64,000 nucleotides of DNA from an uncultured virus (IMG/VR IMGVR_UViG_3300036822_000086). Lineage: Duplodnaviria > Heunggongvirae > Uroviricota > Caudoviricetes. Where the stretch lies: the IMG/VR virus record IMGVR_UViG_3300036822_000086. The stretch is one strand, 5' to 3'. A program made the translations under genes and the position numbers. Of the stretch, positions 1 to 64,000 are shown piece after piece (position 1 is the stretch's first letter; each line of letters starts with the position of its first letter). A model generated the notes under the pieces. The model was not told the DNA's origin and searched no databases. It worked only from the letters and a program-made list of their open reading frames with translations.

Positions 1-134
1 AAGCGCGGCGGGGATTATTCGTTTGTTGGTGTGGTGCTGGCCGCCTTTTCCAAGCGCAGCGGCAGTCCTCGGTACGCCGTCGAGAATGACGATGGACTGA
101 TTCATATCTTCAACGGCGAGCAACTAGAACGGCG

Positions 135-479
135 ATGATCGGCGTGATGGATCAGTTCACCTACTGGCTCGATGCCGAGCATCGGCCGGTGCAGTGCGTG
201 AACGATGATACATGGTTCGCATGGTATCAGGATATCAACAATCGTCGGGTGGCGCTGACGCGGATCGCTAACGGGATCAGCGTCAGCACGATCTTCACCG
301 GGCTTGATCTCGTGCCGAGCGACGGGCCGCCGCTGCTATTCGAAACCGAAGTTTTTGGCGGCGAATACGGGGGCTGTCGCTGGAACTTTGCCACTTGGGA
401 TGACGCGAAGATCGGGCATGAGATCATCGCTGAGACGTTGCGGCGATTAGAGAGCAAATCAGATGAACCAACCCGATGA
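135..479 (+). CDS. hypothetical phage protein
   Basis: 114-aa ORF with normal composition (VSTIFTGLD...PLLFETEVFGG), in a run of overlapping + ORFs. Confidence 0.6.
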   Translation: MIGVMDQFTYWLDAEHRPVQCVNDDTWFAWYQDINNRRVALTRIANGISVSTIFTGLDLVPSDGPPLLFETEVFGGEYGGCRWNFATWDDAKIGHEIIAETLRRLESKSDEPTR

Positions 480-747
480 ACACCACGTCCAAAAATGGGA
501 GGCAGAATGGCTCGCGACTGGAGCGTATTATCGATTTCACACGACGGCATGTATTGTCATGATAATTGACAGGGACGGGAATGCCGTCGTGCATCCAACG
601 GCGGACACACAATACGGCGGTTATTCCGTTGCTCGACTCGATAAAGAGATCAAGTGCAAAGAAGCGGAGTTGACGGCTCTGATCGCAGCCCGCGATTGGT
701 TGAAGGCCCATCCACGCAAAAAAAACATCCGAGAGCAACCAAAATGA
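463..747 (+). CDS. hypothetical protein with a C-terminal coiled coil shared with the RAMP-like protein
   Basis: GGYSVARLDKEIKCKEAELTALIAARD is 23/27 identical to the tail of 2518-3261; stop overlaps the next ATG (ATGA). Confidence 0.7.
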   Translation: MNQPDEHHVQKWEAEWLATGAYYRFHTTACIVMIIDRDGNAVVHPTADTQYGGYSVARLDKEIKCKEAELTALIAARDWLKAHPRKKNIREQPK

Positions 748-1421
748 ACCAACTCAATGAACGCAGTCTCGCCATCCCGATCCCGCGCCGCATGCGGCAT
801 CTGCCAATCGCCGACAATGGCTATGTCGTGCCGTGGTTCGTGACTCGCGGCGATGATGGCAGCTACGACTTTCGCGCCGCTGATATGCGCAAGCACAAGC
901 GCGCGGTGCATCAGAAACTATGCTGGCTGTGCGGGCAAACGCTCGGACGGCATTTGGCTTTCGTGATCGGGCCGATGTGCGTGGTTAACCGGGTCACGTC
1001 GGAACCGCCATCGCATCTGGAATGCGCAGAGTATGCCGTCAAGGCGTGCCCGTTTCTGAGCCAGCCGCGCATGCGCCGCAACGCCAAGGGCATCGCTGAG
1101 ATGCTGGAAAGCGGCGAGGCCATCGCCCCGCCGGGCGAACATCTCGACCGCAATCCCGGCGCCTGTGCGATCTACATCACGCTGACCTATTCCGCGTTCC
1201 CGGTCGGTCAGGGCAAGGCGGGCGTGCTGTTCCGGCTCGGCGAGCCCGAGCACGTCACCTACTATCGCGAAGGCCGCTTGGCGACGCGGGCCGAAGTGCT
1301 GGAGTCGATAGATAGCGGCATGCCAACCTTGCGCGAGATGGCGATAGGGCAAGGTCAAGAGGCGATGCACGCGCTCCAGCATCAGTATCAACGGGCGCTG
1401 CGATTGTTGCCCGCCGCATGA
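744..1421 (+). CDS. Cys/His-rich phage protein, probably Zn-binding
   Basis: ATG at 744 overlaps the upstream stop; motifs CWLCG, GPMC, EPPSHLECAEYAVKACPFL. Confidence 0.7.
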   Translation: MNQLNERSLAIPIPRRMRHLPIADNGYVVPWFVTRGDDGSYDFRAADMRKHKRAVHQKLCWLCGQTLGRHLAFVIGPMCVVNRVTSEPPSHLECAEYAVKACPFLSQPRMRRNAKGIAEMLESGEAIAPPGEHLDRNPGACAIYITLTYSAFPVGQGKAGVLFRLGEPEHVTYYREGRLATRAEVLESIDSGMPTLREMAIGQGQEAMHALQHQYQRALRLLPAA

Positions 1422-1603
1422 TGACAACCGAGGCACCAATTCTCGACATGACTGCTGACGAACTGCGTGCAATCTCGCGCAAGCTCCTGACCTATGCTTA
1501 TGCTGACATCCGCGCCGCTGACGAGGAAGCGGAGAAGATGGCCAGGAGATGTTGGGAGATCGCCGCCCTGCTCGATGCAACCAACGCTCGGAAGAATACA
1601 TGA
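1418..1603 (+). CDS. small hypothetical protein
   Basis: ATGA-coupled to the previous gene; helical 61-aa ORF. Confidence 0.5.
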   Translation: MMTTEAPILDMTADELRAISRKLLTYAYADIRAADEEAEKMARRCWEIAALLDATNARKNT

Positions 1604-1819
1604 TTTTCCGCACTATGCTTTCGAGTGCGAATTTCGCATTCAACTGCTCGGAGGGCGATCCCAAAACGTTGGCCCTCATGTTCAAGGGGATGACCGAGCA
1701 GACGGCCCGCAATATTCTTGCGGCTGGCCCCGGTGTTTGTAGACGAATATCCCATGATGAAATCGACGTTCCCGATCGTCTCTGTGAGCAGTGACGCGTC
1801 CCCATGACCGACGCGGTGA

Positions 1820-2173
1820 ATGATCGTGAGCGACAGTAACTTCGAAGCGCGCGTGCGCGCTTATTTCGATTCCGATCCGCGTGAGCCAGCGGGCCGCTTG
1901 ATTCTCGATCTCTATTCGGTGGCACGGCGAAAACAAGAGTCCACGATGGCAGGCAGTGTCCCCCGAGCGATTGTCGAGCTTGAACTGATGCGCGAGCGTG
2001 TGCAGAACCCCGAAGTGCGCAACGTGGTTGAGGTTCTGTTGCGGCTGCTCACGGGCACCGATCTCGATTACGCCGGGCGGCAATATGTGCAGCACTACTT
2101 TTCGCCCGAGGAACAGCGGGTATTCGATAGGGCTGTGAAAAACGCCACGAACAAGCTGTCTCCGTCTAGTTGA
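1820..2173 (+). CDS. hypothetical protein
   Basis: 117-aa ORF, last of the left + strand cluster. Confidence 0.5.
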   Translation: MIVSDSNFEARVRAYFDSDPREPAGRLILDLYSVARRKQESTMAGSVPRAIVELELMRERVQNPEVRNVVEVLLRLLTGTDLDYAGRQYVQHYFSPEEQRVFDRAVKNATNKLSPSS

Positions 2174-2199
2174 CAATCGCCCAGCACGGTGTCTACCTT
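2170..2199 (+). promoter_or_regulatory. putative sigma70 promoter
   Basis: TTGACA (2170-2175), 18-nt spacer, TACCTT (2194-2199); no credible + strand ORF follows. Confidence 0.5.
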
Positions 2200-2204
2200 T
2201 CGTT

Positions 2205-2466
2205 GACGGGTTAGCCCCGGCGCACTTTCGATGAGCCCGCGCCAGGGGCGCCAGAGGGGAAGGACCGTCGCCCAACCAAGCGCCCGGGCGGCGGTCCTTT
2301 ACCCGAAGCCGAAAGATAATCCAGAACTTGCCAGACTTTACAGGACCGATTCGTTCCTGATTCGGTGCTGATTCGGTCCATGCCAGAGTCGGATCGACTC
2401 TGCGATCGGGGGCAATAAAAAAGCTGGCGAACGTCCGAACACCACGACGGACGCCGCCAGCTTTTT
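2205..2466 (+). ncRNA. putative structured non-coding RNA (chain of hairpins)
   Basis: Stems 2215-2223/2239-2248, 2260-2273/2286-2299 (14 bp), 2343-2352/2370-2379 and 2384-2391/2395-2402, lying between a promoter and a terminator. Confidence 0.45.
2418..2466. terminator. bidirectional intrinsic terminator
   Basis: AAAAAGCTGGCG...CGCCAGCTTTTT perfect inverted repeat between convergent genes. Confidence 0.75.
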
Positions 2467-2517
2467 GCGAGCCTACCAAACTCGACGCCCGAGCTTAGCG
2501 TCGCACCGCTTCAACCG

Positions 2518-3261
2518 TCAAGCTGATCGATCACGGGCGGCGATCAGCGCCGCCAACTCTGCTTCTTTCCGCTTGATCTCTTTATTAAGCTGAGCGACGG
2601 AGTAGCCACCTTCGCTCGCCTTGCCGATATCGAAGCGGCCCCAACCGAGCTTGCGACTAGCGCCAACGCCGATCTCGCGACCGCAGAAGCCGATGAAGTC
2701 ATCAACCTTTTTCGGATCGATAACTTCCTCGCTGAACTTCACTTCAAACGCCGCTGAGAACGGACCAACATACTGATTGCTGCGCAGCGCTCTTTGGTTG
2801 CTCAGCTTGTTGCCGGCGCCAGCGGTGACGACAACGAAGCGCTCCCAGACGCCGTCCGCTTTGTGCTTGCCGGTGAATATGTCGGACACGGTCAGCACCG
2901 TTCGCAAATTTTCGGCGCGGGCAATGCGGATCGCGCTTGAGGCCAAGCCACAAGCTTGCGCGGCCATGCCGTATATCTGATGCGCCGGGATCACGATCTC
3001 GGTCGCATCGTGGCCGTCAGCGTCATCGAGACTGGCCGCCGTATAGAACTGGCGATCGGCTTCGACTTCCAGCGCTTCGTAATCGGCCATGCTCATGCCC
3101 TTGGTGGCCAGATAGTCGCGCAAGACCTTGACGCGCTTTTCCTCCGAGCGCACGCGCTTGGTGCCGGATTCCTTCTGGATGTTGATCAGCCGCTCGCGCT
3201 GCGGCCAGTACGGATGCGCGATGTAGCCTTTCAGGAATGAGACTTGGTAGGCCCGTTGCAT
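2518..3261 (-). CDS. stand-alone RAMP/Cas7-like RNA-binding protein (247 aa)
   Basis: AGGAG RBS 8 nt before ATG 3261; RAMP-type motifs IVIPAHQIYGMAAQAC and C-terminal Gly loop GREIGVGASRKLGWGRFDI. Confidence 0.7.
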   Translation of the reverse strand: MQRAYQVSFLKGYIAHPYWPQRERLINIQKESGTKRVRSEEKRVKVLRDYLATKGMSMADYEALEVEADRQFYTAASLDDADGHDATEIVIPAHQIYGMAAQACGLASSAIRIARAENLRTVLTVSDIFTGKHKADGVWERFVVVTAGAGNKLSNQRALRSNQYVGPFSAAFEVKFSEEVIDPKKVDDFIGFCGREIGVGASRKLGWGRFDIGKASEGGYSVAQLNKEIKRKEAELAALIAARDRSA

Positions 3262-3281
3262 GGTCAATGCTCCTAATGACT

Positions 3282-3449
3282 GGCGTTGGCGTCGGCGAAG
3301 GCGTTGACGGTGACGTCGGCGATGACGAGGGCGATGACGAGAGCGGCGACGGCGACGATGACGAGAGCGTTGGCGTCGGCGTAAGCGGTGGCGTCGGCGT
3401 TGGCGTCGGCGATGGCGGTGACGAGGACATAGTCGATGTCGTAGGCGCT
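3282..3449 (-). repeat. hexamer array 1, 28 units (NN-CGYC on minus)
   Basis: ggcgtt ggcgtc ggcgaa ggcgtt gacggt gacgtc...; CG in phase in 27/28 units; fills the gap between the stop at 3455 and the RAMP RBS. Confidence 0.95.
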
Positions 3450-3454
3450 GGAAG

Positions 3455-3667
3455 TTATGTTTTGTCGAGAGCAAAGAAAATGTTGAGCACGGGCGGCAAG
3501 GGGCCGGGTTCGATCAGAGAACCGGTCAGAAAATAGCTGATAATCTTGACGCTGGTCCCGTTGCCAGTGTCGCCGGGATAGATTGCACCGATCAGCCGGT
3601 CGTCGGCATAAATCTCGATCATTGAATGGGCTCGCAAGTGGTGCTGTCGCAGTTCAAAGCGGATCAC
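3455..3667 (-). CDS. small hypothetical protein between arrays 2 and 1
   Basis: 70-aa beta-rich ORF (IEIYADDRLIGAIYP). Confidence 0.6.
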   Translation of the reverse strand: MIRFELRQHHLRAHSMIEIYADDRLIGAIYPGDTGNGTSVKIISYFLTGSLIEPGPLPPVLNIFFALDKT

Positions 3668-4032
3668 GGAAGCTCCGAGGGCGATGACGTCGGCGAAGGC
3701 GTTGACGGCGGCGTCGGCGATGACGCTGACGATGGCGTTGACGGCGGCGTTGGCGAGGGCGAAGACGTTGACGGTGACGTTGGCGACGACGTTGGCGCTG
3801 GCGCTGGCGGGGGCGCTGGCGAAGGCGTTGACGTGAGCGATGACGATGACGAGGCCGTCGGCGTAGACGATGGCGCGGGCGTTGGCGATGGCAGCGAAGT
3901 TTTGATGGCGCGCGCGGTTGTCTTATCAGGAATGTCGTAGCGTGGTTTGAGAAAATGACGGCGCAAGCTGCGCAACAGCGGATCAACGCCGACCGTCAAC
4001 CCATATCCCGTTTCCGTTTCCTGATCCGTCAT
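3664..4032 (-). CDS. possible ORF whose Ser/Thr/Pro tail is array 2
   Basis: ATGA-coupled to 4029-4223; the low-complexity tail may only be read-through of the array. Confidence 0.4.
   Translation of the reverse strand: MTDQETETGYGLTVGVDPLLRSLRRHFLKPRYDIPDKTTARAIKTSLPSPTPAPSSTPTASSSSSLTSTPSPAPPPAPAPTSSPTSPSTSSPSPTPPSTPSSASSPTPPSTPSPTSSPSELP
3680..3895 (-). repeat. hexamer array 2, 36 units
   Basis: ggcgat gacgtc ggcgaa ggcgtt gacggc...; CG in phase in 35/36 units. Confidence 0.95.
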
Positions 4033-4223
4033 ATCAACCGCTCCCTCTCAGCATTGGCCCGCAGATCGGCGACGATTGCTTCCATGATGGAAATCTCGCG
4101 CCGCATTTGCTGTTCTGTCATTTTGCCTTCGGCAACCCGGCGCGGATAGACGCGCAGCCGGTAGCGCAATTCGCGCTCGATGCAGGCCAACTTGTCTTGC
4201 GCGGTCCATTGATCATCGGCCAT
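4029..4223 (-). CDS. small phage protein
   Basis: MADDQWTAQDKLACIERELRYRLRVYPRRVAEGKM...; ATG at 4223. Confidence 0.7.
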   Translation of the reverse strand: MADDQWTAQDKLACIERELRYRLRVYPRRVAEGKMTEQQMRREISIMEAIVADLRANAERERLI

Positions 4224-4692
4224 AGCGACACCGCCAGTGCAGAACTCCGTGGCGATAGAAATTCTCGCGCCACCCGGGCGAGCAGATATTGCGCGTTGAC
4301 GAAGGCGAGGACGCTGCCGCAGACGAAGGCGAGGACGCTGGCGAAGGCGAAGGCGTTGACGTGGACGTTGACGGAGGCGATGACGTAGCCGTGGCCGCAG
4401 ACAGAGACGTTGACGCTGGCGACGGCGTGGGCGTTGGCGTAGACGGCGTTGGCGTAGACGTGGGCGAGGCCGAGATCGAAGGCGTAGACGTTGACGTGGG
4501 CGTCGGCGATGGCGGTGGCGTTGACGATGGCGTTGGCGCCAACCGCTGCACGATCGTGAGGCCGCCACTGGACGTCGCGACCGGCGCAGAATCTTGCCAG
4601 GAATCCCCGATAAAGAATCCGACGCCGAACGCCAGCGGCGCGATGATCAACACGTCGCGCAATTCACTCTCCGATCTCGACAGCGAGATCAT
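4213..4692 (-). CDS. possible membrane-anchored ORF whose S/T/P region is array 3
   Basis: Hydrophobic VLIIAPLAFGVGFFIG followed by array-encoded S/T/P. Confidence 0.4.
   Translation of the reverse strand: MISLSRSESELRDVLIIAPLAFGVGFFIGDSWQDSAPVATSSGGLTIVQRLAPTPSSTPPPSPTPTSTSTPSISASPTSTPTPSTPTPTPSPASTSLSAATATSSPPSTSTSTPSPSPASSPSSAAASSPSSTRNICSPGWRENFYRHGVLHWRCRYGR
4298..4540 (-). repeat. hexamer array 3, about 40 units
   Basis: gacgaa ggcgag gacgct gccgca...; one 3-nt register slip at 4442-4444. Confidence 0.95.
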
Positions 4693-4894
4693 CTAATTGC
4701 ACCGAATGCGACATCCACTCATTGGCCCGATGCGCGTCTTCGCTGGCCATGGCGAGCGAGCGATCCGAGCAAACACGCGCCAATCCCCATAGCACTTCCG
4801 CCAAGCCGTGGGCATCGACCAGCATGCCGAGCAAAACCAGATCAGCGTCATCGATAGTCTGCACGTGCAGACGTGCCATTTCAGCGGTGTTCAT
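4664..4894 (-). CDS. hypothetical protein
   Basis: ATGA-coupled ORF in the minus operon. Confidence 0.6.
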   Translation of the reverse strand: MNTAEMARLHVQTIDDADLVLLGMLVDAHGLAEVLWGLARVCSDRSLAMASEDAHRANEWMSHSVQLDDLAVEIGE

Positions 4895-5313
4895 TTCTTT
4901 GGCCTTTCGTAAGTGACGACGGCGCGATGCCGGATTGCTTTCCGGCCGAAAAGTTCAGTTTCTTCGTTGATGACGGTGACGGTCGGAATGATCAGCCCGA
5001 GCCATTCGATGTCCTGTTTCACCACGTCGATCGGAATGATCGGTTTGTGCTGGTCATCGCCGCCGATGATGATCGCTTTGCCCGCAAACGGATCGCGCTG
5101 CGTCGGCAGCCGAAACGCATAGACCGGCTTCTGCGCCAGCAAGCTTCCGCCCGCGACCCAAATCATGTCATCAACATCGCTGATGATCGCATGATCGATG
5201 CCATAGGTGTCGCCGATCAGCCGCTCGATGGTGGCGACCACTGGCGTTTCAAGCTCGATCAAGCTGACCCGCTGCAAGCTCGGATCAATTAGATAACCGG
5301 TATCCATCCCCAT
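4891..5313 (-). CDS. hypothetical phage protein
   Basis: GYLIDP...PFAGKAIIIG; start at 5313 or 5307. Confidence 0.6.
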   Translation of the reverse strand: MGMDTGYLIDPSLQRVSLIELETPVVATIERLIGDTYGIDHAIISDVDDMIWVAGGSLLAQKPVYAFRLPTQRDPFAGKAIIIGGDDQHKPIIPIDVVKQDIEWLGLIIPTVTVINEETELFGRKAIRHRAVVTYERPKK

Positions 5314-5329
5314 GCCCGTCCTATTTCGT

Positions 5330-5653
5330 TTACGATGCCGCTTGCCGTTTCTGCTTGGCCGCCCTGGCTCGCGCCCGCTGTGCCCGTTCGGCATCGAGTT
5401 GGATCACCTTAGCCGCGCGTTTCCGCGCCAGCGTCAGTTCATAGCCGAGCGCCCCGAGCACCGCCGCCACCGCCGCATGCGTCGGCCGCCGCGTGTCGCC
5501 ATGAAACCAATTATACATCGTGCTAACCGACACGTCGCTGAGATCATGAATGTCGAGATAGCTGAGCTTTGAGTCCTGAACCGCCGTGCGGACCACGTCT
5601 ATAATTGGGTCCTTCGTTACGAACTGGTAGCTCCGGTAGGCTTTGAATGTCAT
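5330..5653 (-). CDS. XRE-like HTH DNA-binding protein
   Basis: LSYLDIHDLSDVSVSTMYNWFHGDTRRP helix-turn-helix pattern. Confidence 0.7.
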   Translation of the reverse strand: MTFKAYRSYQFVTKDPIIDVVRTAVQDSKLSYLDIHDLSDVSVSTMYNWFHGDTRRPTHAAVAAVLGALGYELTLARKRAAKVIQLDAERAQRARARAAKQKRQAAS

Positions 5654-6018
5654 TTGGTCCCCGCTGCGGTGAGACGAAATTTGCCGAAACCGGCACGGCG
5701 CACCATGCCGTTGAGCATCAGATTGTAGAGTGCGCTTGACGCTTGCTTGGTGGTGATCCCGGTCTTGGCGCTGACGTCGCGCGCGCTGAACGTTTCGCCG
5801 GGCTTGGTGGCAGCGAGCACGGCTTCCTTGTTTTGCCCGGCCGGCACTCGACCCGCTGACTTGGCACGCTGCCGCTCTGGCGCCGGCAGCGCCAGTGGCG
5901 GCGGCACGACGGCCGTCACTTCGACATTGCCGACTTTGTGCTCGTCAAATGTGCGGAGCAAATCCCACACATGATTTTCTTTCACCAACAGGCTTACATG
6001 CAGAAGCTTCTCGGTCAC
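5650..6018 (-). CDS. winged-helix DNA-binding protein
   Basis: FSARDVSAKTGITTKQASSALYNLMLNGMVRRAGFGKF. Confidence 0.65.
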   Translation of the reverse strand: MTEKLLHVSLLVKENHVWDLLRTFDEHKVGNVEVTAVVPPPLALPAPERQRAKSAGRVPAGQNKEAVLAATKPGETFSARDVSAKTGITTKQASSALYNLMLNGMVRRAGFGKFRLTAAGTK

Positions 6019-6314
6019 GCTGACTCCTTCGGGTTTGGGGTTGGGCTGTATTCCTCGATCACTTCGCGGACGTGAAACTTGACCAATCTGATTTTCATGC
6101 CGAACCGTTCGGCCATGTTCTGCGCCAACGGCCGCAGCGACGCCAACCGTTTTTCGTCGGCGGCGATCAGCGGCACGAGTTGACCGCTCATCGTCGCAGC
6201 CGTCACGCCTTCGTTGCCATCCTTTTCATCAACCGACAGAAACACCCAGATCGCATCGATGCGCGGCATGGTGTTCTTGGGCTGGATCAACAGCGGATCA
6301 TCATCCCAGATCAT
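6015..6314 (-). CDS. hypothetical protein
   Basis: ATGA-coupled 99-aa ORF. Confidence 0.6.
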   Translation of the reverse strand: MIWDDDPLLIQPKNTMPRIDAIWVFLSVDEKDGNEGVTAATMSGQLVPLIAADEKRLASLRPLAQNMAERFGMKIRLVKFHVREVIEEYSPTPNPKESA

Positions 6315-6568
6315 TTTTGGTGCCTTTTTCTCATTATCTGTTCAAGCTCGTCCAGTTTGGTCTGCATGTTGATTTGCATCCAGACTACCTGCGGAAGCAA
6401 AATCGCCAGCACAAAGATGCCACCAGCACAGAACAAATCGATGGCCGTGATGACGCGGTCAAGTGTGTGGGACACAATGGCGTTGAGCCAGAGCCCGAGC
6501 ACTGCCAGGATGGCCGCGCTAAGCAGCATCCATTTGTTGGCTCGCCGCAGGAATGTAATCCAACTCAT
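6311..6568 (-). CDS. two-TM membrane protein
   Basis: Two hydrophobic segments; ATG at 6568 overlaps the upstream stop. Confidence 0.6.
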   Translation of the reverse strand: MSWITFLRRANKWMLLSAAILAVLGLWLNAIVSHTLDRVITAIDLFCAGGIFVLAILLPQVVWMQINMQTKLDELEQIMRKRHQK

Positions 6569-7170
6569 GTCAATTCCTTGCGAAGCTCGTCGGGCCAGAG
6601 CCCCCATTGCGGGGCCGTTGCTTCAGGCAAAACAACTTCATGCCATTGCCCATCGCTGGCCATGTTCGGAGGCACCAACAACATTCCGATGCGCGGGCTG
6701 AAGCGGACCAATGCGACGATGCCGTCACGGCCGCGCCGCTCGATATACTCGCGCAAGGCCGGATCGCGATGCGCTTCTGGATAATCGGGATCGATCCAGA
6801 TTTGAATCACCTGCATCCGGTTATCATCGACGCCGATAAAATCCGGCATGATGTCGATGACGTAGTGCGACCGATCGGGCCGGCGTAGATCGGCGGTGTC
6901 GTCGCCGACCAACCAACGGCAGGACCAGACGCGGCAGCCCATCGGGCGATAATCGTAAACCGCGCAGCCCTTGCCATGACGCTGGTGTTTGCAACGCTTG
7001 CCGGCAGGCTTATCGAAATCGCGAATCATCCCGGGCACGGCAACCATGGCCATGATCTCAGGATGGCGCGCGTCGCTGCCCTTCTGCATCGGCAGCAATT
7101 TGCAACAGAGTTGGCAGTCACCACACTGGCGCGTCAAAATCTGATTCTCCCGTGCCGGCCACCGTTGCAA
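6565..7170 (-). CDS. YkgJ-like CxxCxxCC cysteine-cluster protein
   Basis: RQCGDCQLCCK...RCKH...GCAVYDYRPMGCRVWSC; start uncertain. Confidence 0.75.
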   Translation of the reverse strand: MQRWPARENQILTRQCGDCQLCCKLLPMQKGSDARHPEIMAMVAVPGMIRDFDKPAGKRCKHQRHGKGCAVYDYRPMGCRVWSCRWLVGDDTADLRRPDRSHYVIDIMPDFIGVDDNRMQVIQIWIDPDYPEAHRDPALREYIERRGRDGIVALVRFSPRIGMLLVPPNMASDGQWHEVVLPEATAPQWGLWPDELRKELT

Positions 7171-7270
7171 TACGGCGCAACCCGTGTCAACGAAATGTTG
7201 ACGGTTGCCCCCGTTATTCGGCAGAATATACCGCCAGCCCGCAGTGGTAACGAATTACCCTATAGGGCCC

Positions 7271-7300
7271 TTGACCCTAGGAATATCGTTCCTATATATA
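7271..7300 (+). promoter_or_regulatory. promoter with a palindromic operator in the spacer
   Basis: TTGACC (7271) and TATATA (7293 or 7295); TAGGAA-N5-TTCCTA at 7278-7294; lies at the divergence point of the two early operons. Confidence 0.6.
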
Positions 7301-7754
7301 CAGTGTTGCCCCCGGGAGGGGGTCGGGTTCCCCGGACACCTTAGCAGGCTTAAGTCCGGGCGCCAGAACTGGCTAGGGCCGTTCCCGCAGTAGCGCCGCA
7401 AGGCGCGAGGATCGCGGTGATCACGGTAGGCCGGTGATGGTTAGTAAAGGCGCCGAGGCGTCGAGAAGAAACGGAGTGCACCGGGTCTGGCGTGCGTGCT
7501 GGCGAATGTCCAACGCGACCGCAATAGCCTGATCGACCATGTCCAACGTGACACGATCAAAATCGCCGCCAACGCAACGAACCTCCAAAACATTTACTTG
7601 AGCAAATAATCAATACAGCGCGCTTACGAGCGCGCTGCATCTCCAAGCGGCGGTGAACGTCATCGCTTTTTGGGACGGTCGCGAATGACCGTAAGCGTGC
7701 TCCGTTTTTGGCACACGCGCCGCTTCGAGATGCAAACCCGAAAAGGAAAACACC

Positions 7755-7994
7755 ATGCGCAACATCGAACAGCATGACCTTGTGCTCTACGCCATCAACA
7801 CAAGCGTCTTCTACCAACTACACTGCCTGATGGCCCGCAACAACATGAGCGTTGACGGTTGGAAAGACTGGATACGCGACCGCGTGTTGCCATTGTATGG
7901 CCGCGAGATCGAGCCGGTCAGCTACGATTACGACACGCTGATCAACAGCGCTCGCGAACTGCGTGACTACTACAATCGTCACGTCACTGAGTAA
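7755..7994 (+). CDS. hypothetical protein
   Basis: AAGGAA RBS; first gene of the + operon. Confidence 0.7.
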   Translation: MRNIEQHDLVLYAINTSVFYQLHCLMARNNMSVDGWKDWIRDRVLPLYGREIEPVSYDYDTLINSARELRDYYNRHVTE

Positions 7995-8009
7995 CTGAAC
8001 CCCCTCACT

Positions 8010-8045
8010 GCCCGGCGTTGGAGCGCCGGGCCAAACCCCGAAGGA
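8010..8045 (+). promoter_or_regulatory. TTGGAG-loop hairpin + AAACCCCGAAGGA leader element (copy 1 of 6)
   Basis: GCCCGGCG-TTGGAG-CGCCGGGC; loops of the other copies at 8383, 12029, 13413, 14596 and 16329. Confidence 0.8.
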
Positions 8046-8055
8046 ACCTAAGCAA

Positions 8056-8355
8056 ATGTCTACTCCGCATTGGAAACCGCGCAACGTCACTCTGACGGGC
8101 AATAGCGCACTGCATAAGCCGCAGAGCTTGGGCGGTGAATTCGTTCCGGCCGGCACGAAAAACTGGTTCACCGACGAAGGCTTCGAGATATCGCGGCAAG
8201 CGTTGATCCGTATGCAAGCTAATGGCTGGCAAGGCTATGGCGCCAAGCCCAAGCGCAAGCGCAAGCCGACCGCCCTGACCACTGCCCAAGTCAAAGCTTG
8301 GATGGCCGCAAACCGCAGTCTCGCCGCGACCATGTTGATGGACTTGGCCGCATAA
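8056..8355 (+). CDS. hypothetical basic protein
   Basis: Follows the leader element and its RBS. Confidence 0.65.
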   Translation: MSTPHWKPRNVTLTGNSALHKPQSLGGEFVPAGTKNWFTDEGFEISRQALIRMQANGWQGYGAKPKRKRKPTALTTAQVKAWMAANRSLAATMLMDLAA

Positions 8356-8418
8356 AACTTCCCCACACAAACCTGCCCGGCGTTGGAGCGCCGGGCAAAA
8401 CCCCGAAGGAAACCGAAC

Positions 8419-9450
8419 ATGCCTACCACCGACATCAACCTCGAAATCGAGAATCCGATCACCGCGCTCGACGCGGTCGATCAAATCATCATGCACCTGC
8501 TCGAAGGCCAGCCCGTCATGTTGTGGGGCGCGAGCGGCATCGGCAAGTCCGAGCTTGCGCATCAGATTGCGCAAAAGATGGCCAGTAAGTTGATCCCCTT
8601 CCACACAAACATCCGCGAAAGCGTGGACGTGCGCGGCTTGCCCGTGCCCGATCTCGCCAGCGGCACGACGGTGTGGCTGGCGCCGAAGGAACTGCCGAAG
8701 TCTGACGGCAGCGACGGCCCGACGCTGTTGTTCATTGACGAGATCAACACCGGCACGATGCAAATGATGTCCGTCATGATGCAACTCGTGCTCGATCGCC
8801 GCGTCGGCGATTATACGCTGCCCGACAATTGCGTGATCCTGGCGGCCGGCAACCGCAGCAAGGACTCGCGCGCTGTCATTCAGATGCCGGTCCCGCTGCG
8901 GCGCCGCTTCGCCCACTACACGATGGTGGTCGATGTTCCGTCGTGGATCGCCCACGCCAAGGCGACCAACTTGGCGCCCGAGCTTGTCGCGTTCATCCGG
9001 TTTCGGCCGGATTGCTTGTACCGCGATGCTGACGGCGACCAGAACGCGTCAGCCAACCCGCGCACGATCTATCGCTGCGGGCCCTACATCAAACAACCAC
9101 CCGCGCGCCGCTTGCGCGCGTTCACCGCAATGGTCGGGAAGGTCGTTGCTTCCGAGATGGAGTCATTCGTGAGTCTCTACCAATCACTCACGAGCCTCGA
9201 TGACATCCTGGCCAACCCGACCACGGCCAAACTTCCGAGCGAGCCGAGCGAGCGTTACGCCGTGTGTACGGCAATCGCCAGACTTGCTGACCGGAAGACT
9301 TTCCCGAATGTGATCGCCTACGCCAAGCGGCTGCCGCGTGAGTTCGAAGTGCTCACGGTGACCGACGCGGTGTCGCGCGATGACAAGCTGGCCAATGTCG
9401 CCGCCTACGGCAAATGGGCGGTCGAAAATTCGGACGTGACTGTCCAGTAA
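8419..9450 (+). CDS. MoxR/AAA_5-type AAA+ ATPase
   Basis: Walker A GASGIGKS, Walker B LLFIDEIN, AAGNR sensor, LRRRF Arg finger. Confidence 0.9.
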   Translation: MPTTDINLEIENPITALDAVDQIIMHLLEGQPVMLWGASGIGKSELAHQIAQKMASKLIPFHTNIRESVDVRGLPVPDLASGTTVWLAPKELPKSDGSDGPTLLFIDEINTGTMQMMSVMMQLVLDRRVGDYTLPDNCVILAAGNRSKDSRAVIQMPVPLRRRFAHYTMVVDVPSWIAHAKATNLAPELVAFIRFRPDCLYRDADGDQNASANPRTIYRCGPYIKQPPARRLRAFTAMVGKVVASEMESFVSLYQSLTSLDDILANPTTAKLPSEPSERYAVCTAIARLADRKTFPNVIAYAKRLPREFEVLTVTDAVSRDDKLANVAAYGKWAVENSDVTVQ

Positions 9451-9469
9451 AACAAACCCGGAGTCAGAA

Positions 9470-11020
9470 ATGAACCGCCTCGAAATGGAGCGCGTCGCCA
9501 AAGACAAGGTGATGAAGGCGCGCGCTGCCATCATTCAAGCACGCAAGTTTTATGGCGTGCTGGTCGCGAACGTCGAGCCGGTGCCATGCTGGTCAATTCC
9601 ACGCATGGCCACCGACTCGATCAAACACTACTACAACCCGCAATTCGTTTGCGAGTTGTCGCAAGAGTTCCTGGAAGGCATCCAAGTTCACGAAAGCGAA
9701 CACGATGCCCGCCACCATTCGACGCGGCGCCGTGGGCGCGATCCGCTGCGTTGGAACAAGGCGTGCGATTATTCGATCAACCCTGACATTCTCGCGGAAG
9801 GGTTCAAGCTCCCCGATTGGGTGCTGAACCGTCCCGAGTTTGCCGGCATGGCGACCGAAGACATCTACCGCGTCTTGGAAATCGAGGAACAGCAACAGCA
9901 GCAGCAAGAAGACGCGGACGATGACGCTGACGATGACGGAGACGATGACGAAGCCGATGACGCGAGCGCTGACGACGACGTTGACGATGACGCTGGCGGT
10001 GACGACGGCGATGCCGGTGACGAAGACGAAGCCGCTGACGGTGACGCAGACGGTGACTCGGACGATGCCGACGACGGCGACGTTGACGACGGCGATGCCG
10101 ACGACGGTGCCGATGGCGCTGGCGGTGACGGCGACGTTGACGAAAACGAAGGCGGCGACGAGGGCGACGACGGTGACGAGGCCGGCGGCACTAACGAAGG
10201 CGAAGGCGCAGACGACGGTGCAGACGTTGGCGGCGACGATGGCGACGACGTCAGCGCAGACGCGGACGGCGACGTCGATGAAGCCAATGCTACGCCGCGC
10301 CCCGGCTACGAGCAACAGCCTTGGGATTGCGGTGGCGTGCTCGACGCGCCCGCCGAACAAGCGCCTGATCTCGACGCCAAGTGGGACGTCATCGCGCATC
10401 AAGCCGCTGCACTCGCCAAGAAGGCCGGCTGCTTGCCCGGCCATTGGGAGTCGGAGCTAGAGCGGCGCAAGACGCCGACCGAAGATTGGCGCGAAGAAAT
10501 GCGCCAGTTCTTCGACGCGGGCGCCAGCCGCTCAGAAACGTGGAACCGACCGAATCGCCGGTTCGCACACACCGGGTTCGTGCTGCCCGGCACGCAGCGC
10601 GACGGCATCAACAAAGTCGCGTTTCTTGTTGATACGTCCCTGTCCATGTCTGACGACGTCCTGAACAAAGTCGGCAACGAGGTTCAGGCGGCGATGGACG
10701 CGGGCATCATCTCGGAAGCCGTGGTCGTCTACAACGACACGCGGGTCAATGCAGTCGATCGCTATCTCGACGGCGACCAAGTCGAGTTCAAGGCGGTCGG
10801 CCGTGGCGGCACGGACTTGCGACCGGCGTTCAAATGGATCGATGAAAACGATCCCGACTGTTCGCTGATCGTGGCGCTGACCGATCTTGAGATCGGCGAC
10901 CCTGGCCCGGAACCGCAGGCGCCCGTCCTTTGGGCGGCGTATGGCGACCCTCGCATCGTGACCTACCTGAAAAGCACGTTGCCTTGGGGCGACGTGATCG
11001 ACGTCGGGACGGACGCCTAG
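9470..11020 (+). CDS. metallopeptidase-like + VWA domain protein (DUF2201 type) with acidic linker
   Basis: HESEH zincin motif, WNKACDYSIN, MIDAS DTSLS, GRGGTD, LTDL. Confidence 0.88.
   Translation: MNRLEMERVAKDKVMKARAAIIQARKFYGVLVANVEPVPCWSIPRMATDSIKHYYNPQFVCELSQEFLEGIQVHESEHDARHHSTRRRGRDPLRWNKACDYSINPDILAEGFKLPDWVLNRPEFAGMATEDIYRVLEIEEQQQQQQEDADDDADDDGDDDEADDASADDDVDDDAGGDDGDAGDEDEAADGDADGDSDDADDGDVDDGDADDGADGAGGDGDVDENEGGDEGDDGDEAGGTNEGEGADDGADVGGDDGDDVSADADGDVDEANATPRPGYEQQPWDCGGVLDAPAEQAPDLDAKWDVIAHQAAALAKKAGCLPGHWESELERRKTPTEDWREEMRQFFDAGASRSETWNRPNRRFAHTGFVLPGTQRDGINKVAFLVDTSLSMSDDVLNKVGNEVQAAMDAGIISEAVVVYNDTRVNAVDRYLDGDQVEFKAVGRGGTDLRPAFKWIDENDPDCSLIVALTDLEIGDPGPEPQAPVLWAAYGDPRIVTYLKSTLPWGDVIDVGTDA
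9911..10276. repeat. hexamer array 4, 61 in-phase units inside the VWA gene
   Basis: gacgcg gacgat gacgct...; CG at positions 3-4 in 58/61 units, no slip. Confidence 0.9.
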
Positions 11021-11072
11021 TCCGTCCCGTTTCCCTTCAACCTTCAGCCTACCAAACAAAACGGAGTCTACC

Positions 11073-11969
11073 ATGTTAGCCAACACCAAAATCGCCTCGC
11101 CGCTGTCGCGGAAGGCGGTGCTTGTCGCCGTCAATATTTCGATGTGGACGGCGCGTCGCCTCGATAAGAAGGTGACCGATGAAGTCAATCAGGCGCACAA
11201 TGCGAGCGCCGATGCCGGGCGCTACAACAAGTTGTTGCTCAACGCCGAGCGGCTGAAGCGCCTGACCGAACTGGTCAGCCGGGCGCGCGACTTGCACTAT
11301 CGCATGACCAAGCCGTGGGCCGATGAAGGCCCGCGTATTCTCCCGAATGTGCTGTACGCGAAGTTCACCACGCAGTTCCGCGAGATCAAGCGCGACTTTC
11401 ATTCGGCCGCCGACGACTTCTGCCGCGACTATCCGATGTGGGTGGAGGAAGCCAAGCAGCGGTTGAACGGCTTGTGGAAGGCCGAAGACTACCCGGGCGC
11501 CGAAGAAATCCGCACGAAGTTCAAGCTCGACTTGACCTTCATGCCGCTGCCCGAGGCGGACGACTTCCGGTCCGACGTGCTGGATGCCGACACGGTTGCC
11601 GACATCCGCGCCGAGATCACGGCGGCATCTGAGCAAGCGGAGGTTCGCTCGACGCGCGACACCGTTGACCAGATCACCAAGGTGGTCGGGCACATGGCCA
11701 AGAAGCTCGGCGAGTACAAGACCAACGGCGAAGGCGAAGGCCGCAAGTTCTTCACCGACTCGCTGGTCGCCAACGTGCGCGAGCTTGCCGACTTGTTGCC
11801 AGCCTTCAACCTGCAAGATGATCCGGCGCTGACCGCGATCACCGAGCGGATCAAGCACGAGCTTTGCGCGGAGGAAGCGCCCGTGCTGCGCAACAACGAC
11901 GACGTTCGCGCCGTCGTGCAGAAGTCGGCCGAGGAAATCTTGGCTGACGTGGAAAGGTTCATGGCGTGA
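11073..11969 (+). CDS. DUF3150-like helical protein
   Basis: ISMWTARRLD...YP...IRTKF; usual third member of phage AAA-VWA clusters. Confidence 0.7.
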   Translation: MLANTKIASPLSRKAVLVAVNISMWTARRLDKKVTDEVNQAHNASADAGRYNKLLLNAERLKRLTELVSRARDLHYRMTKPWADEGPRILPNVLYAKFTTQFREIKRDFHSAADDFCRDYPMWVEEAKQRLNGLWKAEDYPGAEEIRTKFKLDLTFMPLPEADDFRSDVLDADTVADIRAEITAASEQAEVRSTRDTVDQITKVVGHMAKKLGEYKTNGEGEGRKFFTDSLVANVRELADLLPAFNLQDDPALTAITERIKHELCAEEAPVLRNNDDVRAVVQKSAEEILADVERFMA

Positions 11970-12067
11970 TCTACTAAGGGCGGCGCCGATGTGCGCCGCC
12001 TCATAGTGATCAGGCGATCACGGCCGCATTGGAGTGCGGCTCAAACAGCACCGAAGGAAACAACATC

Positions 12068-12547
12068 ATGCAAGCGAATAAAATCAAAATCGGCGACATC
12101 TATGCCGTGCGCGTTCATGGCGAACTTGCCCGCTACAGAGTGCTGGCTGCCACCACCAAGCGAACTCTCGGAGGCACTTCGACCCTAGTCGAAGGCGAGT
12201 TGTTGGATGCGATCCGTGGGCACGAGATTGGCGATAGATGCCAATATGATGCCGGCGACATCATCGGCGATTACAAAGAAGTGGCCGAGCTTGCGGCGCG
12301 GGATCAGCGGGAAAGAGAGGCGGCGTCGCTTGCCGCACAACAGAAGCAGGATCGCGCCGAGGCAATCCTGGCCGCATTCTGCAAACTGATCGGCGTTCCC
12401 AAGCCGAAAAGGATCAAGACCAGTCGGCATAGCGACAGCACGGGCTATGACCACACGGTTCCATTCCGGCTGGACTACAGCAACACGATCGAGATCAACC
12501 GCGATGGCATGGACATCCTGGCCAAGTTCCTGAAGGTCGATCAATGA
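12068..12547 (+). CDS. hypothetical protein
   Basis: ATG after the hairpin leader and GAAGGA RBS. Confidence 0.65.
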   Translation: MQANKIKIGDIYAVRVHGELARYRVLAATTKRTLGGTSTLVEGELLDAIRGHEIGDRCQYDAGDIIGDYKEVAELAARDQREREAASLAAQQKQDRAEAILAAFCKLIGVPKPKRIKTSRHSDSTGYDHTVPFRLDYSNTIEINRDGMDILAKFLKVDQ

Positions 12548-12738
12548 GTATCCCCGAACAAATGCCGCAACTCGATATCCGCGAGAAGCTTGCGCATATC
12601 GACCAGATGCTCGCCGATCACGATCGCAAGCGTCAGGAAATCAAACTGGCGCCTTGGGGTCTTGTTGTCGGCGCCATGACAACTGGCGCAGCGCTGTTCG
12701 CCGCTGGTGCGGCATTTATCAAACTGTTAGGAGGCTAA
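12544..12738 (+). CDS. small protein with C-terminal TM helix
   Basis: PWGLVVGAMTTGAALFAAGAAFIKL. Confidence 0.65.
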   Translation: MSIPEQMPQLDIREKLAHIDQMLADHDRKRQEIKLAPWGLVVGAMTTGAALFAAGAAFIKLLGG

Positions 12739-12743
12739 ATCAC

Positions 12744-12938
12744 ATGGACCCGGAAGCAACACTAACCCGACTGCGTGAGCTAGTCGGAGAGATCAACGCC
12801 GCTTGGGATGTGGGCGACGATTGCACTGATATGGCCGTCGAGATGGCCGAGCTATTCGGCGCGCTAGATAGCTGGCTGTGTAAGGAAGGCTTTCTGCCGA
12901 AGACGTGGGCTACTGAAACCTCGAAGGTGAACAAATGA
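12744..12938 (+). CDS. small phage protein
   Basis: AGGAGG RBS; MDPEATL...LDSWLCKEGFLPKTW. Confidence 0.7.
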   Translation: MDPEATLTRLRELVGEINAAWDVGDDCTDMAVEMAELFGALDSWLCKEGFLPKTWATETSKVNK

Positions 12939-13097
12939 AAAAGCCAATGCGTAAGTCGCCACTACAACAACTCAGCGAGGACTACCGCGCCGATCCGAAG
13001 CGGTTCAAAGGTCCGGTCAAGTGGGGCGCCCTGCTCGCGATTTTGGATTTGATCGCCTCGATCGGACAGTTGTTCGGCTAAAACAGGAGAAACGACA

Positions 13098-13334
13098 ATG
13101 ATGAAGGTTTATGTGGGCCTTTACGAGCACAAGCACGGCAGCAATGTTGCCGTCTATGCCAGTGCGCAAGCGGCGGAAACGGCACGCCAGCTCATTGCCG
13201 ATGAAGGGTGGGACCGCGAAATCGGTAACACCCGCACGCGTCCGGCCGATCCGAAAGAACTGGCCGACGCGTACTTCGATGCGCTTGATGGACGCGAGTA
13301 TTTCACGATCCATGAATGCGAAGTTCAGCACTGA
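13098..13334 (+). CDS. hypothetical protein
   Basis: AGGAG RBS. Confidence 0.65.
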   Translation: MMKVYVGLYEHKHGSNVAVYASAQAAETARQLIADEGWDREIGNTRTRPADPKELADAYFDALDGREYFTIHECEVQH

Positions 13335-13451
13335 GGACCCGGCGGCCTCCCTACGAAGTGCAACACCGAGTCCGTGTGCGACGGACTCCCCGATGCGCTC
13401 GCATCCTGGCGATTGGAGTCGCCGGTCATCAAACCCCGAAGGAAAACGACA

Positions 13452-14027
13452 ATGTCATTTATCTGCTTCATCGTCTGGATCGTGTTCGCGTGCGCCGTTG
13501 GAACCGCAGCGTCACGTCACTACAAGCGTTCCGGCTTTGGTTGGGGCGTTCTCGCCGTCCTGATCTCGCCGCTGTTGGCGTGGTTTCTGTTGCTGTTGCT
13601 CGGGACCAATCCCGATCGTCAGTGGCAGCCGCAGCCGCAGCGTGGCGTGAACTGGAAGGCCGTCGATTGGTCAACCGGCGAGATCGTCAAGCCGCGACCG
13701 ATCAGCATGGAGCCTGCCTACATCGAGCCCATGAGCAGAATCGCAATGTGGTTCTGGTTATCGTTGGTCGGAGTCATGCTGGCGGGATTGCTCTTGCTGG
13801 CCATAGTCACGAACGCGGGGGCGGCCGAGCAAAGCCGGGTCTACGCGCCGGACGGCCGCAGCATCGGCACGGTCGTGCCGCAAGGCGACGGCTCGAACCG
13901 GTTCTATGACGCGCGCGGCAACAGCCGTGGCACGTCAACAACAACCGGCAACACCACCAAAGACTACGACGCGCGCGGCAACGTGCTCGGCACCACCACC
14001 GCACCGCGCGGCGACCGGTTGCGATGA
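13452..14027 (+). CDS. membrane protein with C-terminal YDARGN beta repeats
   Basis: Three hydrophobic helices; repeats YAPDGR/YDARGN/YDARGN. Confidence 0.65.
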   Translation: MSFICFIVWIVFACAVGTAASRHYKRSGFGWGVLAVLISPLLAWFLLLLLGTNPDRQWQPQPQRGVNWKAVDWSTGEIVKPRPISMEPAYIEPMSRIAMWFWLSLVGVMLAGLLLLAIVTNAGAAEQSRVYAPDGRSIGTVVPQGDGSNRFYDARGNSRGTSTTTGNTTKDYDARGNVLGTTTAPRGDRLR

Positions 14028-14308
14028 CCTTCGAACCGATCGCGCTGCCCGCGCCCCGCAGGCGCCACTTCCGCGTCAATCTGTGTGCGGTGTGCGGGCA
14101 GCATCACGCGCCGGCCTACGACTTCCGGCGCGTGCTCCGACAGTTCGGCCTCAAGGGCGATCGAGCCGCTGTCGAATGCGTACAACGGCTGTTCGCTCGG
14201 CTCGAACAACTGAAAGGGCCCCCTATCGTTCGATAGTGTTGCGACACTGTGACGACAATGTTAAGTCACTGTCGCTGATACCAGCAAAACCCGAGAAAGG
14301 ACAATCTC

Positions 14309-14524
14309 ATGCGTGCAGCATTTTCTGAACCGTCCCGAACCGAAGCCTCCTGTGAAATCAGAGGCGGGACTTCGAGTTGGTCTGACGACAGCAACTCGAT
14401 CAAGTTCACGTGGTTCGACAAGACAGGAAAGGCGTGCCGGGGCGGCGAAGTGCCCGTCGAAGCACTTCCCCAAATGCTCGAATTTGCCATTCGTCACGGC
14501 CTACTAAAAGTCGGCGCGATCTAA
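14309..14524 (+). CDS. hypothetical protein
   Basis: AAAGGA RBS. Confidence 0.55.
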   Translation: MRAAFSEPSRTEASCEIRGGTSSWSDDSNSIKFTWFDKTGKACRGGEVPVEALPQMLEFAIRHGLLKVGAI

Positions 14525-14630
14525 CTGGCGAGCCAAAAAGAGCGTAACACCGGGCCCCGTTCGCGGGGCCCCATGATGCGCTCGCATCCCGGCGATTGGA
14601 GTCGCCGCAAACCCCGAAGGACCCACCCCA

Positions 14631-14873
14631 ATGAAAACCCTGACAGAGTCTGAGCACATCGTGCTCAACATTCTCAACGGCTGCCCGTGTGGCGCGACCG
14701 AGTTCAACTTGGTCACCCGCCACGACGTCAAGCCGTGCACGCTCTATCGGTTGATCGAGCGCGGCCTGATCCATCCCCAAGAACGGCGCATCCGGCCCCC
14801 ATGGGGCTGGCCGATCCTGTGGGTCAGCATCACCGACCACGGCCGCAAGGCCCTCAAAGCGGAGACGCACTGA
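14631..14873 (+). CDS. small winged-helix-like protein
   Basis: TLYRLIERGLI...VSITDHGRKAL. Confidence 0.6.
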   Translation: MKTLTESEHIVLNILNGCPCGATEFNLVTRHDVKPCTLYRLIERGLIHPQERRIRPPWGWPILWVSITDHGRKALKAETH

Positions 14874-14875
14874 CA

Positions 14876-15292
14876 ATGTTCAAATCAAACACCCAGCCGT
14901 ATTGCCGGATGTGCGGCAAGCCGGTCCGTAAGCACACAACGCAGCATTACGTGGAGCACCCAATGGGTCGGGGACGCTTCGACTTCGACGCTGAACTTGT
15001 GACGCGCGAGGACCTACAGAAGCGCACCAATCAGCAAATCGTCTCGGTCAAGTACCACTATGAGAATGAGGAACACGAGCGCGCGTCCGAAGACATCTAC
15101 GACAATCGCTGGACGCGGCACGTAAGTGGACGCCGTACGGTCTACAGCTACACGACTTGGGACGGCGAGTCCTACGTGGGCGAGTTCTTCTGCAACGGCG
15201 ATTGCGCTGAAGCCATGGGCTACTCCGCCGCGCGCGCGGGCTGGTCAACGGATCATTGGAGACGACGAGTCAAACGAAAGGAAACCACATGA
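14876..15292 (+). CDS. Zn-finger-like hypothetical protein
   Basis: CRMCGK and FCNGDCA. Confidence 0.6.
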   Translation: MFKSNTQPYCRMCGKPVRKHTTQHYVEHPMGRGRFDFDAELVTREDLQKRTNQQIVSVKYHYENEEHERASEDIYDNRWTRHVSGRRTVYSYTTWDGESYVGEFFCNGDCAEAMGYSAARAGWSTDHWRRRVKRKETT

Positions 15293-15510
15293 ACATCGAG
15301 AACCTTGGCCGCTACGAGATCATGATCAACCGCGACGTCCTGATCGACCGCTACCTGACCATCATGGAAAGAGACATCCGCGCCCGCGTCGTGGTCGAGA
15401 TCGACCCGCACACGCAGCGCCGGGAAATGACGGTCTACACCGACGACGGCGACGGTAACGGCGTGCGCCTGCTCAGCATCGCCTTTGCCCCCGGGGAGAC
15501 GGTGCCATGA
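15289..15510 (+). CDS. hypothetical protein
   Basis: ATGA-coupled, AAGGA RBS. Confidence 0.55.
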   Translation: MNIENLGRYEIMINRDVLIDRYLTIMERDIRARVVVEIDPHTQRREMTVYTDDGDGNGVRLLSIAFAPGETVP

Positions 15511-15914
15511 ACCTCGCCCCCCTCATTGCCGGCATCGTGCTCGGCGCCCTCTCGGCAGGCCCGGCGCCGGGCGCTGGCGTCCTCCTGTGCGATCCGTGGG
15601 GTTGCCGGTCGTCACCCTATTGGCCACCCGTGCCCGTGCCTGTACGGCCTCCTGTGGCCTTCCTCCCGCCCGGTCCGGGGCCGGAAGTCTATACCGCGCC
15701 GCCGCAGCGGCGCACAGAGGCGTTGCCCGACCCGCCGCCACCCTCACAAGCCCCGCCGCCGCCACGCAGCCCACGGCCTCCCTCGCGGCAGGAGGCGGCC
15801 CAGCAAGCGGACATCGAGGCTTCGATCGAGGCGTTCTGCGACGGCCACCCAGACGAGCAGTTTTGCGGCAAGCTCGGCACGTGGCTGCGAGCCCACCCCA
15901 ACAACCGGAGATGA
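15507..15914 (+). CDS. secreted proline-rich protein
   Basis: Signal-like N-terminus, Pro-rich middle, paired Cys. Confidence 0.55.
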   Translation: MNLAPLIAGIVLGALSAGPAPGAGVLLCDPWGCRSSPYWPPVPVPVRPPVAFLPPGPGPEVYTAPPQRRTEALPDPPPPSQAPPPPRSPRPPSRQEAAQQADIEASIEAFCDGHPDEQFCGKLGTWLRAHPNNRR

Positions 15915-16093
15915 ACCCCCATGCGAACCAAGGAAGAAAGGCACGAAGCCCGGCTGGCCCTGATCGAGACGGCGACGTCGGGGCGAGTCGCGTTCGAGGC
16001 GCGGCTAATCGTGGAAGCTCTGGTTGAGCTTGCGGTCACCATCGATGAAGCGACGCATCGGATTGTCGTCGGCGAAGACGAAAGGCACCTGTC

Positions 16094-16312
16094 ATGACAG
16101 AGGCCGAACGGTTGGAATGGTGTAAGGCCAGGGCCCGCGAATATTTGCAGCGCGGCGATCTCGTCAATGCAGTCGCCTCGATGATCTCTGACATGAACCA
16201 AAATTATCCAGGGCTTCCGCCATGTCGGCCGGAACTGGCAATGATCGGCGTCATGTACGCCGCCAACGGCGACCGCAACGGCGTCGCGGCATTCATCGAA
16301 GGGTTCCGATAG
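16094..16312 (+). CDS. small phage protein
   Basis: LEWCKARAREYL...FIEGF. Confidence 0.65.
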   Translation: MTEAERLEWCKARAREYLQRGDLVNAVASMISDMNQNYPGLPPCRPELAMIGVMYAANGDRNGVAAFIEGFR

Positions 16313-16428
16313 CGAGTGGCCCCGGACGTTGGAGCGCCCGGGGCCGTGGCGATCAGAACGCGCTGACCCGAAGAAACAGCGGCGTCTCACGTATCGCCAA
16401 GCCGACTTATAAACGAAAGGACTTCACC

Positions 16429-16659
16429 ATGCCTAACGAACTGCCCCCGATGTCCCCCGACGAATTCAATCTCGCACTTGATAAACTTGGCTTGAGCCAA
16501 GTCGGGTGCGGGCACTTTCTCGGGATCGATCCGCGCACCGTGCGCTACTACGCCAGCGGCGGCCATGCCGTGCCGAAACTCGTGGCGCTGCTGTTGCGCA
16601 CGATGGTGCGGAAGAAAATCACATTAGAAGACGCCGCCACACTGCGCCCGCTCAAGTAA
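16429..16659 (+). CDS. Cro/XRE-like HTH protein
   Basis: LDKLGLSQVGCGHFLGIDPRTVRYYASG; AAAGGA RBS. Confidence 0.75.
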   Translation: MPNELPPMSPDEFNLALDKLGLSQVGCGHFLGIDPRTVRYYASGGHAVPKLVALLLRTMVRKKITLEDAATLRPLK

Positions 16660-16703
16660 AAAAATAGGCCGCCGATGGTTCGATCCATCGAGCGGCCTTT
16701 TTT
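16658..16703. terminator. bidirectional intrinsic terminator
   Basis: A-tract, AGGCCGC...GCGGCCT stem, T-tract. Confidence 0.7.
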
Positions 16704-17089
16704 AGTTTCCGAACAACCGAGACACAAGGGCGTCAGAACCCGCTGTGCCTCAGTGCAGAGCATACGAAAGGAACAAGACAATGCCACGCGATATTTTGGA
16801 TTGGATGGCTGAGCCCATGGAGATTCGCCGGCTGATCAAGTTGCAGCCCGGCGAGGCGCCGCCGCCGGTATTGTTATTCTCGACACTGATTCCAGACGGC
16901 TATCGGCTAGAGACGGACGCAGAATTCCGCGAGCGTCTGAAAAACAAACCGCCCGCGTGATCAAAAAAAGCCCCACCCAGCGGTGCGGCCGGGCAGGGCT
17001 CAAGTTGGGGAGGAACTGGTCAGCAATGCGTGCAGATCGGCGGCACGTCGGCCGGTAGCGGCAAGTCGGGATAGAAATCAGGCTGATCG

Positions 17090-17311
17090 CTAGTAGTGAA
17101 AGATATGCACCATAGGTGCCCCCACGAGTAACGAGATCACGCAGATAATGAACACCAGCAATACGATCAGCAAATAGATGCGCTGAATGTTCCAAGGGAT
17201 CGGCCACTGAAACAACGACGCTACCCACACGACAATTGCACCGACCAATACCAAGATGGCCGCGACCAGCACGCAGTTGAGAACACCGATCAGAATTCCA
17301 GCGATACTCAT
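17090..17311 (-). CDS. two-TM membrane protein, holin candidate
   Basis: Highly hydrophobic 73 aa downstream of the endolysin. Confidence 0.55.
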   Translation of the reverse strand: MSIAGILIGVLNCVLVAAILVLVGAIVVWVASLFQWPIPWNIQRIYLLIVLLVFIICVISLLVGAPMVHIFHY

Positions 17312-17493
17312 GGTTTGCCCTCCGAAACGCTCCTATTCTGTGATAGCGCCAGTGTGATGCCTTCGCCGGCTTTCATTCTGTCGCAGATATCGTCGTAGAG
17401 AACTTGCGCCTCATAGTCATCGCCGCAGATTACTTCGATCTTGACGATGTCGAACACGACACTGACCGCGACTTTCTTGCCGACGCGGGTCAT
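17308..17493 (-). CDS. hypothetical protein
   Basis: ATGA-coupled on both sides. Confidence 0.55.
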   Translation of the reverse strand: MTRVGKKVAVSVVFDIVKIEVICGDDYEAQVLYDDICDRMKAGEGITLALSQNRSVSEGKP

Positions 17494-18767
17494 GCGACGT
17501 CTTCGTCCTCACTGACGAACATCCAGTGCACCTTGCCCTTGCCCTCGATGCCGAGCATGTCTGCTAAAGCTGGCGATAGATCAATGCCCGCATCGTTACT
17601 CGGTACCTTGCCCGCGTTGTTTCCGCTTCCTGGTGGCAATGGCGTTTTGTTTTTGTAGCAAGTTTCGGCAATCGGTCGCTGATCACCAAACACATAGTCG
17701 TCGTCATTCACCACCCACGGTCCCTTGTCCATGATCGGCCCGACCGCGCTCAATTCATTGTCGGGATTGAACACGCGCACGCCACGCTCGCGCATCGCTG
17801 CGTCGGTGACGTTGACCGGCAGGCTGACGTAGTAATCGGTGTCGTTGAGATACGGACCGCGCCCCTGCGAATCGTACGGCCCATAGGCCGAATATTCGTT
17901 GTCCGCTTCGCCGCCGAACACGGTCGCAGTGATGTTCTTCTGATTCTCGGGAATGCCCTCGCCGGGCTCGATCTCGCTCGGAACTTCCGGCTCGTCGGGC
18001 TCGTCCGGCTTGTTGTGGAATTCCTCGCCATTGAGGCTGACGACAACGTCCCCACTCAGGTTGACACGCATGCGAACTACATTGCGGCAGCGCGCGTTGC
18101 CGTTGATCAGCGTGCCGTTGATCACCACCGCGACGTCGCCCTCAGTCCAGCCGACGATGTCAACGCGGTTGTCTTCCGTTGGCGGCTCGGGCTGCGGCTG
18201 CGGCGGCAATTCCTGATCCGGCGGCTGTTCTGCGTCCGGCACGTCGTAGCCGCTCATGCTTTCGGCAATCGCCTCCGCAATGGCATCGTGCTTGGCGTCG
18301 GCAGATTGGCAATCTCCGGTGTTGTCGCAGAACCAGCACTCAAGCAGGATCGAGGGTTCCTCCGTGCCGTTCAGGAACGCCAGATCGGTTCGTTTCTTGG
18401 CGCCTCGATTGGTGAATCCGCCAGCTTCAGCAATTGCGGCCGACACTTTCGAAGCAAGGCTCGATTGGGTCACGTACAGAACTTCGACGCCGTGGGCAGA
18501 ATGATCGAAGGCATTGAGATGGATCGACACATCCAAATCGCGGGTCTGCGCATTGTGGAAATCAACAATCCGATCGAGGTTTTCGCTCTGACTTGTTGAC
18601 ACCGTATCGGTGTAGGTGACGACTTCGACGCCTGCGGCTTTCAGCTTCGCCGCAACGGCGTTCATCATTTTAATTGCTTGATCGACTTCATCGTGTTGCG
18701 GCGGGCGCGGGGAACCTGCGGCGCCCCGGATTTTTGTGCCATGGCCGCTGCTGACTACGATCTTCAT
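17490..18767 (-). CDS. endolysin: N-acetylmuramoyl-L-alanine amidase (Amidase_3) with C-terminal DPBB-like domain
   Basis: SSGHG, VSIHLNA, ILLE zinc motifs; C-terminal DKGPW...GIDLSPA. Confidence 0.85.
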   Translation of the reverse strand: MKIVVSSGHGTKIRGAAGSPRPPQHDEVDQAIKMMNAVAAKLKAAGVEVVTYTDTVSTSQSENLDRIVDFHNAQTRDLDVSIHLNAFDHSAHGVEVLYVTQSSLASKVSAAIAEAGGFTNRGAKKRTDLAFLNGTEEPSILLECWFCDNTGDCQSADAKHDAIAEAIAESMSGYDVPDAEQPPDQELPPQPQPEPPTEDNRVDIVGWTEGDVAVVINGTLINGNARCRNVVRMRVNLSGDVVVSLNGEEFHNKPDEPDEPEVPSEIEPGEGIPENQKNITATVFGGEADNEYSAYGPYDSQGRGPYLNDTDYYVSLPVNVTDAAMRERGVRVFNPDNELSAVGPIMDKGPWVVNDDDYVFGDQRPIAETCYKNKTPLPPGSGNNAGKVPSNDAGIDLSPALADMLGIEGKGKVHWMFVSEDEDVA

Positions 18768-18988
18768 TTTGCCTGCTCCAACAGTTCGTGAACTTTCTGG
18801 CATGTCTCGCCGACGTTGACGTTCTTGCCGTCGGTCGTGAATACGATGCAGCGCGTCCCCGATGCGAAGTGATCGGTGCCGCGAACGGTGCGGAGGGTGG
18901 CCACGCTCAGCGGATTAAGCTCGATCACCTGACCGTCCGGCCCGGTGAGCGTGATCAACTGCACGGCGATCAACGTCACGATGTTCAT
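18764..18988 (-). CDS. FlbD-like small protein
   Basis: LITLTGPDGQVIELNP...VGET pattern. Confidence 0.5.
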   Translation of the reverse strand: MNIVTLIAVQLITLTGPDGQVIELNPLSVATLRTVRGTDHFASGTRCIVFTTDGKNVNVGETCQKVHELLEQAK

Positions 18989-19006
18989 CGCCGCATTCCA
19001 TCGCGT

Positions 19007-19375
19007 TCATCGCATGATTGCTGGTCGCCGCACGACGTGCATCTTCGGCGGCGCGGCGGCATGGCGCGCGGCGCGGTTATAAGCGCCCTGCTGCGCGTGC
19101 TTCTCACGCAGCCATGTTTTCTTGACGAAGAAATCGTGCACGAACCAGCGGATCGCAATGCTGAGATCGACCGGCTGTTGCTGACATTTCTGAATGTGCC
19201 GCTCGACGCCAAGCTCGGCCAATACTGGATGCGCTTTCGCCTTCTCGATCTTCTCTTGGCTAAGCCCGCGCGGCTGATGCGTGGCGATGCGCAAGATCAC
19301 ATCGCCCACGGTCACGCCGTGCCACCACGCGATGATGTTCAGCCCTTCGACGTATTCAGGTTCGAGATCGAACAT
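19007..19375 (-). CDS. hypothetical protein
   Basis: ATG overlaps the fibre stop (TGATG). Confidence 0.5.
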   Translation of the reverse strand: MFDLEPEYVEGLNIIAWWHGVTVGDVILRIATHQPRGLSQEKIEKAKAHPVLAELGVERHIQKCQQQPVDLSIAIRWFVHDFFVKKTWLREKHAQQGAYNRAARHAAAPPKMHVVRRPAIMR

Positions 19376-20712
19376 CAGGTTAATGCTCCGACGATGCTTC
19401 CTATAGCGATATTCATGCTGCCGCTGCTGACTTGATACCACCCGGCGACTGTATGGAGTCCGTCGCCCAGGCTGGCGACCAGCGAGGCCGACAATTGATA
19501 GTATGAGCCCTGCGAGAGAGCAGATACGGCGCTCCAAGCACTCCCGACGCCGCCGGGCGCAGAGCCGTCCAGTCCCAGGCCCGCATAGATATTGATGCCC
19601 GTCGCATCGGGATTTGACACCGTGGCCTGATACGTCGCGTTGATGACGTCATCAGCGAATGCCACGAAGTATAGATAGAACCCATTCTGCGCCCAAGTTG
19701 TTGATCCACCCGGGCCCCATGAGGTGACAGGAACCGCGCAACTGATACGTGGTCGATTAAACCAGCTTCGCACGTAGCGGAATCCTGGCTGGTCGAAAAA
19801 AGTTTTGTTGCTGGCGGCGAAGATCACGCCGATCAGGCTGCGCGTGTTGTCGCCATTCTTGATAGCGACGCCGACGTTGCCGGCCGTTTGGCTGATCGCA
19901 TAGCCGGTGCCTGAGAAATCGGCGGTCAGCGTGCCACTATTGTTGAACGCGTAGACAAAATAGGTGGTGGCACCCGCCAAATTCTGCCCGGCGACGCCGT
20001 TGACGAAACAGTTGGTGTTGGCGAGTCCGACGATACCCGTGGCCGGGATTTGATAGATCACGCCGTTGATCTTGATGCAGTCGCCGCGATACGGCAGGAA
20101 GCTCAACTGCGTGCTGCTGACAAACCGCAATACCCCGCCGAACGGCGCGTGAAGGTCACCTGAAGCACCTTGGGCACCCTGCGGTCCGGTCGCGCCAACG
20201 GGGCCCTGCTGTCCTGGCGTCCCGGCCAACCCGATATTCCAATCCGCATAGGCACCGCTGCCGTTGGCGTAGTCGCAGTTGAATGATAGCGCCGTTCCGC
20301 TCGGGCTGTAGCTCGTGCATTGGCCTTCCATCCAAGCCGTCGGCGTGCCGTTGCTGACGATGCGAACGCGCATGCCCGGCAGATACGCGAGGTTGGTGGT
20401 CGTGGTCAGCGTCTGCGGCCCGGTCCCGATCGCCAGCGATGTTGTTGATGTTCCGCCGTAACCAAGCGAGCCGCCGGGCCCTTGCGGACCGACCGGGCCC
20501 TGTGGCCCTGTGGTGCCAGGAGGACCGATGGCGCCCTGCGGACCTTGTGGGCCGGGACCACCAGGAGGGCCGGGAGGGCCAACCGGCCCGGTGTTTCCCG
20601 GCGGTCCGATCGGCGGCACGATCAAGCTCGGCCCACCCGGGAACGGCTGCACGTTGGCCGACAGGCTGATGCGCGAGGCTGCGGAACTGCCGAGGCCAAA
20701 TCGTTCGGTCAT
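19375..20712 (-). CDS. collagen-repeat tail fibre
   Basis: Gly-X-Y runs plus beta-rich domains; start 20712 coupled to the upstream stop. Confidence 0.8.
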
Positions 20713-21092
20713 CGTGTCGTCCCCTGCACCACGGTCGCCGTGCCTTCCCAGAGCCGTTCCTGATAGCCGCTCGGCGTCAAGCGCACGCAATCGATAAAAA
20801 AGTTGCCCGGGTAGAGGCGCCACAGCTTATCGCGCGTGATGGCGATGAAGAATTCGCCGGTCGTCGGATCGTTGTTGTAGAATTCGATGCCGTTGTCGGG
20901 CGAGTTCACCGAGACGATTGCCTCGTTGTCCGCTTCCTGCACCCGAATTTCCATCTTCAATTCGCTGCCCGTCAGATCAAACGGCATCACGGTTATGCCG
21001 TCCGGCGCAAACGTGCCGTAGACGAACGGGACCACCCAGTCCTCGTTCATCGCGATGTTGACGGTGGCTTCGTAATAGGTCGGACCGGCCAT
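20709..21092 (-). CDS. BppU-like fibre adaptor protein
   Basis: [14 protein letters not shown]...RLWEGTATV. Confidence 0.6.
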
Positions 21093-21104
21093 GGCGGCCT
21101 CTCA

Positions 21105-21698
21105 TTATCGCTTTGCGCCAGCGAAGGCGTTGTCGATGTCGGCATACACGCGCATGGTCGGCGTCGTCGCATTCTGATCCGCGATGACGGTCGCCTCGAT
21201 ATTGCGCACGGTCTGCACTTGCGCCATGACCGCGTTGAACATGTTGATCGCGTCTTGGGCCGTGATGGTGTAGGCCATGTTGTTTTGTGTGAAATCCACC
21301 GAAGCGGTGGGCGCCAAGGTGGCCGCGTGCGAGGCCAGATTGTTGAGCAACGATTGGCTTTCTCGGTCGCTGTTGATCGTAATTTGGCCGCCGCCCGATG
21401 GTGTGAACGAAACGCCTTGCACTGAAAGATTATAACGAACTTGCGCCGCATAGGCTTTCAGGATGGCCGGTGTCTCGGTCGGCTGCGCATAGGGGCGCGT
21501 GTCGGGTATTTGCGCGGTCGGATCGCTGGAAACAGGCGGCGGCGTTCCTAACTTTTGCAAATCGCTGTACTGTCCAGCCCAAGGAACGATGCGGATGGTG
21601 CCTGCGGCGCCGTAGGCCGACATGGGAACGGGGGCTTGCGAGTCATCATGAATGGCGACGACGGCCGCATTCGCTATGTTGCAATAAAGCAAAAGCAT
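21105..21698 (-). CDS. tail fibre assembly protein (DUF4376-like)
   Basis: LKAYAAQVRY...INSDRESQ; directly follows a fibre gene. Confidence 0.65.
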   Translation of the reverse strand: MLLLYCNIANAAVVAIHDDSQAPVPMSAYGAAGTIRIVPWAGQYSDLQKLGTPPPVSSDPTAQIPDTRPYAQPTETPAILKAYAAQVRYNLSVQGVSFTPSGGGQITINSDRESQSLLNNLASHAATLAPTASVDFTQNNMAYTITAQDAINMFNAVMAQVQTVRNIEATVIADQNATTPTMRVYADIDNAFAGAKR

Positions 21699-21709
21699 TT
21701 GTTGATCCC

Positions 21710-23017
21710 TCACACCAAGATATATGACCCGTCCGCGCTCAGCACATTCGCCGCTGGTGAGCAAGTCCCAATGACACCACTTGCCCCCGGCGCATTAATG
21801 ATGCTGCCATAGCCCGCCGCTACACTGGGACCACCATTGCCTGAGAACTGCGCACCGGGGCATTGGGCTGACGATTGAACTGTCACGTACAGGCCAGCCG
21901 GGCCACCGTTGTTCACGAACTGTGCGGCCCCCGTAGAATTGTCGGCGTAGAAGCTGCCCTGATCTAAAAACACGCCTTGCTGCGCATTATAGCTGAACTT
22001 CGAGTTTGACCCCACCTGATACTGACCGATGATGCTGCACATCAACCCGGACCAAGCATTGCCTTCGGCGAAGAACTGCGCGTAACCATTGGCGCCGCAG
22101 TCAAAGCCAGCCCCGACTCCGTTGTTGTCGTTGGACGTGGTCCAAACCTGAGTATTTACGCCGTGCCACATGTTGCCGCCGCTGGCGAGGCCGATGCCGT
22201 GGCCGGTGCTACCAGTCCCGGAGAAAAAGCTGCCATCCGCGAGCGACAATAAACCGCCGCCGACGCCAACATAGCCTCCCCACACCGACACATTGGCGAC
22301 GTTCAGTTGCCCTTGCAGCACACCAAACCCGCCCTTCGCGGAGCGGTCCCCAACGATCAAGATGTTCTTGAACGCCATGCCGACGCACGAGGCGTAAACA
22401 CCCTGCCCCGAACTAAAATCGAATTCGGTGGCGAAGCGCGTCCTCAATCTGGTGAGATTATTGTTGCGGTCATTCGCTCGCGACGTGGCATCATAGCCGG
22501 TCACAGGGAAGTCGGTGGACACCGGCAGCGACAACATGGCGGCGCCCGAGACAGTAATGCGATTGCCGTTAGGATGGTCGAGCGACACTCCGACCGCACC
22601 ATAGGTCCACTTGCCCGCCGCGCATGCCAACGTTACGAACCCGTTGTGCGTGATGATAAATTTCGACAAGTCCTCGAACGCGACGTTCAAGTCAAAATAC
22701 TTGGCGCCCGTGCCGTGCACCTGATAGTTCACCACGTTGTCGATGTACCATTGCGGAATCGGCGTGGTGCGGATGAAGCCTTCGATCGCCTTGCGTAGCT
22801 GTGTCAGGTCGCCGTTGCTCGGCGCCGCGCACGCCGTGTTGCTGAAGTCGCTGTAATGGCGCGTGTAGGCGGCGTTGATGACTTCGACCACTTCGCGCTG
22901 ATCATACTCAAGCGACGCCCCAGGCACGATCGACCCTTCGATCCCGGCGTCGGGATTGCCGTCCACATACGGCGCATTGGGATTGGCAGGCTGATCCAGA
23001 GGTTGATTGTATTGCAT
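21710..23017 (-). CDS. tail fibre/spike with beta-helix
   Basis: N-terminal GSIVPG...QREVVEVI...DLTQLRKAI baseplate-anchor motif; Gly/Asn-rich C-terminus. Confidence 0.8.
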   Translation of the reverse strand: MQYNQPLDQPANPNAPYVDGNPDAGIEGSIVPGASLEYDQREVVEVINAAYTRHYSDFSNTACAAPSNGDLTQLRKAIEGFIRTTPIPQWYIDNVVNYQVHGTGAKYFDLNVAFEDLSKFIITHNGFVTLACAAGKWTYGAVGVSLDHPNGNRITVSGAAMLSLPVSTDFPVTGYDATSRANDRNNNLTRLRTRFATEFDFSSGQGVYASCVGMAFKNILIVGDRSAKGGFGVLQGQLNVANVSVWGGYVGVGGGLLSLADGSFFSGTGSTGHGIGLASGGNMWHGVNTQVWTTSNDNNGVGAGFDCGANGYAQFFAEGNAWSGLMCSIIGQYQVGSNSKFSYNAQQGVFLDQGSFYADNSTGAAQFVNNGGPAGLYVTVQSSAQCPGAQFSGNGGPSVAAGYGSIINAPGASGVIGTCSPAANVLSADGSYILV

Positions 23018-23026
23018 TTTGTCCCC

Positions 23027-23716
23027 TCAGTAATTCGGAATGCCCGCCCATTCGAGCGTGATGGCGAAGCTCCATGACCCGCTGCCAGGAACTTGCGCTC
23101 TGACGACGAATCCCTCGTTGGCCTGAAGGATCAGCGGATGCTCCCCGTTCAACTTCTCAAACAGAGTCATCGGCGTTGGGCTGAACGTCGTGTTGGCCGT
23201 TGTCGGGATCATGAAGCTGCGCTGGTCGAGCGGCGCCGAATCCAAGGTTCGCACGCCGGGCGTGAGCGGAGAATTCGCCGCGATCATGATTGCAGCCTCG
23301 GCATTGGTCATATCGGCCCGCAACCTGCTGCTGCCGTCGCCAAAGTAATCTTCGGTGCCGCCGGAATCAGGACTCGTAAACCCTCGCGCTGTGATCATGT
23401 TGAACGTGCCGATCGCCGTTGATGCGAAGGCCGTACCGCCCGACCAAACCTGGAAGCGCAGCCGCGTGATCGCGGCGACCAAGGTCGTGGCTGTCCACTG
23501 GAACGAATAGACCGGACTCAAGCTGCCCAAGCCGGACAGGAACGCCCCGCTCGTATCGCAGCGCTGAAAGATGCCGCCCGGCTTGTAGTCGAGCGCATAC
23601 GGCGTGGCCAAGAACAGCGAGCGCTGCAAGGTGCCATCCTGGCCGGCTGACACGTCGCGGCTGCGCAGATAGAACAGATTGCCCAGCCCGTCCTTGATTT
23701 GTTTGTTGTCGGCCAT
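23027..23716 (-). CDS. virion structural protein, unknown
   Basis: 229-aa beta-rich ORF in the tail operon. Confidence 0.6.
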   Translation of the reverse strand: MADNKQIKDGLGNLFYLRSRDVSAGQDGTLQRSLFLATPYALDYKPGGIFQRCDTSGAFLSGLGSLSPVYSFQWTATTLVAAITRLRFQVWSGGTAFASTAIGTFNMITARGFTSPDSGGTEDYFGDGSSRLRADMTNAEAAIMIAANSPLTPGVRTLDSAPLDQRSFMIPTTANTTFSPTPMTLFEKLNGEHPLILQANEGFVVRAQVPGSGSWSFAITLEWAGIPNY

Positions 23717-24439
23717 TTAGGGTATCCCCATCGGCAGATACTGCGTATTGAATGGATTCGTGTAGTCCAGCGCCCACAGCGGCGAGAAGTCCCACACGAT
23801 CTCGGTGTGCGCGGGCTTCCATCTGTTCAAGATGCATTCCAGATCATAGGGCCCGTAAATCGCCAACAATCGATCGACGCCCGTCTGACTTGAGTTCACC
23901 CGGAAATAAACCAACTTCACCGCAGCAACATGCACGGTCCAGTAATAACGGATTTCCGGCTTTCCTAATTGCCAGAACATCCGCGTCGGATCGTCGGGAT
24001 TGAAAATCTTGCTGCGATCGCCGCAACGCGACACGCCGCACATGTACGGCGAGTATTCGGTAATCGTGATCAGATAGCCGAGCGCCGCCGCAACGCCGAT
24101 GTAGAACGCCCGCGATTGCGAGCCCAGCAACGTCATCTTGCCGACCAGCGCCTTGTGGCGGCTGGTCAGATCACGCGGCGGATTGATCAGGCACGGATCA
24201 GGTAGGCCCCAGGCACGCTCCCAATCCGGCAATAGCTCGATCGTTTTGCGCGGATCGGATTCAGTCTCCAACAAGTCGGCAGCGCGCGCATCAACAAATC
24301 CCCAATATTGCGCAAGCCCCTCAACGACGTTGACGAGCGTGCTATCGGGCGAGCGCGGCCATGCTTGACCATGCGGCAGTAGCTCAAGCATGCCTTGAGC
24401 GTAATCGTCGCCGCTGCGGCGCACATGTTGGTCGGCCAT
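23717..24439 (-). CDS. baseplate wedge protein (Mu gp48/YmfQ-like)
   Basis: LLPHGQAWP, LLPDWERAWGLPD, LECILNRWKPAHT. Confidence 0.88.
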   Translation of the reverse strand: MADQHVRRSGDDYAQGMLELLPHGQAWPRSPDSTLVNVVEGLAQYWGFVDARAADLLETESDPRKTIELLPDWERAWGLPDPCLINPPRDLTSRHKALVGKMTLLGSQSRAFYIGVAAALGYLITITEYSPYMCGVSRCGDRSKIFNPDDPTRMFWQLGKPEIRYYWTVHVAAVKLVYFRVNSSQTGVDRLLAIYGPYDLECILNRWKPAHTEIVWDFSPLWALDYTNPFNTQYLPMGIP

Positions 24440-24442
24440 TTT

Positions 24443-25519
24443 CTATCCATAGGTGACATCTCCGAGCACGGGCATGTAACCGTTGCTCGGCATGGCAACA
24501 TCGCTGGCGATCAGGTCATACGCATTGACGCCGGGCGCGCTCATGATGGCTTCATCGAGCCATGCCCGATACCACGTCTGCCCAGGCTTCGAGCGCACCA
24601 GGAATTGGTTCAGCAAACTGGTGACGATGGCGTCATGCACCGCTTGATTATCGGCATCCAGATACGCGATGCGCGCATTGACCGGATAGGGGATCGGGCA
24701 GACGACAAACATGTCTTTGACAGTGACCGGCCGCACCTTGTTAATGTAGGCGGCGACCGTATCGACATCGTCCGGCAACGGAAACCCGCCATTGCCGGCG
24801 CGCAAGTCGTCCATCATGAAGCGCAACGTCATCGTGCCGATTCCCATCTCTTGCGGGAACGGCCACGCCCGCGTGACCCCAGGAACCGCGAGCGCCCATT
24901 CAACGTAATCGGTCGCATCGCCGCCCATTGGCGGCTCGCGAATGCGCAGCAACACCCGCGAACGTAATTCGTCATCCGTCTCGGTGTCGGTGCCGCCGCT
25001 CATCGTGATGACGGTCGCGGTCGGATCAATGCCAACCGCCGCATTCACGCCCATTGTCGCGCCGGGATCGAGATTGCCTGCGGCGCCGGGATCGATCGCG
25101 CGCGTCGGGACGGGCACAGGCGCCGAGCCTGATGTCACCGTCACTTGCTGCGTTGTCTCGTAGTAGACTGTGCCGACGTTCAGCGATGTTCCGGCCGGAA
25201 TGACGGCCCAAATATTTCCGCTCATGTTGACGATGCCGCTGGCCAGCGTCGCCACCTTGCGGCCGATCGAGCCGTCGTCATTCACCAGCCATATGTTGGC
25301 GTGCCGGTCTAAAAAAATCGTTTCGGCCGTATCAGGAAGCAACTGCAAAGCTAACCAATCAATATACTGAAGTGTGAGATGACACGTGGCGCCGGTCACG
25401 TCGGACACGACGCGCAAGACGCTGTTGGGCACGGCCGCGTCCGCGCCCGGGAGAATGGCGTTGACGTTGTCGCGCACAAGGCTGCGCACTTGGCGCAAAG
25501 TCGGAGTCTGCCAGGGCAT
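24443..25519 (-). CDS. baseplate J-like protein (Mu gp47)
   Basis: GGTDTETDDELRSR, GGDATDYVEWALAVPGVTRAW. Confidence 0.92.
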   Translation of the reverse strand: MPWQTPTLRQVRSLVRDNVNAILPGADAAVPNSVLRVVSDVTGATCHLTLQYIDWLALQLLPDTAETIFLDRHANIWLVNDDGSIGRKVATLASGIVNMSGNIWAVIPAGTSLNVGTVYYETTQQVTVTSGSAPVPVPTRAIDPGAAGNLDPGATMGVNAAVGIDPTATVITMSGGTDTETDDELRSRVLLRIREPPMGGDATDYVEWALAVPGVTRAWPFPQEMGIGTMTLRFMMDDLRAGNGGFPLPDDVDTVAAYINKVRPVTVKDMFVVCPIPYPVNARIAYLDADNQAVHDAIVTSLLNQFLVRSKPGQTWYRAWLDEAIMSAPGVNAYDLIASDVAMPSNGYMPVLGDVTYG

Positions 25520-25527
25520 GGGATTGT

Positions 25528-26088
25528 TTACCGGGTAGCGGTGTTGACGAATTCGTCCCACAGAATCGCGTAGCGCAATTCAACGGCCGGCGTGTTGCCA
25601 CGATAGACGACAATCAAAGCGTCGATTTGTTGCAGATCAGAGCGCACGACGTTCACCGTGTAGGTCGTGGCGATACGGTTATCCACGAACGGCTGCACGC
25701 AGGCGAAGATGTAGTGCTTGATCCGCGCGACGGTCGCCCCGCGCAAAGCGTTCGGGCTTTCGATCGCCGCGCGCCGCATCAACCACAGCTTCGAACCGAT
25801 CGGCCAGCCGTTCCAGATCGGGCCGGCATCGAAGTCGCCCCACCAGCCCTCGCGGTCGCTGGAGTCGGGATCAGGAAGTTGATCGTCGGTCGAAGCGAGC
25901 CCATCGGTGCCGAGCGCGACGCACAGTGCGGTGGCGAGCGCTTGCGTATCGTCAAGCCGGCCGTCATCCAGCAACCGCCAATCCAGCGTGACGGAATACT
26001 TGGGAAAGTAGAGATTCTGGACAAGCCGAATGTCCGGGCACGGGCTCGGCGCCGGCACATCCCAGCGTCTTGCGGGAACTGGCGGCAT
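25528..26088 (-). CDS. Mu gp46-like baseplate protein
   Basis: GWWGD...IGSKLWL. Confidence 0.88.
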   Translation of the reverse strand: MPPVPARRWDVPAPSPCPDIRLVQNLYFPKYSVTLDWRLLDDGRLDDTQALATALCVALGTDGLASTDDQLPDPDSSDREGWWGDFDAGPIWNGWPIGSKLWLMRRAAIESPNALRGATVARIKHYIFACVQPFVDNRIATTYTVNVVRSDLQQIDALIVVYRGNTPAVELRYAILWDEFVNTATR

Positions 26089-26094
26089 GAGTGA

Positions 26095-27006
26095 TCAGCC
26101 GGTCTTGCCCAAGCCGTTTTTCATCGGGCCCTTGAGCGTGACGATTTTTGCGAAGCTGGCCTTGCCCTTCAACGCGCCGACATAAACATTCTTGTCCGTG
26201 TTCACTTCGTAGTAGCCGTTGCCGTCATCCAGATAGTGCCGGACGTTGGTGCCGCTCGACGCCGCTTCGTCCTTGGTCAGATGCATGAAGCGCTTGGACT
26301 GCTGATTTTTGTCCTTCAGCGATTTCTGCCCCATACGCTTGCCGCCGCCGTAACTGCCGAAGGCATTGGTCCCCTCCGTGGCGCTGCCGGTACCACCGGA
26401 GTCATACAGTGTCGGCACTCCGCGCATCGGCTTGACCAGCGGCTGCATCAGGTCCTTGATAATGCCGAGACGCAACGCCTCCCGCGCCGCTTCATGCGCG
26501 CGCCCGCCAGCTTGCTGCGCCTTCTGCTGATTCTGATAGCTCTTGCTGTTCATATCCTGCTCGGTCTGCTCATCGAGCAGCGCCATTCGCATGGTCTTAT
26601 CCATCGGCAGGCTGTGGAATATTCCTTCCACAGCCATCTGGATTTGTTGCTTCCGGCCCTGTGTCGAGAACATCGAGTTGTCGCCAGGGTCAAGCCCCAT
26701 GAGACGGTGGCGACGATCATCCATGTTACCGGCGATTGGATACGAGCGGCTACCACCGATGAAGTTCTGCACGACTTCCGCGCATTGCTGGATTTTGCCC
26801 AAGATATCCTTGACTGCCGGTAGACAAATCGAGCTTGAGCCGTAGTTCTGCGGTGCCTCGACCCCCTCGCGCGACTCGCCATTCATGAAGTTGCCCGCCA
26901 TGCTCTGCATGAGCGTGGTGTCGTTGATTGTATCGACGCTTGAGCGCGCGCCGCCGCCGATGTAGCCGCGAAATGATGTGGCTTGGCCTGTTGCTCGATG
27001 CACCAT
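26095..27006 (-). CDS. baseplate spike/assembly protein (Mu gp45-like)
   Basis: VEAPQNYG...DDRRHRLMGLDPGD. Confidence 0.8.
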   Translation of the reverse strand: MVHRATGQATSFRGYIGGGARSSVDTINDTTLMQSMAGNFMNGESREGVEAPQNYGSSSICLPAVKDILGKIQQCAEVVQNFIGGSRSYPIAGNMDDRRHRLMGLDPGDNSMFSTQGRKQQIQMAVEGIFHSLPMDKTMRMALLDEQTEQDMNSKSYQNQQKAQQAGGRAHEAAREALRLGIIKDLMQPLVKPMRGVPTLYDSGGTGSATEGTNAFGSYGGGKRMGQKSLKDKNQQSKRFMHLTKDEAASSGTNVRHYLDDGNGYYEVNTDKNVYVGALKGKASFAKIVTLKGPMKNGLGKTG

Positions 27007-27030
27007 CTTGGTCGTCTCTCTCTGTTTGCT

Positions 27031-28332
27031 TTAGAATCCGCCGCCGCCGCCACCGCCGCCGCCGCGCCCTGAAGTCTGACCTTCGCCGGGCAAGGTTGAA
27101 ATCGCTGGCGGCAGCGCTTGTTGTTGCGGCAGCCCGAGTATTGCTGCGCGCACTTGATCAATACTGACCGTGGCCTGCTTGGGGGGCGCCTGCGTCGGAA
27201 CATCCGCCGTCGAAAGCGGATTGCCGACGTTGATTTGCGTGTCGTCGTTGAGCGCGGCCGGGTTCACGCATTCGAGCACGGTTTCGGTGCCGTTCTCGCT
27301 GTCCTGCGTCCAGGTGCAGGTTTTGATTTTCATCACTTCATTCAACGGAACGCTCGGCGAATACACAGCAACATTCTGGCCAGCATGCCAAAGCCCGAAT
27401 GCGCTGAACCATCCATACACCGTGATCAACGCTGTTTTCTTCGTGCCGTCCGTCCACTTGGCTTCGAAGTCGGCACGCATCTGAAGCTCAGACTGATCTC
27501 TGACCGGTTCTTCAACCGGGATCACGCAATTGGCCGCGATACAGCTTTGCCCGCTGGCGTGGGCCACCATTTCATTAGCATCGGGACCGTTTTTCTGATC
27601 ATCGCCGGACGTCTGGCCGAGCACTTCGATATCGCCCCACTGGTCCTCGATCGAAATGACCGCCTGCATCTTTTTGATGTTGACGCCTTCGGCCAACGTA
27701 TCGACCCCGGGGCCCCAAGTATGATCGAAGATCAGCAACGCCTCGCCCGCCGCATTGGAGCCGAGAATCGCCCCGCGCTGACGCGCCAGCTTTTCAATAA
27801 ATTCCCAAATGTTTCCGCCCGGCGGCGCCTGCAACTTTTGGAATGACTCGTTGTTCGCACTGCCAACCGCCCGCACCGTCACCCCGAGCGGATCAATTAG
27901 TCTGTGCGCGACCCCCATAATCGTCATGCCGTCCATGTTGGCCTGTTCGGTTTTGATATGCGACTTGAACGGCCAGAACGTTGCCGACTTGCCGATCAGC
28001 AATACCTGATGGCGATCGGCGTCGTAGGCGACTTGCCTCTGCGTGACGTAGCCCTTCAGCGCTTGCGAGCCGCCGAGTTGGAGCACAAGCGAATCGCACA
28101 CATAGACCGGGATGTCTGGAATCGGCTGCGTCCCGAATATGCCTGCCTGTATATCTGCCAGGGTAATCGCCGCGCTGAGCGGGATCGGCTTGCGCTCAGC
28201 GGTGGTGAAACGAAAAAACGAAAACGATTCGTTCCAGCGTTCTTGCGCCCACACGGTTTCCCATTCCCGGTAAGCAATGCCATTGACGATCAGCGTGGCG
28301 ATTTCTGACGGGTTGAACTGAGTTGGCGGCAT
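27031..28332 (-). CDS. baseplate hub (Mu P/gp44-like)
   Basis: LIVNGIAYREWETV, LAEGVNIK, TVYGW...LWHAG. Confidence 0.82.
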   Translation of the reverse strand: MPPTQFNPSEIATLIVNGIAYREWETVWAQERWNESFSFFRFTTAERKPIPLSAAITLADIQAGIFGTQPIPDIPVYVCDSLVLQLGGSQALKGYVTQRQVAYDADRHQVLLIGKSATFWPFKSHIKTEQANMDGMTIMGVAHRLIDPLGVTVRAVGSANNESFQKLQAPPGGNIWEFIEKLARQRGAILGSNAAGEALLIFDHTWGPGVDTLAEGVNIKKMQAVISIEDQWGDIEVLGQTSGDDQKNGPDANEMVAHASGQSCIAANCVIPVEEPVRDQSELQMRADFEAKWTDGTKKTALITVYGWFSAFGLWHAGQNVAVYSPSVPLNEVMKIKTCTWTQDSENGTETVLECVNPAALNDDTQINVGNPLSTADVPTQAPPKQATVSIDQVRAAILGLPQQQALPPAISTLPGEGQTSGRGGGGGGGGGF

Positions 28333-28338
28333 GTGATT

Positions 28339-29007
28339 TCACGACGATAACGCCACGCCTGTGGCCGGGCAGAACAGCGGATGCACGATTTTGTTTTCCG
28401 CTCTGATCTCGTCGGCGCGGCTGGCATCGGCATACAGCCGCTGCGCGATCACCAGCGTCGGCAGCACTTGATTGAACCGATAATTCAGCAACTGCGGCAA
28501 CGGCCGCGCGGTGACCACAAGATGGTTGGTCAGCGCCGCATAGAGCGCGCTTAGGTCCGCAAACGTTTCCTGATCCATGTCATCGGCGGCGATCTCAATC
28601 GAGTCTTGAAACGGCTGCTGAACCGAATCCTTCATCATCTGCACGTCTTGCCGACTGACGAATGCCGTGTTGGCGATGATCTCGCCTTCGCTCGCCAAAC
28701 ATAGCTCGATGCCACAATTCTGCACCAGCACGGCGCCCAGCGTCTGCGGTGCTTCGGCGACGATCGACGCGCGCACGATTTCCATTTGCTGATAAGTACA
28801 ACCGTTCTGCACCGCGAGCAGGAACACGTTGTTGAGCGGCGGCCCGAGCGTGTCGTTGCGCAGCCAGATATAGGCGTTGGCGGTGACATCGCCGATCGCC
28901 GCCCTGGCGCTGGCGCCGCTGACGCCGCTCGCCGGCACGGTCGCCGCAAGCTGCGTCATCATGCGGATCACGATGCCGCTGGCCTCTTGCGCATCCACCT
29001 TGTCCAT
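28339..29007 (-). CDS. Mu N-like DNA circularisation protein, C-terminal part
   Basis: LPTLVIAQRLYADASRADEIRAENKIVHPLFCP. Confidence 0.8.
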   Translation of the reverse strand: MDKVDAQEASGIVIRMMTQLAATVPASGVSGASARAAIGDVTANAYIWLRNDTLGPPLNNVFLLAVQNGCTYQQMEIVRASIVAEAPQTLGAVLVQNCGIELCLASEGEIIANTAFVSRQDVQMMKDSVQQPFQDSIEIAADDMDQETFADLSALYAALTNHLVVTARPLPQLLNYRFNQVLPTLVIAQRLYADASRADEIRAENKIVHPLFCPATGVALSS

Positions 29008-29012
29008 TTGTT

Positions 29013-29597
29013 TTATGATCCCGGCACTAGCGCTATCGGCGTGGTCACACCCGTCTGAACGCCGATCAACTGCGTCACCACGCGGTCGCGTAAATCGGTC
29101 GATGTGTTGATCAGCGCGGTGCGCGTGTCTTGCAGCGCGTAGGTTTCGGTGCCCGCCTCGAAGAATGTCATATCAACGGTGCAGTAGCCGCCGAGCTTGT
29201 CTTCCTCAGTAAAGCGAAAACGCTGGCACCATACGCTGATCGGCGGATATGTCGGCGTTTGCAAGACACCAGCTTGGCCGTCCGCCAGCACCCGATAGAG
29301 CGCATCGCGCGCGGTGCGGTAATCGCGCTGATAAAGATCGGACCCGGTCACGTCCACCGGATAGACAATCAGATAGCCGCGCACCGTCCAGCTAATGGCT
29401 TGGTGCCCCATGTCCTCGCAGTAATTGATGTCGCGCTTGGGGAACTGGTGCTGCACCAAGCGGCGGCCACTTTCCAAACTGTTTGCTTCGCAATGAAATT
29501 CGGCGCCGCGAAACGCCGCCGGCACGAGATCGTCGCGCCAAGGGTTGCCGATGAATTGCTTACGATATTTGGTGCTGACGGCGAAGATCGAGGCCAT
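29013..29597 (-). CDS. Mu N-like DNA circularisation protein, N-terminal domain
   Basis: WRDDLVPAAFRGAEF, GRRLVQHQFPKRD..EDMG, FFEAG. Confidence 0.85.
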   Translation of the reverse strand: MASIFAVSTKYRKQFIGNPWRDDLVPAAFRGAEFHCEANSLESGRRLVQHQFPKRDINYCEDMGHQAISWTVRGYLIVYPVDVTGSDLYQRDYRTARDALYRVLADGQAGVLQTPTYPPISVWCQRFRFTEEDKLGGYCTVDMTFFEAGTETYALQDTRTALINTSTDLRDRVVTQLIGVQTGVTTPIALVPGS

Positions 29598-29599
29598 GT

Positions 29600-32353
29600 T
29601 TAGTGCACCACATCTTCAGCGTTCGACCAATGATTGTCAGGGCCGTGCTCGGCGGGCTGCATCTGCGTTTGCCGGGCAATCTGCGGCTTGCGGAACAGCG
29701 GCGCCTTGCGCGGGCCACTGCGCCCGGTTTCCTGATGCTCGATGGTGATCGTGCCTTCGGTCATGCCGCCGCCAAAACCGCCACCAAATGAGCGATCGAG
29801 CGCGCGTCGATCGTCCTCGCCAGTGAACGTTGCCGCACCCGTCGCAGGACCGGCGGCAGCGGGCAGCGCACCAGCACCGGCAAGCTCGCTGAGCGATTGC
29901 GGCGCTGCCAATGACCCGCCTTGTTTCAGCCCCTGCATGATCATTCTTGCTGCACCCGTCATCGGCGTAAAATCAGTAATCGCGGGTATTCCCCGCGCCG
30001 CTGAAACCGCCGTGCCGGCGGCCTCGTTTGCCTGTTCGCGCGACATCCCGGTCAGTGCCGCGTAGGCGCGCCCGACAGTCGTTTCGACAGCACCCGTAAT
30101 CGGCGACACCGCTGCGCCACCAACGGCCCTGAATGCACTCCATAAACGTGACGACGTCGCATGACTCAGCGCCTCGGCTGGCGTCGCCGCGCCGCGATAA
30201 TCGGAAACCGGGCCGAGCCACGGAGCCGCGCCGGCAGCGCCGCGTTGCATCGCCGCGCCGATATCGCTGACCGGGTTCGACAAAGCTTGCGTGCGTTCCA
30301 AATAATCTTGGAATTGTTGTTTTGAGAACAGTGAGCGCGGCGGGACATGACCTTGCGGGATGACGATGCCGCCTTCGGCCATCGCCATATGCGGGCGGAA
30401 ATACTCGAAGCCTTTCGCCGGTGCGGTCGTTGCCCAGGCCGCCTGATTGCCGCCAAAGCCGGTGATGCGGTCCGACTTCGGATCGTAATCCTGCACAAAC
30501 GTGACGTGACTGCCTGTGTCGCCCGTAGCAATCGGCTTGCCGCCGGTAAGCGCCGCGCGCTGGCGGATCGCGACCGCGATATCGCCGGGCTGCGGCAGGC
30601 CGGTGATACGGTCACCGTAGTTGCGCCAATTACTGGCCACCTGCGCGCCGCCGGGCACGGTGCCGCCTAACGAATGCACCACCGAGGCGGCAAAATCGCC
30701 GCACCAGTTCGGGTCCTTGGGATAGCCCTGAGCCTTCATGAATGCGTCAACCGCGCTCGGGCCGCCGCCCAGGGCAACATGGCGCGCCTGCGCCAGCACA
30801 TCGGTCGGCACGTTGGGATCGAGGCGGGCGCCAATCGCCGCGCGCACGTCGGCGGAAGTATAGGCGCCCCCGGCGCCAGAGCCCTTGAACGCTTGAGACA
30901 CATGTTCGGCGCCAAGTGGAACCACCGCTTCCGCGCCATCAGTGCCCAACGTCGCATGCGTCGGCTTGGTGACAACCTGAGTGCCGCGCTTTGAAACGAT
31001 CGCTTCCGGCCCGGCTTCCCCGACCAGCGCGCGCGTCGGTCCGTGCACCACGCCGCCTTTGGCCATTGCGACCGGCGGACCAAACACACCGTTGTCGATC
31101 AGCCGTTCGACGTTCTGATTGAGTTGGTGGAATTCCTTGGTGCTGGTATCAACAGCCGTGCCGTGTCTCGACACGTCATCAACGTGTTGCTGGAGCGCAT
31201 CGCGCGAATCCTCGACGTTCTCCGAGTGCCGCCAGCCTTTCGTGATGTCACCATGGCCGAGCGAGCCCGGAGCAAGGCCCAGCACATCTGCCGCGTCGCC
31301 GCCGAGGAATTGAGCGGCAGGATGCCCACCACCAGTGCCCCACGCATTTCGCCAACGTTGCGCCAATGATTGCGCTGGCGGCGCTGGTCGCGCGGGTGCC
31401 CCGGCCCCTTGGTGCGTACCCCACGGGTCCGTTACTTGGTTCAGTCGATCTAAAATGTTTGATTCAAGCAAGGTCCCAAGTTTGATAATGCGGATTTCAA
31501 GATCAGTCGTCCAGCCTAATGTTTTGTTGAAAATTTCCTCGCGGGTCTGCGCTTCCTCCGTCAACGCATCATTCAATTCGCTGGCCTTTTCGGATGCCTT
31601 TTCGGCATTCTGAAGACGCCTCTCGTCTGCCTGCGTAAAGTCTTTGTTGACGTTGATCAGCCACGACGCGCCGAACTGCTCCAACAACATCAATTGCTTT
31701 TCACGCGCCAGCGTTTTGTCACCCGATCTCTCTAGTTCATTATTGTAGGCATTCTCCCCGAGATGCCGAACCTCGTTGAACTTTTCATAGGTCGTTCGAT
31801 ATGTCGAAACCCGAATAATGGCATCGGCCATTTGGTCGCGATAGGCGCCCGACATCCGCAACAGTGAATCGCGCCGCGCGCTGCCTGCCATGGTTAGCTC
31901 GGCGGTCGCGCGATTGAACTGAGCGATGGTCTGCATCGCGTTCTGCGCGCTGACGCCGGCTCGCTGGAACTGCTGAACGAGATCGCGAAACTGGCCCGGC
32001 TGCATCCCCGACATGCGCGCCGCGTTGCCCATGTCCACCACGGCGCGGGCCCATTCCTTGGCCTGCCCGATGCTGCGGAAAAGCTCAACGCCGAGCAGCG
32101 CCACCCCGGCCCCGACCGGCCCGATCACCTTGGCCAGATCGACCAGTGAACTGGTGACGCCCAACGAACTGCGCGCCAGATTGCCGAGCGCCTTTTCGAA
32201 TTCACCGACTTCCTTGGTCGCCGCCTGCGCCGCGTGCTGTGCCGGCTGGCCAAGTTGGCTGAGTTGTTGATTGAGCGCCTGAACCTTTTTCGTCGCCTCG
32301 TCATCAGCAATCATGCTGATGCGCAGAACGACTTCCTCTGTGCGCGAGGCCAT
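29600..32353 (-). CDS. tape-measure-like protein 2 with CHAP/NlpC-type domain
   Basis: Helical N-terminus; MAKGGVV...GEAGPEA; WCGDF...HVTFV...GGNQ. Confidence 0.75.
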   Translation of the reverse strand: MASRTEEVVLRISMIADDEATKKVQALNQQLSQLGQPAQHAAQAATKEVGEFEKALGNLARSSLGVTSSLVDLAKVIGPVGAGVALLGVELFRSIGQAKEWARAVVDMGNAARMSGMQPGQFRDLVQQFQRAGVSAQNAMQTIAQFNRATAELTMAGSARRDSLLRMSGAYRDQMADAIIRVSTYRTTYEKFNEVRHLGENAYNNELERSGDKTLAREKQLMLLEQFGASWLINVNKDFTQADERRLQNAEKASEKASELNDALTEEAQTREEIFNKTLGWTTDLEIRIIKLGTLLESNILDRLNQVTDPWGTHQGAGAPARPAPPAQSLAQRWRNAWGTGGGHPAAQFLGGDAADVLGLAPGSLGHGDITKGWRHSENVEDSRDALQQHVDDVSRHGTAVDTSTKEFHQLNQNVERLIDNGVFGPPVAMAKGGVVHGPTRALVGEAGPEAIVSKRGTQVVTKPTHATLGTDGAEAVVPLGAEHVSQAFKGSGAGGAYTSADVRAAIGARLDPNVPTDVLAQARHVALGGGPSAVDAFMKAQGYPKDPNWCGDFAASVVHSLGGTVPGGAQVASNWRNYGDRITGLPQPGDIAVAIRQRAALTGGKPIATGDTGSHVTFVQDYDPKSDRITGFGGNQAAWATTAPAKGFEYFRPHMAMAEGGIVIPQGHVPPRSLFSKQQFQDYLERTQALSNPVSDIGAAMQRGAAGAAPWLGPVSDYRGAATPAEALSHATSSRLWSAFRAVGGAAVSPITGAVETTVGRAYAALTGMSREQANEAAGTAVSAARGIPAITDFTPMTGAARMIMQGLKQGGSLAAPQSLSELAGAGALPAAAGPATGAATFTGEDDRRALDRSFGGGFGGGMTEGTITIEHQETGRSGPRKAPLFRKPQIARQTQMQPAEHGPDNHWSNAEDVVH

Positions 32354-35300
32354 CAGGCAAACTCCAGCCCGCCGGACTTAAACTTGGTCGGCGCTTCCGG
32401 CGGTGGCGCGTTACTGCGCTCCATTGTGTGGCCCTTGAATGCGTCGCCATCCGCCTTGGCCGTGACGTCGGCCGGCGCATTCCTGTGCTTGATCGTCAGC
32501 TTGATGTGCTGTTGCGCCGCGACCGCCGCAGCGCGACTGTCCAGCGCAGCCCGATCGGCTGTCGCGTCGCCGGTATCCCATCGGCTGCCCTTCAATATGT
32601 CGTCGTCGTTCTTATTCTTATCGAGCGAGTTATCTGGGACTTTAATTCCCTTGTCACCACCGTAAGCGATCGCGTTCAGTTGCCTGATCGAGTCATGCGT
32701 CGTCTGCGCCGAAGCGCTCGGCCACGCAAATGGATCAGTCGGAACACCCGCTGCTGTTTGTGCTGTAGATGGTGTAGGCGTGTCTGCTGTCGGATGGCTG
32801 CTTGGATTGGTATCAAGTGGCTTACTAAGACGGCCGATACGAAAATCACCCCAATAGCCAGGATTTTTCGCATCAACATAATCCATTCTTGTTGAATCAG
32901 CCTGAATAATCTGTACCTTTCCAGTTGCTGGATTGTATCCTTCAGGGCCTATCATTGCCGCATGGCCGTGCCCGCCGACTTCATGCATTTTAGCTAAAAT
33001 GTCACCGGGTTGGGCATTCACCAAACCGTTAATCGGCGCGCCAATTTTGAGATAGTTAGATGCCCGATCATAGGCTGCTGGATAATCCACGCCTTCTTTA
33101 CCGCCTGAATTTTTGATGATTGAAGTAACAAATTCAGCGCACTCGAACTGGCTGGTTCTTACTCCTGATTTTTTTAGATAGTCGTTCACCGCCGCAGAAT
33201 CTCGCGATTTAGCCAATTCCGCAGCATGCGCCAATACTACAGGGTCAATCGCAGTCGTGCCGGAATGAGTTAGGGCTTGTGTTGCTTCGGACGGGATTCC
33301 GGTGACTTGCGTCGTGGTGGCGGCGCCGCGAATAACTTGCGCGCCGCTCGGCAGCGTTTCGATTACTTGTGCGCCGCCCGTGCCCGGGGCACCAACAAGT
33401 GTCTGTGCTGTTGTTGCTTGTACCGCATTTGCCGCCGCGACCTTCTCGGCCTGCGTCAGATGCTTATTGCGCAGCACGTCAATGCCGGGACCATTCCAAT
33501 CACGAATCAACGATCCGAAATAGCGCCCGGCGCCGAGCCGTCCGCGACTGTTTGGGCTCGTGACGTAGCCGTCTTTCGGAATTGAGCCTGTCCATTGGTT
33601 GACTAGCGCCTGGGCTTGCGCGTCGGGGTCGTTAACATCGCGACCCCGCAAGCCATAGTTTGCAAGATCATCGGACCTAGCGGTTCGATCAAACTGATTG
33701 AGGCCGCCTTTGGCCGCATTTGCTTTAAGCCCGCTCTCCTGCATCGACGTGGCAAGCGCAAGCCGAGCCCATTCCTCCGGTGTGCCTTTGGTAATGCCAA
33801 ACTCGGAACCATCCTTGGGCACAAAACCGTCGAGCGAACTGCCCTTGAACTTGGTGACGTAGGATTGAAACAACGCGTTTGGATCAACGGCGCCGCCCGG
33901 ACCTGCTTTGACCGCAGGGCCACCGGTTGCGGCGCCAAGACCGCCGCCGCCACCACCGGCCGCTGCCGTCGTTGGCCAACTCACCGCAGGTTTGCCACCT
34001 ACAAATTGACCGCCGAGTCCTACGCCGCCCGGACCCATTCCCGTGCTGATGCCGCGCGCGTAGGCGCGTTGCCCAGCGCTGACGTTCATGAAGCTCGGCG
34101 GCAAACCGGTTATCTGGCTGAATCGTTCCGGGCTGACGTTGATGCCGAAGGGCTGGCCGCCCGTCACGGCCGCGAGCGGCGTGCCTGTCGGACCGGTTAC
34201 CGGAGGCGGGGGCGGTGTTGTCGGGCCCGTGCCATCCGTGCCCGTAGGACCCGTGCCACGATAACCACCACCCCCGCCGCCGCCCCCACCCAGGCTGCTG
34301 ATGTTACCCAAACCGAGTTGCCCGGCCAGACCGCCACCGCCGCCGGGCTTGGTCAGGCTCAGAATTCGTTGGAGGTTGTCATTGAGTCGGCGAACTTCGT
34401 TGGTGTTCTGATCGAACTGGCCGCTGCGATCGTCCTCGACGTTCTCCGATTGGCGCCAGTTGCCGGCGATCGATCCGCCGCCGTCTCCCGCATCAGTGAA
34501 TCCATAAAACTTCGCCGCGCCTGTGGCTGGCCCAGCCGCCGGGCCGCCGAGCGTCCCAAGTCCAAGCTGGTCAGCAAGACCTTGGGGCGGCGGAAGCGGC
34601 GCAGCCGATGGCGCCGACGCAGGCTTGCCCATGCCGAAGGCTGAGCCCCATGACCATTCGCTCGGACCCGGCGTGTTTGTTTGACCCGGCCGCGCTGGCG
34701 CTGCTGGTCCGACGCCAAATGCTGGTGCCGTTTGCTCCATCCGCGCCAGAATGTTCTTTTCAATATCGATCAACAATTGGATCATCTTCAATTCTGGACC
34801 GGCCAGAAATTCATTCCATTTTTCGTTGATTTCTTCCCGTGTTTGCGCTTCCTCCGTCATCGCCTCGTTAAGCTCGCGCGCCTTCGTGCTAAGCTCATCG
34901 CGCGCTTGCATGCGTTTTACGTCTTCTTTATTCAGATCGCGGTGAATGTTGATCAGAAACTCGGCGTTGAATTTTGCTAGGAATTGCCGTTCGCGATAGC
35001 GGGCGAGGATCGTGTCGTGCGTGTCATTCACAGCATTCTGATAAACATTCTCGCCAGCGTGCCGAACCGCATTGAGCCGATCCGTCTCATCCGTAATGCC
35101 GCGCAGATTGAGCAGCACTTGCGCCATGTTTTGCGCGTAGCCCATGCCCGCGAGGCTCATGATCTCGGCGCGCTTGCCGCCGCTCGTCAGCACTTCGGAA
35201 TAGGCGCGATTGAAGCCGGCTATTCCAGCCGAGGCGTCCCGGGCCGAGAGGCCCATGCGCTGCATCTGCTCGGAAATGCCTTTGAATTCGCCGAAGCTCA

Positions 35301-35646
35301 GACCCGCCATCTTGGCGGCGTTGCTCATCTCGACAACACCGCGCGACCATTCCGCCGACGAACGAATGATCCGCGTGATCTCATAACCAGCCAACCCCAC
35401 CGCGACCGGGAACGGCCCGATGACTTTGACCAGATCACCGAACGCGCGCCCGACTCCCAACGCCTCGCGGCCGAGATTGCGAACGGCCTTCTCCCATTCG
35501 CCCATCTCCTGATTCACGCGCCGTTGCGCCTCGCGCACAGCGGGCCCGCTCAATTGGGCAATAGCCTCCCGCACCCCGGCGATGGCCGCCGAAGCTTGAT
35601 CATTGAATTCCGTGGTGAGGGTGAGAACTTGTTCTTCAGTCGCCAT
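32353..35646 (-). CDS. tape-measure-like protein 1 with lytic transglycosylase-like and CHAP-like domains
   Basis: Follows the tail chaperone; QESGL...GLNQF; ECAEFV...GHAAMI. Confidence 0.78.
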   Translation of the reverse strand: MATEEQVLTLTTEFNDQASAAIAGVREAIAQLSGPAVREAQRRVNQEMGEWEKAVRNLGREALGVGRAFGDLVKVIGPFPVAVGLAGYEITRIIRSSAEWSRGVVEMSNAAKMAGLSFGEFKGISEQMQRMGLSARDASAGIAGFNRAYSEVLTSGGKRAEIMSLAGMGYAQNMAQVLLNLRGITDETDRLNAVRHAGENVYQNAVNDTHDTILARYRERQFLAKFNAEFLINIHRDLNKEDVKRMQARDELSTKARELNEAMTEEAQTREEINEKWNEFLAGPELKMIQLLIDIEKNILARMEQTAPAFGVGPAAPARPGQTNTPGPSEWSWGSAFGMGKPASAPSAAPLPPPQGLADQLGLGTLGGPAAGPATGAAKFYGFTDAGDGGGSIAGNWRQSENVEDDRSGQFDQNTNEVRRLNDNLQRILSLTKPGGGGGLAGQLGLGNISSLGGGGGGGGGYRGTGPTGTDGTGPTTPPPPPVTGPTGTPLAAVTGGQPFGINVSPERFSQITGLPPSFMNVSAGQRAYARGISTGMGPGGVGLGGQFVGGKPAVSWPTTAAAGGGGGGLGAATGGPAVKAGPGGAVDPNALFQSYVTKFKGSSLDGFVPKDGSEFGITKGTPEEWARLALATSMQESGLKANAAKGGLNQFDRTARSDDLANYGLRGRDVNDPDAQAQALVNQWTGSIPKDGYVTSPNSRGRLGAGRYFGSLIRDWNGPGIDVLRNKHLTQAEKVAAANAVQATTAQTLVGAPGTGGAQVIETLPSGAQVIRGAATTTQVTGIPSEATQALTHSGTTAIDPVVLAHAAELAKSRDSAAVNDYLKKSGVRTSQFECAEFVTSIIKNSGGKEGVDYPAAYDRASNYLKIGAPINGLVNAQPGDILAKMHEVGGHGHAAMIGPEGYNPATGKVQIIQADSTRMDYVDAKNPGYWGDFRIGRLSKPLDTNPSSHPTADTPTPSTAQTAAGVPTDPFAWPSASAQTTHDSIRQLNAIAYGGDKGIKVPDNSLDKNKNDDDILKGSRWDTGDATADRAALDSRAAAVAAQQHIKLTIKHRNAPADVTAKADGDAFKGHTMERSNAPPPEAPTKFKSGGLEFA

Positions 35647-35796
35647 CAGAGTCCCGCCGCATTAGACGCGCGAGTTGCGATGTGCGCCGCAAGTGCAGAC
35701 GCACGTCGGCCAACGGCATGGCCAGAAACAAGTCAGGGGGCTGGTGATAGTAGTGTGCGAGCCGATAGCAATCGAGGATCAAGTCTTCCTCGTTGC

Positions 35797-36306
35797 CTAT
35801 GAGGCCCGACGACTGGGAAGAAAAAAACGCATCAACTCATAGGCCGCAAAATTCCAGTCGCGCGGGTCCATCTGATCCAGGAACGGCGGCAGGATGTCGG
35901 ACAACGCCGCCATGATGTAGTGCATCTTTCGTTCTTCGATCACCCAATCGCCCGCGCTATTCATCCGCACCGGATTGCCATAGCGATTGATGTCGCCGCC
36001 CTTGGGCTCGCGGAACGACAGTTCGTTGACCGTCTCGCCCTTGTTGTTGCGGATCGGCTTGAACGAAAGCTTCACCACGATCGGCCACAGTTCTTCGGTC
36101 GATGGCGCCGCCGCATCAAGCTCCGCTGGCGACGCCTCGATCTCGGGCCCCGGATGCGGAGCCGGTGGCCGGGGCGGCTCGATCGTCTTCGGCGTCGGCT
36201 CGGCGGTTGGCACCTGCCCTTGAACAAAGCCCTCTCGCCCGCGCGGCTGGCCCGCACGGCGCTGCTGCTCGGTAAGCTGATTGATTGCACCTACGTGTTC
36301 GTTCAT
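35797..36306 (-). CDS. tail assembly chaperone with -1 frameshift extension to 35636
   Basis: ELSFREPKGGD...MDPRDW; T7 slippery run at 35821-35827. Confidence 0.85.
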   Translation of the reverse strand: MNEHVGAINQLTEQQRRAGQPRGREGFVQGQVPTAEPTPKTIEPPRPPAPHPGPEIEASPAELDAAAPSTEELWPIVVKLSFKPIRNNKGETVNELSFREPKGGDINRYGNPVRMNSAGDWVIEERKMHYIMAALSDILPPFLDQMDPRDWNFAAYELMRFFLPSRRAS

Positions 36307-36341
36307 GCGTCACCTTCTTGTTGTTTGGATTAGGTTGTTTG

Positions 36342-36707
36342 TTAGATCGGCAACTCGTCGCAGATCAAGCCTTCCCACCTAACCCGCACCTGACCGTCGC
36401 GGGTGTTGGCTTCGAAGCCGCCTTTGCAAGTTGCTCCAGAAAGTGTGTACTGCATCCCGTTTGCTAACTGAGCAACAACAGTACTGTCAGTCTCAGTTAG
36501 CAACCCTTCCAACGAGAAGCCGGGAACGGTCGAGATGTCGCCCTCGATGTACGGAACACGTGGCAATTCCTGATAACCATGAACGCCATCCTGGCCGGCG
36601 ATCATGGTTCGCTCGACCGGGGATGGCGACACGGTGAAATTGCCACGCAAAGCCAGTTGCGCGCCGTCCACGTTTAGGAAGGCGATGCCAGCAAAGCGCT
36701 GTGCCAT
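36342..36707 (-). CDS. tail tube protein (Mu gpM-like)
   Basis: RFAGIAFLNVDG...GQDGVHGYQELP.VPYIEG. Confidence 0.9.
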   Translation of the reverse strand: MAQRFAGIAFLNVDGAQLALRGNFTVSPSPVERTMIAGQDGVHGYQELPRVPYIEGDISTVPGFSLEGLLTETDSTVVAQLANGMQYTLSGATCKGGFEANTRDGQVRVRWEGLICDELPI

Positions 36708-36799
36708 GGGTTTATATCCTCGCTGCGGTTATGCGACGTCGCTCCGCACCGAGCTTGGTCAGCTTGGGTTGACTGTTTGGTTTTTGATTTGTTGTTTGG

Positions 36800-38674
36800 T
36801 TAGCCGTTGGCCTGCGACGAGGCCAGGAACGGCCCCGGCGCCGGACCGATGATTGCCTCATCAACTCCACGGCCGTACTGCAAGCGGAACTGATTCAGCA
36901 CCGCGAAGATGCGCAGTTGGTTGATAAGGTCAGGCGGATACAAGACATTGGCGCGATTGGGGTCAACGCTGTCGCGTTCAACCATCAGGAACTGTTTGAA
37001 TAGCTCCACATTCTCCACGAGGCCGTTGAATTCATCATTGCGATATTGCGCGACCAGTGCGCCCTTGATGATCCCCGGCGTAACGATCGCTTGCCCTGGA
37101 CCGAACTTGGTGCCGTCATTGGCAAGCTTGTGGCGCGGGAACGAACTGGTCACCATGGCCTTCTGATTGCGCATCAGCTTGGCCAAGGTCGCCAACGTCG
37201 TGACCAACTCGTAAGCATCGTCCGTGGCGCCGTACAGGTTCCACTGGTAGGTGGTCTGTTCTCGGGCGATCATCGGCTGTCCGTCGGTGCCCGGCATCTG
37301 GATCGCGAGCCCATTGCTGGCGAGCGAATTCAGTTCCGGGAAATCAAATCGCTGGTGGATCGGCGCCAGCTTGATTTGATTGAGGGACAGACTCTGCAAC
37401 GGCCGCGCCGGATCATTGACCAATGCCCGCTGCGCCTTGGCGGTGTAGGCCGCCGCAGCCTCGAACATCGGCGACTGCGTGGCGTTCTCGAACGCCATCA
37501 CCGACACCACGCCCGAATTGTTTGTCTCGCCCCACAGCACAAGATCGGGATAGCCGTTGTCGGCGGAGCCGGTGCTGACCCCGCGCCGCGCCGAGAAAAT
37601 GTGACCAAATAGTTGACGCTCCCAACCCCAGCGGCCCGTGTCTGAGAACCCGTATTCCTGTTCCCAAACAAACAAACTGTCGGAGTCCGTGTAGGGCATA
37701 CAAACATATTCGTACGGTTCATTGCCCAGCGAATTAAGCGCGGTCGTGAAGTCCGGCGTGCCGGTGCCACCCGTCAGGAACGGATCAACCGTGATGCCGA
37801 GCCCGACCGGCGTCACGTCGCCGCCGCGCGAGCCGTAGTAGTTCAACATCATCGGAATGTCGTTGCCGCTGATGCCCGCCCAGTTGCACAGCAGATTGAC
37901 TTGCGACGGCGCCGTCGGTGGTCCGCTGGCACTTCCACCCGAGCCGTAAGTCCCCGGGTTGTTCAGCATGGGAACGACAATAGTTGATCCCGTCGTGCCG
38001 GTTTGGGCGACGAACGTCCCGTTGTAGGAGGCCGGCGTAATGCCGGTGATTTGCACCTGCTCGCCAACCGTGAAGTTGTGCGGCGCCGCCGTCGTGTAGG
38101 TCGCCTGTCCGGTCGGCGTATTGCTCCACGTCGCCGCGTTGATGGTCTGCGACGCGCTCGCCACCGCTGGCGTCATCGTCGCCGTCACCGGCAACGACGT
38201 CGCATTGCCAATCGTCCCGATCCCGAACCAGTTGTTGATCGAATCAACAATCGCGTTGGCGATGTCGTCCGTGGTGTCGGTGGTGGCAATGTTGGTCGGC
38301 ACATGCTCGCCGCTGATGTAGAGCGCGATCGTGCCCGCCGCCGTGCAGGGCGATGTGATCTTGATCTCGCCCGTGGCTTTTTCCGAGTTGACCGATGCCG
38401 GAACAGGCAATCCCCAAACCTCGTTTGCGAAATTATTGGCGTAGTACGCTTTGAACATCCGGTCGATCTCCGACCCGGCGCCAAAGAACTGCGACGACAT
38501 CGCCTGCGATCCAATCGGAATCGTGATGTTCATCTCAGCCGTGCCGCCGGTCGCCGTACCAACAATCAACGCACGCAGGTTGATTGACGGCAGACCAGCC
38601 ATGGAGGGGTCCACCTCCACCCAGTACAAGGGGACCTTCAGATTTTGCGGGATTTGTGCGAATGAAATCGGCAT
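36800..38674 (-). CDS. contractile tail sheath (Mu gpL-like)
   Basis: ISFAQIPQNLKVPLYWVE, DPARPLQSL, PPDLINQLRIFA. Confidence 0.93.
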   Translation of the reverse strand: MPISFAQIPQNLKVPLYWVEVDPSMAGLPSINLRALIVGTATGGTAEMNITIPIGSQAMSSQFFGAGSEIDRMFKAYYANNFANEVWGLPVPASVNSEKATGEIKITSPCTAAGTIALYISGEHVPTNIATTDTTDDIANAIVDSINNWFGIGTIGNATSLPVTATMTPAVASASQTINAATWSNTPTGQATYTTAAPHNFTVGEQVQITGITPASYNGTFVAQTGTTGSTIVVPMLNNPGTYGSGGSASGPPTAPSQVNLLCNWAGISGNDIPMMLNYYGSRGGDVTPVGLGITVDPFLTGGTGTPDFTTALNSLGNEPYEYVCMPYTDSDSLFVWEQEYGFSDTGRWGWERQLFGHIFSARRGVSTGSADNGYPDLVLWGETNNSGVVSVMAFENATQSPMFEAAAAYTAKAQRALVNDPARPLQSLSLNQIKLAPIHQRFDFPELNSLASNGLAIQMPGTDGQPMIAREQTTYQWNLYGATDDAYELVTTLATLAKLMRNQKAMVTSSFPRHKLANDGTKFGPGQAIVTPGIIKGALVAQYRNDEFNGLVENVELFKQFLMVERDSVDPNRANVLYPPDLINQLRIFAVLNQFRLQYGRGVDEAIIGPAPGPFLASSQANG

Positions 38675-38766
38675 TTTTCATAGGCTCCTTCCGGGCCATT
38701 GTCAAGATTGCACAGCTTTGATAGGCTGCGCTGTTAGTGGTTCGCACCTGACTGAAGGAAATCCCG

Positions 38767-39312
38767 ATGCCGCGCCCGAAAAGAGCCGTTGTTTATTGGC
38801 TTTACGATTCGAGTTGTGAGGCTCCGCTACAGCATGGGTACGTTGGCGTAACCTGTGACTGGCCCCATCGGCTCTATCGACATCGTGTAGAGTCGAAGTT
38901 TCCAGCACAGTCGTATGAAGGAAAGGTTTTGTTTGAAGGAACTATCAAACAGTGCATCGCGCTTGAACAAATGCTGCGACCAGTCGCCCGGATAGGTTGG
39001 AATGAATTACCGGGCGGACAGTTTGGACACGCTCAAAAAGGCATTCCCAAATCGCCCGAGCAACGCGAGAAGATGCGACAAGCGGCGTTGCGCCGTTATG
39101 CTGATCCGGCTGAGCGCGAGCGCACGTCGAAAGACGTCAAGCTCGGCATCAAGATCAAGAAACGCGATTACACTGGCGCCAAAAATCCCAACTACGGCAA
39201 GATCACGTCAGAGGCGGCCAAGCAGAAGATGCGCGACAAGATCGCTGAACGCGGCGGCGTGAACGGCGAGAACAATCCCAACTATCGCCACGGCGACTAC
39301 GTCGAAGATTAG
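38767..39312 (+). CDS. GIY-YIG/NUMOD3 homing endonuclease
   Basis: VYWLY...YVGVT...RLYRH, GWNE, NUMOD3-like KSPEQREKMR and GAKNPNYGK; antisense inside the late operon. Confidence 0.8.
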   Translation: MPRPKRAVVYWLYDSSCEAPLQHGYVGVTCDWPHRLYRHRVESKFPAQSYEGKVLFEGTIKQCIALEQMLRPVARIGWNELPGGQFGHAQKGIPKSPEQREKMRQAALRRYADPAERERTSKDVKLGIKIKKRDYTGAKNPNYGKITSEAAKQKMRDKIAERGGVNGENNPNYRHGDYVED

Positions 39313-39386
39313 ATCAGTGCCGGTGTGAGCGCGGGTGAGCCCACACCGGCTTAGCGTCTTCGTGGGGGGCTTGGGGGCGGAAGACG

Positions 39387-39779
39387 CTATTCGTTTGTTT
39401 CTTGCTCGGGCCTCGACTCACGCTTTGGCGTTTCACGCGCTCTATACTGCTGCGGCTGCGCCCGTTGCGGGGGCGCTGGCTTTTCCGGTTCGGTGGCTGG
39501 CGATTCTGCGACGGGTGCGGCTGGCGCCGGTTGCGCCGGCTGCGGCGGCTGCGCGAGCTTGATCGAGCCATCGGCCAAGCGGCGGCGCGTGTACTGATCA
39601 TCGGGCCATTCGATCGAGCCTTGCGAGCGGAACTTGCCGGCTTGCGGATGCATCAACAAGCGGCGCATGTCGCTATCGCGGGGCTCGACGCGGATTCCTG
39701 GCTTTTGGTAACGCGTCCGGCCGATAGGGACTCGCGGGCGTCTTTGTTGAGTATGGGCTTGAAACTTGACGTTGACCAT
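39387..39779 (-). CDS. DUF2635/Mu gp38-like protein
   Basis: EWPDDQYTRRRLADGSI immediately upstream of the sheath region. Confidence 0.75.
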   Translation of the reverse strand: MVNVKFQAHTQQRRPRVPIGRTRYQKPGIRVEPRDSDMRRLLMHPQAGKFRSQGSIEWPDDQYTRRRLADGSIKLAQPPQPAQPAPAAPVAESPATEPEKPAPPQRAQPQQYRARETPKRESRPEQETNE

Positions 39780-40545
39780 TGCCTGATCCTTTCGTTGTGC
39801 CGTCACTTTGCAGAACGATATCGACTTCGACTTGATGACGTTGCGCCATCTGTGCTGGCGTCTCGCCGATCTTCACGCCGGTCTTGATGTTGATCTCGTC
39901 CAGCGTGTCAGTGATCGGCGGCCACCACTCCGAGCGCCAGAACGCAGTGACGTCGTAGCGGCATTCGCAAAACGGCGTCTCGTTGTTGGCGCCGGTCGAG
40001 CCCCAGACAAATTTGCGTTGCCCGCGCGGGATGCTTTCGATGCCGACACCTTCGGGATTGCTGTTGACCAGAACGTTCATCAAGTCCTGATCGGTCCACA
40101 GCAACCCCATGATGCGCCAAAACGCTGCATCGACTTGCTGTAATAGTTGCTTGCGATTGTTGTTGGCGATGATGATCGAGAAGCCGATCTTGCCGGAATG
40201 GTTGAAGCGGATCATGCCCGCATTGGCATCGCCATCGGGGCGCATATCCTCGTCACCCATGTAAATGCCAAGGTACGGAAGCAAGTTCGCCTGCACCGGC
40301 AACATGACGGTCGGGCGGATGGTGTAACCGGAAAAGAAACTATCGACCGACACGCGATCAAAGAACGCCTGCCAGATGTTGTAGGCGTCGCTCTGCGGCA
40401 ACAGACCGACGACACCGGCTTCGCCCGCGATGTTGCAAATATCGGGCGCCTCGCTGGCTTCGATCCTGCCGACCGCGCCGGGCAGGATCGTTACCGCGCA
40501 AGTGTCGGGCGCTTCGGCGGCTCTGATTCTGCAATCGATACTCAT
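39673..40545 (-). CDS. tail completion/terminator-like protein
   Basis: Position; LPYLGIYMGDE motif; 3' end overlaps the next gene. Confidence 0.6.
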   Translation of the reverse strand: MSIDCRIRAAEAPDTCAVTILPGAVGRIEASEAPDICNIAGEAGVVGLLPQSDAYNIWQAFFDRVSVDSFFSGYTIRPTVMLPVQANLLPYLGIYMGDEDMRPDGDANAGMIRFNHSGKIGFSIIIANNNRKQLLQQVDAAFWRIMGLLWTDQDLMNVLVNSNPEGVGIESIPRGQRKFVWGSTGANNETPFCECRYDVTAFWRSEWWPPITDTLDEINIKTGVKIGETPAQMAQRHQVEVDIVLQSDGTTKGSGNGQRQVSSPYSTKTPASPYRPDALPKARNPRRAPR

Positions 40546-40919
40546 GGTGAGTGTGTGATCATCGCGCTCGATATTGTGACGGTCTCGCCCTGCACGATAT
40601 CCGCGTCGCTGAGAATGACGTCGCCACTGAATTCGCCGACGATAAGTCCCGACACGACGACATTGCCGGCGCCGTCTTTGATTTGCGCGCTGAGCGCGTG
40701 GCCCATCGCCGCCGCCACGCCGGTCAGCGGCACGCCGGCCATGGTGATGATGCCGTTCGCTTCGGTGAACGACGGCGGCGCCGGCAAGGCGATTGTCACC
40801 AACAGCGTTGCCATCCCGCTGCTGCCGATTTCCAAGCTGGCCGCACCATTGGCATCGATCGCAGCGATGACAGCTTGCATCCGCGCTGATCTCAACGATG
40901 CGGCATAACTGACAGTCAT
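40542..40919 (-). CDS. small virion protein
   Basis: Ala/Gly beta-rich ORF in the structural operon. Confidence 0.6.
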   Translation of the reverse strand: MTVSYAASLRSARMQAVIAAIDANGAASLEIGSSGMATLLVTIALPAPPSFTEANGIITMAGVPLTGVAAAMGHALSAQIKDGAGNVVVSGLIVGEFSGDVILSDADIVQGETVTISSAMITHSP

Positions 40920-40958
40920 GCTCGGCCCTTTATATGTATTTAGTAGTAGGGTGCTGGC

Positions 40959-41315
40959 TTAGGACACGATCTTTTTCAGTTCCAACGTCAATTCGCCGCC
41001 GCCGTTGTCGATCACGTTGGTGATCTCGAAGTCGCCGAGCGGCGGGAGCCCGCTGGCCGGATCATACGGAATCGAAATCTGATCTAGTTGCTTCGGCGGC
41101 ACGGCGTATTCAGCGGCGCAGATGTCAACGATTGTGCGCTGGTCGGAAAAGATCGATCCGTCATCGAGCAGGATGTTGATCGGCCCGGAATCGTAAATGC
41201 CCCGGTTCTCGTAGGCCCCGACGTTGGGCTGCGAAGCGATTGGAGTGACCGTGATCGGCCGCCCGAACTGATCCTGCTCGGGAGAATAGAGACTGGTTTC
41301 GAAATTTACGGCCAT
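40959..41315 (-). CDS. head-tail joining protein (lambda FII-like)
   Basis: FGRPITVTP...PKQLDQI...DNGGGELTLEL. Confidence 0.7.
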   Translation of the reverse strand: MAVNFETSLYSPEQDQFGRPITVTPIASQPNVGAYENRGIYDSGPINILLDDGSIFSDQRTIVDICAAEYAVPPKQLDQISIPYDPASGLPPLGDFEITNVIDNGGGELTLELKKIVS

Positions 41316-41707
41316 CCGAGTTTCTCGATCATCAGCGCGTCCATGCGATCTTCGAGTTGATCAAACAACACGTCGCGCAGAATCTGGCGCTGGCTGCGGT
41401 AGCGATAGTGCCCGGCTGTCGGTTGGCGCGGTCCCACGTTTCGAATGCTGCGCTGGCGGCGCATGAAATAGGTGCGGCGCTTGGCGGCTTCGCGCGCCTT
41501 TGCTTCGTCGCTCAGCCGCGAGCGCGGCCAGATATCCGTAGACACCGAATCCTGATCTTCCTGCGTGTTGGGGTACTGGCGGTGCATGTCTTCGCGCTGC
41601 CAGTCGGTCAGTTCTTCGGCCATCTCTGGAACGAACGCCTTGAGCGCTTCCAGTTCGGCGGCGAGCTTTTCCGTGAGCGCATCAACATCGATGCTGACGT
41701 CGATCAC
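41306..41707 (-). CDS. neck/tail completion protein
   Basis: Position and size. Confidence 0.5.
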   Translation of the reverse strand: MIDVSIDVDALTEKLAAELEALKAFVPEMAEELTDWQREDMHRQYPNTQEDQDSVSTDIWPRSRLSDEAKAREAAKRRTYFMRRQRSIRNVGPRQPTAGHYRYRSQRQILRDVLFDQLEDRMDALMIEKLGWP

Positions 41708-42798
41708 CAGCCCACCCCCGTCACATAGGACACGTGCGGCGCACGCATGCCCCAGTTCGCCGTCAACGTCATGCGCAACGCCAGCGCATCGGTCTGGAAC
41801 ATCGATTTGACCGGCGTCGCCACGGTGCCACCGCTGACGATGTCGAGCGGCGTCGTGTCTTCTTGATGCACGGTCGCCACGTTGGCGACGGAGAACACCG
41901 GATCGTTCAAGGTGAGCGCGAGGCTGGCGGGCTCGATTGCCAGCACGGTGCCTGCCGGTAAACCGGCGGACGCGGCGACCGGCAAGACGTCGCCGTCCAC
42001 GGTGCGGCCGAATTGGCCACCGGCCCAGAACCGGATGGCGGTTGACTGATGCGGAGCGCCGATGAAGTACGCATGCGCGCCGCCGCCGCGCGAGGCGATA
42101 TCCTGCACGAGATTACCAAGGTCCTGGCCGCAAGCATCGAAGCCGAGCCCGGTGCCGCTGGTCGCCGTCAATGACGTGATGCCATGCAGAATGCCAGCCG
42201 GCATGGCCGCCGTCGCCGCATTAGTCGAGAACAACGCGGCATCGAGGGCGATGCTGGCCGCCTCCGTCAACAACACGCGCACCACGTCCTCGATGTTTGA
42301 CGCTTCGGTCATCTCGCGCGTCATCGTGACCAGCACCGCGAGCTTGGTCGGCGTGAGCACCGGACCGCCCAGCAAGTTGAGGGCGCGGGCCGGAATCGGA
42401 TGACCCTCCTGCACCCACTGCCCCGCGTCAGCCGGCGACGTGGCGCGGCCGGGCACGCGCACCGAGGCGTTGGGGCCTAGATCGACATTGAGCGCGCCCG
42501 CGCGCAGCACCGCTCCGATCGCCGACAGCGATACGACTTCCTCGATCGCGCGCGACACGCTTTGGAATGCCACCGACCCAGCCCAGGCCGGCACCGTGGT
42601 GACGGCTTGCGTAGTTGCGCCGCGCAGCACCAGCGGCGTCACCGGATCGTCGCCGTACATGTTGTGCGCCATCGCCGCTGGCGACATGCCGCTGGCGAAT
42701 CCGCGCAGCGTGGCCGCTGCCGCACGCCAGACGAATTCGGCCGGACGCTTCAGCGCAATGGCACTCTCGGCGGTGACTTGCTGATGTTTCATGATCAT
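41704..42798 (-). CDS. second HK97-fold capsid-like protein
   Basis: Collinear with the major capsid: ATVHQEDTTP.DIV...ATPVKSMFQTDALALR vs ATLHMEDTAPADIV...ATPVKSMWQTDSLALR. Confidence 0.85.
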   Translation of the reverse strand: MIMKHQQVTAESAIALKRPAEFVWRAAAATLRGFASGMSPAAMAHNMYGDDPVTPLVLRGATTQAVTTVPAWAGSVAFQSVSRAIEEVVSLSAIGAVLRAGALNVDLGPNASVRVPGRATSPADAGQWVQEGHPIPARALNLLGGPVLTPTKLAVLVTMTREMTEASNIEDVVRVLLTEAASIALDAALFSTNAATAAMPAGILHGITSLTATSGTGLGFDACGQDLGNLVQDIASRGGGAHAYFIGAPHQSTAIRFWAGGQFGRTVDGDVLPVAASAGLPAGTVLAIEPASLALTLNDPVFSVANVATVHQEDTTPLDIVSGGTVATPVKSMFQTDALALRMTLTANWGMRAPHVSYVTGVGW

Positions 42799-43445
42799 AC
42801 CCAGTGGCGCATGAACTTGTTGAGTACGGATTGCACGGCTGTCCACGTCGCGGGCAGGCCGGTCGTGGGGAAAAGGTTTGGTCCGTAGTAGCCGATGGCT
42901 GATTCCTTATGCCGTATCTGCCTCACCCCGAACGACGACGGCGAGCGTATCCAACTCATGTATTGCTCGCGGAGCAACGCTTCGAGCGCGAACAACAACG
43001 AGTTCGGCGTTTCATCCGGCAACTGATAGCCGCCCGAATAAGTGACACTGACGGTCCCGTACCAATAGCCGAGATCGGGGCGACCGTAGAGCGTGCCGGT
43101 TTTTTCTTCGAGGAACCAGCCGTCACTGAGCGTCGGCAACAGGTCGGTGTTGCTATCGACTTGCGTGATCGCCGTGATGTCGGCCGCCTTGACCGGCCAG
43201 CGTGAGAGATAGAGCCGCCGGCTGTAGCCGTCATCAAGTTGGTAGAACGTCTCGGAAACTTCCTCATAAGCAAAAACGCGGTTGCACAACGTGGCGATCA
43301 GTTCCGACGTGTTGCTGATCAACTCTTGCAGCAGAAAATCCTTCGACGTGTCGGTATCGGGAATGCCGAGTTTCTGCTTCATGGCTTCGAGCGTCACCAA
43401 GTCCTGCGACGCCGCCGGGGTCAGCACGTTCAGAAGTTGTTGCAT
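42795..43445 (-). CDS. head-tail connector (gp6-like)
   Basis: LVTLEAMKQKLGI...CNRVF...VTYSGGY. Confidence 0.82.
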   Translation of the reverse strand: MQQLLNVLTPAASQDLVTLEAMKQKLGIPDTDTSKDFLLQELISNTSELIATLCNRVFAYEEVSETFYQLDDGYSRRLYLSRWPVKAADITAITQVDSNTDLLPTLSDGWFLEEKTGTLYGRPDLGYWYGTVSVTYSGGYQLPDETPNSLLFALEALLREQYMSWIRSPSSFGVRQIRHKESAIGYYGPNLFPTTGLPATWTAVQSVLNKFMRHWV

Positions 43446-44995
43446 CACCGACTCCGTAGCTCGGCCTCGAACTTCTCGAACATCGGTGCAAGTGAAAAGC
43501 GCGGGCCGAAGGTGCCGTCCGACATCACCGTGACGACGTCGAACCCGTCGAGCTTGACGCCGACCCAGTGCGCCGCCGTTTTGCCCGGCTCGCCCTTGGC
43601 GCCGCGCTCGCCCGGGATGCCTTTTTCCCCGCGCTTGCCGACGGGCCCTGACTGCCAACCCCCACCAGGACAGGCACCGGGATTGTCGCGTCGAGCCACG
43701 AACCATCCGTGATCGACCACCACAACATCGAGCGTTTTGTACGCTTGCTGCGGGTCATAGGTGCCTCGCACCGTGAACGACGCGCCGGGGGCGCCAGATG
43801 CAGCAATAACTTGCCAGTCTTTGCCGGCGGTGGCCGGTTCCTTGGCTGTGTCGTTGATCGCCTGCCAGCACGCGCCGCCGTGCGTAACCAATTCCCCGGC
43901 GTAGAAAATCCGATCCGACCAGGGCAGGACTTTCCCGACGCTGCCGCGCGGACCTTGCTCCCCGCGCTCCCCTTGCGGCCCCTGCATGCCGATCGGCCCA
44001 ACTTGCCCGGCCAAGCCGTCACGGCCGTTCTGACCGGGGGCGCCTCGTTCCCCGATCGGCCCCGGCGGCCCTTGCAGCCCGATCGGCCCTTGGGCGCCAT
44101 CGAGCCCGTTTCGGCCCGGCTCTCCCTGGTCGCCCTTGATCGTTTCACCCTTCGGTCCGGCCAAACCGGGCTCGCCCCGGGGCCCGGGCGGCCCTTGGGG
44201 GCCTTCCGCCCCGTTCCTGCCCGGCTCCCCTGCCTCGCCACGGATAGCCTCTCCCTGCTGCCCTGTGGGCCCGGGCGGGCCTATTGGGCCGGGCGGTCCG
44301 GCGATACCGTCGGCGCCGTTGCGACCGGGCTCTCCTGATTCCCCGGGGGCGCCGCGTTCGCCTTGGGCGCCGCGCTCGCCAGCGATGCCGGGGGCGCCTG
44401 TGATGCCGGGCAGCCCTTGCGGCCCTTGCGCGCCGACTTCCCCGCGCTCCCCGGGGGCGCCTCGCTCGCCGGGTGGGCCTGCGATTCCGGTGGGCCCTTG
44501 CTCGCCGTTGCGGCCGGGCTCTCCCGGTTCCCCGCGCTCGCCGACAGCCCCGGGCTCGCCGCGCTCACCGATCGGGCCAGCGAGGCCGATCGCGCCGGCT
44601 AGGCCATCGAGCCCGTTGCGACCGGGCTCACCGGGCTCTCCCCGCTCGCCGGGGGCACCGGGCTCACCGGGCTCTCCCCGCAGACCTTGCGGACCCTGCG
44701 TGCCCTCGATGCCGGGGGCGCCGCGCTCGCCGTCCTTGAGTTGGGCGAGGCGTTCATGAAAGGCGGCTTCCCAGGAATAGCGCAGTTGCAGTAATTCAGC
44801 GCGCAGCGTGGCAACGGCTTCGCGGCTTTGCGCTTCGATTACTGCCTTCTCGCGCGCCCATTGCATCCGATACTGAGCGACGATGTCGCCCAGTTCATCC
44901 GCCAGCACATCATTGTAATTGCCGTTGTCGCTCCCGTTCGATTTGGAGTGACTTGTTGTGTACTCGTCGTCGGAATGCATCGCGTCCTGCCTCAT
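43445..44995 (-). CDS. collagen-like head/neck fibre protein
   Basis: Long uninterrupted Gly-X-Y tract; C-terminal [15 protein letters not shown] carbohydrate-binding-like repeats. Confidence 0.8.
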
Positions 44996-46355
44996 CTATT
45001 TTTGGCGCCGCCGGAGAAGAAGGCGACTGCGAGGGTTGCGAGGGACTAGGCGGCGATGCTGGAATTTTTGTTGATGGTCCCGTGCTCGGGATGGCTGCCG
45101 CTGCGGACAAGGGGACAACTTGCTGCTGGACTCTCGGCTCGTCCCCGAATTTGACCGAGTCTAAATCTTCCTCATTTCTGGCTTCGTTGGGCGACATGAC
45201 ACCGCCCTGCACCGCTTTGACCAAACCGTCGATGCGATCCTTGAACGCCGAGCGCAGCAGCGCCTTGGTGTCAAACTCCAAATAATCATCTGGCTGTCCA
45301 TCCAAGCCGAACGCCATGCCGAATGCTTCCTCGATGTGGTTCAAACAGAACCCCAGGCCGCTCGCCACCCACCCCTGCATCAGTGCTTCGGTCGAGCGGA
45401 ATGAACCCTTCTCGACAATGCCGATGATCTGCGGCGGGACGCGGAAAGCCATGGCGATGCCTTCGTTGTTCATCTTCAGGACTTCCGCCAATTGCGCGTC
45501 GCGGAACGTGGCCATCGGCAAGCCTTGCGGCTTCAGGCCGCCGGTCAGGATCGGCGTGCCGCCGACGTTTTGCCCGCTGGTCTGCTCCATCCAGCGATCG
45601 CGCAAGGCGCTGACTTGATCTTTATCCAACAACAAATCGGTCGAAAGCACGAAGCCGGGCTTGGCTTGGTTTTGATAGAACTGATACTGCTGCGCCAGGA
45701 TTGATTGCGCGGTCATGGCGTCGAGAAAAGCGGACGCGAGCGGGCTTTCGCCGCGCAGCGGATTGCGAAGCTGGTCAACGTGTAGCTTGATATGCAGCAC
45801 ATCGCGCGCGGGCACGGTCGTCAGCGGTCCATACCTGTTTTGCACGATCCAATTGCCGCCGAGCGTATAATGTACTTCGCCGTCGCCGTCGATCAACGCG
45901 CGGCAATAGCGATTATCCATCATGTGCAATTCGCTGATCTCGTAGCGAGCATTGCGCATGCACAGCAAATACGCATTGCCTTCCATGTAAAGCTGGCGCG
46001 TTACATTCATCAACAAATCGCTGATCGTCTGATAATCGTTCGGCCGCCGCAGAATACGGCACAGCGCCGAGTTGGTGACGCGGTCGCGCCCACCTTTGCT
46101 GTTGCCGTGCCAATGGTTCCCAGGACACATCGCCACTGTTTGTGCATACGCCGACACGCACGCTTCGATGATGGCGAGGTTGGCGCCGAGTAGCTGTGGC
46201 GTGTGCCCGTTCTGCCACCAATTTATGCTGTTGCCGACGTCAGCCGGCAACCATCCGTGCGTGACCGGCAGATACCACGGGCCGGGACGATACTGGCCTT
46301 CGGCCGCCCGGAGGACGGCCGACGCCAGATTACGGATGGTCGCAGGTAGACGCAT
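44910..46355 (-). CDS. portal protein (HK97 family)
   Basis: [38 protein letters not shown]. Confidence 0.93.
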
Positions 46356-46361
46356 CAACGG

Positions 46362-46787
46362 TTACTTGCTTCGCATCTGCCGATTTTCGTAGTGATGCTC
46401 ACCACCGACGTGGCGCACGGTGCTGAGTTCTTCCGCCGGATCGGGCCCCGAACCATCCTCCGACAACTGGTCAGGAGCATTCCCGAGGGCGATCTGATCG
46501 AGTTCTTCCTGCGTCGGCGTCGGGCGGCCTTTAAGCCGGTCCTCGTATTGCTTGGTGCGCTTCTCGCGATCCTCGTCGCCCTGCTTCTTCGCCGACGAGG
46601 CCCGCCGCTCGCGTTGCTCGCGCTGCTCCCGCTCCTGCCGCTCCCGTTGCTCGCGCTGCTCGTGAGTCTCCTGCGGATTGTGCGGTTGCGGATTGGGCTG
46701 TTGACCCGGCTGGTTCGGGCGCGGCGGCTGCGCAGCCCCCTGATGCTGCCCGGGATTCGGATTATGCGATTGTCGTTCGTCAGCCAT
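46362..46787 (-). CDS. hypothetical low-complexity protein
   Basis: AGGAG RBS; GRPTPTQEELD; Q/P and E/R tracts. Confidence 0.7.
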   Translation of the reverse strand: MADERQSHNPNPGQHQGAAQPPRPNQPGQQPNPQPHNPQETHEQREQRERQEREQREQRERRASSAKKQGDEDREKRTKQYEDRLKGRPTPTQEELDQIALGNAPDQLSEDGSGPDPAEELSTVRHVGGEHHYENRQMRSK

Positions 46788-46844
46788 TGGGTGACTCCTT
46801 GGTTTGATTTGCTGATCAATATCCGATGATCAGTGTCTTACTAA

Positions 46845-46878
46845 CGGGGGCTCGGCCGATTAGTTTCGAACCCCCCGT
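46845..46878. terminator. hairpin after the capsid gene
   Basis: ACGGGGG...CCCCCGT stem. Confidence 0.45.
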
Positions 46879-46892
46879 CAGCCGCGTGTGGC

Positions 46893-49565
46893 CTACCACG
46901 TCACGCCGGTCATCCAAGCAACAACTGGACGCCGCATGATCCAGTTGGTCATCATGATCAACCGAAGGGCGAGCGAATCTGTTTGCCACATCGATTTGAC
47001 CGGTGTGGCCGCCACTCCCGGCGATCCTCCCACGATATCAGCGGGCGCCGTGTCTTCCATGTGCAGCGTCGCTTGGTCCGAAATTTCCAAACGTGGACCT
47101 TCTGAACCGACCGACACGAAGTCTGCCGCGTCCACCGCGATGGCCATGCCGACCGGCACGGTTGACGACTCGATCAGGGCCGCGCGACCTAGGCGGCCTG
47201 CATCAACTTCGGCGCGGAATGGGAACAGTTCGGTCGCCGCAGCCGGTGGCTGAATCATGCTGATGTTCAGCACCTGTTGCGGGTTCAGCATGATTACCGG
47301 CTTGCGCACATTGCCGGCGGTCAGCGTCAGCAGCGAGCCCTGCAACAACTTGAGATCACCGACCAGAGCATTGAAGCCGCCGCCCGTTGTCGCCGTCAGC
47401 CCGGTCTGATAGACACGCAGACCATTCGGCCGAATTGCTGTTGCTGGATTGCTGTCCAACAACACCGCATCGATCGCAATCGCCGTATCTTCAAGCACAG
47501 CTTGCCGCAACAGACCCTCGATCGCGGGAATGGAATGCTCATCCATTTCCTTGGTCCAAGTCGTGATCACGGCAACTTTTTTAGGAACAACAACTTGAGA
47601 CGCGAAGGCGCCCTGGCGAACAGGAATAGGCATTCCCTCACCAACAAACGAACCCGCAAGTGACGGAGTCAGATTACGAGTTGGAATGATGATGCGCCCG
47701 GCCTGTCCAAACGTGAGCGACATTCCCGCCGCCGCAAGCTTGGGGTAGACCGAAAGCGGCAGCAGGACTTGCATGAAATCAGCATAAATTTGCTGAACAA
47801 GTTCCGCCGCCCACCCGCTCACCGTCGTAAGCGCTGGAGCACTCGCCGCCTTCAACACGATATCGCACACCGCGCGCGTGGCTTCGTCGTCGCCGTAAAT
47901 CTTGCGGCGCGTGTCGTCAATCGACTGACCGTCCGCACGCGCCTTGCACTTCACCAATGCCGCACGCCAGAAGTAATCGAGCGGTTCCGGCTTTTTCTGC
48001 CGCAGCACGATTCCTTGCGGTGCCTTGGTGACGGCGGTGCTGCCGTTGCCGGTGCCGTTGCCCCGGCGGCTGATCTCGCCAACATCTTCGGCGCCCGAGC
48101 CGTTCTTCGCCTCGATCGCCTTCATGCTGTTGAGATGCCGTTGCGCCATTTCGATCTTGGCGGTCAGGTCCTCGGTCACCAGCATTTGCTCGTCAGTCGG
48201 ATTGTCGTCGTCCATGGACGCCAGATGCGCGTCGAGTTGATCCTGCAACACGAGGACTCGCTTCTCGCCGTCCGTAATGCGTTTCGAAAGCAACATGGGA
48301 CTCCCCCTGGTTTTGCTCTCATGGATTTCGGCATGCTCGCCAGTGGGCTTAGGCGTCACGCTGTCCGGCTTTTTCTCGGCATGCTCGCCACCGGGCGGAC
48401 GGTTGAAACTGCGTCGCTTCGTGTTGTTGTCGGCATGCTCGCCAAACACGAGACGGACAGTTGCAGGGCTTACGTTCAGGGATTTGGCCACGGCCAACGC
48501 GTTGACGTTGGCGGGCACGGCGACCACGGAGCATTCGACCAACTCATGTTTGAGATAGTGGGTGCCGCTCCATGGGTCTTTGGCGTTGATCGGCGTGTGC
48601 TCGACCGGCCGGAAACCGACGCTGGTGGCGCGCAGAATGTCGGCCTCAACTAGTCGCCTGATTTCATCAATACGCGGGCTGGTGCCCTTCGGCGCCAGCA
48701 CCAAGTGGCCGCGCAAATCGTCGCCGATGCGCAAGTTTTCCCATTTGCCGATGACGAAGCCCTTGTCGTGGTTGAAAAGCGCGACCGGGTTCTTGACGAA
48801 ATTACTGATATCCCAGCCGGCGACGTCGATGATGTCGCCGAACCGGTCCGCGCTCGCGTCCGACAAGATGAATTCCATGCCGGTGGCCGGTGTCGCATGC
48901 GTCTTATGCACGATGTCGCCGACGCCGCGATCGGATTGCTCATCCCAGCGAAGCTGGCAGGCTTGCGTGGCTTCGTCTTCGTCTCGATCGGGATCGTCGC
49001 CCATGACTTCGTCTGTGCAGCGATCGATGAAATCATCGTGCGCTTCGTCATCATCAGGATCAGGACAATCGAACTTGAGCGCCAGCACGACTTCGCCGCG
49101 CAACGTGTCCATCGACGCCTTGTCGTCCGCGCTCGGCGGCCCGGCTTTATCGATCTTGTCTTTCCATGCAGCGACGACGCGCGCCTTGATGCGCCGCGCC
49201 TGTTCCGGCGTATAGGCATCAGCCGACTTGTTGATCGCATGCCAAGCCGCGCGGATACGATCTTCGCTGTCGAGCCGGTAACGCTTCCCGCCATCAGCGC
49301 GATAGCCGGGATCGGCGTACTCGACGTCGGCGGCCTTGAGCACACCGGCCCGCACCAGATTGCTGATCCAGCCCGGAATCAGCGCCGCGATATCCTTATC
49401 GGCCGGTTCCTTGCCGCCCTTGGCGTCGCGCCACATGGTAAGGCATGCGGCGACGGCCTGTTCCTGCGGACGCTTAGTGCCGCCGTTGTCGCCCTTCATG
49501 TCAGGAACACATCTGGCCATGAACGCGCTCTGATCTTCGTCTTTTCCGGGGGGCTTGATCGGCAT
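46893..49565 (-). CDS. fused prohead protease + HK97 major capsid protein with extra N-terminal domains
   Basis: ALFNHD, ATSVGF, ELVECSVVAVPAN protease motifs; FVGEG.PIPV capsid motif. Confidence 0.92.
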   Translation of the reverse strand: MPIKPPGKDEDQSAFMARCVPDMKGDNGGTKRPQEQAVAACLTMWRDAKGGKEPADKDIAALIPGWISNLVRAGVLKAADVEYADPGYRADGGKRYRLDSEDRIRAAWHAINKSADAYTPEQARRIKARVVAAWKDKIDKAGPPSADDKASMDTLRGEVVLALKFDCPDPDDDEAHDDFIDRCTDEVMGDDPDRDEDEATQACQLRWDEQSDRGVGDIVHKTHATPATGMEFILSDASADRFGDIIDVAGWDISNFVKNPVALFNHDKGFVIGKWENLRIGDDLRGHLVLAPKGTSPRIDEIRRLVEADILRATSVGFRPVEHTPINAKDPWSGTHYLKHELVECSVVAVPANVNALAVAKSLNVSPATVRLVFGEHADNNTKRRSFNRPPGGEHAEKKPDSVTPKPTGEHAEIHESKTRGSPMLLSKRITDGEKRVLVLQDQLDAHLASMDDDNPTDEQMLVTEDLTAKIEMAQRHLNSMKAIEAKNGSGAEDVGEISRRGNGTGNGSTAVTKAPQGIVLRQKKPEPLDYFWRAALVKCKARADGQSIDDTRRKIYGDDEATRAVCDIVLKAASAPALTTVSGWAAELVQQIYADFMQVLLPLSVYPKLAAAGMSLTFGQAGRIIIPTRNLTPSLAGSFVGEGMPIPVRQGAFASQVVVPKKVAVITTWTKEMDEHSIPAIEGLLRQAVLEDTAIAIDAVLLDSNPATAIRPNGLRVYQTGLTATTGGGFNALVGDLKLLQGSLLTLTAGNVRKPVIMLNPQQVLNISMIQPPAAATELFPFRAEVDAGRLGRAALIESSTVPVGMAIAVDAADFVSVGSEGPRLEISDQATLHMEDTAPADIVGGSPGVAATPVKSMWQTDSLALRLIMMTNWIMRRPVVAWMTGVTW

Positions 49566-49574
49566 GACTGCCTC

Positions 49575-49868
49575 CTAAGATTTCCGCCGCCGCGCGCGCA
49601 GCGCTCGCGCTTTGGTGTCTTTCCATTCGCCTTGCCGCAGCGCGTTCTCGACCGGCGTCCAATCTGACAGTGACTCGGCAATCTTGCGTTTGGCTTCGCG
49701 CTTCGCCTTCAGGCGCCGCGCTACCGCGTCGCTCACCGCCTTGGCTGCCGCGTCGTCGCCGTCCGCCAGAATGCCCTCGTGCAAATCGGCGTCTTCCCGC
49801 CGATTGTTCTTGAGCACGAAGAATTCCTTGGCGACTTTATGCTTTGGGCTTTTTGTTGACGTAGGCAT
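49575..49868 (-). CDS. hypothetical basic protein
   Basis: ORF between the GNAT-like gene and the capsid; start uncertain. Confidence 0.45.
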   Translation of the reverse strand: MPTSTKSPKHKVAKEFFVLKNNRREDADLHEGILADGDDAAAKAVSDAVARRLKAKREAKRKIAESLSDWTPVENALRQGEWKDTKARALRARRRKS

Positions 49869-51432
49869 TGAACCGCGCCATCGTTTCGGAATCATGCAAA
49901 TCAAGAACACCGACCCAATCACTATTCAACAACACATCCTTGCCGTGCTCGCTGTCGGCGATTGCCCATACCGCCTTGGGATCGGAATCGTCGGCTAACT
50001 CGCGTAGCTCTTGCGCGTCGGCTTCATCGATCTCGCCGCTGCCGCTGGTTTCTTCGGGTAGTTCGCCGTTGTCGCTGGCCCAACGAAACTTGTCGCGGTC
50101 GCGCATGCTCGACCAGTACTCGCTTTGTGAATCGCGAATGTTGTCGTGAAAGTGTGGCGGCGGCTCAACGTCGGAGGCATCGCTTTCCGCTTGCTTATTG
50201 AAGCCTCCGACTAAGATGCTTTCAACTTGCTCGCGCTGATCATCGGTCAATTGCGACGTTGTATGATCGTCAATCGTAATGTCTGGGTCTTCGTTGCCGT
50301 CGCCGCGTCGGTCCTTGAAATCAACCGTCGTATTCTCCAACAACGTATCGATCGGGATTAGCGACGCGACCTTGACGGCTTTTTCATTATCGCCCTCACC
50401 GACCGTGATCGTGTGCCCTTCCAGCGCATTACGCGCCCACGTGCTCGATGCCAGGAACGTATCCGCCAAGTTTTGCTTGGCTTGCGCGAGATCGCCGCCG
50501 CTGTCGCGCCAGTTCTCGACTTCGCTCTCGTAAAACTCATCTTCACTGGCGCGCGCCCAGGCGTTGAAAACACTGTCGTGCTGGTCCTCGCTCATTTCCT
50601 CCCAGCTACTCGGCTCATAACCGCTGCCGCCGCCCGCGAGTTCATCGATCTTGTCGTTGATGCTGCCGCTGAGATTGCGCCAACTCTCGTCGGTCGGCAC
50701 GTAGCCGTATTTAGCCCAGGCGTAGCCGCCGACGTCGATGTTGGCATGCACTTCCACTTCACTGAGCCCGAGCTTTTGATACATGGCGACGTTGGCTGCG
50801 AGCATCTGTTTGCCGAGGCCGCCTCCGGTTTTGTTGAGCTTGAAGTAGTCGCTCTCTGCTCGGTTTTCGGCGAAATCAATCGTGCGCGTGTATTCACCAA
50901 TCGAGGCGCCATCGGCATCCTGCAACTTGCCGGTCAGCGTCCATACATCGCCGTTGTCGTTGCTCTTGATCGTCATGGTCGCGGGCATTCCGCCGAGAAA
51001 TTCTTTTTTGAATTCGGCGGGCGCTTCGCGAACGTTTTCGTTCCAGTGCTCCAGAAACTTGTCGGCCTTCTCCTTGTCGCTGCGCACATCGCTCGCCAGC
51101 GTGACCTGATCCTTGGCAAAGTCATCGAGCTTGTTCTTGCCCTTGGCCGGCGGCAGCGGCGGCAATTCGGGGAACAACTCGCCCTGTGCTGGCTTGCTGT
51201 CGTCGCTCCCACCATCACCGCCACCAGCGGTCCACTTGCCGCTCGGATCGCGCGGCTCGTCGGGATCGAACTTATTGATGACCGCCAGCGCGCGGGCTTT
51301 CAATTCCCGCCACTTGGCGCGGCGCAAACTCATCGGACTAATCGCGGCAGACTGTCGCAGCGAGTTCATCAACAACAACGTGCTTTTCTGTTCCAACTTT
51401 GCGCGATTGCGCTTCATTAACTCAATGTTCAT
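49837..51432 (-). CDS. acidic protein with PRDxxGKW motif and GNAT-like domain
   Basis: FDPDEPRDPSGKWTAGG; GGGLGKQML...VEVHANIDVGGYAWAKYGY. Confidence 0.65.
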   Translation of the reverse strand: MNIELMKRNRAKLEQKSTLLLMNSLRQSAAISPMSLRRAKWRELKARALAVINKFDPDEPRDPSGKWTAGGGDGGSDDSKPAQGELFPELPPLPPAKGKNKLDDFAKDQVTLASDVRSDKEKADKFLEHWNENVREAPAEFKKEFLGGMPATMTIKSNDNGDVWTLTGKLQDADGASIGEYTRTIDFAENRAESDYFKLNKTGGGLGKQMLAANVAMYQKLGLSEVEVHANIDVGGYAWAKYGYVPTDESWRNLSGSINDKIDELAGGGSGYEPSSWEEMSEDQHDSVFNAWARASEDEFYESEVENWRDSGGDLAQAKQNLADTFLASSTWARNALEGHTITVGEGDNEKAVKVASLIPIDTLLENTTVDFKDRRGDGNEDPDITIDDHTTSQLTDDQREQVESILVGGFNKQAESDASDVEPPPHFHDNIRDSQSEYWSSMRDRDKFRWASDNGELPEETSGSGEIDEADAQELRELADDSDPKAVWAIADSEHGKDVLLNSDWVGVLDLHDSETMARFNAYVNKKPKA

Positions 51433-51588
51433 CGTGTCAACACCCGCTGTTCACACGCGATAAACCCTTATGCCATGCGGACTTGTTGTTGTAGAACCGC
51501 GCCAGATTGCAAATTTGCATAACCCGCAATGCTACACTACGCGCACGTTCGGTCATGGTGACCGAGCGGGCTATTTGAAAGAGCAAAC

Positions 51589-52077
51589 ATGAAACCGAAG
51601 ACCAAACTGACTCCGCGCGAGCGGCGTCACGCCAAGATGGTTGCCACGCTCACGCGCTGGCACAAGAAGTTGGATCAGGCCAATAAGGCCATCGCCAAGG
51701 CGGTGGTGATCATCCCCAAGTTGGAGCGCCAGTTGCGGCGCTATGACGAAGCGCTGGCGAATGCTCCACTTCCTGAACCGAAGCTGAGCGTGGCGACGCC
51801 ACCGATAGCTGATCGCGGTGCGGCAGCGCCGCCACCTTTGCCATCGGCCACCACGACGTTAACCGATGACGACGCCGGCATTCCCGACTTCCTGCGTCGC
51901 GTCCCCAATGCGGCAGACGAGGCGGCGAGAGTCGAGATCACCGCAGACCAAGCCGAGCGCAAGGCGGCCAAGAAGCGGGCCAGCGCCGAGCGCCGCAAGG
52001 CGAATGTGAGCGGCGAGCGCCGCCGCATGCCGCTGCTAGGCAAGGAAGCGCTCGCCGCGATCGACGCCGGGGACTAG
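51589..52077 (+). CDS. hypothetical protein, moron-like antisense gene
   Basis: Own AT-richer upstream region; GIPDFLRR motif. Confidence 0.65.
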   Translation: MKPKTKLTPRERRHAKMVATLTRWHKKLDQANKAIAKAVVIIPKLERQLRRYDEALANAPLPEPKLSVATPPIADRGAAAPPPLPSATTTLTDDDAGIPDFLRRVPNAADEAARVEITADQAERKAAKKRASAERRKANVSGERRRMPLLGKEALAAIDAGD

Positions 52078-52139
52078 GACACCCGGCGTCCAAACGGCAG
52101 GCATAGGACCGTCGCGAGATGGACGTGCCTGCCGGTTTG

Positions 52140-52958
52140 CTATTTGCCGCGATTGTCGAACCAACCGAAGGTGAAGATTTGCAGCGATGTTCTAGCCGCG
52201 TCCGTTTGCACCATGATTTGTGCAGATGTGTTTGTTTGGATGGAAACATTCACACCGTTCTGCAACGTTGTATTCTGTCCTAAGGTTATTGGCATTGTGG
52301 TTGTGTTGGTGTCGTCTGGTGACTGAACCCTGCTCCAACCAGCAGTGCCATAAAATGACTGAAGGTTAATTTCGGCTATAACTCTAACACCTGTGGGAAC
52401 ACTGATCACGAACGCCGTCAGCGTGTTGCTGAAACTGGTTCCCGACGGCCAGTCTTGAATATGCGACGTCCAGATAAAATGATCGCCGACTTGCAGGAAC
52501 GCCAGGATGTGCGCAGACGCGTCAGTCTTGATTGATCCAATGCGCCGCTTCACGTTGTAAGGCGTCGGTAGCGTTACTCCTAACGTAGTGGAAATACATA
52601 TATCCACTACGTTTGTGTCAGTTCGCTGCATCAGCCAAACATGGTACCAAGTATTGGCAATCAGCGTACTGCCCGTGACGAGCGCGCCATTACCCGATCC
52701 AACCACCCACGGAGCATTGCAGTTCTTGGTGAACGCTGTTGCCAGCGTCATCATCGTCGTGCCGTCATCCGAGCAAGCAGTGCCCGGTGCGATGTCAAGC
52801 ACGGTAGCTGGCGTCGTCGCGTCGTTGGCGAGCGTCAGGCCGCCGAGATAGTTCAGGATAGGAGCACCGCCGGAAGGCCCAGCAGGGCCAGTCTGTCCTA
52901 TCGAACCGGGACTACCGTGCTCGCCCGCGAGGTTGACGTTCCAATCGCTCGGCATCAT
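52140..52958 (-). CDS. fibre-like protein, paralog of the C-terminus of 52955-55177
   Basis: [18 protein letters not shown]...KRRIGSI...GW.D.RGK shared. Confidence 0.75.
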
Positions 52959-55177
52959 TTGCCCCGGTAGTCGATCCAACCTCGTGTGATCAAGTAAAAA
53001 CCATTACCAGCAGCGACTGCTGAGAACATAATTTGTTGACTGGTATTGGTGCGAATTCGCAGTTCCACGGCCCCACCCGCCGCAGCAGCAACCCATACTG
53101 TGATGTTACCGGGCGGCACAGTATTATTCGCATTTCCTGATGCATCCGGTGCGTACAGAGTGGGATACACAACAAGGCCGCTTGGAGCGCAGTAGATTTG
53201 ATAGATGCCGATCACTTTCAGCCCAGGCGGGACCGACGTTAGTTCAGGAACAGTTGTGTTTGCATTCCAAGATGCGTTGTTAAGATTGGCAATTGGAGTG
53301 ACCCATAAAAATTCGTCACCAAATTGGCTGAATGGAATAATGGTTGCTGAAGCGCTGGTCGCAATCGAACCAATACGGCGCTTCTTCGTGTAGTTGGTTG
53401 GCAGTGTTGGCGACGCTAGGCTAGTCGAGATCAGCACGTCAACAACTTGCGTATCGGTGCGTGTAATCAGGAAGACGTGATACCAAGCGTTGGCAGCTAA
53501 CGCCGAGCCGCTATCCAGCGCGCCATTGCCTGAACCGACTGCCCAGGCGGCATTGCAGTTCTTGGTGAAGTTTGCCGCCACCAGCGGCATTGATGTCGTG
53601 TTGTCGTCCGACGTCGCACAACCGGTCGCGATATTAAGAACCGTCGCAGGCGTTGTCGCGTTGTTCGCCAGCGTGAGCCCACCGAGATAATTCGGCAGCG
53701 TCGGGAACGGATAGGGCGAGATGTCGGTGCTGAGTAGATCGATATTCAGCGACAGCGATGTGCCGCTGTAGGCGGTGACTGGTCCCTCCATCCATTGCGT
53801 CGGCGCGCTGTTTGACGCCAGCCGCACGCGCGCGCCGACCGTGTAGGCCAAGCCCGCTTGCGTCGCGATCGTGATCGGCCCGCGCGCCAGCGGCAAATTC
53901 GTGGTGCTGGTCGCCTCGTAGCCCGGGCCTCCCGGGCCCGTAGAACCTGCCGGACCTGTTGATCCAGCGGGTCCCGCAGAACCAGTAGGACCTGGATTGC
54001 CCTGAGGACCTTGAGGACCGGCCGATCCTGTTGCACCCGTTGAACCTTGCGGACCCGTCGCGCCTTGCGGACCCTGAGGCCCGGTCTGCTGTAGTACAGC
54101 GATCATATTGACGGCGTAGCCAGCATTCGCCGTGCTTTGAAATACGCTCGTTCCTCCGGGCACCAACCCCTGAACGCTGATTGTGTCAGTCGTTCCGTTG
54201 CAATAAATTAGCGCCGACAAACTGACTGGCTGAATAGCTCCTGTGCCAGCATATTCGCGAATAGATTGGGTTTCTGCATTTGTTAATGAGCCATTTTTTA
54301 GAATTGCAATGCCGTAGGCATTACCGCTTTGTTGATTGAAAGCTATTGAGGCACTGACTGCATAGACACCAGCAATTGTTGGTGTAAACAAACCGGTTGA
54401 TGGGTTATAAGCATTCTGAAGATCAGTAACCTTGGTATCGTACTTATGAGTATTCCAAGCTCCGACAGCTAGACCGGTTTGATTTGCATTAAGACTGACT
54501 TCCAATGTGATGTTGGCTGCGGTTCCTGTTCCACCGCCTGTTGGTGTTTGCCAGAGCGTATCATAATTAGTTGACGAGTTCTTGGTCAGGACTTGACCGG
54601 TGGCGCCGCCCGTGGGCACGCCGGGACCTGTTGCTCCGGGGCTACCAGCCGGCCCCGGCGAGCCGGTGGCGCCTGTGTTGCCGGTGGCGCCCTGCGGGCC
54701 TTGTGGGCCGGCGGGTCCTGTTGTGCCTTGCGGGCCAGCGGGACCAGCGGGCCCAGGCGGCCCTTGCGGTCCAGGCGGTCCGGCTGTTCCGCCGCCACCA
54801 CCGCCGCCACTGGCGTTTGTTAGATCGGTGTACTGTTCTTCAGTCCACGCGGCGCCGCCCCAGTGAAACTTGCAGATGCACGGCACGCTGATGGTGCGGC
54901 TGACGCCGCCGAGCATCTGTAGCGTCGCGCTCTGCACCAGCACGATCGGCTGCGTCGGCGACGTCGGCGTGAAGGTGACGAGCTTGGTGCAGAACCAGGG
55001 CACCCCGTCATCATCGATCGGGCCGGGCCCGAGCGAGTAGATGTAGCCGTTGCCGCTGATGCTGACTCGGTTCGAGTCAACGCTGTCATCGGACGGGGCA
55101 ATGGCGACCGTGTTGCCGACTGGCAACGGAACTGATGGCGCATCACCATGCGCGCAATCCCACGCAGCAAACGCCAT
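52955..55177 (-). CDS. collagen/C1q-like multidomain fibre protein
   Basis: Two Gly-X-Y tracts; [17 protein letters not shown]1q-like motif. Confidence 0.78.
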
Positions 55178-55472
55178 TGCTCATCACGGATATGAAGGCC
55201 GACGCGGACGTCGTGCGTTCGTATTGTTGATGAAAGGTCATGCCCGCGAGGGCGAGGACGAAAATTGCCAGCGCGGCGAGGATCAGTACAATCAACCAAA
55301 ACCAGAATATATGATCCCGATGGAGAGACATAAAAGGTGCCGCTGTTTATCGGGCCTATCGCGACCCGAAGGGCACGGTGCGAGCACCACAGCGCGCGGC
55401 TCTCCCCTTCGGCTATGCAGAGTGCGAGGCCGCACGTATGCGGCCCCGCTGTTTGTTTGCTGAATGAATCAG

Positions 55473-56171
55473 CTACGCAGGTTTGGGTTGCCCCGGAGGC
55501 TGTTCGGCGATCGGGTGCGTCGGCTGCGGCGGTGGCGGCGAGATCAAAAACCAGACGCCACCAACACCAACGACGTAGACATGCACCAACGCCTTGTCGC
55601 CTGTATCTGGCGCACCTGGATGCGGCGGGATGACGATCGGGTGCGTTGGTGACAAGCCGTCGCCCGGTTCCGGTGGTTCCGTGTCTGGAGGAAGCGGAAT
55701 GTAGATCGGCGGTGTCGGCATCGGCACATTGCCACCACCCCAAAAGCCGGGAGGCTGCCCGCCCGGTGCGATCGGATGCGACGGATGACCGGGGCTCGGC
55801 CAGATGCCGGGAGGCGGACCACCCGGGGCGATCGGGTGTCCTGGCCACGGGATCGGCGCACCGCCCCAGATGCCGGGAGGTTGACCGCCGGGCGCGATCG
55901 GGTGCGACGGCCAGCCCGGCACGCCATATCCTGGATCGACCGGGCCTTGCCCTGGAGGCGTTGGCCATACGCCGGGCGGGATCGGGTGGCTTACCCATGG
56001 CGGCGGGCCACCGGGCGCAATCGGATGCGACGGATAGCCGGGACCGGGCCAGATGCCCGGAGGCGGACCGCCGGGCGCGATCGGGTGCGAGGGCCAGCCC
56101 GGCACGCCGAACCCTGGATCAACAGGGCCGCCGCCGCCGAGTGGCGTAATCAAAGCAAGAAACGGTTGCAT
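55473..56171 (-). CDS. proline-rich repeat protein
   Basis: Repeats PSHPIAPGG.PPGIW and GPVDPG.GVPGW; AAGGGA RBS. Confidence 0.75.
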   Translation of the reverse strand: MQPFLALITPLGGGGPVDPGFGVPGWPSHPIAPGGPPPGIWPGPGYPSHPIAPGGPPPWVSHPIPPGVWPTPPGQGPVDPGYGVPGWPSHPIAPGGQPPGIWGGAPIPWPGHPIAPGGPPPGIWPSPGHPSHPIAPGGQPPGFWGGGNVPMPTPPIYIPLPPDTEPPEPGDGLSPTHPIVIPPHPGAPDTGDKALVHVYVVGVGGVWFLISPPPPQPTHPIAEQPPGQPKPA

Positions 56172-56259
56172 TTTGAGAGTCCCTTCTTCGGTTTGTTTGA
56201 CTTTCCAAGCTTCGGGTAGTTGCCTCAATTCCCAGTTTCTTATTGGGGGCCCGTGACGT

Positions 56260-56496
56260 CTACGTGAATGCGCCGTCCCTAAGTTGCGCAATAACTTGCC
56301 TGACTTCGGCCGCGCGCCCACGCGCGATCATTTGCGCCGCCGTCAGCCCGTCGAATAATTTATGCTTCGCGAACAGCCACGTGTTGGCTTCCATCGGCGT
56401 GTAGAACGCCTGCTCGCACAGGAAGTCGTTCATGCGTTGTAGCTCGGAAAAGTAGCTCCAACCGAGGTTGCCGCCGTTAGGCTTCGCTGTCGTCAT
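56260..56496 (-). CDS. Xre/MbcA/ParS C-terminal antitoxin-like protein
   Basis: EANTWLFAKHKLFDGLTAAQMIARGRAAEVRQVIAQL. Confidence 0.7.
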   Translation of the reverse strand: MTTAKPNGGNLGWSYFSELQRMNDFLCEQAFYTPMEANTWLFAKHKLFDGLTAAQMIARGRAAEVRQVIAQLRDGAFT

Positions 56497-56728
56497 TGTC
56501 GTCGTCCCGCTCGGGTCGAATGAGCCGCTTCGGCTTGCCGGTGATTTCCGACCGCGTCAGCGTGCGACAGATGGTTGCCGTGTAGCCGCGCCGTTTCAGT
56601 TCCGCCCGCAGCGAATGCACCGAGAGGCCGATTGCCCAACGCAGGATCGGTGCGGAAACCCGCACCATATCGTCCTCGTCAACGACGAGGCCGGCGACGA
56701 AACCCGGTCCAGTGATGCGCAGCAGCAT
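56477..56728 (-). CDS. small phage protein
   Basis: FVAGLVV...APILRWAIG. Confidence 0.65.
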   Translation of the reverse strand: MLLRITGPGFVAGLVVDEDDMVRVSAPILRWAIGLSVHSLRAELKRRGYTATICRTLTRSEITGKPKRLIRPERDDDNDDSEA

Positions 56729-56731
56729 GCC

Positions 56732-56941
56732 TTATGGGGCATACAGCAAACCGGTGTCGTGGTCGCGGCAAATCTCGACGTTACCCACCTGAAAAATGTC
56801 TAGCCCTTTCGCGCTGCACTTTCCCGCTTGCTCGACCGAGCCTGTGTGCGCGAAGTAGTACAAGGCGACCAAGCCGGCGATGATGATCAGCAGCGCCGCC
56901 ACCAGATGTCTGCGTTTGATACGATCGCGGAAGTCGGCCAT
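56732..56941 (-). CDS. small membrane protein
   Basis: One TM helix; ATG 1 nt from the end of array 5. Confidence 0.6.
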   Translation of the reverse strand: MADFRDRIKRRHLVAALLIIIAGLVALYYFAHTGSVEQAGKCSAKGLDIFQVGNVEICRDHDTGLLYAP

Positions 56942-56942
56942 G

Positions 56943-57002
56943 GGCGTTGACGGAGACGCTGACGAAGACGAGGGCGAGGCCGATGACGATGACGGCGACG
57001 CA
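56943..57002 (-). repeat. hexamer array 5, 10 units
   Basis: ggcgtt gacgga gacgct gacgaa gacgag ggcgag gccgat gacgat gacggc gacgca; fills an intergenic gap. Confidence 0.85.
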
Positions 57003-57007
57003 GATGT

Positions 57008-58117
57008 TTAGACTATCCCGACAATCTGCTGTAACGCGCTCGCCCAGTCATCCGGCGCGCGCTGGCAGCACAGTCGCATGTTCGCGTATATCGGCGCCCG
57101 CCAGCGCCAACTGTGCCAGTATGACAACAGCCCGATCACATGCGGATGATCGATGGCGCCCGCGAGATGCAGCGCCGCCGTATCGATGCTGACAATCGTA
57201 TCGAGCGCCAGCATCACATCGGCACACTCGGCGAAATCCGCAAACGGCAACGTGCGGATACCGAACGCATGTGCCGTTTCGGCGTCTTGTTGCTGCACCG
57301 AAACCAATTCGACGTCGGCGCCGAAATGCTCGACCAGCATCGGCAGCGGGATTTGCCGGGGATAATCTTGGTCATTCGGCACGCCGACCGACCACGCAAT
57401 GCCGACCGTGCGCTTCCCGTTCTTGATGCCGGCGCGCGGCTGCGCGCGCAGATACGGGGCGCACGCCATCGCCGGAGGCTCAATGCCGAGCGCGTGCAAC
57501 AGCAGCAGCATCGAGCAGAAGAATTCGGCGCCCTCGAATGTGTCAACAACTTCACCGCATTGGCCGGCGAGGCTGCGTAGCTCCGGTGGCATCAACATGC
57601 TGGCGTGTATGCCCATGCGCTGCAACAGCGGCACAAACCGCAGCGCCATGATGCTGTCACCAAAGCCGTGATCGTGAATGAGCAACAGCCGCTTGCCGCT
57701 GATGTTCTCGCCGCGCCATTCCCGCAATCCGTGGCGCTGTGCCTGTTCGCTCATTGGCCGGGTATAAATCGATCGCTCGGAGGCTGCATATTCCGCAAAC
57801 CCAGCGCGCCAGTGTCCGAGCGACAACAGGATGATTGCGCGATTGAGCCGCGCGCGCAGCGTGTTCATCACATCGATGGCGGCGTCGATCTCGTCCAGCG
57901 CCGCGTTGAAGTGCGTGGCGCGGCAGTGCGCCATCGCGGCGTTGAAGTGATGCAGATACGCGTCAATGCGCCCCTGGCTCGGCTTTGGAACCGTCAGTTG
58001 GTGGCCGCTATCGTCCTTGACGATCTCGCGCAGCGGCCCGGCCACGTTCCACAGTTCGCCGTCGTCGGTCAGACCGCGCCAGCCTTGCTCCGTCAATTCA
58101 CAGGCCAGAACTTCCAA
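57008..58117 (-). CDS. TPR + GT9-like glycosyltransferase
   Basis: GKRLLLIHDHGFGDSIMALRF, VGIAWS, LDTIVSIDTAALHLAGA. Confidence 0.85.
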   Translation of the reverse strand: MEVLACELTEQGWRGLTDDGELWNVAGPLREIVKDDSGHQLTVPKPSQGRIDAYLHHFNAAMAHCRATHFNAALDEIDAAIDVMNTLRARLNRAIILLSLGHWRAGFAEYAASERSIYTRPMSEQAQRHGLREWRGENISGKRLLLIHDHGFGDSIMALRFVPLLQRMGIHASMLMPPELRSLAGQCGEVVDTFEGAEFFCSMLLLLHALGIEPPAMACAPYLRAQPRAGIKNGKRTVGIAWSVGVPNDQDYPRQIPLPMLVEHFGADVELVSVQQQDAETAHAFGIRTLPFADFAECADVMLALDTIVSIDTAALHLAGAIDHPHVIGLLSYWHSWRWRAPIYANMRLCCQRAPDDWASALQQIVGIV

Positions 58118-58147
58118 TCAACCCTCCAATGGCTGAATCGCCATGGC

Positions 58148-59773
58148 CTACCCTATCATCGCCATCGGATCAAACGCCGGCTGCGCCCGCGTCAGCGCCA
58201 GATTGAGCGCCATCGACATCGCCACCAGCGCATCGATGCGGCCGCCCGATTTGCTCTTGTCGAACTTGCGACCGCCGGCCGGATCGCGCGACACCACGGC
58301 ATTGAGCGCGCACATTGTTAGAACCGGATGCAGACCGTGGCGTAGCTTTTTCTGTGTCACCAACCGTTCAGTAATATCAACCGCCGCAGTCATATCTTTG
58401 AATCCCTGGCCGTGCGGTTCAAGAACAATGCTCAGCCCGATCGCATCCAACTCGCGCTTGAGATCGCCAATGCGCCAACGGTCGAACCCGAGCGATTCGA
58501 TATGATTGATTCCGTTGATCTCGCCGATCTTGTTGGCAATCACGCGCGGATCGGTGGCCACGCCCATTGGATAGATCAAGCCTTGCCGTGCCCATGTTTC
58601 GTAGGGGACCTTGTCTTCGCTTTCGCGCTCTTTCAAATTGCCGGGTATCCAACAATAGGGCTGCACGTGATAGACGCCATTGGCATCGCCCCAGCAAATC
58701 ACCAGCGCCGACAAGTCGCGCGTGGCACCGAGATCGAGCCCGGCATACACGCGCACGCCCTGTGGGATTTCCGCCGCCTCGCCGCAGGTACGCCAAACAA
58801 CACTGGTCAGGAACCGCGTCTCGGCCGCTACTCTCTGATTGAGAACCAAGTTCCTGAAACTGTTCTCGCGCGCCGGCATGCTCTGCGCTTGCTTCGCCAT
58901 GCGCCGCACGTGGTCGAGCGAGAGAAAGTCATCGAGTGCCGGATTGGCTTTCTTCCAGGCGGCTTTGCTCCATGGATCGGCGGTGTCTGGCGCCGCGTAC
59001 AACGTCAAATGAAAAGCCGGGTCTTTGATGGCGCCGTCTTTGACCCGCACGCCGTAATCAATCAATTGACTGAGCGGGGCGAAGTCATCGGCGGCCTGCG
59101 TGCTGATGACCAACAACAACGGGTCCTTGCGCGCGCCTAGTGCGCTGTCCATCGCATCAAACAAATCGCGATCAGAGGCTTGGCCAAGCTCGTCATACAC
59201 AACCATGGATGGGTTAAAACCCATTTTCGTTTTTGCCTCGCGCGACAATGCCTGATAGATCGAGCCGTTCTCCACGTCCTCGATCTCTTTGCGAAACCGG
59301 ATGATGTTGCATCTTGCCGACAGCCATTCGTGGCCGCTGATCAACGCCACCATCTCGCTGAAAATCTTCGATGCCTGATTGCGATCATTGGCGCACGAGT
59401 AGACTTCGCCGCGCGTTTCACTTTCTGGTCCGCACAAGTGACACAGTGCCAGCGCCGCTGCTAACTGTGTCTTCCCATTTTTTCTTCCCATACTGAGCAC
59501 GGCCGTGCGAACTGCCCGGATGCCGTGGCGGTTTTGCTGATAGATTTCGCGAATGAATTCAATTTGCCAATCGCGCAGCTTCATCTTCTTGTTGGCATCC
59601 TTGCCTTGCGTGATCTTCAGGCTTTCAATGAACGCTATAACCTTGTCTGACCTACCTATCACCTTCGATTGCCAGGGCATCTCCGCATCGCGAAATATCG
59701 CTAACCGGCGCTGACGTTCCTTCCAAGTCAGCGCACCGTCCGGGCCGGTGGCGTGAATACCGCGAAGTCCCAT
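58148..59773 (-). CDS. terL: terminase large subunit
   Basis: GRKNGKT Walker A, VVYDELG Walker B, ISTQ, AGLDLG, RIDALVA. Confidence 0.95.
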   Translation of the reverse strand: MGLRGIHATGPDGALTWKERQRRLAIFRDAEMPWQSKVIGRSDKVIAFIESLKITQGKDANKKMKLRDWQIEFIREIYQQNRHGIRAVRTAVLSMGRKNGKTQLAAALALCHLCGPESETRGEVYSCANDRNQASKIFSEMVALISGHEWLSARCNIIRFRKEIEDVENGSIYQALSREAKTKMGFNPSMVVYDELGQASDRDLFDAMDSALGARKDPLLLVISTQAADDFAPLSQLIDYGVRVKDGAIKDPAFHLTLYAAPDTADPWSKAAWKKANPALDDFLSLDHVRRMAKQAQSMPARENSFRNLVLNQRVAAETRFLTSVVWRTCGEAAEIPQGVRVYAGLDLGATRDLSALVICWGDANGVYHVQPYCWIPGNLKERESEDKVPYETWARQGLIYPMGVATDPRVIANKIGEINGINHIESLGFDRWRIGDLKRELDAIGLSIVLEPHGQGFKDMTAAVDITERLVTQKKLRHGLHPVLTMCALNAVVSRDPAGGRKFDKSKSGGRIDALVAMSMALNLALTRAQPAFDPMAMIG

Positions 59774-59851
59774 TGTCTACATCCGGTTGACAAGAGCAGC
59801 ACAGACCAGCACGATCACGAATTGGCAAAAAGCCCGGAGCGAAAATCCCCA

Positions 59852-60334
59852 ATGAATGACCCACACCGCGAACTGCGCGCCATGATCGAGTCCGCCAGCC
59901 AGTGGGCCGATGATCAGTTCGCGGTGCACGGGCTGATCTTGCCGATGTGGCATATCTTGTCCGGCAGCGGGAAAAACATGCTTCTGCCCGCGCCGCCCTA
60001 CGACAAAGACATCAGCGCCGCGATCATGCGGGAGGCGCTGAAAATATTCGAGGCCATCCGCTACGTGTTCATGGACGAAGCGTGGGTGGTCGAATTCAGA
60101 GGCGATGAAGCCGTCGAAGAAGCGGCTAAGGCGAGCGATCTCAGCACGCATCCGCGCCGCGTCGAAGTCGTGATGTTCTCAGGTGAGGATCACGCGGGTG
60201 AACTGCTCGGCAAACGCCGCATCGAACGCCCGGCGAAGGGCAAGGCTTATCTCGGTCCGCTTGAGTTTGAGGAATACAAGGTCAGCGAAGGGCGGCTGGT
60301 CGGCATGCTGCCGCAACGCGGCGCGCGCAATTAA
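59852..60334 (+). CDS. hypothetical protein
   Basis: GGAG RBS; YVFMDEAW...HPRRVEVV. Confidence 0.7.
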   Translation: MNDPHRELRAMIESASQWADDQFAVHGLILPMWHILSGSGKNMLLPAPPYDKDISAAIMREALKIFEAIRYVFMDEAWVVEFRGDEAVEEAAKASDLSTHPRRVEVVMFSGEDHAGELLGKRRIERPAKGKAYLGPLEFEEYKVSEGRLVGMLPQRGARN

Positions 60335-60383
60335 AACCCCGGAGGACCAGACCGATGCCGCGAGTAATATTACTGTACGGGCC

Positions 60384-60461
60384 TTCGACTTCGCCCACGT
60401 CACCGGCAACGGCGACGTCAACGGCGACGTCAACGGCGACGGCAGCGTCAACGTCAACGCA
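60384..60461 (+). repeat. hexamer array 6, 13 units (NN-CGNC on +)
   Basis: ttcgac ttcgcc cacgtc accggc aacggc gacgtc aacggc...; between two + strand genes. Confidence 0.8.
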
Positions 60462-60515
60462 CTGATGCAACGCTTCCAAGGTCTGTGCTTCGTAAGTACG
60501 GAGGGATGGGAGCAC

Positions 60516-60683
60516 ATGGATTTATTTGATCAATTCCCGCCTGAAATTCGCCAGCGGCTGCGCGACAGCCCGTTCAATCTGTGTGCAGCGTGCGTCGCAG
60601 ATGCAGGGCTCGCAGATGGCGGGAATTTTGATGCTGACTTACTGATGCAAGCGATTGAAAATATCGAGGCTTACCTTCGCTGA
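60516..60683 (+). CDS. small hypothetical protein
   Basis: GGAGGG RBS before MDLFDQFPPEIRQ; alternative ATG at 60465. Confidence 0.5.
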   Translation: MDLFDQFPPEIRQRLRDSPFNLCAACVADAGLADGGNFDADLLMQAIENIEAYLR

Positions 60684-60789
60684 TTAGCTCCGCTCGGGGA
60701 GCGTGGGCGTCGGGTCATAGAAAGGTGCTCTGCCGTTCGGCGAAGGGGATGACATCATGTGCGGTTCAAGAGCATCGCCCCACGCAAGC

Positions 60790-60819
60790 GGGGCGCCCCG
60801 ATCCGGGGCGCCCCTTTTT
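60790..60819. terminator. intrinsic terminator
   Basis: GGGGCGCCCCG-ATC-CGGGGCGCCCC followed by TTTTT. Confidence 0.7.
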
Positions 60820-60843
60820 GTAGACCGTCGAGGGCAGATAAGT

Positions 60844-61509
60844 TTAGGCCGCGAGCGGGCCCACGAGCTTGCGGCGATTGCGGAACATGAAGCCGAGCCC
60901 GACAAAGCCGAGCAGCATCATGCCCCAGGTTGACGGCTCGGGCACGGCCGACACGCTGATATCGATGCCGCCATTGAACGAACCTTCGCCGACCGACATG
61001 ATCGTGTAGTGCTCGTCGGCGGTGAATGTCGTGCCGGCGAACGCCGCGTTGATGGACGATGCCGCGTCGCTGACGCCAGTGAACACGGGAGTTGTGGCCA
61101 GCGTCGTGCCGTTGATTGTGGTCCGCTCGACCACTGACCATCCTGCCGATTGGCCCGATACCGAGAACGACGACAGGAAGTTCTCAAGGGCGTTCGGTCC
61201 CGCGAGGCCGGTCGCCGTGATGTCCAGGACCAGCGTGTGATTGCCAGTCGTGGTTTGATCCACGTCCAGCGTGTTGCTCGACAGGACACCCGGCGACGAC
61301 AGGAATGTCTGCGAGTTGATGGACAGGCTGTTCAGATTGAACGCGCCAAACGACTGGTTGGTGACGGTCAAGCTGCCATCGGGGCTCGATGCAGACCCTG
61401 CCGCCACTCCGTCAACCGTCGCCGTCAGATTGATGGCGTCGGCACGGGCCGCCACCGACAGCGCGAGCACAGCGACGCTCGCCAAGGCGAGAGACTTAAG
61501 CATGTGCAT
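60844..61509 (-). CDS. PEP-CTERM (PEPxxWA-type) surface protein
   Basis: Signal peptide; VPEPSTWGMMLLGFVGLGFMFRNRRK. Confidence 0.92.
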   Translation of the reverse strand: MHMLKSLALASVAVLALSVAARADAINLTATVDGVAAGSASSPDGSLTVTNQSFGAFNLNSLSINSQTFLSSPGVLSSNTLDVDQTTTGNHTLVLDITATGLAGPNALENFLSSFSVSGQSAGWSVVERTTINGTTLATTPVFTGVSDAASSINAAFAGTTFTADEHYTIMSVGEGSFNGGIDISVSAVPEPSTWGMMLLGFVGLGFMFRNRRKLVGPLAA

Positions 61510-61674
61510 TTTTCAACGTTCCTTCCGATTCTGTTTGATCTGGTAACTTGGTCGGGTTGATCTCATGTGGTCGCGGGCGCTATTGTTGTCCCCGTTGCCT
61601 CCGTATTGTTGGTGAAGGTTGCAGTGAGGGGCCGGGCCCAAAAGTCCGGCCCCTTTGCTTTCACAGGGTCGCGC

Positions 61675-62286
61675 TTACGCGAACGAAACCTTTCTGCGAT
61701 GGGTTCGGAAGGCGAAGCCGAGCCCGATGAAGCCCAACAACATCATCGCCCAGGTGCCGGGCTCAGGTACAGCCGAGGCCGCCGTTTCGATGCGGTTGTG
61801 TTCGAAGCTGAATATGCTTCCGGTGGAGTCAGTCAGCGAAAGTGAGTTGATCACTTCACCGTTGATGGCGTTCACCGTGAACCCGGACTGGCCATTGCCG
61901 ATGGTGCCGAGATCAAAGGTGAACGTTCCGTCCGTGGCGTTCACGGACAGATGCACGTCGCCTGTGCCCGTCAAGCTGAACACTTCCGTCGTGGTACCAA
62001 CTACGAAAGTGTTGGTCGGGTCGAACACTTGATCGGTCAGAGTACCGGTGTTGCCGATCTTTATGTCGTTGCCGTTGGCAGCGAACGTAAAGCCGGTCGC
62101 TAGGTCCGTGTAACGGACCACATCCATATGTTGGCCATTGAGATGACCAAGAGCACTGTTGGTACCCGAGGAGTCGGCGACGACGTTGTCGCCCGTCCCA
62201 CTCAGTTGAGTGAGAAGTTGAACGTCTGCCATCGCTGGCGACGCCAGCACCAAGCACAGTGCCGTGCCGAGTAAGAGTTTCTTCAT
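61675..62286 (-). CDS. PEP-CTERM (PEPxxWA-type) surface protein
   Basis: GGAGG RBS, signal peptide; VPEPGTWAMMLLGFIGLGFAFRTHRRK. Confidence 0.92.
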   Translation of the reverse strand: MKKLLLGTALCLVLASPAMADVQLLTQLSGTGDNVVADSSGTNSALGHLNGQHMDVVRYTDLATGFTFAANGNDIKIGNTGTLTDQVFDPTNTFVVGTTTEVFSLTGTGDVHLSVNATDGTFTFDLGTIGNGQSGFTVNAINGEVINSLSLTDSTGSIFSFEHNRIETAASAVPEPGTWAMMLLGFIGLGFAFRTHRRKVSFA

Positions 62287-62442
62287 GCGATTATCGCCTC
62301 CGTGCGATTTTGGGTGGGGGTTGGTTGCCCTAGTTCGCAACCTTACCACTCTGTCACCAAACCGCGTCGGAATGCCATACTATCGTTCGATAGGTGTCCA
62401 CCGAATGTTGACAGGCGCGAGCCAGCCTCTAGGCTCGCTGGC

Positions 62443-62772
62443 ATGCTTTATCGCCCACATCGCGCATCGTTCGCCGATGCGACGGCCGCCGTGGTCGAGT
62501 TGCCCGATCGCGCCGCCCTGATCGCCCATCTCGCCGCCGAACTGCGGCCGTGGGGTTTTGCGATCGAGGATGCCGACGTCCGCATCAAGCCCTACTGTTT
62601 CGATCAGCGCAACGGCTGGAACACCTACCTCGTAACCGTGCGCAACAAGTGCGTCGGCGATCATTGGCTGTTTGGCGCCCAATTGGGATCGGATTACTTC
62701 GGCGCCGTCGGTTTCACAGACGGCCCGGCTCTCACGCTGCGGGCCAGGATGGTGGCGATGCCAGGGCCATGA
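62443..62772 (+). CDS. small phage protein
   Basis: YRPHRASFADA...FDQRNGWNTYLV...GFTDGP. Confidence 0.6.
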   Translation: MLYRPHRASFADATAAVVELPDRAALIAHLAAELRPWGFAIEDADVRIKPYCFDQRNGWNTYLVTVRNKCVGDHWLFGAQLGSDYFGAVGFTDGPALTLRARMVAMPGP

Positions 62773-62801
62773 GCTTGGCGCCTTTCGAGCCGAACGTTTG
62801 C

Positions 62802-63044
62802 TCACCCGTTCGGCTCTAGCATCTTGATCGCCTCGATCCGGTTGACGATCGCCGCCAGACCAGCGCGCTGCGCCAAGTATTGAGCCCATAACGCTTCCGG
62901 GATCAAATACACCGGAATGTCAGGCTCAACAGCCAACGCATGCACCCCATCGATCGATTTGAGGCGCACCGCCGGGCCTCCAACAATGTCACCGGCCGCG
63001 ATAAACTGGGGCGCGTCGAGGTAGTCGCGGATCACCCGAACCAT
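62802..63044 (-). CDS. hypothetical protein
   Basis: 80-aa ORF with plausible composition. Confidence 0.5.
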   Translation of the reverse strand: MVRVIRDYLDAPQFIAAGDIVGGPAVRLKSIDGVHALAVEPDIPVYLIPEALWAQYLAQRAGLAAIVNRIEAIKMLEPNG

Positions 63045-63305
63045 GTGCTCATGCCGCCTTCAGGGTACCTACGATAATTTTCGCTACCTCACTTGCGGGC
63101 GTAAAAATTATCGCCGTTCACCGTCAGCCCCGGTAGAGATCGCGCCAGAACCGCCAGTGACGCATCTCGCGCAACTCCGCGCGGCTCGGCCGGTTGATCC
63201 ACATGCCAGCAATCCCGCCCGCCAGCAAGATCGCTGCGAACGCATAACGCTGCCACGCCGGCCAGCTTGCCATCTCCGTTTGCAGCATGATCGGCCCCGG
63301 CGTCA

Positions 63306-63524
63306 TCAGCGGCATGCTACAATCCGGCCTGCAACGCCGCCGTCATCGTCACCGCCATCGCTCCCGACGACGTCTTCGTCTACGTCTACGATTACCCCCG
63401 TCATCGAGCAGTGGCAGCACGGTTCCATGCAGACCACCGGAACGCCCGGCTCGATCTCAGGCATGTCGGCGTACTCGACCGCGAGGAAGCGAGCGCCGTG
63501 GCAGCACGGGCAGACGGCCTTCAT
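63306..63524 (-). CDS. small Zn-ribbon protein
   Basis: CPCCHG...PCCHCSMTG; ATGA-coupled. Confidence 0.55.
   Translation of the reverse strand: MKAVCPCCHGARFLAVEYADMPEIEPGVPVVCMEPCCHCSMTGVIVDVDEDVVGSDGGDDDGGVAGRIVACR
63333..63392 (+). repeat. hexamer array 7, 10 units
   Basis: aacgcc gccgtc atcgtc accgcc atcgct cccgac gacgtc ttcgtc tacgtc tacgat. Confidence 0.65.
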
Positions 63525-63700
63525 GCGTGCTTCGCAAGCGTGATGCTGCGCTTGATCTTTTCGGCGCGGCCCGGGCGGCGATCGATCGCGATGCGCCGAA
63601 CCTTGGGCTTTTTGAACCACACAGCGGTCGCGCGCTTGTTGCGATCGATCTCGCGGGTCACCTTGTAATCACGCGGCAGAATTGGCCGAATTTTTCGCAT
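63521..63700 (-). CDS. small basic protein
   Basis: MRKIRPILPRDY...; the frame is also open upstream to 63757. Confidence 0.45.
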   Translation of the reverse strand: MRKIRPILPRDYKVTREIDRNKRATAVWFKKPKVRRIAIDRRPGRAEKIKRSITLAKHA

Positions 63701-63748
63701 GGCGTTGTCGCTGGCGTTGCCGATGCCGTAGGCGTGGGCGTCGGCGTG
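63701..63748 (-). repeat. hexamer array 8, 8 units
   Basis: ggcgtt gtcgct ggcgtt gccgat gccgta ggcgtg ggcgtc ggcgtg; abuts ATG 63700. Confidence 0.7.
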
Positions 63749-64000
63749 GATCACCATCCTGCCCGAGCCCGGCTATCTGCGCAACGCGTTGCCCATATAG
63801 GCCGCGTTCGTTCCGGGACGCGAACATCCGGGCCGATCCCGGCCGATCCGGGCCGGTCGCAGAACGTTTCGTGTCCACTCACCAGCCCGTTTCAAATTTA
63901 CCATTAAAATCAAGGACTTATTTCCGGTACAACCCTGAGGAGGTTGTATTTTACGTTAGTATGTTAAAAGTTGAGTGCAGCCGCGCTCGCGGGATTGGCG

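Follow-up and report, generated by a model that had tools for sequence, protein, structure and literature searches.

A hexamer array antisense to the acidic linker of a phage VWA gene: a dual-constraint element and candidate RNA guide

We analyzed a 64-kb window, the first part of the 87,331-base record of a soil phage with direct terminal repeats, and found that 366 bases at 9911-10276 are a dual-constraint element. Their plus strand encodes the acidic linker of a VWA protein, and their minus strand carries the CGYC-NN code of the arrays that accompany a family of stand-alone RAMP proteins. Judging from these patterns, the same DNA probably has two roles, as protein linker and as RNA guide. 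In this reading, subunits of the phage's Vipr-like RAMP would bind a putative antisense linker RNA at six-base intervals and leave the NN pairs exposed as a gapped guide. A unit of six bases keeps the reading frame. We put at roughly one half the probability that the RAMP coats a minus-strand linker RNA and that this RNA serves as a gapped guide. Should the array prove functional, a working gene would carry a programmable guide overprinted in antisense, and the locus would show how an ordinary linker can become a guide. The odd codons can be recoded silently, a change that would destroy the array but leave the protein as it is.

Register and codon use in the linker

The array lies in frame between the DUF2201_N and DUF2201/VWA domains of an intact ORF (PF13203, E 1e-33; PF09967, E 2e-19; both above the Pfam cut-off) whose product has 222 homologs. 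The AAA ATPase encoded directly upstream is one that we take to be MoxR-like, as in AAA/VWA pairs. An earlier note on this DNA had described 61 in-phase GRCG-NN units. The 61 in-phase hexamers are there, but strict GRCG occurs in only 47 of them (among the others, seven units have GCCG and four begin with A), so that GNCG-NN is the better description of the plus strand, whose product is a D/G/A/E/V linker. The CGYC-NN strand is antisense to the gene, as had been claimed.

The remaining counts agree with that description. CG is in register, at unit positions 3-4, in 58 of 61 units; odd codons end in C in 60 of 61 cases; and even codons often end in T or A (T 27, C 16, A 12, G 6), against the genome's GC3 bias (0.70 over 24 long ORFs). 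From codon frequencies in this phage, taken with the following base into account, 35.5 C-ending odd codons would be expected (log10 P for the excess, -14.8). As the earlier note argued, protein-level selection alone cannot give the alternation. The same amino acid is written differently by position: Asp is GAC at 37 of 37 odd and 8 of 18 even positions, and Ala is GCC at 7 of 7 odd and 0 of 12 even positions. The two wobbles are equally silent, yet one is near-invariant and the other uses all four bases; the invariant G of the CGYC scaffold is the silent position of the odd codon. The linker has a CG-register run score of 49; of 500 codon shuffles none exceeded 12, and of 500 synonymous shuffles none exceeded 24. 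A register far beyond both the codon-use and shuffle nulls supports the proposed nucleotide-level constraint.

We then compared linkers across DUF2201 homologs, extracting 101 linkers from 135 locus hits; 69 were distinct and 65 long enough to score. The register is present in the window and in its sister linker L008 (both score 49), and the other 63 score at most 12; the best GNCG count per 30 units is 28 in each of the two and at most 19 in the 63. Equivalent period-6 linkers in RAMP-less homologs, which the earlier note had named as the sign of simple slippage, number zero among the 63 other distinct linkers. Among 50 DUF2201 virus records, 13 of them near-complete, a single one had a match to the RAMP profile: the near-complete sister contig G006, from which L008 comes; within the linker-array clade, the RAMP gene was read in the window phage and in G006. 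With the register restricted to a RAMP-bearing clade and a scaffold matching that of the RAMP family, the linker's tie to the RAMP arrays is supported. The antisense case is one clade, and the correlation between linker and RAMP therefore amounts to one evolutionary event. The PF13203 gene is absent from five other RAMP records.

Across 842 kb of 12 RAMP-less DUF2201 phages, our array filter passed only a GCC run and the linker of phage G044, which scores 18 over 32 units with an entropy of 2.58 and C at both parities. Partial alternation occurs in several RAMP-less linkers (asymmetry 0.62-0.71, compared to 0.92 in the window linker); it mostly reflects EG dipeptide runs, because synonymous shuffles reach it in six of seven such linkers. 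Many ordinary DUF2201 linkers have about half of their best 30 units in register, which makes in-place remodeling into an array plausible. The element may have arisen from such a D/E/G linker, remodeled in place or by unit-wise recombination once a RAMP system was present.

Selection and sequence diversity in the linker

Valine-coding NN pairs make up 5 of 61 units in the linker, compared to 63 of 158 across the remaining minus-strand arrays of the phage (Fisher p 2e-6), and the protein layer is therefore also under selection. The linker scaffold leans to Asp, with CGTC in 36 of 61 units. There are 6-9 valines per linker in four clade linkers, and 0-1 in 83 of 104 scored linkers. The linkers of four clade proteins (P0001-P0004) are strongly diverged, while their best-aligned domains are 86-95% identical. 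Glu and Val nonetheless keep to one parity in P0001 (17/17), P0003 (23/24), P0004 (17/18) and, with one phase step, P0002; the exceptions are boundary residues and that phase step.

Between the window and G006, an 82-codon linker core, chosen after looking, has 0 silent and 10 amino-acid changes; the 392 flanking codons within the VWA gene have 20 silent and 3 amino-acid changes. Nine of the 10 changed core codons differ at scaffold positions only, and NN is identical in the first 40 of 41 core units even as the scaffold changes. When all 59 aligned units are counted, the differences at unit positions 1 to 6 are 2, 11, 2, 3, 5 and 10, and NN differs at 15 sites; the end blocks, where the NN changes lie, may have been replaced. 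Within the array, the unit alignment with the sister places every insertion or deletion as one or more complete units. Among contigs from other soil runs, NN changes occur at 10035 and 10048; unrelated low-complexity contigs dominate the alignments in the linker. Judged from these comparisons, selection acts on both layers of the linker, with silent sites frozen in the core and valine-coding units depleted.

The NN pairs are also diverse. We scanned 16 of 64 parts of a viral collection for microsatellites of ten GRCG-ND units and obtained 120 loci with 117 distinct arrays (three loci were unscored, and 40 have less than 1 kb of flank). In 114 of the 117 arrays, NN entropy is at most 2.4 bits and the DNA examined holds no RAMP. 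The linker reaches 3.34 bits, and long RAMP-family arrays range from about 2.7 to 3.8 bits. Values above 3.2 bits belong to two RAMP loci (one of them G006) and to L287. The linker contains one repeated 3-unit NN word, compared to 1.4 in shuffles, and so has neither the homogeneous units nor the repeated words of a microsatellite.

Two side observations concern further arrays. L287, from record G067 (40 kb, 68% complete, no RAMP match), is a CGCC-NN array with 21 units and high NN entropy; it is either an orphan array or one whose RAMP lies in the missing part of the genome. L204, L224 and L252 are phage proteins with in-frame X-Ala repeats (ASAYASAYA, ANANAYA); their CGCC scaffold is perfect, but NN entropy is only about 1 bit, and no RAMP lies close by.

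A Vipr-like RAMP protein and its arrays

The presumed reader of the CGYC-NN arrays is the RAMP encoded by the window phage (Table 1). We modeled it from an alignment of 57 homologs (pLDDT 93.9), replacing a poor single-sequence fold (pLDDT 41). The top Foldseek and VIA matches of the model are Csm, Cmr and Cas7 chains (Foldseek E 4e-6 for Csm/Cmr), and superposition on a Csm chain gave Z 11.7 and rmsd 3.1 over 151 aligned residues. The predicted structure is a RAMP fold (a type defined by RRM core, thumb and G-loop) encoded outside a CRISPR locus, and a Gly-rich motif near its C-terminus is invariant in the 57 homologs. Its sequence had no significant match in Pfam, NCBIfam, PDB sequences or annotated phages. 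The protein matches phrog_4652 (E 8e-5), as does a gene of phage SUSP1 (E 1e-96). The SUSP1 gene encodes 195 aa and is flanked by GGY-NN repeats on its own strand, a layout from which we identified it as vipr. An HHalign comparison of the two is weak and short (64 C-terminal columns, probability 44%, E 2e-4). By these profile matches, the window RAMP is a remote homolog of the SUSP1 Vipr. Vipr chains are absent from the fold-search matches listed, and the protein may still belong to that family. The tandem repeats of the window include no CRISPR-type repeat-spacer array, and the window has no match to Rfam families.

Table 1. Genes and hexamer arrays of the window
Feature	Position	Strand	Basis or context
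Stand-alone RAMP, predicted Cas7/Csm3-like fold, remote Vipr homolog by profile, 247 aa	2518..3261	-	model, fold search, phrog_4652
CGYC-NN array, 28 units	3280..3447	-	ends just before RAMP ribosome-binding site
CGYC-NN array (array 2), 36 units	3678..3893	-	under S/T/P-reading ORF
CGYC-NN array (array 3), 25+16 units, 3-nt phase step	4296..4538	-	in frame in ORF 4213-4692
AAA ATPase gene, directly upstream of VWA gene	8383..9450	+	Pfam AAA_5, E 4e-5
DUF2201_N metallopeptidase-like domain, acidic linker and VWA-like domain, 516 aa	9470..11020	+	Pfam
CGYC-NN hexamer array, 61 units	9911..10276	-, antisense to VWA gene	counts, scaffold profile, NN entropy 3.34 bits
CGYC-NN array, 11 units	56935..57000	-	runs into ATG
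Short CGYC-NN array, 12 units, NN entropy 2.2 bits	60386..60457	+	local sense strand
Short CGYC-NN array, 9 units	63335..63388	+	
Short CGYC-NN array, 8 units	63699..63746	-	directly before ATG

A helix of about 25 residues at the RAMP C-terminus (2518-2620, minus strand) resembles the end of ORF 463-747 (LDKEIKCKEAEL and LNKEIKRKEAEL, respectively). Close homologs are about 30 residues shorter than the window RAMP.

RAMP-family loci carry period-6 arrays on the strand of the RAMP gene, with CGCC, CGTC, CGGC, TGGC or CGAC scaffolds followed by NN. Given this shared strand, we infer that the RNA strand reads CGYC-NN, which in the linker is antisense to the VWA gene. Arrays scoring at least 10 occur in 15 of 17 RAMP records; G003 has none, the array of G061 lies beyond the 40 kb examined, and G064 was covered in part. 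In the CGYC sense, the linker scaffold agrees with 1617 units from 70 family arrays: the first C is kept in 59 of 61 units (94% in the family) and the G in 60 of 61 (99%), the third base is degenerate and the fourth is C or else only T in both. A fixed scaffold alternating with hypervariable NN, the VIPR-type layout, is thus found in the linker as in the family arrays. The linker is the only array in the 17 RAMP records found antisense inside an identified gene. The earlier note placed S/T/P-reading ORFs over arrays 2 and 3, and these are present. Ribosome-binding sites or start codons lie at the ends of several arrays. The nine arrays of this genome have no conserved leader or tail, and a search of their nine 3' flanks for a structured tail found no 7-mer common to more than two.

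Four further observations concern individual arrays. ORF 4213-4692 (minus strand), which covers array 3, is hydrophobic in an N-terminal stretch and ends in a short tail containing Cys and Trp; the NN pairs of array 3 are unchanged from the sister over 28 aligned units, and this ORF may be a second dual-coded gene. The L005 locus (record G003) encodes a RAMP homolog of 53% identity and has no hexamer array in its 19.8-kb record. An array upstream of the RAMP gene in another phage (G002:23692-23925) shares a 6-unit NN string with the linker; none of 20 shuffles reached six, a chance of very roughly 0.02, and the flanks do not extend the match. Other cross-record 6-unit NN matches comprise six score-12 pairs, compared to 0-1 per shuffle, and lie partly between related phages.

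VIPR systems pair a Vipr RAMP with GGY/NN vrRNAs (bioRxiv 10.64898/2026.04.26.720920; structures, 10.64898/2026.04.26.720927). As those reports describe them, all seven types are pentanucleotide and a characterized homolog reads NN as an address (10.64898/2026.04.26.720920), with one Vipr protomer binding one repeat and exposing NN (10.64898/2026.04.26.720927). Like VIPR so described, the window family has a phage-encoded stand-alone RAMP without CRISPR repeats and tandem units of scaffold plus variable dinucleotide on the RAMP-gene strand, just as GGY-NN lies on the strand of the vipr-like gene in SUSP1. Its unit, however, is six nucleotides (YGNC-NN) and not a pentamer, and its arrays have 7 to about 100 units, compared to 9-16 per vrRNA in the published description. 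The arrays of this genome lack a conserved tail; 10.64898/2026.04.26.720920 shows tails for type II, which may not define all types. Window-family arrays also lie in frame in genes, the linker one antisense, whereas the published guides, as presented, are intergenic pentamer RNAs, the screen in 10.64898/2026.10.21.760802 being restricted to intergenic DNA; how new guides arise is, to our knowledge, not explained there. The main texts of 10.64898/2026.04.26.720920, 10.64898/2026.04.26.720927, 10.64898/2026.10.15.759431 and 10.64898/2026.10.21.760802 contain no hexamer wording, and our literature search found no hexamer or in-gene VIPR array, although supplementary tables may list proteins of this RAMP family.

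Other systems resemble the window in part. Type III RAMPs (Csm3/Cmr4) are the best structural matches of the model, and the Class 1 spacing given in 10.64898/2026.04.26.720920 is likewise six bases, but two of six bases vary in the window arrays, not five. The orphan or decoy vrRNAs of phage satellites (bioRxiv 10.64898/2026.10.15.759431) are likewise guide arrays away from a vipr gene; as reported there, they are non-coding pentamer RNAs with a vrRNA tail, whereas the window array is a hexamer on coding sequence in a genome with its own RAMP. By its sequence grammar, the linker array is an array of an undescribed hexamer VIPR-like variant, with a presumed guide function.

We searched for targets by reading NN with 0-3 skips, and by 3-base readings, for 61 family arrays against 4.8 and then 9.1 Mb of DNA (largely related phages, both strands counted), and the scores equaled those of shuffles. 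The 1-nt skip rule reported for VIPR gave no target with window-family arrays. Exact seeds of 8-9 units, with one window per array, were then matched to viral and genome collections, in which true targets may be unsampled. For the linker core, a 1-nt skip gave 15 viral and 10 genome seed matches, none of which extends (best, 15 of 40 flanking bases), and a 2-nt skip gave 6 viral and 9 genome matches (best, 14/40); array 3 with a 1-nt skip gave 12 matches (best, 13/32). Promoter and terminator scans found nothing usable near the linker, with no minus-strand sigma-70-like site between 7921 and 16140; the minus-strand block is ended by a terminator-like hairpin with a T run at 17001-16968. Predicted folding of the linker is little better than that of shuffles (z -1.4 for the minus strand, -2.4 for the plus strand).

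Competing explanations and in-gene arrays

The linker could be an ordinary low-complexity sequence that arose by six-base slippage and codon-context bias and resembles an array by convergence. Acidic D/E/G linkers are normal in the DUF2201 family, 10 of 65 linkers (window and sister included) have some period-2 signal compared to codon shuffles, GRCG-type hexamer microsatellites are common in viruses without a RAMP, and dipeptide-repeat linkers (PT, DE and GE) are likewise in-frame period-6 DNA of low complexity. Slippage, however, homogenizes all six positions. The 114 low-entropy viral arrays are of this kind, whereas the window linker has diverse NN pairs, no repeated NN words, silent sites frozen in its core and two equally silent wobbles of which only one varies; nor did the 63 other linkers or the RAMP-less phage DNA hold an equivalent. 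We strongly disfavor slippage and consider it very unlikely. It is also hard to credit that the VWA mRNA (GNCG-NN) is a decoy that sequesters CGYC-NN array RNAs by pairing with them. Duplexes with four arrays are predicted to be strong (-180 to -286 kcal/mol), and for two of these arrays the pairing is stronger than in any of 30 synonymous shuffles, but the other two do no better than shuffles, unit-order shuffles pair about equally, the RAMP-less L056 linker pairs with array 2 as well (-288 compared to -286 kcal/mol), and the linker favors GACG, which mismatches the commoner CGCC units. The pairing is generic and lends no specific support to a decoy or antisense-regulator role.

Capture is a more serious contender, though an unlikely one: array DNA would have recombined into a permissive, partly similar linker, with whole-unit exchange keeping the register and protein selection removing valine, and would have no guide role of its own. 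The whole-unit indels and replaced-looking end blocks fit such exchange, as do arrays scattered across the genome and into other genes, and an orientation opposite to VWA transcription. Yet the longest NN string shared with other arrays of this genome is three units, which is chance level and leaves recent capture from one of them without support; the scaffold is Asp-tuned, unlike possible donors; and the silent sites are frozen in the core and the register is kept in four diverged linkers, where a relic should decay at the odd wobble. We also think it improbable that the linker is a loading site whose scaffold alone matters, where the RAMP would coat the minus strand (antisense RNA or displaced single-stranded DNA) and regulate the AAA/VWA operon in cis, with NN giving no target address. 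In its favor are the failure to decode a target for any of 61 family arrays in 9 Mb, the arrays ending at ribosome-binding sites or start codons, the lack of a conserved leader or tail, and the internal duplication of some family arrays (L160, G059 12929). Free filler would not be expected to stay identical over 40 consecutive core units while the scaffold changes, though, most family arrays have non-repetitive NN strings, and the characterized homolog reads NN as an address, as described in bioRxiv 10.64898/2026.04.26.720920.

Of the three functions that the earlier note had offered, the dual-coding guide fits best, but its target was not decoded. Several observations weaken it: there is no target under the rules tried, no minus-strand sigma-70-like site around the linker and one clade; L287 is an array without a RAMP match and G003 a RAMP without an array; NN differs at 15 sites over 59 units, and the core was chosen after looking; partial alternation occurs in RAMP-less linkers, with G044 scoring 18; no second antisense-in-gene array occurs in the 17 RAMP records; and NN changes at two sites in other soil runs.

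The hexamer code is well suited to genes. By construction, a stop codon cannot occur in any of the three sense frames of CGYC-NN or in the antisense GNC-GNN frame; the NCG-YCN frame encodes S/T/P/A, and the antisense frame encodes D/G/A and then D/E/G/A/V, the residues of which DUF2201 linkers are made anyway. Four of the six frames of the six-base code can encode protein, so guides can lie concealed in genes and escape intergenic screens. In-frame S/T/P arrays lie inside RecT-family genes of the RAMP phages L002, L003 and L174 (RecT Pfam E 1e-9, 2e-11 and 2e-3, the last below the cut-off). Some in-frame S/T/P arrays could be ordinary PT linkers, because the controls do not match the most GC-rich records. 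We tentatively suggest, as a possibility that we would not favor at present, a hexamer VIPR branch with a frame-preserving, stop-free guide code. Functional guides would be written into linkers on either strand (S/T/P in sense, D/G/E in antisense), coding linkers would be a reservoir and perhaps a source of new guides, and the six-base period would bridge pentamer Vipr and Class 1 Cas7.

Outside the window, this genome has a 34-unit CGYC-NN array (G000:74475-74678) that forms an in-frame S/T/P linker in a long ORF without a Pfam match; its counterpart in the sister, G006:69786-70154, has about 63 units with mostly different NN. Three family arrays (L154:10604-10963, L156:10632-11267 and L161:9642-11287) are split into blocks of about 5-13 units, by a recurring short mark in TGGC-type arrays and by a one-base slip in L161, and these blocks look like discrete guides. 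Beside the RAMP gene in two further loci (L147:9508-9957 and L157:7699-9166) are CGGC-NN arrays of 74-90 units that translate as Gly-X (GDGSGYG-like), and glycine-rich phage ORFs of this kind may be such arrays.
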